Positions 1-27,519 are shown, numbered from the stretch's first letter. The stretch: DNA of 27,519 nucleotides from a virus (IMGVR_UViG_3300044512_003393:1-27519); one strand, 5' to 3'. Program-made: numbers and translations. Notes: generated by a model not told the origin, from the letters alone.

Positions 1-1
1 T

Positions 2-1267
2 ACTGATACGGTGCGCGCCGTTACTCCGGCCGGTGTTGCTGGATTCACAGGTTCAGCTAACGTTGTTACTGTTGGTACTATCACAACTGGTACTTGGCAA
101 GGTAGTGCAATTAGTACAGCTTATATTTCTAACCTCAGCGGCACTAATACAGGTGATGAACCGGCCGCTAGTGCAACGGTTGCTGGTATTGTAGAATTAG
201 CTACCACAGCTGAAACAACAACAGGCACAGATGCAACACGAGCTGTTACGCCAGATGGTCTGAAAGATGGTTATCAAGGTTCAACAAATGTAACAACCCT
301 CGGTACAATTACAACAGGTACTTGGAATGGTTCTGCGATTAGTACAGCTTATATTTCTAACTTAAGCGGTACAAATACTGGCGATGAACCAGCAGCGAGT
401 GCTACAGTAGCCGGTATTGTTGAGTTAGCAACTACGGCCGAAACAACTACAGGAACAGATACAACAAGAGCGGTAACACCTGATGGATTAAAAGATGGAT
501 ATCAAGGATCGACTAATGTAACAACACTTGGTACTATCACAACTGGTACTTGGAATGGTAGTGTCATTGCTTCTGCGTACCTTGATTCTGACACTGCCCA
601 TCTATCCGGCACACAAACTTTCTCCGGACTTAAAACATTTTCTGCTAACGTAGTTGTTTCAGCCGGTTATCTTTCGGTTGGTAGTGATACTTCAGGTCCT
701 GTTGGATTTTCTGTCAATGATGGCGGTGGTAATGCCAATGTATGGTGGAATGAAAGAGGAAATGCAAAACAAACGGCAGGCTTCAACTCAGCTAGAATTG
801 ATGTTAACGTAGATGCATCTAGTGGCGCAACGATGAATCTAGGTGTTGGTTCCGGTGCATCATTGGCAACAAATAGATTATCATTAACAGATGCAGGTGG
901 TACATTCAATGGTGAGTGTGATGCCGATACTTTCCAAGAAGCACTTACAACATCAACTGGCGGATCATATGCCGTAAATTGTACTACAGCTGGTGTACAT
1001 TGGAGAACATTAAACGCTGCGTGTACTGTATCATTTACAAATACACCAGATAGCAATACATCTAAATCAATAACACTTGTATTCCAACAAGATGCTACTG
1101 GTGGTAGAGTAATTACATGGCCAACAACGAATTGGTATTGGGCTGAGAATATTGAACCACCTCAATCTACTGGTGCAAATGATATCGACGTATATAATGT
1201 ACAAATTATAAATAACGGTGGAACACTCTATTACTATGCTTCTCTCGGCGTAAAGAACGCTAGCTAG
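2..1267 (+). CDS. Tail-fibre-like protein, 5'-truncated (C-terminal part)
   Basis: The frame is open from the window edge (TDTVRAVTP...), so the GTG at 11 is probably not the real start. It has T4 gp34/gp12-type fibre repeats (ASATVAGIVELATTAETTTGTDxTRAVTP) and a C-terminal QQDATGGRVITWP domain of a kind common in phage fibre proteins. Confidence 0.75.
   Translation, partial: TDTVRAVTPAGVAGFTGSANVVTVGTITTGTWQGSAISTAYISNLSGTNTGDEPAASATVAGIVELATTAETTTGTDATRAVTPDGLKDGYQGSTNVTTLGTITTGTWNGSAISTAYISNLSGTNTGDEPAASATVAGIVELATTAETTTGTDTTRAVTPDGLKDGYQGSTNVTTLGTITTGTWNGSVIASAYLDSDTAHLSGTQTFSGLKTFSANVVVSAGYLSVGSDTSGPVGFSVNDGGGNANVWWNERGNAKQTAGFNSARIDVNVDASSGATMNLGVGSGASLATNRLSLTDAGGTFNGECDADTFQEALTTSTGGSYAVNCTTAGVHWRTLNAACTVSFTNTPDSNTSKSITLVFQQDATGGRVITWPTTNWYWAENIEPPQSTGANDIDVYNVQIINNGGTLYYYASLGVKNAS
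40..570 (+). repeat. 76-aa (228-nt) tandem repeat, about 2.3 visible copies, inside the fibre gene
   Basis: TTAGTACAGCTTATATTTCTAAC occurs at 111 and 339. The protein units are nearly identical and differ mostly at synonymous sites. Confidence 0.9.
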
Positions 1268-1281
1268 AAAATTTAAGATTT

Positions 1282-1289
1282 TATAAATA
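1282..1289 (+). promoter_or_regulatory. T4-type late promoter (gp55 -10 box)
   Basis: Perfect intergenic TATAAATA about 40 nt upstream of the ATG at 1327. A second TATAAATA lies at 1207-1214 inside the upstream gene. Confidence 0.85.
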
Positions 1290-1326
1290 AATTAATAAGT
1301 TAATGCTTTAATCAAGGAGACCAATA

Positions 1327-1731
1327 ATGGCAACATTAACACATCCAACTTCAACGCGTGACGCCATCACCAATGCGGTGGTTGATTTGATCGACGGCGG
1401 TACTGGTACTGCAAACGGTGCACTCGTTTTTCTTACAGCAGGCGATGCTGAAGTAGCTTCACTGAATATGAGCAATCCGGCTTTTGATGCATCAGGTACA
1501 ACTGGTGGTAACTCTGCCGGTGTAGCTACTGCAGAAGCTATTTTTGCTAACACTAACTGTAATGAAGGTACTGTTACTAAATTCGAAGTACGTGACCGCG
1601 ACGGAGGCGTTGTCTTTCAGGGTGACGTTACCGATGATGCAGGTACTGGCTCTATTCAGTTGTCTTCTACCAATATTGGTTCAGGCGATACACTGTCAGT
1701 AAGCACACTTACTTACACAGCTCCAGCTTAA
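1327..1731 (+). CDS. Small beta-rich virion structural protein (134 aa), putative fibre subunit
   Basis: Strong SD (AAGGAGA), own late promoter and downstream terminator. Gly/Thr/Ala-rich with a pattern (RDAITNAV...PAF...GTVTKF...LSSTNI..GDTLSVS.LTYTAP) I recall from small phage structural proteins. Confidence 0.75.
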   Translation: MATLTHPTSTRDAITNAVVDLIDGGTGTANGALVFLTAGDAEVASLNMSNPAFDASGTTGGNSAGVATAEAIFANTNCNEGTVTKFEVRDRDGGVVFQGDVTDDAGTGSIQLSSTNIGSGDTLSVSTLTYTAPA

Positions 1732-1745
1732 TATAATGTTTTTCT

Positions 1746-1771
1746 TGGGTAACTACATATTCAGTTACCCA
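1746..1771 (+). other. Intergenic inverted repeat (9-bp stem, 8-nt loop)
   Basis: TGGGTAACT-acatattc-AGTTACCCA. Confidence 0.6.
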
Positions 1772-1789
1772 CCCGGTAAACTGAAATTT

Positions 1790-1816
1790 ACAAACAGGCT
1801 TTCGGGCCTGTTTGTT
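1790..1816 (+). terminator. UUCG-loop hairpin, probably a leaky intrinsic terminator or RNA-stabilising stem
   Basis: ACAAACAGGCT-TTCG-GGCCTGTTTGT, with a 10-bp stem plus G-U pair. UUCG loops are typical of T4-like terminators. The U-tract is weak. Confidence 0.75.
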
Positions 1817-1834
1817 ATGCATGCGAGGTAATCA

Positions 1835-4800
1835 ATGGCTGATCTCGTTCGCAGTATATATGTAGCAGATGATTACGTAGCTGTCGGCTACGTTCAAAAA
1901 TCTGAAGAAGCTGGTCATGGCTTTGCTGGTATTAGTACTAGTGCTGTTTCTGGTATTGGCGAACGTATCGCTAAAGGAACCGCCGGTGTATTTGGTCAAG
2001 GTACCAGTGCTGTTTCTGGTACCGGTGAAGTTCAAAGAGATCTTGTATCTGGATTCGATGGTATCGGTCAAAGCACCGTATCTGGTACTGGCGAAAGACA
2101 AATAGATCAAACCTCCGGATCTCTTCCTACTAATACAGGTTCCACTTCCGGAACTGGCGAACGTCAAATTGATCAAACCTCTGGTTCACTGCCTACTAAC
2201 ACAGGATCTACATCTGGTGTTGGTGAACGTCAAATTGATCAGACTTCTGGTTCTTTACCTACAAATACTGGTTCGGCATCTGGTGTTGGCGAGAGACAAA
2301 TAGATCAAACCTCTGGATCTTTGCCAACAAATACTGGTTCTACAACTGGTATTGGTGAACGACAAATTGATCAAACCTCTGGATCTTTGCCAACAAATAC
2401 CGGATCAACATCAGGTACCGGCGAAAGAACTGTAGTTCAAACTTCTGGTAACTTACCTACAAATACTGGATCGGTTTCTGGCACGTCTGAAAGAGATATA
2501 ACTGGTGCTGGATCACTACCTACAAATACCGGATCAACATCAGGTATTGGTGAACGACAAATTGATCAAACCTCTGGATCTTTACCTACTAATACCGGTT
2601 CTACTTCTGGTACTGGTGAACGTCAAATTGATCAAACATCCGGATCGCTACCAACGAATACAGGTTCTACAGCTGGTGCCGGCGAGAGAACAATTGTTGG
2701 AACTTCTGGAAATCTATTAGCAAATGCTGGATCGGTTTCTGGCACGTCTGAAAGAGATATAACTGGTACTGGATCGCTACCAACGAATACAGGTTCTACA
2801 ACTGGTACTGGTGAACGTGAAATAGTAGTTGTTTCAGCTATAGGTGGTATCAATTCTTCATCGATTAATGCAATCGGTGAACGAGAAGTTAAATCTACAG
2901 ATGGCACGGTGACACCATCTACAACATCTGTAGTGTCATCAATTGGCGAAAGAACTGTCACACAATTTTCCGGTGCACTTGCTATACAGACAGCCGGATC
3001 AACGTCTGGTACCGGTGAGCGTCAAATAGATCAAACCTCCGGATCTCTCCCTACTAATACAGGTTCTACATCTGGTACCGGCGAGCGGCAAATTGATCAA
3101 ACCTCGGGTTCGTTGCCTACTAACACAGGATCTACATCTGGTGTCGGTGAAAGACAAATCACAGCAGCGGATAATCTGCCAACAAATACTGGTTCTACTT
3201 CTGGTATTGGTGCAAGAACAATTGTTCAAACATCTGGTAATCTTGAATCTAATAATAGTTCACTAAGTGGAACATCAGAAAGAGAAAACACATCTACATC
3301 AGGTAATCTTGTTGCCGATAATAATTCTACGACCGGTGTAGGTGAAAGACAGGTTGTTATAACTTCAGGATCTTTGCCAACTAATACTGGATCAACGTCT
3401 GGTGTTGGTGAGCGACAAATAACTGCAACCGATAATCTACCAGCCATTACATCATCGACTTCTGGTGTTGGTGAACGTCAGATTGATCAAACCTCCGGAT
3501 CATTACCAACTAATACTGGTTCTACAGCTGGTACTGGTGAACGTCAAATTGATCAAACATCCGGATCATTACCTGCAAATATTGGCTCAGCGTCAGGTAC
3601 TGGTGGAAGAGAAGCTGTTTCAACTTCTGGATCTCTACCTACTAACACTGGTTCTACTTCTGGTATTGGTGAGAGAAATATTACGATTGAAGCCGGCTTT
3701 GATGGTGTAGGCACATCATCTATATCTAGCACTGGTGAAAGAAATATTACGGGTACTGGCGTACTATCTTCTGATAACGGATCGACATCTGGTATCGGCG
3801 AGCGTCAAATTGTCCAGACTTCTGGTTCATTACCAACCAATACGGGATCAACGGCTGGTACTGCTGAAAGACAAATCGATCAAACTTCTGGTTCACTGCC
3901 TACCAATAACGGATCAGTTTCTGGTATTGGTGAACGAGTTGCAGAAGGTACAGCTGGAATCTTTGGTATAGGAACAAGTGCTGTATCATCTATTGTTGAA
4001 AGAACTGTTGTTGGTACTTCTGGTAACTTAGAATCAAATGTTAGCAGTGCAAATTCAACTGGCGAACGTCAAATAGATCAAACCTCTGGTTCACTACCAA
4101 CTAATACTGGATCAACGTCTGGTGTTGGTGAAAGAGATGTAACTGGTACTGGTTCTTTACCAACTAATACTGGATCAACATCCGGTGTCGGTGAAAGAAA
4201 TATTGTAGCTGAAGCGACTGGTGTCGACGGCATCCAAAATGGATCAGCTTCGGGTATTGGTGAAAGAAATATTGTAGCTGAAGCAATTGGCATTGATGGT
4301 ATTCAAACTGGATCCGTCACAGCAATTGGTGAACGTATAATTGTTGTCATTGCTGGTGTTGATGGTATTCAAACTGGTTCAACTTCAGGTACTGGTGAAG
4401 GAAATAGAACAGGATCAGGATCGTTTGTAGCTACAGATGCATCATTGAGTGGTATCGGTGAACGTCAGATTGATCAAACATCCGGATCATTGCCTGCAAA
4501 TACTGGCTCGACGGCTGGTACCGGTGAACGACAAATTGATCAAACAACTGGATCATTACCAACTAATACTGGTTCTACCTCTGGTGTTGGTATTCGTAAG
4601 ATTACCCAACCAATTGGGAATATTCTTTTTGCTGCCGATAGTTCGGCATCTGGTGTCGGTGAGAGACAAATAGATGTAACAGATGGTATTGTTCAACCTA
4701 ATACATCGAGCGCTAGCGGTACAGGTATTAGATCAATTGTACAAACTGCATTTAGTACTGCATCTATTACATCAGACGTAGATGGTACCGTTGAACGGGA

Positions 4801-6673
4801 AATTGTACAAACCGCAGAGGCGTTACCAACCAATACTGGATCCGTTTCCGGAGAAGGTGGATCGTTTACTTTAATAGGTGTCGTATCTGCAGATCTGCAA
4901 GCAACAACCGAAGGATCTACTTCAGGTTCAGGTATAAGAACGGTTGTTTTAGCTGACGGTATAATACAAGAAGATGTATCTGAAGCAAGCGGCAGTGGCG
5001 GAAGAGAAGTTAAGCAGACATCTGGTACGATAGCTACAAACGATGCATCAGTGTCAGGTATCGGCGAGCGTGTCGCTGAAGGTACCGCTGGAATATTTGG
5101 CCAAGGAACAAGTACTGTATCTGGTACGGGTGAAAGAAATGTAACCGCACTCGGCATCGATGGCATTCAAGAAGGATCTACTTCTGGTTCTGGTGAAAGA
5201 ACAGCAGTAAGTGTTGATGGATTTGATGGTATTCAATCTTCTGCTTCTAATGGATCGGGTATACGACAAGTTGTTTCTGTCGACGAATTAAATGGTATTG
5301 GTGATTCATCAATATCAGGTATTGGTGAAAGATCAACTACATCTAATGGTGATCTACAATCTGACGATGCCAGTGTAAGTGGTATAGCTGAAAGAGAAAT
5401 TACTGCTACAGGTACAATAACGAGTAATGATGGATCTACATCAGGTACTGGTGAGCGTGAAATAATTGCGACCGGTATAGATGGTATTTTATCTGGCTCG
5501 ACAGGCGGTGTCGGCGAAAGAAGTTCTAATGTAACAGGCATAAACGGAATTCAGTCTGGTTCAGCTTCGGGTATTGGTGAAAGAGCTGTATTAGTTAATG
5601 GTGCACTCACACCAACTACAGTAGCTGTAATATCATCAATCGGTGAAAGAACTATTACACAGTTTAATGGTTTCTTAGCACAACCTACTGGACAAGCTGT
5701 ATCAGCCACCGGTGAGCGAGAAATCACTCAAACTTCTGGATCTCTACCTACTAATACAGTATCTGTTTCTGGTACAGTAGAACGAGAAATTGTACAAACG
5801 GCTGAAGCATTACCAACCAATACTGGTTCGACATCTGGGGTTGGTGAAAGAGAAATAACCGGCACTGATAATCTACCAACCAATACTGGTTCGACATCTG
5901 GGGTTGGTGAAAGACAAATTACCGCAATAGATAATCTACCAACTAATACTGGTTCTACTTCTGGTATTGGTAAAAGAACAATTGTTCAAACTTCCGGGTC
6001 GTTGCCAACCAATACAGGATCTGTATCTGGTACGTCTGAAAGAGAAATAACCGGCACTGATAATTTACCAACCAACACAGGATCAACGTCTGGTTCTGGT
6101 GAAAGAGAAATAAAACTTGTTGATCAGGCATTCCCAGTTCAATATAGTGTTATATCTGGTATAGGTAAACGTTCAATAATTTCTACCGGTGGATCACTGG
6201 TTGCTGATAATTCAGAAGTGATTGGTTCTGTAATAAGAACTGTTAAATCATTATCAGCGAACTTCGAAGCTCAATTAGGATCAGTAAGTGGTGCTGGAGA
6301 TTTAGATCCACTTATAAAAACTGGATCTGGTACATTACAAGCAGGAAATTCTCAAGTCTTAGGTGCTGACGGCGAGAGAGAAATTACTCAAACGGCATAT
6401 GATCCGCCGGCGCTTACTGCATCTACTTCTGGATTAGGTGCGCGAGTTGACTCACTCGTCACGGCCGGTATATTTGGAATCGGTGTTTCAAGTATTCAGG
6501 CAGTTGCAAAAGCAACAGTATTTACACAAATTAGAGTTGATACTGGATTTGAAGACACTATTACAATCACTTCAGAAAAAGATCATGAAATTAGAGTTAT
6601 TGGATTTGAAGATACTGTTACAATCACTTCAGAAGAAGATCAAGAAATTAGAATTATTTCACAGGCCAGTTAG
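1835..6673 (+). CDS. Large tandem-repeat virion protein (1612 aa, about 70 repeats of 21-22 aa)
   Basis: SD GAGGT. Consensus unit GERQIDQTSGSLPTNTGSTSG(T/V/I). It lies directly upstream of gp13. Function is inferred. Confidence 0.8.
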   Translation: MADLVRSIYVADDYVAVGYVQKSEEAGHGFAGISTSAVSGIGERIAKGTAGVFGQGTSAVSGTGEVQRDLVSGFDGIGQSTVSGTGERQIDQTSGSLPTNTGSTSGTGERQIDQTSGSLPTNTGSTSGVGERQIDQTSGSLPTNTGSASGVGERQIDQTSGSLPTNTGSTTGIGERQIDQTSGSLPTNTGSTSGTGERTVVQTSGNLPTNTGSVSGTSERDITGAGSLPTNTGSTSGIGERQIDQTSGSLPTNTGSTSGTGERQIDQTSGSLPTNTGSTAGAGERTIVGTSGNLLANAGSVSGTSERDITGTGSLPTNTGSTTGTGEREIVVVSAIGGINSSSINAIGEREVKSTDGTVTPSTTSVVSSIGERTVTQFSGALAIQTAGSTSGTGERQIDQTSGSLPTNTGSTSGTGERQIDQTSGSLPTNTGSTSGVGERQITAADNLPTNTGSTSGIGARTIVQTSGNLESNNSSLSGTSERENTSTSGNLVADNNSTTGVGERQVVITSGSLPTNTGSTSGVGERQITATDNLPAITSSTSGVGERQIDQTSGSLPTNTGSTAGTGERQIDQTSGSLPANIGSASGTGGREAVSTSGSLPTNTGSTSGIGERNITIEAGFDGVGTSSISSTGERNITGTGVLSSDNGSTSGIGERQIVQTSGSLPTNTGSTAGTAERQIDQTSGSLPTNNGSVSGIGERVAEGTAGIFGIGTSAVSSIVERTVVGTSGNLESNVSSANSTGERQIDQTSGSLPTNTGSTSGVGERDVTGTGSLPTNTGSTSGVGERNIVAEATGVDGIQNGSASGIGERNIVAEAIGIDGIQTGSVTAIGERIIVVIAGVDGIQTGSTSGTGEGNRTGSGSFVATDASLSGIGERQIDQTSGSLPANTGSTAGTGERQIDQTTGSLPTNTGSTSGVGIRKITQPIGNILFAADSSASGVGERQIDVTDGIVQPNTSSASGTGIRSIVQTAFSTASITSDVDGTVEREIVQTAEALPTNTGSVSGEGGSFTLIGVVSADLQATTEGSTSGSGIRTVVLADGIIQEDVSEASGSGGREVKQTSGTIATNDASVSGIGERVAEGTAGIFGQGTSTVSGTGERNVTALGIDGIQEGSTSGSGERTAVSVDGFDGIQSSASNGSGIRQVVSVDELNGIGDSSISGIGERSTTSNGDLQSDDASVSGIAEREITATGTITSNDGSTSGTGEREIIATGIDGILSGSTGGVGERSSNVTGINGIQSGSASGIGERAVLVNGALTPTTVAVISSIGERTITQFNGFLAQPTGQAVSATGEREITQTSGSLPTNTVSVSGTVEREIVQTAEALPTNTGSTSGVGEREITGTDNLPTNTGSTSGVGERQITAIDNLPTNTGSTSGIGKRTIVQTSGSLPTNTGSVSGTSEREITGTDNLPTNTGSTSGSGEREIKLVDQAFPVQYSVISGIGKRSIISTGGSLVADNSEVIGSVIRTVKSLSANFEAQLGSVSGAGDLDPLIKTGSGTLQAGNSQVLGADGEREITQTAYDPPALTASTSGLGARVDSLVTAGIFGIGVSSIQAVAKATVFTQIRVDTGFEDTITITSEKDHEIRVIGFEDTVTITSEEDQEIRIISQAS
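1950..6520 (+). repeat. Coding tandem repeat with 66-nt (sometimes 63-nt) period
   Basis: The Glu codons of successive GER anchors lie at 2093 and 2159 (66 nt apart). I counted about 69-70 GER-like anchors by hand. Confidence 0.92.
6544..6657 (+). repeat. 57-nt (19-aa) tandem duplication at the C-terminus of the repeat protein
   Basis: GFEDTITITSEKDHEIRVI / GFEDTVTITSEEDQEIRII; TGGATTTGAAGA occurs at 6544 and 6601. Confidence 0.9.
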
Positions 6674-6675
6674 AA

Positions 6676-6683
6676 TATAAATA
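6676..6683 (+). promoter_or_regulatory. T4-type late promoter for the gp13 operon
   Basis: Intergenic TATAAATA about 30 nt upstream of the gp13 ATG, which has SD GGAG. Confidence 0.85.
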
Positions 6684-6713
6684 AAACAGTCATATTTTAT
6701 AACGGAGACAAAG

Positions 6714-7457
6714 ATGGCAGTTCCATCATCCAGAGACGATTTTAAAGAATATTGTTTACGTGCTCTCGGAAAACCAGTGATAGAAATTAATGTTGCTGAC
6801 GAACAGGCTGAAGATCGCATTGATCAAGCTCTTCGTTTTTATTGGGATTATCATTTCGACGGCACAGAAAAAATTTATTTTAAACATGAAGTAGATGCCA
6901 ATACAATTGCAAATGGTTACATTGATATGCCAGAGAACATTATTGGCGCAGTAAAAATGTTTCCTATTGGCGATCCTAGTACATCATCAGGCGATATCTT
7001 TAATATCCGATATCAGATCGCGCTCAACGATTTATATACACTTACTAATGTTGCTCTTGTTGATTATTATATGACCATGGAACACTTATCACTTGTACAA
7101 GAGTTATTGGTAGGTAAACCACAGATTAGATATAATCGTCATCGCAATCGATTACATATCGACGAAACAAAACAAGATTTAACCGAAGGCGAGTTTTTGC
7201 TTATCGAAGCATACGAGCTCGTTGATCCGTCTGTATACACTGATGTTTGGGCAGATCGATGGTTGCAACACTATACTACACAATTAATCAAAAGACAATG
7301 GGGATCTAATCTAATCAAATTTGAAGGTATGCAATTGCCCGGCGGCGTTACATTTAATGGTAGACAATTATATGATGACGCTGAAGGAGAGATTAGAAGA
7401 CTAGAAGATGAGATGATTAATAATTACAGCTTACCTGTAATGGATATGATTGGCTGA
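6714..7457 (+). CDS. gp13: Neck protein (head-tail adaptor)
   Basis: LRALGKPVIEINV, DYHFDG, KRQWGSNLIKFEGMQLPGGVTFNG motifs; synteny. Confidence 0.95.
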   Translation: MAVPSSRDDFKEYCLRALGKPVIEINVADEQAEDRIDQALRFYWDYHFDGTEKIYFKHEVDANTIANGYIDMPENIIGAVKMFPIGDPSTSSGDIFNIRYQIALNDLYTLTNVALVDYYMTMEHLSLVQELLVGKPQIRYNRHRNRLHIDETKQDLTEGEFLLIEAYELVDPSVYTDVWADRWLQHYTTQLIKRQWGSNLIKFEGMQLPGGVTFNGRQLYDDAEGEIRRLEDEMINNYSLPVMDMIG

Positions 7458-7503
7458 ACACTAGCCGTTATAGGCATTATAAAACAAAAATCAGGAAATG
7501 TAA

Positions 7504-8232
7504 ATGGCTACTAACGTCTATTTTGACAATTTTACGAATACACCAGAACAAAATCTCATAGAAGATCTTGTTATCGAGTCTATTCGTATCTACGGCCACG
7601 ATCTATATTATTGTCCTCGTACTGTTAACAATTACGATAATACATATAACGAAGATGCTACATCATCTTATGATAGTTCTTATTATGTAGAGATGTACAT
7701 AAAGAACGTAGAAGGATTTGAAGGAGAAGGAGATTTCCTTTCTAAATTCAATATTCAAATCAGAGATGAAATTACATTTACGATAGCTAATAAAGTATAT
7801 AACGAAACAATCGGTGACTTTAATGATACACCACGGCCAAGAGAAGGCGATCTTTTATTCATGCCTCTCACTGAGAAAGTATATGTAATTAAGTTTGTTG
7901 AACACGAATCAATATTTTATCAAATGGGTTCATTACAAGTATTTGATTTGCGGTGCGAACTCTTCGAATATAGCGGTGAAACACTAAATACTGGTGTAAC
8001 TCAAATTGATGATCTACAAGAGAAGTATTCACAATCACCTGATGCAGATGATGGTTTACAAAGAGATGCTAATAACAATGTTATCATAGATGCAAATACA
8101 GGTCGGCCTCTCGGCGTTTCAAGTGACTGGAATCCGGATGATCCATTCTCAGATAATGCAGATTTACAGAGTGCTGCAAACTTTATCGATTGGTCTGAAC
8201 AAGATCCATTTAGCGAAGGTGGTAGATACTAA
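7504..8232 (+). CDS. gp14: Neck / head-closure protein
   Basis: EQNLIEDLVIESIRIYG, GFEGEGDFLSKF, RPREGDLLF, FYQMG, CELFEYS motifs; synteny. Confidence 0.95.
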   Translation: MATNVYFDNFTNTPEQNLIEDLVIESIRIYGHDLYYCPRTVNNYDNTYNEDATSSYDSSYYVEMYIKNVEGFEGEGDFLSKFNIQIRDEITFTIANKVYNETIGDFNDTPRPREGDLLFMPLTEKVYVIKFVEHESIFYQMGSLQVFDLRCELFEYSGETLNTGVTQIDDLQEKYSQSPDADDGLQRDANNNVIIDANTGRPLGVSSDWNPDDPFSDNADLQSAANFIDWSEQDPFSEGGRY

Positions 8233-9323
8233 TGTTCGGTAGAACTTATTTCCATGACACGATGAGAAAATATGTCATCTTATTTGGCACGCTGTTCAAT
8301 GATGTATGGATTAATCGTGAAGATTCAGATGGTAATGTAAAAGATGTAATAAAGGTACCGCTGACATACGGTCCACGCGATAAACATCTGGCTAGAATTC
8401 AAGGTATATCAAATGATTACGATCCATTGTCACAAGAATTCGCAATGGTTGTTCCTCGAATGGGATTCGAAATAACTGGATTTACTTATGCGCCTGAAAG
8501 AAAATTACCTACGATACAAAAATATACAGTAGAAGACGTAGACGAGAACAATCAGCGTAGATATTATCAATACAATCCAGTACCATACGATATTACATTC
8601 AGTCTTGCGTGTTTTGTTAAAAACTCAGTTGATGGTACTAGAATTGTAGAACAAATACTACCATATTTTACTCCAGAATGGACAACTACCGTCCAACTTA
8701 TTGACGAGCCAGATATTACTGTTGATATACCGCTAGTGTTAAACACAGTTGGATTAGATGAAATATATGAAGGATCTTATGAAGATAGACGTACACAGAT
8801 CTGGAATTTAGAATTTACGATGAAGTGTATGCTATTCGGTCCAATCTATGATCAAAAAGTTATTAAGCTTGCAAATACACAAATATTTGATGCTACATTA
8901 TATGATGATATTAGTGATTCATTCGGTGAATTAAATCCTGCATCTAAAATAATCGTTCAGCCAGGTTTGCTAGCAAATAACCAACCGACTATATATACAT
9001 CATTGAATGTTGTACAAGCTACGGCGGTAGCAACAATATTAGATGGTGAAGTAACTGATATTGTAATTTCTGAAGCTGGCTTAGGTTATAAGGAAGCTAC
9101 TATTACTATCACCGGCGGCGGTGGCACTGACGCTACAGCAACAGCTACTATAGTGAGTGATAGCGTATCAATAATTAATGTTACAAATGGAGGTTCAGGT
9201 TATACATCTACTCCAACAGTAACAATCTCGGCTCCAGATTTAGAATCGTTGTCAGCCAGTGAAATCACCGATGATAATAACTATGGAATAGCTGAAACTA
9301 CTCAAGCGATATATCCTGAATAA
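8232..9323 (+). CDS. gp15: Tail sheath stabiliser / tail terminator with C-terminal extension
   Basis: YVILFGTLFND, KVPLTYGP, PRMGFEI, YNPVPY, IVEQILPYFTP motifs. Coupled to gp14 through TAATG. Confidence 0.93.
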   Translation: MFGRTYFHDTMRKYVILFGTLFNDVWINREDSDGNVKDVIKVPLTYGPRDKHLARIQGISNDYDPLSQEFAMVVPRMGFEITGFTYAPERKLPTIQKYTVEDVDENNQRRYYQYNPVPYDITFSLACFVKNSVDGTRIVEQILPYFTPEWTTTVQLIDEPDITVDIPLVLNTVGLDEIYEGSYEDRRTQIWNLEFTMKCMLFGPIYDQKVIKLANTQIFDATLYDDISDSFGELNPASKIIVQPGLLANNQPTIYTSLNVVQATAVATILDGEVTDIVISEAGLGYKEATITITGGGGTDATATATIVSDSVSIINVTNGGSGYTSTPTVTISAPDLESLSASEITDDNNYGIAETTQAIYPE

Positions 9324-9769
9324 TGGATGAGGATGATAAGAAAATGTCTAATGATACAATAAGTGATTCACTCGGTATGAAAACCGTAAAAGAAACAACA
9401 ATAATTGATGTAGAAAACGATCATCCATTACCAACCACTTATCGGCCATCACTACACGAAAAAGGTGGTGAGATCGATACCGACACGAAATATGTCAGAC
9501 AAAATCTTTATGATCTTATTGAGAAAGGTCATAGATCGATTGATGAACTATTAAATGTAGCAGATCAATCACAGCATCCTAGAGCATATGAAGTATTAGC
9601 CACTATGATTAAGACTATGGGAGATATGAATAAAGATCTTCTTGATATGCATGAGAAAAAACAAAAACTTACAGGCGAAAAGCCAGAAGTTCCAGAAACA
9701 GTCAATAACAATTTATATGTAGGCAGTACAAGTGATCTTCTTAAATTATTGAACAAAGATGATGAATGA
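9323..9769 (+). CDS. gp16: Terminase small subunit
   Basis: YVRQNLYDLIEKG, SQHPRAYEV, NNNLYVGSTSDLLKLL motifs. An alternative start at 9344 is possible. Confidence 0.93.
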   Translation: MDEDDKKMSNDTISDSLGMKTVKETTIIDVENDHPLPTTYRPSLHEKGGEIDTDTKYVRQNLYDLIEKGHRSIDELLNVADQSQHPRAYEVLATMIKTMGDMNKDLLDMHEKKQKLTGEKPEVPETVNNNLYVGSTSDLLKLLNKDDE

Positions 9770-11405
9770 AATTAAAGATATCGAGGATTATAGATCATAC
9801 CTCGGTAATATAAATCTAAAGCGCAAAGGAGTAACAATTGAATGGACCGAAGATATGGTCCAAGAATTTGTTAAATGCGCCCGTGATCCAATTTACTTCT
9901 CAGAAAAATACATCCAGATCGTGCACGTAGATCACGGTCTTATACCTATTGTATGCTACGATTATCAAAAGGAAATAATTGAAAAAACAACAAATAACAG
10001 AAGAGTTTGCGTCGTTACCTCACGTCAGGCGGGTAAAACTACTACTGCTGTATGCCTTATCTTGCACTATATACTCTTTAACGATCACAAGCTTGTTGCT
10101 CTTCTTGCTAACAAAGGAGATGCAGCAAGAGAAATACTTGATAGAATCAAAACAGCATATGAAGCACTTCCAAAATGGCTTCAACAAGGCGTTATCGAAT
10201 GGAACAAAGGATCAGTAGAGTTCGAAAATGGATCAAAAATTATCGCTGCAGCAACATCAAGTTCTGCTATTCGTGGTAAATCTGTATCTTTTCTATACAT
10301 TGATGAAACTGCATTCGTGGAAAATTGGGACGAGTTCTTCGCGTCGGTCTTTCCTACTATTTCATCTGGTACATCGACTAAGATACTTCTTACCTCAACT
10401 CCTAATGGCTTGAATCACTTCTATAAAACATGTGAAGGAGCAAAAGCAGGAAAGAATGGTTATGAATTCGTTCAGGTTATGTGGACAGATGTTCCGGGCC
10501 GCGACGAAAAATGGAAAGAAGAAACACTCGCTGCAATGGACTTCGATACAGAGAAGTTTGCACAGGAAATGGAATGTGAATTTCTTGGATCATCTGGTAC
10601 TCTTATTGCTGGCTGGAAGCTTAAACAGCTTGTATATAAAGAAGCAATAAAAGAGGTTGGTGGTATTACTGTATATGAACAGCCAAAACCAGAAGGTAAT
10701 TATGTTATTGTTGTTGATGTGAGTCGAGGTAAGGGTCTCGATTATTCGGCATTTCAAGTTATAGATATATCACAAATGCCGTATGTACAAGTAGGTATGT
10801 ATAGAAATAATATGATAACACCAATAGATTATGCATCAGCAGTTCATGCAGCTGCAAAATATTATAACGAAGCCAACATTCTTGTTGAAGTCAATGATAT
10901 TGGTGAACAAGTGGCATCTATATTATTTGAAGAATATGAATATGAAAATATGTTGCTTACCGAAAATAATGGCCGAGAAGGAAAAAGACTTTTGTCTGGT
11001 GTTGCAGGATTTTCAGGTAAAGCAGATAAAGGTATAAGGACAACCAAATCAGTTAAATCTATTGGCTGTTCAATGATAAAACTACTGGTTGAACAAAATC
11101 AATTGATTGTAAACGATTTCGAAACAATTAGAGAATTTTCTACGTTCAGTCAAAAAGGTACATCTTACGAAGCCGAGCAAGGCAATCATGACGATTTAGT
11201 TATGTGTCTGGTTCTATTCGGATGGTTATCAAATCAAAGATTTTTCAAAGAATTGACAGATATAAATACCGTTATAAATTTGAGAGAGATGAACGAAGAA
11301 CAAGCATTTAGTGAGCTAATTCCGTTCGGGATAATTGATGACGGCCACGATACACATGAAGAGAAACCATTGATGGCAGTCTCCGATGATAAGTGGTTAT
11401 TTTAA
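9759..11405 (+). CDS. gp17: Terminase large subunit
   Basis: Walker A SRQAGKTT, Walker B FLYIDETAF, motif III TSTPNG, nuclease motifs VDVSRGKGLDYSA and HDDLVM. Confidence 0.98.
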   Translation: MMNEIKDIEDYRSYLGNINLKRKGVTIEWTEDMVQEFVKCARDPIYFSEKYIQIVHVDHGLIPIVCYDYQKEIIEKTTNNRRVCVVTSRQAGKTTTAVCLILHYILFNDHKLVALLANKGDAAREILDRIKTAYEALPKWLQQGVIEWNKGSVEFENGSKIIAAATSSSAIRGKSVSFLYIDETAFVENWDEFFASVFPTISSGTSTKILLTSTPNGLNHFYKTCEGAKAGKNGYEFVQVMWTDVPGRDEKWKEETLAAMDFDTEKFAQEMECEFLGSSGTLIAGWKLKQLVYKEAIKEVGGITVYEQPKPEGNYVIVVDVSRGKGLDYSAFQVIDISQMPYVQVGMYRNNMITPIDYASAVHAAAKYYNEANILVEVNDIGEQVASILFEEYEYENMLLTENNGREGKRLLSGVAGFSGKADKGIRTTKSVKSIGCSMIKLLVEQNQLIVNDFETIREFSTFSQKGTSYEAEQGNHDDLVMCLVLFGWLSNQRFFKELTDINTVINLREMNEEQAFSELIPFGIIDDGHDTHEEKPLMAVSDDKWLF

Positions 11406-11418
11406 AAATGCATGAAAT

Positions 11419-11426
11419 TATAAATA
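11419..11426 (+). promoter_or_regulatory. T4-type late promoter for gp18
   Basis: Intergenic TATAAATA. A second copy lies at 11261-11268 in the 3' end of gp17. Confidence 0.85.
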
Positions 11427-11464
11427 AAATCTAGTATATGTATTAACTCATAGGGAGAACAAAT

Positions 11465-14020
11465 ATGCCTTTTCAATTAAGCCCGGGCGTTAATGTATCA
11501 GAAATCGACCTAACTACAATTGTCCCAGCAGTCGCAACCACAGACGCAGCTGCAGCTGGTGTTTTCCAGTGGGGCCCAGTAGGTAAAGCCACATTAGTTG
11601 TTTCTGAAGACGAGCTCGTAAAAGAATATGGTAAGCCAAATAGCGATAACTTTGAGACATGGTTCTCAGCTTCAAACTTTTTGGCATATTCTAACAGATT
11701 ATATGTATCAAGAGCAGGTTACACCGAAGGAACAGATGTTGTATTAGCACCGTATGTTTATGACGGTGGTAACTATCTTGTAATTACTGGTAATACTGCA
11801 ACAGGTGTGCAGACTGGATTCGATGCAGTTGAATCTTCAGTTATTCCAGCAGATACATCAGTCACTGCAGTGTCCACGGCTCAAGTTGACGTATCAGTTG
11901 GATTTGCAACTGACGTTGATACAGGCAATAATACTATTGATGTTGCACTTGGTACCGACCTTGTAGAAGGCGAAAGAGTTCAACTTATTCGAGATGGCGG
12001 AACTGGTACATTGCCATCACCATTCGCTGAAGGTACGGATTACTACGTTTTCAATGTAACTGCTAACGCTTTCCAACTTTCTACTGATCAATTTGGCGGT
12101 ACTGCTGTCACAATCGGTGATACTGGTGATACTGATTTTGTGGTCCGTCGATCTGGTGATACTCGAATCACTTTAAATAATAATGTAAACGGCCCAGGCG
12201 GTGATAATGGCATTGTTTCTGTTGAAATCTACGACGAGGATTTTACATTCAATGCTATTGCAAATACTGCGGCTCTCGGCACAGACTCTACACTCGCTAA
12301 TCATATCGTAAAGAATGATGATGCATATGACGATGCGTCTCAAAACTTTGATTCGGCCGTGCAATATGTTGCTAAGTACCCAGGCGCCCTCGGAAATTCA
12401 TTGCAAATTTCTGTATGCGATAGCGCTGCAGCTTTCGAAAGCGAAATTACTATTCCATCTACACAAGCCGCAAACGCTTCAGTCGCCGTTGCAACTACTT
12501 TGACACTTAATGTAGGCGAAAGAATTGCTACTCTTACTACTGACTCTGGTCAGAACGAAGATTTAGATGCAGTCACAGATGATTTTGCAGTCGGCGATCT
12601 TCTAAAGTTTGGTAACTCATCTGTCGGTTTCCAGTGGCTTGAAGTTGAAGCTATCGGCGCCGGTGACGGTACATCAAAGACAATTACATTCACTGATAAT
12701 CTTGCTATTTCAGAAAATATAGATCTGGAAAGTGGTGATACATTCGATAGATTCTGGAAGTACTATGATCTAGTACAAAAAGCACCGGGTCAATCACAGT
12801 TTGTAGCTGAGCAAGGTAATACTTCAGCGAATGATGAAATGCATATTGTAGTAATTGACGAAGATGGTAAGATTTCTGGTGTTCCTAACACCGTTTTGGA
12901 AGTTTTCCAAGAAGTGTCAAGAGCAACCGACGCAAAAGGAATCGATGGAGAAATTATTTATTATAAAGAAGTACTTAATCAGTCATCACGATATGTTTGG
13001 GCTGGTAGTGATCGATCAGGTTCAGCTACAACAACAGCTGCATTGATATCAACTTCAACTGCTACTACACCAGAAACCTTGAGCTTCGGTTCAGGTACTG
13101 ATGTAAATGGTGGTGAGGGTGCTTGTACTCTTGGACAGATTCTTCGATCATACGACGTATTTAGATCTTCTGAAGACTATGATATCTCGTTGGTTGTTAG
13201 TGGCAAAGCCCGCGGCGGAGCAAACGGAACACAGATTGCAAACTACATCATCGATAATATCTGTGAGCGTAGAAAAGATTGTGTATCATTCGTTTCTCCT
13301 GCTAAACAGGATGTTGTCAATAACTTCAGCGATATTTCAGAAGATGTTATTGCATTCCGTAATTCGATGAGATCAACATCATATGCTGTCATGGATTCTG
13401 GTTACAAGTATCAATATGACAAGTTCAATGATGTGTATCGATGGATTCCATTGAATGGTGATATCGCCGGTCTCTGTGCGCGCACAGACGATCTTAGAGA
13501 TGCATGGTGGTCACCAGCAGGATTTAATCGAGGCAACATTAAGAATGTTATTAAGCTTTCTTGGAATCCTAAGAAGGGAGAGCGAGACGTTCTGTATGCA
13601 AATGGAATTAACCCAGTAGTTAATTTCCCGGGTCAAGGCATTGTCCTCTTCGGTGATAAGACTCTGCTTTCTAAGCCGTCTGCCTTCGATCGAATTAATG
13701 TACGAAGATTGTTCATTGTTTTGGAAAAAGCTATCGCGGCTGCTTCTCAATCGACACTGTTTGAATTCAACGATGAATTTACTAGATCTACATTCGTAAA
13801 TCTTGTAACACCATTCTTGAGAGATGTACAGGCTCGAAGAGGCATTACAGATTTCGCAGTTGTTTGTGACGAAACAAATAATACGGGTGAAGTTATCGAT
13901 CGCAACGAGTTTGTTGGCGACATTTATGTCAAACCAGCAAGAGCGATCAACTTTATTCAGTTGAATTTCGTCGCGGTAAGATCTGGCGTAGAATTCTCCG
14001 AAGTTGTTGGGAATTTCTAA
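11465..14020 (+). CDS. gp18: Tail sheath protein (851 aa, with insertions)
   Basis: MPFQLSPGVNVSEIDLT, FQWGP, YPGALGN, WWSPAGFNRG, FDRINVRRLF, KPARAINFIQLNFVA motifs. Confidence 0.98.
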   Translation: MPFQLSPGVNVSEIDLTTIVPAVATTDAAAAGVFQWGPVGKATLVVSEDELVKEYGKPNSDNFETWFSASNFLAYSNRLYVSRAGYTEGTDVVLAPYVYDGGNYLVITGNTATGVQTGFDAVESSVIPADTSVTAVSTAQVDVSVGFATDVDTGNNTIDVALGTDLVEGERVQLIRDGGTGTLPSPFAEGTDYYVFNVTANAFQLSTDQFGGTAVTIGDTGDTDFVVRRSGDTRITLNNNVNGPGGDNGIVSVEIYDEDFTFNAIANTAALGTDSTLANHIVKNDDAYDDASQNFDSAVQYVAKYPGALGNSLQISVCDSAAAFESEITIPSTQAANASVAVATTLTLNVGERIATLTTDSGQNEDLDAVTDDFAVGDLLKFGNSSVGFQWLEVEAIGAGDGTSKTITFTDNLAISENIDLESGDTFDRFWKYYDLVQKAPGQSQFVAEQGNTSANDEMHIVVIDEDGKISGVPNTVLEVFQEVSRATDAKGIDGEIIYYKEVLNQSSRYVWAGSDRSGSATTTAALISTSTATTPETLSFGSGTDVNGGEGACTLGQILRSYDVFRSSEDYDISLVVSGKARGGANGTQIANYIIDNICERRKDCVSFVSPAKQDVVNNFSDISEDVIAFRNSMRSTSYAVMDSGYKYQYDKFNDVYRWIPLNGDIAGLCARTDDLRDAWWSPAGFNRGNIKNVIKLSWNPKKGERDVLYANGINPVVNFPGQGIVLFGDKTLLSKPSAFDRINVRRLFIVLEKAIAAASQSTLFEFNDEFTRSTFVNLVTPFLRDVQARRGITDFAVVCDETNNTGEVIDRNEFVGDIYVKPARAINFIQLNFVAVRSGVEFSEVVGNF

Positions 14021-14026
14021 TAAATA
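14019..14026 (+). promoter_or_regulatory. Late promoter variant for gp19
   Basis: AATAAATA overlapping the gp18 stop codon, about 30 nt upstream of the gp19 ATG (SD AGGAG). Confidence 0.6.
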
Positions 14027-14054
14027 GACAAAATAATAAAATAGGAGAAATCTA

Positions 14055-14567
14055 ATGCCATTTAATATAGATACTTTTCGCAGAAATGCTCTTAGTCAGG
14101 GTGGGTATCGTCCCGCCCTCTTTGAAGTTCAAGTAGAGCGACTAGGTGAAGAGTTTAATTGGCTTTGCATGTCATCACAGGTACCAGCATATACTACTGG
14201 AATTATTGAGGTACCATATTTTGGTCGTAAGATCAAGGTCGCTGGTGATCGAACATATGCAGAGTGGACAACCACGGTAATGATTGAAGAAGATTTTAGT
14301 CAGCGCCGAGTACTCGAGCAATGGGCGAAAGATATTAATGATGAAGTTACAAATGAGCGTGCATATTCCAGCCCAGAAAATTATAAAGCTACAGGCACTG
14401 TAACACTTTATAAGAAGCAAGGTAACAAAGCTCAAACGTATTCACTAAATGGTTGTTGGCCAGTAGATATCGGTACGATTGAATTGGATTGGAATACAAC
14501 TGATACAATCGGTACTTATACAGTTACTTGGGCATTCGACTACTTTGGCCCTGGTACGCCCGAGTAA
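14055..14567 (+). CDS. gp19: Tail tube protein
   Basis: GGYRPALFEV, IEVPYFGRKIKVAGDRTYAEWTTTV, WPVDIGTIELDW motifs. Confidence 0.96.
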   Translation: MPFNIDTFRRNALSQGGYRPALFEVQVERLGEEFNWLCMSSQVPAYTTGIIEVPYFGRKIKVAGDRTYAEWTTTVMIEEDFSQRRVLEQWAKDINDEVTNERAYSSPENYKATGTVTLYKKQGNKAQTYSLNGCWPVDIGTIELDWNTTDTIGTYTVTWAFDYFGPGTPE

Positions 14568-14595
14568 AATTAAACTTTAAATCTAGCTAGATCTG

Positions 14596-14629
14596 AAGGG
14601 ATTATAAATAACTTTATAGTCCCTTTTTT
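14596..14629 (+). terminator. Intrinsic terminator after gp19 with an embedded late promoter
   Basis: AAGGGATTATAAA-taac-TTTATAGTCCCTT followed by TTTT; 13-bp stem with one G-U pair. Confidence 0.8.
14603..14610 (+). promoter_or_regulatory. T4-type late promoter for gp20
   Basis: TATAAATA within the 5' arm and loop of the hairpin, about 35 nt upstream of the ATG at 14645. Confidence 0.82.
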
Positions 14630-14644
14630 CTATTTGGAGCAGTG

Positions 14645-16360
14645 ATGGAACTTTTTGGCTTTAGTATAAATCGAAAGAAAGAAGAAAAACAGCAAGAAAA
14701 GCTGGTTTCTTTCGTACCTCCTACAAACGATGATGGAGCAATGACCGTCACATCTGGCGGCATTTACGGCACATACGTAGATCTCGATGGTTCAGTTCGA
14801 ACGGAAGCTGAGCTGGTCAACAAGTATCGTGCAACCTCGATGGATCCTGTTATTGACCTTGCCATTCAAGATATTTGTAACGAAGCAATTGTAGAAGATT
14901 CAGACGAAGATACAGTTTCTGTAGTTCTCGATAATATTGATCAACCTGATTCTATTAAGAAAGCAATTCAAGAAGAATTTACAAACATATTAGGTTTGTT
15001 AGAATTTAATAGAATGAGTTATGAAATATTTAAGAGATGGTATATCGACGGTCGACTGTATTATCACGCAGTGGTAGATGAGAAAAAACCACAGAATGGT
15101 ATTGTTGAAATGCGATATATTGATCCACGCAATATCAAAAAGATCAGAGAAATTAAGAAAGAAAAAGATCCAAAGACTGGAGCTACAATAGAAAAAATTG
15201 TAAACGAATATTACATGTACAGCCCCATGGGTTTTCTTAAAAAGTCTAATACAGTTACTGGTAGTATTACGAATGCGTATGGTGGTGGTTCTGGTGCTGC
15301 TGATGCGCAAGGAGTAAAGATAGCTAGGGATTCTATTGTATACTGCACGAGTGGCTATCAAAACATTGACAACAAACTTATTCTGTCTTATTTACAAAAA
15401 GCCATCCGGCCGCTCAATCAACTTCGATCCATGGAAGATTCGTTGGTTATCTATCGTATCTCGCGAGCACCAGAGCGTAGAATATTCTATGTCGATGTAG
15501 GCGGTTTGCCAAAAGCAAAAGCAGAACAATATCTCTCTGATATCATGACAAAGTTTAAAAATAAAGTAGTGTATGATTCTGCTACTGGTGAAATTAGAGA
15601 CGATCGAAAGTTTATGACAATGCTTGAAGATTTCTGGCTACCACGACGTGAAGGTGGTAAAGGCACAGAGATTACAACATTGCCCGGCGGCCAAAATCTT
15701 GGTGAGATTGAAGACGTAGTATATTTCCAGAATAAATTATATCAAGCATTGAATGTACCTATCTCACGACTTAATCCTGAATCCACATATACACTTGGTA
15801 GAGCTACAGAAATTTCTCGTGAAGAAGTAAAGTTTTCGAAGTTTATTACAAGATTACGTAATAAATTCTCCGAACTATTCTTAAAAATGATGGAGCGCCA
15901 ACTTATTCTAAAGCAGATTTGTACTGTTGAAGAATGGAAAGAATGGCGAGATAAAATTGATTTTAAATTTGCCGTTGATAACTATTACGATGAATTAAAG
16001 AATATGGAAATGAATCGTGATAGACTTGGTTTATTGCGTGACATGGATGAATATATTGGTAAATATTATTCACATGAATATATACGTCGTTGGATTCTAC
16101 AACAATCTGAAGAGAATATTGAAGAGATTGATAAGCAAATAGTAGAAGAGCAAAAGAATCCACAATATAATCCGGATTTTGAAGAACCTGAACAAGAAGA
16201 ACCTGAACAAGAAGAAGCACCTCCGCCGGCCGCCGAACCACAAGCTGTAAATATTAATGTAACAACAGATGGGAAAAAGGCCGAAGCAAAGAAAGAGGAG
16301 TTCGATCAGTTACAAAACAATCTAATTGAAAGCATGACACGATATTTGAATGATGAATAA
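14645..16360 (+). CDS. gp20: Portal protein
   Basis: RWYIDGRLYYH, YRISRAPERRIFYVDVG, MLEDFWLPRREGGKGTEITTLPGGQNLG motifs. ATG 14645 is preferred over GTG 14642 on spacing from SD GGAG. Confidence 0.98.
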   Translation: MELFGFSINRKKEEKQQEKLVSFVPPTNDDGAMTVTSGGIYGTYVDLDGSVRTEAELVNKYRATSMDPVIDLAIQDICNEAIVEDSDEDTVSVVLDNIDQPDSIKKAIQEEFTNILGLLEFNRMSYEIFKRWYIDGRLYYHAVVDEKKPQNGIVEMRYIDPRNIKKIREIKKEKDPKTGATIEKIVNEYYMYSPMGFLKKSNTVTGSITNAYGGGSGAADAQGVKIARDSIVYCTSGYQNIDNKLILSYLQKAIRPLNQLRSMEDSLVIYRISRAPERRIFYVDVGGLPKAKAEQYLSDIMTKFKNKVVYDSATGEIRDDRKFMTMLEDFWLPRREGGKGTEITTLPGGQNLGEIEDVVYFQNKLYQALNVPISRLNPESTYTLGRATEISREEVKFSKFITRLRNKFSELFLKMMERQLILKQICTVEEWKEWRDKIDFKFAVDNYYDELKNMEMNRDRLGLLRDMDEYIGKYYSHEYIRRWILQQSEENIEEIDKQIVEEQKNPQYNPDFEEPEQEEPEQEEAPPPAAEPQAVNINVTTDGKKAEAKKEEFDQLQNNLIESMTRYLNDE

Positions 16361-17492
16361 AATAGATCCGATTGTTACTTCATTCGCTGTTGCTGCTGCA
16401 AAGAAAGAAGCGAAGAAAGTAGAAGATAAATTATTTAATGTCTTTGAAGATCTACAAAGTCTTCAAGGTCCTATGGGTTATGAAGGACCAAAAGGTCCGA
16501 TAGGAGAACAAGGACCGATCGGCCCGCAAGGTATGATAGGTCCTCGTGGTGAGAAAGGAGAAAAAGGTGAGCAAGGCGAGAAAGGTGACAAGGGCGAGCA
16601 GGGTGAACAAGGCATCCAAGGCATCCAAGGAGACACCGGCGAGAAGGGCGAGACAGGCCTACGTGGCGAAAAAGGAGACACCGGAGAAGTTGGGCCTATG
16701 GGACCGACTGGTGAAATGGGTCCACAAGGTGAACGGGGAGAGCAAGGCCTTCGAGGAGCTGATGGGGAGAGTGGTCCTCAGGGAGAGCGAGGCGAAACTG
16801 GAGCCAAAGGTGATGTCGGACCAGCAGGACCTCAAGGAGAAAAAGGCGATAAAGGCGATCAGGGAGAGAAAGGTGAGAAAGGTGACACCGGTGAAGCAGG
16901 CCAGTCGGTCGACAAAAAAGAAATAGAAGAACAAATTAATTCTCTCTTCGAGGATGCTAAAACATATCTCGACTCACAACAAAAACAATTACAAGAAAGT
17001 TTAGACGCTACACAGTTACAAGATCTTACCGAGTTTAAATCTAAACTAACAAAAGAAGTATCAGATACTATTGAAAAACATAAGAAGTTTATTGATAGTC
17101 AAATATCTTCTAAGTGGGCATCATCTGCTGGTGGTGGTTCGGTAAATATATTACAGATGGATGATGTTAAATTCGAGAAACGCCATGAAGTCGAAGGCGA
17201 TGCTATTTTGATCTTCGATGCTACGACACAAAAGTTTCAATCTGAATCATTCAACGATATCATAGAAAGGTTACAGGTAGGCATGGAAAAACAATACGAT
17301 AGACTCGTTGATACCGATGGCAATTTTATATACATTGGTGAAGCAGACCCGGGTACAGCACGTGATGCAGCTGGCTGGCGAATTAAGCGTGTCTATGAAT
17401 TAGCCGGTGATGATGTAGAAATTATATGGGCAAATAATACTGCCAATACTGAACTGATCTGGGATGATCGAGCAACGTACGAGTATAACTAA
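16350..17492 (+). CDS. Collagen-like fibre protein (380 aa)
   Basis: 49 uninterrupted Gly-X-Y triplets, then a predicted helical segment, a [13 protein letters not shown] linker and a C-terminal YIGEA.PG...WRIKR...WDDR domain. Confidence 0.9.
16467..16907 (+). repeat. Collagen (Gly-X-Y)49 repeat
   Basis: Counted by hand from GPM to GQS. Confidence 0.95.
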
Positions 17493-19138
17493 TGGCATTA
17501 CCTACTCTCACAAATGCACCAACGCTTATCGATGCTGCTGATGCAACCACTAACTGGACCGGCTCATCTCTTACCGCAGGCGGCGCAGGTGATATTACTA
17601 TCGATGGTAATGGTTCTATTGCGGCTATTTGTCGTGCTAACAACTCTGAATTAGCTACAAGTGGATGGACAGGTTTTACTGCATCAACAGCAGGACATTT
17701 ACGAGGATGGTTTCAGTTCTTCTCTCTTGGTAACCTAGATTATTTTGATTTAGGATTAAATAGCGCAGCTGCTACATTTCAGTTATTCTCTGGTCCTGTT
17801 GCACAATATACTGGTGGATTAACACTGAAAGATACAACATTCGGTGGTTGGTTCTACGTACTTATTGATTTATCAGGAACACCAGACACAGGTACAATCC
17901 CAACAACAATCACTTCGATTGAATATATTTTTAGAAGAGATTCACAGCCTCGAAACGCTCTTAATACCTTTGCTGATGCATTACATTACGGAGATGGATA
18001 TACTGTAACAGGTGGAACATCAGCCGATCCAGTTACTTTTCTTACTATTGCAGAACAAGATATTACAGACGGTGCATACGGCATCGTACAAACTGTAAAA
18101 GATACTGTTTACTGTTTTGGTGCAGTCACAATTGGAAATGGGGCAACAGCAACATACCTTGAAGTAAAAACGACTGCGATTCTTTTTGATACACAAAGAT
18201 TAGCTGCAGCTGATCTTTATAATATCACCGCAACCGGTTCAGGTTGTACTTTTGATATGCAAAATTCACTGATTCGCGGAAACTCAGGTGATATTGGTTC
18301 AGAAACTTTTGCATTTGATGTACAGAATGTCGGCACACTTATTTTCGATACAAATACATTAGTACGAGCCAGTCCAGTTACATTTGGTTCTGGACAAACT
18401 GCCAATTCATCTACATTTGATGTGTGCGGTACTGTTACTACAAACGGTGCTACTATAAATAGAAGCGCATTCATTGAAACAATTGCAACCCACGCAATTG
18501 CTGCAACATCAACAACTGCAAATAATATTAATGCTTGTACATTTACTGGTGATAATACGAGTCATGCAGTACAATTAACAGATACTATCAATACCGACAC
18601 AACTATTCGTTGGAATAGTACATATGATGAGACAACATACGCGAATACAAATGCAACTGGAATTGGTTCAGCTGGTGACTCAGAAGTATTACTTGTAAAT
18701 GTAAATACTGGATCCACATTAACGATTAGTGTAGAAGATGGTGTTGCATCACCAACATATCGAAATGAAGGTGGTGGTACAGTATTAGTACAGACACTTG
18801 TCAATTTTGATATTTCTAATATTGAAGCCGGTACGGAAATAAGATTATATAAACAGACTGCTCCAGCAACTTTAGGTTTAGGTGGTTGTGAAGATGTTTC
18901 AAACACATCATCATATGATACTGGATTTAGTCAAATCGGTGGCCCAGGTGTTAATAGTGATCCTAAATATAGTATTCGTTATCAATATAATTTTGCAGAT
19001 TTTGGTTCTAACACACCCATATGGGTGGTAGTACAGGGTTTAGGGTTTCAATATTTAAGATTGGCATCTACATTGACAGCTAGTGATAGTTCATTGCAAA
19101 TAAATCAAGTAATTGATAGAAATTATAGTAATCCATAA
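17492..19138 (+). CDS. Putative virion appendage protein (548 aa), beta-rich, possible beta-helix core
   Basis: TAATG-coupled to the collagen gene. Thr/Gly/Asn-rich with STFDVCG / SAFIE / CTFTG strand repeats. Ends DRNYSNP. Confidence 0.7.
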   Translation: MALPTLTNAPTLIDAADATTNWTGSSLTAGGAGDITIDGNGSIAAICRANNSELATSGWTGFTASTAGHLRGWFQFFSLGNLDYFDLGLNSAAATFQLFSGPVAQYTGGLTLKDTTFGGWFYVLIDLSGTPDTGTIPTTITSIEYIFRRDSQPRNALNTFADALHYGDGYTVTGGTSADPVTFLTIAEQDITDGAYGIVQTVKDTVYCFGAVTIGNGATATYLEVKTTAILFDTQRLAAADLYNITATGSGCTFDMQNSLIRGNSGDIGSETFAFDVQNVGTLIFDTNTLVRASPVTFGSGQTANSSTFDVCGTVTTNGATINRSAFIETIATHAIAATSTTANNINACTFTGDNTSHAVQLTDTINTDTTIRWNSTYDETTYANTNATGIGSAGDSEVLLVNVNTGSTLTISVEDGVASPTYRNEGGGTVLVQTLVNFDISNIEAGTEIRLYKQTAPATLGLGGCEDVSNTSSYDTGFSQIGGPGVNSDPKYSIRYQYNFADFGSNTPIWVVVQGLGFQYLRLASTLTASDSSLQINQVIDRNYSNP

Positions 19139-19149
19139 ACTTGTTTTTT

Positions 19150-19157
19150 CATAAATA
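19150..19157 (+). promoter_or_regulatory. Late promoter variant for the 744-aa gene
   Basis: Intergenic CATAAATA about 35 nt upstream of the ATG at 19192 (SD AGAGG). Confidence 0.65.
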
Positions 19158-19191
19158 ATAAAAATAATAACTCCAACAGAGGAAAAAATCG

Positions 19192-21426
19192 ATGACAGTC
19201 CCAATTACAACACCGATTACTGATCTGGACGACATCAATAGCAACTGGGATAATACAGCCTTTGCTAATGGTATCTTCGAATCAGATGAAGTTTATATTG
19301 ATGCTGACAACAAATCATTTTATTTTAAAAACGGCGGCAACTTTGCAAGTGCTGGTTCGGGTGTGACAGGTCAGGCTCTTTATTCATTCTTTAAAGATCG
19401 TTGGAAAAACGATCAATACTTGCCACAGTATGAATTTCCAATGCTTTCAATTACGAACGAACAGTTCGAATTTATTAATGGTTGGAAGATTGACGATACA
19501 CAAACCGTAGCTCAATCAGGCGGATTTAACGCTACATCACGAAAAATGATTCGAACCGCTGGTTGGTCAGAGGTAGAAGTAGATGGTACGGTTTCTCGAC
19601 GCTACTTTGGTTTCGTATCTCTAGGTGAGCTCGGTACAACTGATCAGCTTTATTTCGTACAGGATGATAGTTTCGAAGCTACTCCTGCTGATACAGCTTA
19701 TACTGATGCTGTTAACGAAGCTATTCAGTTCTATGGTAATATTGATACTGCGGCCGGTGGTGATACAGCAGCCGATGACTTCGTTGGTGAAGCTCTCGTG
19801 ACTGGTATTACTGGTGCTTCTATCGTTGTATCGACAAAAACTGTAACATCTTCATCTCACGGTCTAGTCGCTGGTGATGTAATTAAAGTATCATCTGCAA
19901 CTGATGCAGATATTGATGGATTCTACATCATCGATTCAGCTGATACAAATACATTTGTCATTCGCGATGCTCTACCTTCTGGTGCATCTGATGTATCTGA
20001 CCTTGTAGTCGATCAAGTTGGTTTCGATCGATCAACATACTATAAAGCATTCGTAAGAACGCGTGGAAAGACATACGCTGACGCTGACTTGGCTGACATC
20101 GGTGTTACCTCAGGTACAACTTATATTGTGTATCGTTTCCCAATTACAAATTCCGACGATTTGAACATTAATACTACAGATGATGCAGCATTCACGGGTG
20201 CTTCTATCTCAAGTATTACTGGTGATGGTACAACTGCAACGTTGACCGCATCTGCTGCTCATGGTCTCTATGTTGGAGCTCCAATTACTATTGCCGGTGG
20301 TACAAGTTACAATGGTAATCATGTAGTTATAGCAATTTCAGGCACAACTGACGCAGAAGAAGTATTGACATTTGCTTCTACTACGACGACGTCTGATGGT
20401 GCTGGCGGTACTGTTGCACTTCGTTATACCGATACAATGGATGTAACATATCTTCCAAATCCAGATAGCAACAGCGGTGATGTAGTTATTAAAGGCGATT
20501 GGGTAACTGGAACTACATTCGATCTCGGTGATGTTGTATTTGACGTTGGTAACTCATCAGGAGCTGCAGATGGTGCACGTTGGTACTATCTCGATGCTAC
20601 TACAGGTGACTCAACCGGTGCTAACCTTGCTGCTGATACTAACAACACTTGGGTAGAATGGACTCCGGGCCAGCGAGACATTGAAGAGAATGGAACATAT
20701 TCAGCATACTCGGTCGTTTACGATTTGAATAATGGTGGAACTACACCGGGCGCAACGAAAGAAGTTGCATACGAATATGCTCAGTATCTACTCCGTCTAA
20801 CAACTGATATCAACGCCGGTGCCAACACAAACCGACGTGGTGATATTGCAGATCCACTGGTGTTCTTCGTAGGTTCAACACTTAATACTTACTCAGATAC
20901 ATCTATTCCATCTGCTGTTGTACTTGATGATATTGCTGATTCTGACGTTAACAACGTTCAGTATAACGAAGCAACTGCTGTTACTGGCCGAACTAACCGT
21001 ATCCACCTTGCTCCTACCGTTGTACAGGTAACTATTAACTTCAATAACAACCTGTTCAATGACACTGATGCAATTTTCTACGCATATTACACAACTGGTA
21101 CAGATACTGGTTCAGGTACACGTGACTTCGGTTCACCAAGAGCTCTTGAACTTCAAAAAGTATCTGGTGGTATTGCAAACACAGTAGGTTCAGATGTTAA
21201 TAACAATGTACCAGATAACGGTACGTACTCGTTTAACTATGCTTATACTGCTGATGATACAAACGGCAGAACAACTGGTGACAACGCTGCTGATGTTAAC
21301 ATCACAATTGTGGCACTAGGTTTGAATACTGGTCAATATGTAACAACAGCTGGTGACATCACAGCTACTGGTGCAACGTTCTCGTTAGTTGCTCCATTAG
21401 AGCGAAACTACACTAACCCAGCATAA
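19192..21426 (+). CDS. Putative abundant virion appendage protein (744 aa)
   Basis: Own promoter and terminator. N-terminal GVTGQALYSFFKDRW...FINGWKI domain, two HGL-type inserts, a Trp-rich module. Ends ERNYTNPA. Confidence 0.75.
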   Translation: MTVPITTPITDLDDINSNWDNTAFANGIFESDEVYIDADNKSFYFKNGGNFASAGSGVTGQALYSFFKDRWKNDQYLPQYEFPMLSITNEQFEFINGWKIDDTQTVAQSGGFNATSRKMIRTAGWSEVEVDGTVSRRYFGFVSLGELGTTDQLYFVQDDSFEATPADTAYTDAVNEAIQFYGNIDTAAGGDTAADDFVGEALVTGITGASIVVSTKTVTSSSHGLVAGDVIKVSSATDADIDGFYIIDSADTNTFVIRDALPSGASDVSDLVVDQVGFDRSTYYKAFVRTRGKTYADADLADIGVTSGTTYIVYRFPITNSDDLNINTTDDAAFTGASISSITGDGTTATLTASAAHGLYVGAPITIAGGTSYNGNHVVIAISGTTDAEEVLTFASTTTTSDGAGGTVALRYTDTMDVTYLPNPDSNSGDVVIKGDWVTGTTFDLGDVVFDVGNSSGAADGARWYYLDATTGDSTGANLAADTNNTWVEWTPGQRDIEENGTYSAYSVVYDLNNGGTTPGATKEVAYEYAQYLLRLTTDINAGANTNRRGDIADPLVFFVGSTLNTYSDTSIPSAVVLDDIADSDVNNVQYNEATAVTGRTNRIHLAPTVVQVTINFNNNLFNDTDAIFYAYYTTGTDTGSGTRDFGSPRALELQKVSGGIANTVGSDVNNNVPDNGTYSFNYAYTADDTNGRTTGDNAADVNITIVALGLNTGQYVTTAGDITATGATFSLVAPLERNYTNPA

Positions 21427-21441
21427 TAAATAGATATGAGC

Positions 21442-21465
21442 GGGGGAGCACAGCTCCCCTTTTTT
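21442..21465 (+). terminator. Intrinsic terminator after the 744-aa gene
   Basis: GGGGAGC-aca-GCTCCCC followed by TTTTTT. Confidence 0.88.
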
Positions 21466-21480
21466 GATAAGAGGTAAATT

Positions 21481-21651
21481 ATGACAGATAAAGAAATGAA
21501 ACAAAAACTAGATGAGAGCGTAGACTACTTCGAAGACTTCATCAATAAAGTCCTTCCAAAAAATATCGAAGGTGTTCAGCCAATGGATGTGATGAAACAC
21601 TATAATGTTCTTCGGTCAGAATTAGCAAAACTATACGTAGATCTAGACTAA
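21481..21651 (+). CDS. Small hypothetical helical protein (56 aa; not in the ORF track)
   Basis: MTDKEMKQKLDESVDYFEDFINKVLPKNIEGVQPMDVMKHYNVLRSELAKLYVDLD*. SD GAGGT at 21471-21475. It fills the gap between neighbouring genes. Confidence 0.75.
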   Translation: MTDKEMKQKLDESVDYFEDFINKVLPKNIEGVQPMDVMKHYNVLRSELAKLYVDLD

Positions 21652-21663
21652 TAGGAATCACAC

Positions 21664-24324
21664 ATGGCAGGCGAAAAGCGATATACACGAATACCACCGG
21701 AGAGCACTGGCGACCGTGTGTACATGATACACACTGCCGAGATTGAATTCGAAAACGGCGGCAATAACATAGGTCATACTTGGCAAATTGGTGCCATGTA
21801 TATGATCGCTAGTTTCGGTATGATTCATATTCACGGTGTATTCGACCGCGGTGATGGTACAGGTATTCTTGCAGTACATTATAATAAAACTGACAAATTT
21901 GAGAACAATGAACCTACTGCAGGTTCAGAAATCAGTATCGATGGAACGCCAGTTGGTGATGTTGTTACTGCATACGATGTATACATTCCGGCTCAAAATA
22001 TCATGGGTTATGATAACCCAGAGTACGGATTAGATATTGATCCATACGGTTCAGCACAAATTACATTTGATGAAGGTAAACCTCAGTTAGATGCATTTGG
22101 TAAGTTACGTGTCACAGGTGCAACCCATCTGGGCGAATATGTGTATGCAACCAAAGACGAACTGTATGAAAATTTTGCTGTCACATATCTAAATAAAGGT
22201 ATGAGAAGTGTTCGAACTGCGGATATTGAATATAGTAGTACTGCAAAATACATTTCTCCAAGAGTAAAAACACAACAAGATTTTGCTGCGGCAACAAGTA
22301 AGACATATCACCACTATATTCCCGGCTCTTCGCATTTGTTTATGGGTACAGCGTTATTCAGTAACACAGGCAAATTAAGTGCAGGCGCTCAACCAAACAG
22401 TGGCTGTGAAAGAAACTTTGGGATGTTTGATGCTGATAACGGATTTATGTTCCGTGTTGGTCCTACTGGTGTTTTGTATTTGGTAAGACGTTCAAAGATA
22501 ACCGGAAGTAAAGTTGATTATGTATTAGCATCGTCAGATACAAATGACGGATTTGATAATTTTAACGGCGACCAAGTAAATGGTTCAAGAGGCGCTGCAA
22601 ACAAGAGCCAGATGGATTTAGATTTGTCAAAGGACAATATCTATTGGCTTGATGTGCAATGGCACGGCGCCGGACGTATTCGCTTTGGTACATTTAGTAA
22701 TGGTCAACGTGTGATAATGCATGAATATTATCACGGCAATAGATATGACGAACCAATGAGTGCAACAGCATCTCTTCCAGTTTGTCACGCGAACTATTAC
22801 TATAATGATACCGAAATGCAAGCTCACGCGGTATATGGTGACGGAACAGGTACAGGCGGTGCTTTTGGTCCACTCCCCGCTGACTTAGTGAGATTAGGTT
22901 TAACCACTTCAAGAACAGCAGATAGCAATTACGTTTACAGCCGACATTGGAGTGGTTCAGTTTGGACTGAAACAGACATTGATCTACAGTCACTCGGCCG
23001 TCCAAAAACATATACCACAGGCCACTTACAGGTAAATGGTGCTGGGTTTAGTCAGCTGTTTACTATAGCACCGGCGCCACTTTTAGCATCAGGCGATACT
23101 GATCACAGTATTTTTGTTCCAACTAAAATCACAGCATTTGCATATGACAATGCAGTAAATACGGCAAATACCGCTGGATTAGAACGTAATTCAATTGTTC
23201 ACTACCGTGTAGGTAAAAACTGCGTGCACAGTGGACATGACTTTGAGACTATTCCTGGCACAAACTTCCAAGTTTCCACTGCTGGTATAAGTTTTGAAGA
23301 TACAAATAAAGCAGGCAATACAAAAGAAATTATATTCGAAGATATGTTTAATGGTGGCTTTACTGATATTCTTACAGACCGTTTTATCAATCTCCAGAAT
23401 GGATCGTTTAAAAATGATCCAGATGATGGTGGTGTAGCAGAACAGGTAGTAACAGATATCACTCAAAACGAAGCAACTGCTGGTATTGGTGCTGCGGTCG
23501 ATGCTGTAGGTAGTAGCACCACATTATTGTTAGATGACCAAACAGTTACAACGACTACATCAGGAACAACTGCAATATATTCTACTACTATTGAAGTTGC
23601 TGATGCTACAGGATTTGTAAGAGGCGGAACAATTGTAATTAATGACAGTGCAACATCGCCTCCTGTAGTTACAGATTACACTGCTGATGGTACTACAGTC
23701 ATTGATATATCTGGCACAACAATCACTTTAAGTAAGAATATTCAAAATACAGCAATTCCATCGGGCGTTACTGTTACACACATTCCACTTATTGAAGGTG
23801 CATCAATTACTGGTACTAATATTGCGACTGATACAGTAATTAGAAGTGTCGATAGCGGAACACAGGTTACACTGAGTCAAGCAACAACAGGTACATTCGC
23901 TGGCACTGAAACATTCACAATGACACGACCTCCAGTAGTTACTATTGATCCTGCTGATGCAAATAGCAGACCTCAAACAAGTGATCGTTGGGAGTTAAGA
24001 GAGCCATTTACTGCTACATTCCCGTTGAATGTAAATGCTGCTGATGGTGCATTATATTGTCATGGTGTAACAGGTACTGGAACGAATCCATTCCCTCGCA
24101 CTTGCTTTATCAAGATCATCAGTCTCACAAAGGCGTATCTATATGCAGATCGTGAACTCACTCAACCTGTAGATACGAGCGCGTTTACATATACAAGTGG
24201 TGGTGTTATTCATGGATTTGCTGGACCTCAAACTACGTTTACTTTCTTTGCTCACGAGCAAATTAAAAATTTGCAAGATCCACGAGTCATGTTTACAATT
24301 ACTTGGAAAGAGATTGTTCAGTAA
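21664..24324 (+). CDS. Putative virion / receptor-binding protein (886 aa), possible lectin-like beta-sandwich core
   Basis: RIPPESTG N-terminus; DAFGKLRV, FGMFDADNGFMF, YWLDVQWHGAGRIRFG, TASLPV and terminal ITWKE motifs that I recall from a widespread aquatic-phage family. The fold is inferred. Confidence 0.7.
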   Translation: MAGEKRYTRIPPESTGDRVYMIHTAEIEFENGGNNIGHTWQIGAMYMIASFGMIHIHGVFDRGDGTGILAVHYNKTDKFENNEPTAGSEISIDGTPVGDVVTAYDVYIPAQNIMGYDNPEYGLDIDPYGSAQITFDEGKPQLDAFGKLRVTGATHLGEYVYATKDELYENFAVTYLNKGMRSVRTADIEYSSTAKYISPRVKTQQDFAAATSKTYHHYIPGSSHLFMGTALFSNTGKLSAGAQPNSGCERNFGMFDADNGFMFRVGPTGVLYLVRRSKITGSKVDYVLASSDTNDGFDNFNGDQVNGSRGAANKSQMDLDLSKDNIYWLDVQWHGAGRIRFGTFSNGQRVIMHEYYHGNRYDEPMSATASLPVCHANYYYNDTEMQAHAVYGDGTGTGGAFGPLPADLVRLGLTTSRTADSNYVYSRHWSGSVWTETDIDLQSLGRPKTYTTGHLQVNGAGFSQLFTIAPAPLLASGDTDHSIFVPTKITAFAYDNAVNTANTAGLERNSIVHYRVGKNCVHSGHDFETIPGTNFQVSTAGISFEDTNKAGNTKEIIFEDMFNGGFTDILTDRFINLQNGSFKNDPDDGGVAEQVVTDITQNEATAGIGAAVDAVGSSTTLLLDDQTVTTTTSGTTAIYSTTIEVADATGFVRGGTIVINDSATSPPVVTDYTADGTTVIDISGTTITLSKNIQNTAIPSGVTVTHIPLIEGASITGTNIATDTVIRSVDSGTQVTLSQATTGTFAGTETFTMTRPPVVTIDPADANSRPQTSDRWELREPFTATFPLNVNAADGALYCHGVTGTGTNPFPRTCFIKIISLTKAYLYADRELTQPVDTSAFTYTSGGVIHGFAGPQTTFTFFAHEQIKNLQDPRVMFTITWKEIVQ

Positions 24325-24917
24325 TGCCTTCTATCATTTTCAACTATGGTAATTGGTGGAATTGGGAGGACTATCCTAATCAGAAGGCCGTATTTGATGG
24401 ACCGAACAAGATCATATATATTTCTGAGGGCGTAACAGAATTAGATGTACAAGAAGATTTATATTCTGCGTGGAAAGAATGGAAAATAAATTCTCAGGAA
24501 GCGCCGGGCAGTCGTGGCGCCACAGCTTATTTGAGAGCTTTTACTGCTATCGGCGGTGACCCGATTTCAGGTGATCAAAATGTTGGTATCACATACTTTC
24601 TCGAGAATGGATGGAGAATTCAGCCGTTCGCTAGTAAAAATCCATACGTACTAACAGTAAATGGAAATCTGTATACACGAGAAACTGGAGAAAATCCGTT
24701 TAAATTTGCCGAAGGCGTATCAGTATCATTGACTAGATCTAATATCGTAGATATAATTAGAGTCGAGGCACTTGGAGTAAATATAACAGAACAGGACATC
24801 GCCGCGATTGCTGATCAAGTATGGGATGAAGCTCTTACTGATCATACGTCAGACGGCACAACTGGTAAGAAACTTGGTAAGATTGCGACAAAAGTGCAGG
24901 ATATCGCATTAAGATAA
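24324..24917 (+). CDS. Putative virion protein (197 aa), N-domain related to that of the 744-aa protein
   Basis: Start reassigned to the TAATG-coupled ATG at 24324. FDGPNKII...DLYSAWKEW...YFLENGWRI domain and C-terminal IADQVWDE motif. Confidence 0.72.
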   Translation: MPSIIFNYGNWWNWEDYPNQKAVFDGPNKIIYISEGVTELDVQEDLYSAWKEWKINSQEAPGSRGATAYLRAFTAIGGDPISGDQNVGITYFLENGWRIQPFASKNPYVLTVNGNLYTRETGENPFKFAEGVSVSLTRSNIVDIIRVEALGVNITEQDIAAIADQVWDEALTDHTSDGTTGKKLGKIATKVQDIALR

Positions 24918-24920
24918 ATA
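24913..24920 (+). promoter_or_regulatory. Late promoter variant for gp67 onward
   Basis: GATAAATA overlapping the upstream stop, just before SD AAGGAG. Confidence 0.6.
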
Positions 24921-24938
24921 GTATGAAAGGAGAATATT

Positions 24939-25217
24939 ATGACTGATATTACAGATTTTATTAGTGCAGCGATTGAAGAAAAACCAGTAGCGGCGCAGAA
25001 AGCATTTGCAGCTGCAATGGAACCAAAAATTCAAGCTGCTCTAGAAACACAATACGATGCAGTGGCTCAATCGGTTTTTAATCCACAAATGGAAACCGAG
25101 GAACCTGAAGAAGTTGAGCTAGCTGCAGATGCAGATGAAGTTGTCGACGAGATAGTAGAACCTGTCGATGTTGAACCAGAATTAGAACTAGAAACGGAAG
25201 AACCTAACGATGGCTAA
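24939..25217 (+). CDS. gp67: Prohead core protein
   Basis: DFISAAIEEKPVAAQKAFAAAMEPKIQAALE...VAQSVF plus an acidic tail resembles T4 gp67 (LIEAIKSNDLVAARKLFAEAM...). Position fits. Confidence 0.75.
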   Translation: MTDITDFISAAIEEKPVAAQKAFAAAMEPKIQAALETQYDAVAQSVFNPQMETEEPEEVELAADADEVVDEIVEPVDVEPELELETEEPNDG

Positions 25218-25902
25218 TAAAGTAGTTAAAGACATTTTAGAAAAAATGAAGAAAGTCGAAGGTGGATACTTGGATCAGCCTGAAAAAGGTGGCGACGAGC
25301 AAAACTTTATTGATAAGCACGTCGACAATGTTCAAGTTACTGACGGCCCAGGTGTAGAAAAAGAAAAAGGACATCCACATAACGCTGGTGAAAAGCAAAC
25401 TATGGCTCCTCGTAAGAAGCATCGCAAAGGCTATGAGCCAAAAGAAGATGCTGAAGTTTATGAGACTGTAAACTTTGATGATGATCTCCAGTCAATTATG
25501 GAAAATATGTCTCTCGAAGAATCTACTGATTTCTTATTTGAATTAATTGATGAAGCTGTAGCTGAATTCATTGATGAAGAAGCAACCGATGAAGAAGCGG
25601 AAATGATCCGTGAGATGTTTGAATCAGAAGAAGGTTGTGCAGAATTTCTTGAGTTGATGTTCGAAGAAAAATGCAAAGAGTGCGGTTGTGAAGAGTGTGA
25701 ATGTGAAGGTGATGACGAAGTTATCGACGATTCACCAAAACTCAAGAAAGAAAAAGGTGCTAAGAAATCTGAAACAATGGCAACTAACGAAGAAATCGAA
25801 CGACATGCCGATGTTAAAATGGTTAAAGTAAAAACGCCAGAAGGTAAAGTTGTTTTTCGTAAGCAACGTGCAGAAACAGAAGTAAGTAAGAAGACTGACT
25901 AA
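25210..25902 (+). CDS. Highly charged prohead core / internal head protein, possibly gp68-like
   Basis: Follows gp67. Glu-rich with a basic C-terminal part. DDLQSIMENM weakly resembles T4 gp68 DDINTIVENM. Confidence 0.55.
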   Translation: MANKVVKDILEKMKKVEGGYLDQPEKGGDEQNFIDKHVDNVQVTDGPGVEKEKGHPHNAGEKQTMAPRKKHRKGYEPKEDAEVYETVNFDDDLQSIMENMSLEESTDFLFELIDEAVAEFIDEEATDEEAEMIREMFESEEGCAEFLELMFEEKCKECGCEECECEGDDEVIDDSPKLKKEKGAKKSETMATNEEIERHADVKMVKVKTPEGKVVFRKQRAETEVSKKTD

Positions 25903-26621
25903 TGACAGGTCGTTATTATCTAGAAGATAGCGAAATTAATATTGCTAGAGGATTAGTGCATAATGCCTCTGTTCGCAATATTTTTGGCACTTCAGAAACT
26001 ATGGTTGCAAACACCGGTTTTATTGCAGTTTGGGAAGAAGATGCAAATTATGAGTATATGTCATCGGCTAATACTCTTGATCTCGTTTCTACTGATGGTG
26101 GCGATACAGATGTTACAGTAAAATTGATCGGATTAGATAATGACTATAATGTAATTGAAGAAGTTGTAGCACTCGATGGTGCAAATACGGTCACCACAAC
26201 ATCTGATTTTCTTCGTGTAAACGATTTAGTTACAATAGGTGGAAATGCTGTTGGTGATGTAACAGTTACAGGTGATGGTACCATTACAGTTGCAAAAATG
26301 CTAGCAGGTTCAGGAAGAAATCAAGCGGCAATTTATACAGTACCTGCCGGATACAACTTCTATCTTACAAGAATTAATGCTTTTGGCGTGGCTACAACTG
26401 GTGGTAACCCCGGAGCAAAAGTAACAGCATTTAGAAACTTTGTGCAATTGGCAAATGGAGTACAACTTAGAGTTGCTGAAGTAGATTATAATGGTGAGAT
26501 GGAAATTATGCGAGTTACGCCATTTAAGTATTCAGAAAAAACAGATATACAACTTCAAGCAAAAACTTATACAGATCATGCAACATCGATTTTTGCCGAA
26601 GGCATTTTAATAAAGGAATAA
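25902..26621 (+). CDS. Hypothetical beta-rich phage protein (239 aa)
   Basis: TAATG-coupled. IARGLV, GLDNDYN, FLRVN, AIYTVPAG motifs recalled from aquatic-phage hypothetical proteins. Confidence 0.72.
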   Translation: MTGRYYLEDSEINIARGLVHNASVRNIFGTSETMVANTGFIAVWEEDANYEYMSSANTLDLVSTDGGDTDVTVKLIGLDNDYNVIEEVVALDGANTVTTTSDFLRVNDLVTIGGNAVGDVTVTGDGTITVAKMLAGSGRNQAAIYTVPAGYNFYLTRINAFGVATTGGNPGAKVTAFRNFVQLANGVQLRVAEVDYNGEMEIMRVTPFKYSEKTDIQLQAKTYTDHATSIFAEGILIKE

Positions 26622-26625
26622 AAGA

Positions 26626-26868
26626 ATGATAGTCAAACCATTAACAGCAGAAGTAGAATTAGATACAACTCCAACAACATTATCTGATGCTGCTATCGTT
26701 AGGCTTTATAATATTGATGCCGGAGATGTTGTAATTACAAATACCACAACTAGTGCCAGCTTTACTATGCCGACAGGTTCAATTACTTTTTGTCAAAAAC
26801 TTCCGGCAGACACTTTGACAGCAAGCGCTAATGTAAAAGCCACTTCAGTTGCGTTTACTATATCGTAA
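26626..26868 (+). CDS. Small hypothetical protein upstream of gp21 (80 aa)
   Basis: A..VRLYN...SFTM...K...DTL...VKAT.VAF pattern. I recall a similar gene preceding gp21 in marine T4-like phages. Confidence 0.72.
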   Translation: MIVKPLTAEVELDTTPTTLSDAAIVRLYNIDAGDVVITNTTTSASFTMPTGSITFCQKLPADTLTASANVKATSVAFTIS

Positions 26869-26877
26869 GGAAAAACC

Positions 26878-27519
26878 ATGAAGCTAATCACAGAAATACA
26901 TGAGTCATTAAAAGTACTCACAGAAGAGAAAGATGGTAAGAAGAATCTTTTTATTGAAGGTGTTTTCTTACAATCAAATATTCCAAATAGAAACGGCCGT
27001 CGATATAGCTCAGAGATTATGGAGCGCGAAGTTAATAGATACATGCAAGAAACAGTATCTAAAGGCCGGGCATATGGTGAACTCGGCCATCCAGATGGTC
27101 CGGGCATCAACCTTGATCGAGTATCACACATCATTACTGAATTACGACGAGATGGTGATAACTGGGTCGGTAAAGCAAAAATTTCTTCTACTCCTATGGG
27201 ACAAATAGCTGCAGGTCTTATTGAAGACGGTGCACAATTAGGAGTATCTTCTCGCGGTATGGGCTCTTTGAAAGAAGGAAAAGACGGAATCATGGAAGTA
27301 CAAGATGATTTTTATCTTGCTACTGCTGCTGATATCGTTGCAGATCCATCTGCACCGGATGCATACGTTAATGGTATCATGGAAGGAGTTGAGTGGGTAT
27401 GGGATCATGGTAAGGTGGTTTCAAAATCTGTAGAAGAAATGAAGGAAGAGGTTGAAAAGGCATCTCGTCAGAGAATCCTTAATGAGCAGAAAAAGCTTCA
27501 ATTGTTTGAACGTTTTATC
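26878..27519 (+). CDS. gp21: Prohead protease, 3'-truncated (not in the ORF track)
   Basis: MKLITE..., FIEGVFLQ, NRNGRRY, GELGHP, LGVSSRGMGSL, DIVADPSAPDAYV motifs. Frame is open to the window end. Confidence 0.97.
   Translation, partial: MKLITEIHESLKVLTEEKDGKKNLFIEGVFLQSNIPNRNGRRYSSEIMEREVNRYMQETVSKGRAYGELGHPDGPGINLDRVSHIITELRRDGDNWVGKAKISSTPMGQIAAGLIEDGAQLGVSSRGMGSLKEGKDGIMEVQDDFYLATAADIVADPSAPDAYVNGIMEGVEWVWDHGKVVSKSVEEMKEEVEKASRQRILNEQKKLQLFERFI

Follow-up and report, generated by a model that had tools for sequence, protein, structure and literature searches.

We analyzed a window of 27,519 bases, the whole virus record IMGVR_UViG_3300044512_003393 and a genome fragment about 15% complete, in which a cassette of three genes, here called A, B and D, is set among the structural genes of a T4-like myophage. 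The window holds T4-type neck, terminase, sheath, tube, portal and prohead genes in one run. The portal (Pfam PF07230, E 2e-171) and the tail terminator gp15 (PF16724, E 6e-64) were both confirmed, and the prohead gene gp67 matched phrog_1064 in PHROGs; other genes are presumably gp13, 14, 16-19 and 21, named from likeness and gene order. The portal is about 53% identical to its best cultured matches. Together, gp15, the portal gp20 and gp67 flank the cassette in T4 order, as in a T4-like myophage structural module. The portal gene and gp67 are separated by six extra genes, those for a collagen protein, A, B, a 56-aa ORF, an 886-aa protein and D (Table 1), and neither Pfam nor PHROGs gave a name for A, B or D. 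An earlier note on this DNA had read the locus as a candidate pilus-like filament of tip, shaft and base, and the motifs and ORFs that it quoted are all present in the window. Its span (17492..24917) also holds the 56-aa and 886-aa genes, which it omitted together with the collagen gene. The stop of the collagen gene overlaps the start of A, indicating translational coupling, and this gene stands ahead of the cassette in most T4-like relatives. A similar stop/start overlap couples the 886-aa gene to D. The 886-aa protein has neither of the two modules described below, and comparison with the Atlas gave no family for it; its gene is absent from many A-B-D loci, Syn5 included, and both it and the 56-aa gene are optional partners across loci.

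Table 1. Features of the cassette and its surroundings (positions in the window; aa, amino acids)
Feature	Position	Strand	Basis or detail
Collagen-repeat protein, 380 aa	16350..17492	+	Pfam Collagen E 7.8e-26
A, 548 aa: variable N-terminal passenger and C-terminal plug module, gp54-type architecture	17492..19138	+	
A-type plug module, about residues 435-548, ending DRNYSNP	18794..19135	+	profile comparison
T4-type late promoter-like site ahead of B, CATAAATA	19150..19157	+	motif search
B, 744 aa, Syn5 gp53 homolog: socket, core, inserted domains, plug	19192..21426	+	tblastn, phmmer, AF2
B socket (N-module), about residues 30-100	19279..19491	+	invariant Y64, S65, K68, F82, P83, I87, T88, E90
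Two inserted small beta-barrels in B, residues 201-279 and 329-411	19792..20424	+	model and alignment
Inserted segment in B, about residues 430-495, CBM5/12-like (lead only)	20479..20676	+	
B plug, residues 608-744: prealbumin-like beta-sandwich, GLxTGQY loop, ERNYTNPA tail	21013..21423	+	
Intrinsic terminator-like hairpin after B	21442..21467	+	G+C hairpin and T-run, -14.6 kcal/mol
Conserved 56-aa ORF after B	21481..21651	+	54-73% identity in L001-L006
886-aa virion structural protein (phrog_1645)	21664..24324	+	PHROG E 9.6e-33
D, 197 aa, Syn5 gp55 homolog: socket domain (about 20-140) and helical C-terminal extension	24324..24917	+	

Two modules are shared among the three proteins. The earlier note had pointed to a C-terminal domain common to A and B and an N-terminal domain common to D and B, and alignment of family profiles recovered both, with scores well above those of column shuffles. 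Pairwise, A and B match thinly (BLASTP E 0.002 over 84 columns), and D and B gave no significant match (best E 1.3). For the C-module, an A-type profile built without B members aligned to B in hhalign with a probability of 91.4 (E 9e-7, score 41.8 over only 40 columns; best of 30 column shuffles, 14.1), or 79.8 with the tools' own alignments. The N-modules of D and B aligned with a probability of 76.6, or 40.1 with whole-protein tool alignments, rising to 93.8 with broader families (E 1.8e-7, score 42.7; best of 40 shuffles, 18.5). Cross-controls, D against the C-module and the A-module against the N-module, stayed under a probability of 1. The A-module HMM matched no B protein at E<0.001, and the D HMM missed the B sockets at E<1e-4, with a later best of E 6e-4. 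The proteins end in RNYSNP (A), RNYTNPA (B) and DIALR (D). We call the C-module the plug and the N-module the socket: A has the plug only, B has both and D has the socket only.

The kinship of B, the A module and D with gp53, gp54 and gp55 of the cyanophage Syn5 (Voetvirus syn5), a podophage, is virtually certain. B matches gp53 in three colinear segments (tblastn E 4e-16, 63% covered; phmmer E 2.6e-50), and a compact 449-aa relative of B (P0113) aligns with gp53 along its entire length at 51% identity. The A-module HMM matches gp54, in the module only (E 1e-29), and D, a homolog of gp55 (phmmer E 1e-13) with a tblastn match to S-TIP28_58 as well, lies downstream. In both phages the genes are neighbors, the tails read RNY/RQYxNP and the socket lysine is present. 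The loci differ in that the cassette sits here in a T4-like myophage and in Syn5 in a T7-like podophage, and in gene order, A-B-(56 aa)-(886 aa)-D here versus B-A-D in Syn5. Furthermore, B here is about 300 residues longer through its inserted domains and has its own late promoter and terminator, and the passenger of A is unrelated in sequence to that of gp54. The earlier note had known of no such system in T4-like virions. This needs revising in that the three families are relatives of known Syn5 proteins; it stands in that a literature search reaching a minority of subscription journals turned up no account of the cassette in T4-like phages, nor of any rule for its assembly.

Besides T4-like phages, the cassette is carried by T7-like, flavobacterial and further phages, and genome bins hold it in prophage-like regions. 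Its cultured carriers are Syn5, which has already been engineered (PMC8776855), S-TIP28, Maribacter phage Panino, which has the full A-B-D set, and Paraglaciecola virus PANV1. As far as the accessible text of the respective papers goes, Panino is a plain podovirus for which no horn is described, and nothing is said of the cassette genes of PANV1. The viral scans took the best 80 of 232 and the best 80 of 388 candidates, and 7, 73 and 1 loci were added. From 159 B-bearing loci, 17 duplicates and 79 with short flanks or a cut B were removed; in the remaining 63, which are non-independent samples, A and D stand beside B without exception (63/63, D being counted as fused in one locus, L218), so that the co-occurrence implied by a three-part system is found. 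Starting from D, 80 loci were reduced to 17 by removal of 56 short and 7 duplicate ones, and B and A stand beside D in 17/17, all close T4-like relatives. The gene orders were ABD (52), BAD (9), BAAD (1) and AAABD (1), with D last in all 62 scored orders and in the fused case. D accompanies B on unrelated head types, and gp55 travels with gp53 and gp54; no homolog of gp58 turned up in S-TIP28 or in any of the other loci.

The AF2 model of B is of high quality (pLDDT 94.0, pTM 0.90). B was folded whole, and its core (about residues 1-200, 280-328 and 412-607) is barely covered by the structure comparisons, which mainly concern the inserted domains and the plug. The first barrel resembles an E1 FCCH domain (VIA-align Z 8.8, rmsd 2.4, 75 aligned), and both barrels are missing from compact relatives in the alignment. 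In the CBM5/12-like segment, PF02839 was matched in 4/22 family members (best E 0.026) and not in B itself. In the model the sandwich of the plug is full, and most of the last 12 residues belong to no strand. It compares with SlaB at Z 7.6 (rmsd 2.5, 90 aligned) and with pilin domains, in a comparison with the CnaB-type fold, at a middling Z of 6.5 (4oq1; rmsd 3.3, 95 aligned) and 6.0 (3qdh, 3phs), values that are tied with those of non-pilins and lie under the level that the tool calls common. A Foldseek search with whole B returned low-TM matches only (TMq <=0.12 in pdb, <=0.19 in viral structures), and its top row, RrgB, was not counted as support.

The passenger of A is variable. Across loci A proteins range from 131 to 1234 aa, and their passengers fall into 17 loose clusters; against the Atlas, the passenger of the window gave beta-helix rows at TM under 0.5, which are leads only. 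LamG-type domains occur in the A proteins of 3/24 relatives and a cadherin-like domain in 1/24, only one of these matches passing its curated cutoff. With LamG-type passengers in some relatives, and the CBM5/12-like insert of B as a further lead, the filament would probably serve weak adhesion to cells or particles. The plug of A is C-terminal only in 140/149 representatives examined, and this module matches 2555 protein clusters at 50% identity (E<=0.001), suggesting that such appendages are common on aquatic phages. The model of D is of moderate quality (pLDDT 77.1), and its best VIA comparison reached Z 2.2, a value that speaks neither for a new nor for a different fold. PDB sequence searches with D and three family profiles returned nothing under E 0.67 and no similar complex.

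The notion that the two modules are complementary and dock C- to N-terminus is backed by a complex model, by natural fusions and by co-variation. When D 14-152 was modeled with B 603-744, the complex scored 0.71, against 0.00 for the best control; the docking mark is reached by 116/157 solved and 2/215 mismatched pairs, a benchmark that applies roughly since our own alignments were used. The runs agree in at least 67% of contacts, with partner pLDDT of at least 84, and the model supports binding of the B plug to the D socket. In it, helix 43-55 and loop 67-80 of D touch B at 626-632, 646-653, 707-718 and the tail 738-744, and K51 of D is central to the interface, touching B 709-711 and 716. 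The earlier note had the RNYxNP tail docking in the next N-domain. The tail does touch the modeled socket, but the best-confidence contacts are made by the face and loop of the complete sandwich (626-632, 646-653, 707-718), with the tail as a further contact, so that the model does not by itself point to docking by the tail alone or to donor-strand exchange. Interface positions mapped to B's own N-domain are more conserved than the remainder (mean 0.77 vs 0.55), and those of D barely so (0.50 vs 0.45 in the rest of D). We consider joining of plug on socket highly likely; docking of B on B and of A on B would follow the same pattern.

Natural fusions join the same modules. In L218, the only such case among 198 B ORFs, B and D share a single reading frame, in which some three residues separate the tail from the socket; a second B-D fusion was absent from the 33 longer D proteins. 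P0401 and P0278 have an A plug joined straight to a B-type socket, and in L015, L082, L103 and L145 a plug-like sandwich, judged by eye, is joined to a divergent socket; L002 has this in two genes. These six loci and L005 and L002 carry tip-E fusions or E-type paralogs, in which a core like that of B is combined with an A-type plug, and several loci have two or more A genes.

Additionally, the socket lysine co-varies between B and D. Among 130 distinct loci it is present in both proteins in 84, in neither in 46 and discordant in 0, four B helices having been read by pattern instead of alignment. On the B-core tree this concordance amounts to 2 changes, with three groups without lysine of 42, 3 and 1 loci, the 42 (of 46) being one clade that was sampled on purpose. 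In 41/46 of the loci without lysine, B Q715 is replaced by K, as if the lysine had crossed the interface. In L226, the sister of Panino (support 1.0), both sockets have lost the lysine and the loop of B has changed, and the A plugs look canonical by eye; B's socket therefore appears to track B's plug. In the clade of 42 the A plug also shifts, so that only L226 separates B-B from A-B pairing.

The regulatory pattern singles out B. As the earlier note stated, B alone of the three has its own late promoter-like site and a hairpin behind it, and the gaps ahead of A and D in the window hold no such motif; an exact TATAAATA lies inside A at 18454. The call relies on what we take to be the T4 late promoter consensus. 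We looked for YATAAATA up to 90 bases ahead of these genes in 28 distinct T4-like loci, counting the window: it precedes B in 25/28, A in 0/24, D in 0/25 and the 886-aa gene in 10/22. A terminator follows B in 8/28 of these loci by a crude scan, and a scan for sigma-70 promoters stayed at chance level (32 vs 32.2). Codon bias, an established indicator of high expression, is stronger in B than in A in 23/26 loci and than in D in 19/23. The B-specific late promoter and codon bias suggest that B may be the abundant subunit, and they favor many copies of B per A or D over a 1:1:1 chain.

On balance we favor the interpretation that the locus is a mobile appendage cassette of the Syn5 horn type that has entered a T4-like myophage genome between the portal and the prohead-core genes. 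Its subunits would be linked head to tail, with the C-terminal plug, a beta-sandwich, of each one resting on the N-terminal socket, a helix and loop, of its successor. The first subunit on the virion would be D. B, produced in surplus thanks to the late promoter of its own gene, would repeat into a shaft, and A would close the chain and display its variable, probably adhesive passenger. That A is the tip and D the base is likely, given A's variable passengers, D's helical extension and the presumed arrangement of the Syn5 horn, and that B is the repeated shaft subunit in this phage is fairly likely. For the place of the filament we lean slightly toward a head vertex, with neck or tail as alternative sites. 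We are just as guardedly inclined to a wider reading, namely a widespread and previously undescribed self-assembling virion filament consisting of a B polymer, held together by the plug sandwich and a socket domain for which no structural match was found, a swappable adhesin cap and an anchor of the gp55 family, which would move as a cassette among podo-, sipho- and myophages.

The main competing explanation is a fixed-length chain with one A, B and D per strand, in which each socket is specific for the preceding plug, B forms no homopolymer and the chain grows by added genes only, as extra A copies or E-type paralogs. The L218 fusion fixes B to D at 1:1 in that phage and argues that a fixed short chain also works. 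The E-type paralogs and tip-E fusions in the eight loci named above, the strong difference between A and B plugs and the loci with two or more A genes point the same way. However, the late promoter and codon bias are specific to B, and the two sockets lose the lysine together, following in L226 the loop of B and not that of A. We regard the fixed chain as unlikely. Of the claim of the earlier note that B polymerizes head to tail with A and D as caps, the modules and the C-to-N docking hold up; a B homopolymer would go a step further, and the fixed chain fits L218. We also count against the polymer that independent lysine events are few, that in four loci with the lysine B has no terminal Asn/Asp, that a terminator was seen in only 8/28 loci, that the alignment of the A and B plugs is short and that the D interface is barely more conserved than the rest of D.

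The two horn proteins of Syn5 are, we presume, gp53 and gp54, with gp54 nearer the tip. Two horn proteins are reported for Syn5 (Raytcheva 2014), and the horn sits at the vertex opposite the tail and is added after the tail (PMC4238041; the horn is also described in PMC10575957), as far as the accessible parts of these papers go. In the accessible text of Gipson 2014, gp55 is assigned to the capsid knobs (densities I/J), two per asymmetric unit. We count this assignment, together with the Panino description without a horn, against our interpretation. It would fit a different arrangement, in which A and B form a horn or fiber of side-by-side oligomers, D is a separate capsid decoration and the shared domains are relics of duplication; the lack of significant pairwise similarity between D and B and the weak conservation of the D interface agree with it. 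Nevertheless, the knob assignment was, according to the same text, a choice from three candidates by predicted secondary structure, for which no model was built, the D-B complex model passes, B and D are fused in L218, and D is found with B on head types that are unrelated to each other, also where gp58 is missing, which together make side-by-side oligomers quite improbable.

So far the Syn5 horn has been regarded as an isolated curiosity, and the papers searched give neither a structure nor an assembly rule for it. The locus and its relatives supply a testable rule, namely plug on socket with named residues, a polarity and an expected stoichiometry, and they call the published gp55 assignment into question. 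If the wider reading given above is correct, it would account for the construction of the Syn5 horn and make gp55 the base of the horn instead of a knob protein. With its exchangeable tips, a modular filament of this kind would also find use as a protein building block.

Isopeptide bonds link Gram-positive pilin domains and HK97 subunits, and a covalent chain in which the socket lysine bonds to the terminal Asn/Asp of the YxN tail would fit the pilin-like plug fold at middling Z and the presence of N/D at the end of 78/84 B and 73/84 A tails in loci with the lysine (4/46 and 5/46 without it), but we demoted it to a highly improbable alternative because K51 pairs at low modeled error with B 709-711 and 716 and not with the Asn at 739 or 742, an acid at D79 does not track the lysine, several loci with the lysine lack N/D (in B, 4 loci), and gp53 and gp54 of Syn5 were reportedly identified as separate gel bands.

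Bacterial pili of the chaperone-usher, sortase-assembled and Bacteroidales type V classes offer an analogy to the horn-type chain. The logic of tip, shaft and anchor with capped ends is shared, as the earlier note proposed; the prealbumin-like plug matches pilin domains at a middling Z, and the polarity from C-terminus to N-domain resembles that of type V pili. The likeness is one of logic and implies no common family, and the proteins are not members of the sortase-assembled class: no chaperone, usher, sortase, LPxTG or lipoprotein leader was seen, and LPxTG signals and a sortase gene were absent from the ends of A, B and D and from the 15 ORFs scanned in this 15% complete fragment. In chaperone-usher and type V pilins an incomplete sandwich is filled by a strand donated by the neighbor; here the plug is complete in the model and docks by face and tail, no structural match was found for the socket, and the chain would be built on the virion and not secreted. 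The chain-like tail fibers of A1002, GP4 and VP1, as presented in the accessible text of PMC13730344, differ in that in A1002 and GP4 they are dimers on a separate rope protein at the tail, with no rope seen here, and resemble the proposed filament in being built serially from small subunits of more than one kind.

The gene content of phage S-TIP28 bears on the affiliation of Syn5 gp55, the relative of the 197-aa protein D. This phage retains homologs of gp53, gp54 and gp55, and a search of it for a match to gp58 found none, a combination consistent with gp55 being a partner of the horn proteins and not of gp58.

The proteins of the cassette vary among related loci. In four of them (L099, L108, L124 and L134), the two-module protein B carries a large insertion immediately after the socket (N-terminal module) helix and its C-terminal tail is shortened (ERNYAP, ERNYSA), while the tail of A (548 aa in the window) is longer in these same loci. 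E-type proteins, whose socket and core resemble those of B but whose plug (C-terminal module) is of the A type, either stand alone or are joined to a tip; they suggest chain lengthening through gene duplication.

Features of the window and related loci
Feature	Location	Remark
S-TIP28 (L009)	11441-13197	gp53, gp54, gp55 homologs retained
65-aa ORF	L062 and L063 9321-9518	after B; resembles B C-terminal end
B interruption	L214 near 5974	B interrupted after 402 aa
B-D fusion	L218 5977-7923	natural, in frame
E-type	L002 6345-9882; L015 4640-7627	fourth class
Exact TATAAATA	window 18454-18461	within gene A
886-aa protein	window 21664-24324	phrog_1645; coupled to D
1612-aa protein	window 1835-6673	numerous short imperfect repeats, GERxI...TNTGS type
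gp15 homolog	window 8232-9323	additional C-terminal domain, about residues 251-350
Sheath-like ORF	window 11465-14020	851 aa

The promoter-like site within A may serve B as an additional promoter, or its presence may be a coincidence. A late promoter of its own precedes the 886-aa gene in 10 of 22 T4-like relatives. The encoded protein has distant relatives in cyanomyophages and HMO-2011, and searches with B, D or the compact B relative P0113 gave no match in those records.

The 1612-aa repeat protein, which matched nothing in Pfam and PHROG searches, lies behind a 134-aa virion structural protein (phrog_3758) and is possibly another long fibre. PHROG comparison showed that the extra domain of the gp15 homolog also occurs in cyanophage structural proteins. 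The sheath-like ORF is longer than that of the relative L002 (668 aa).
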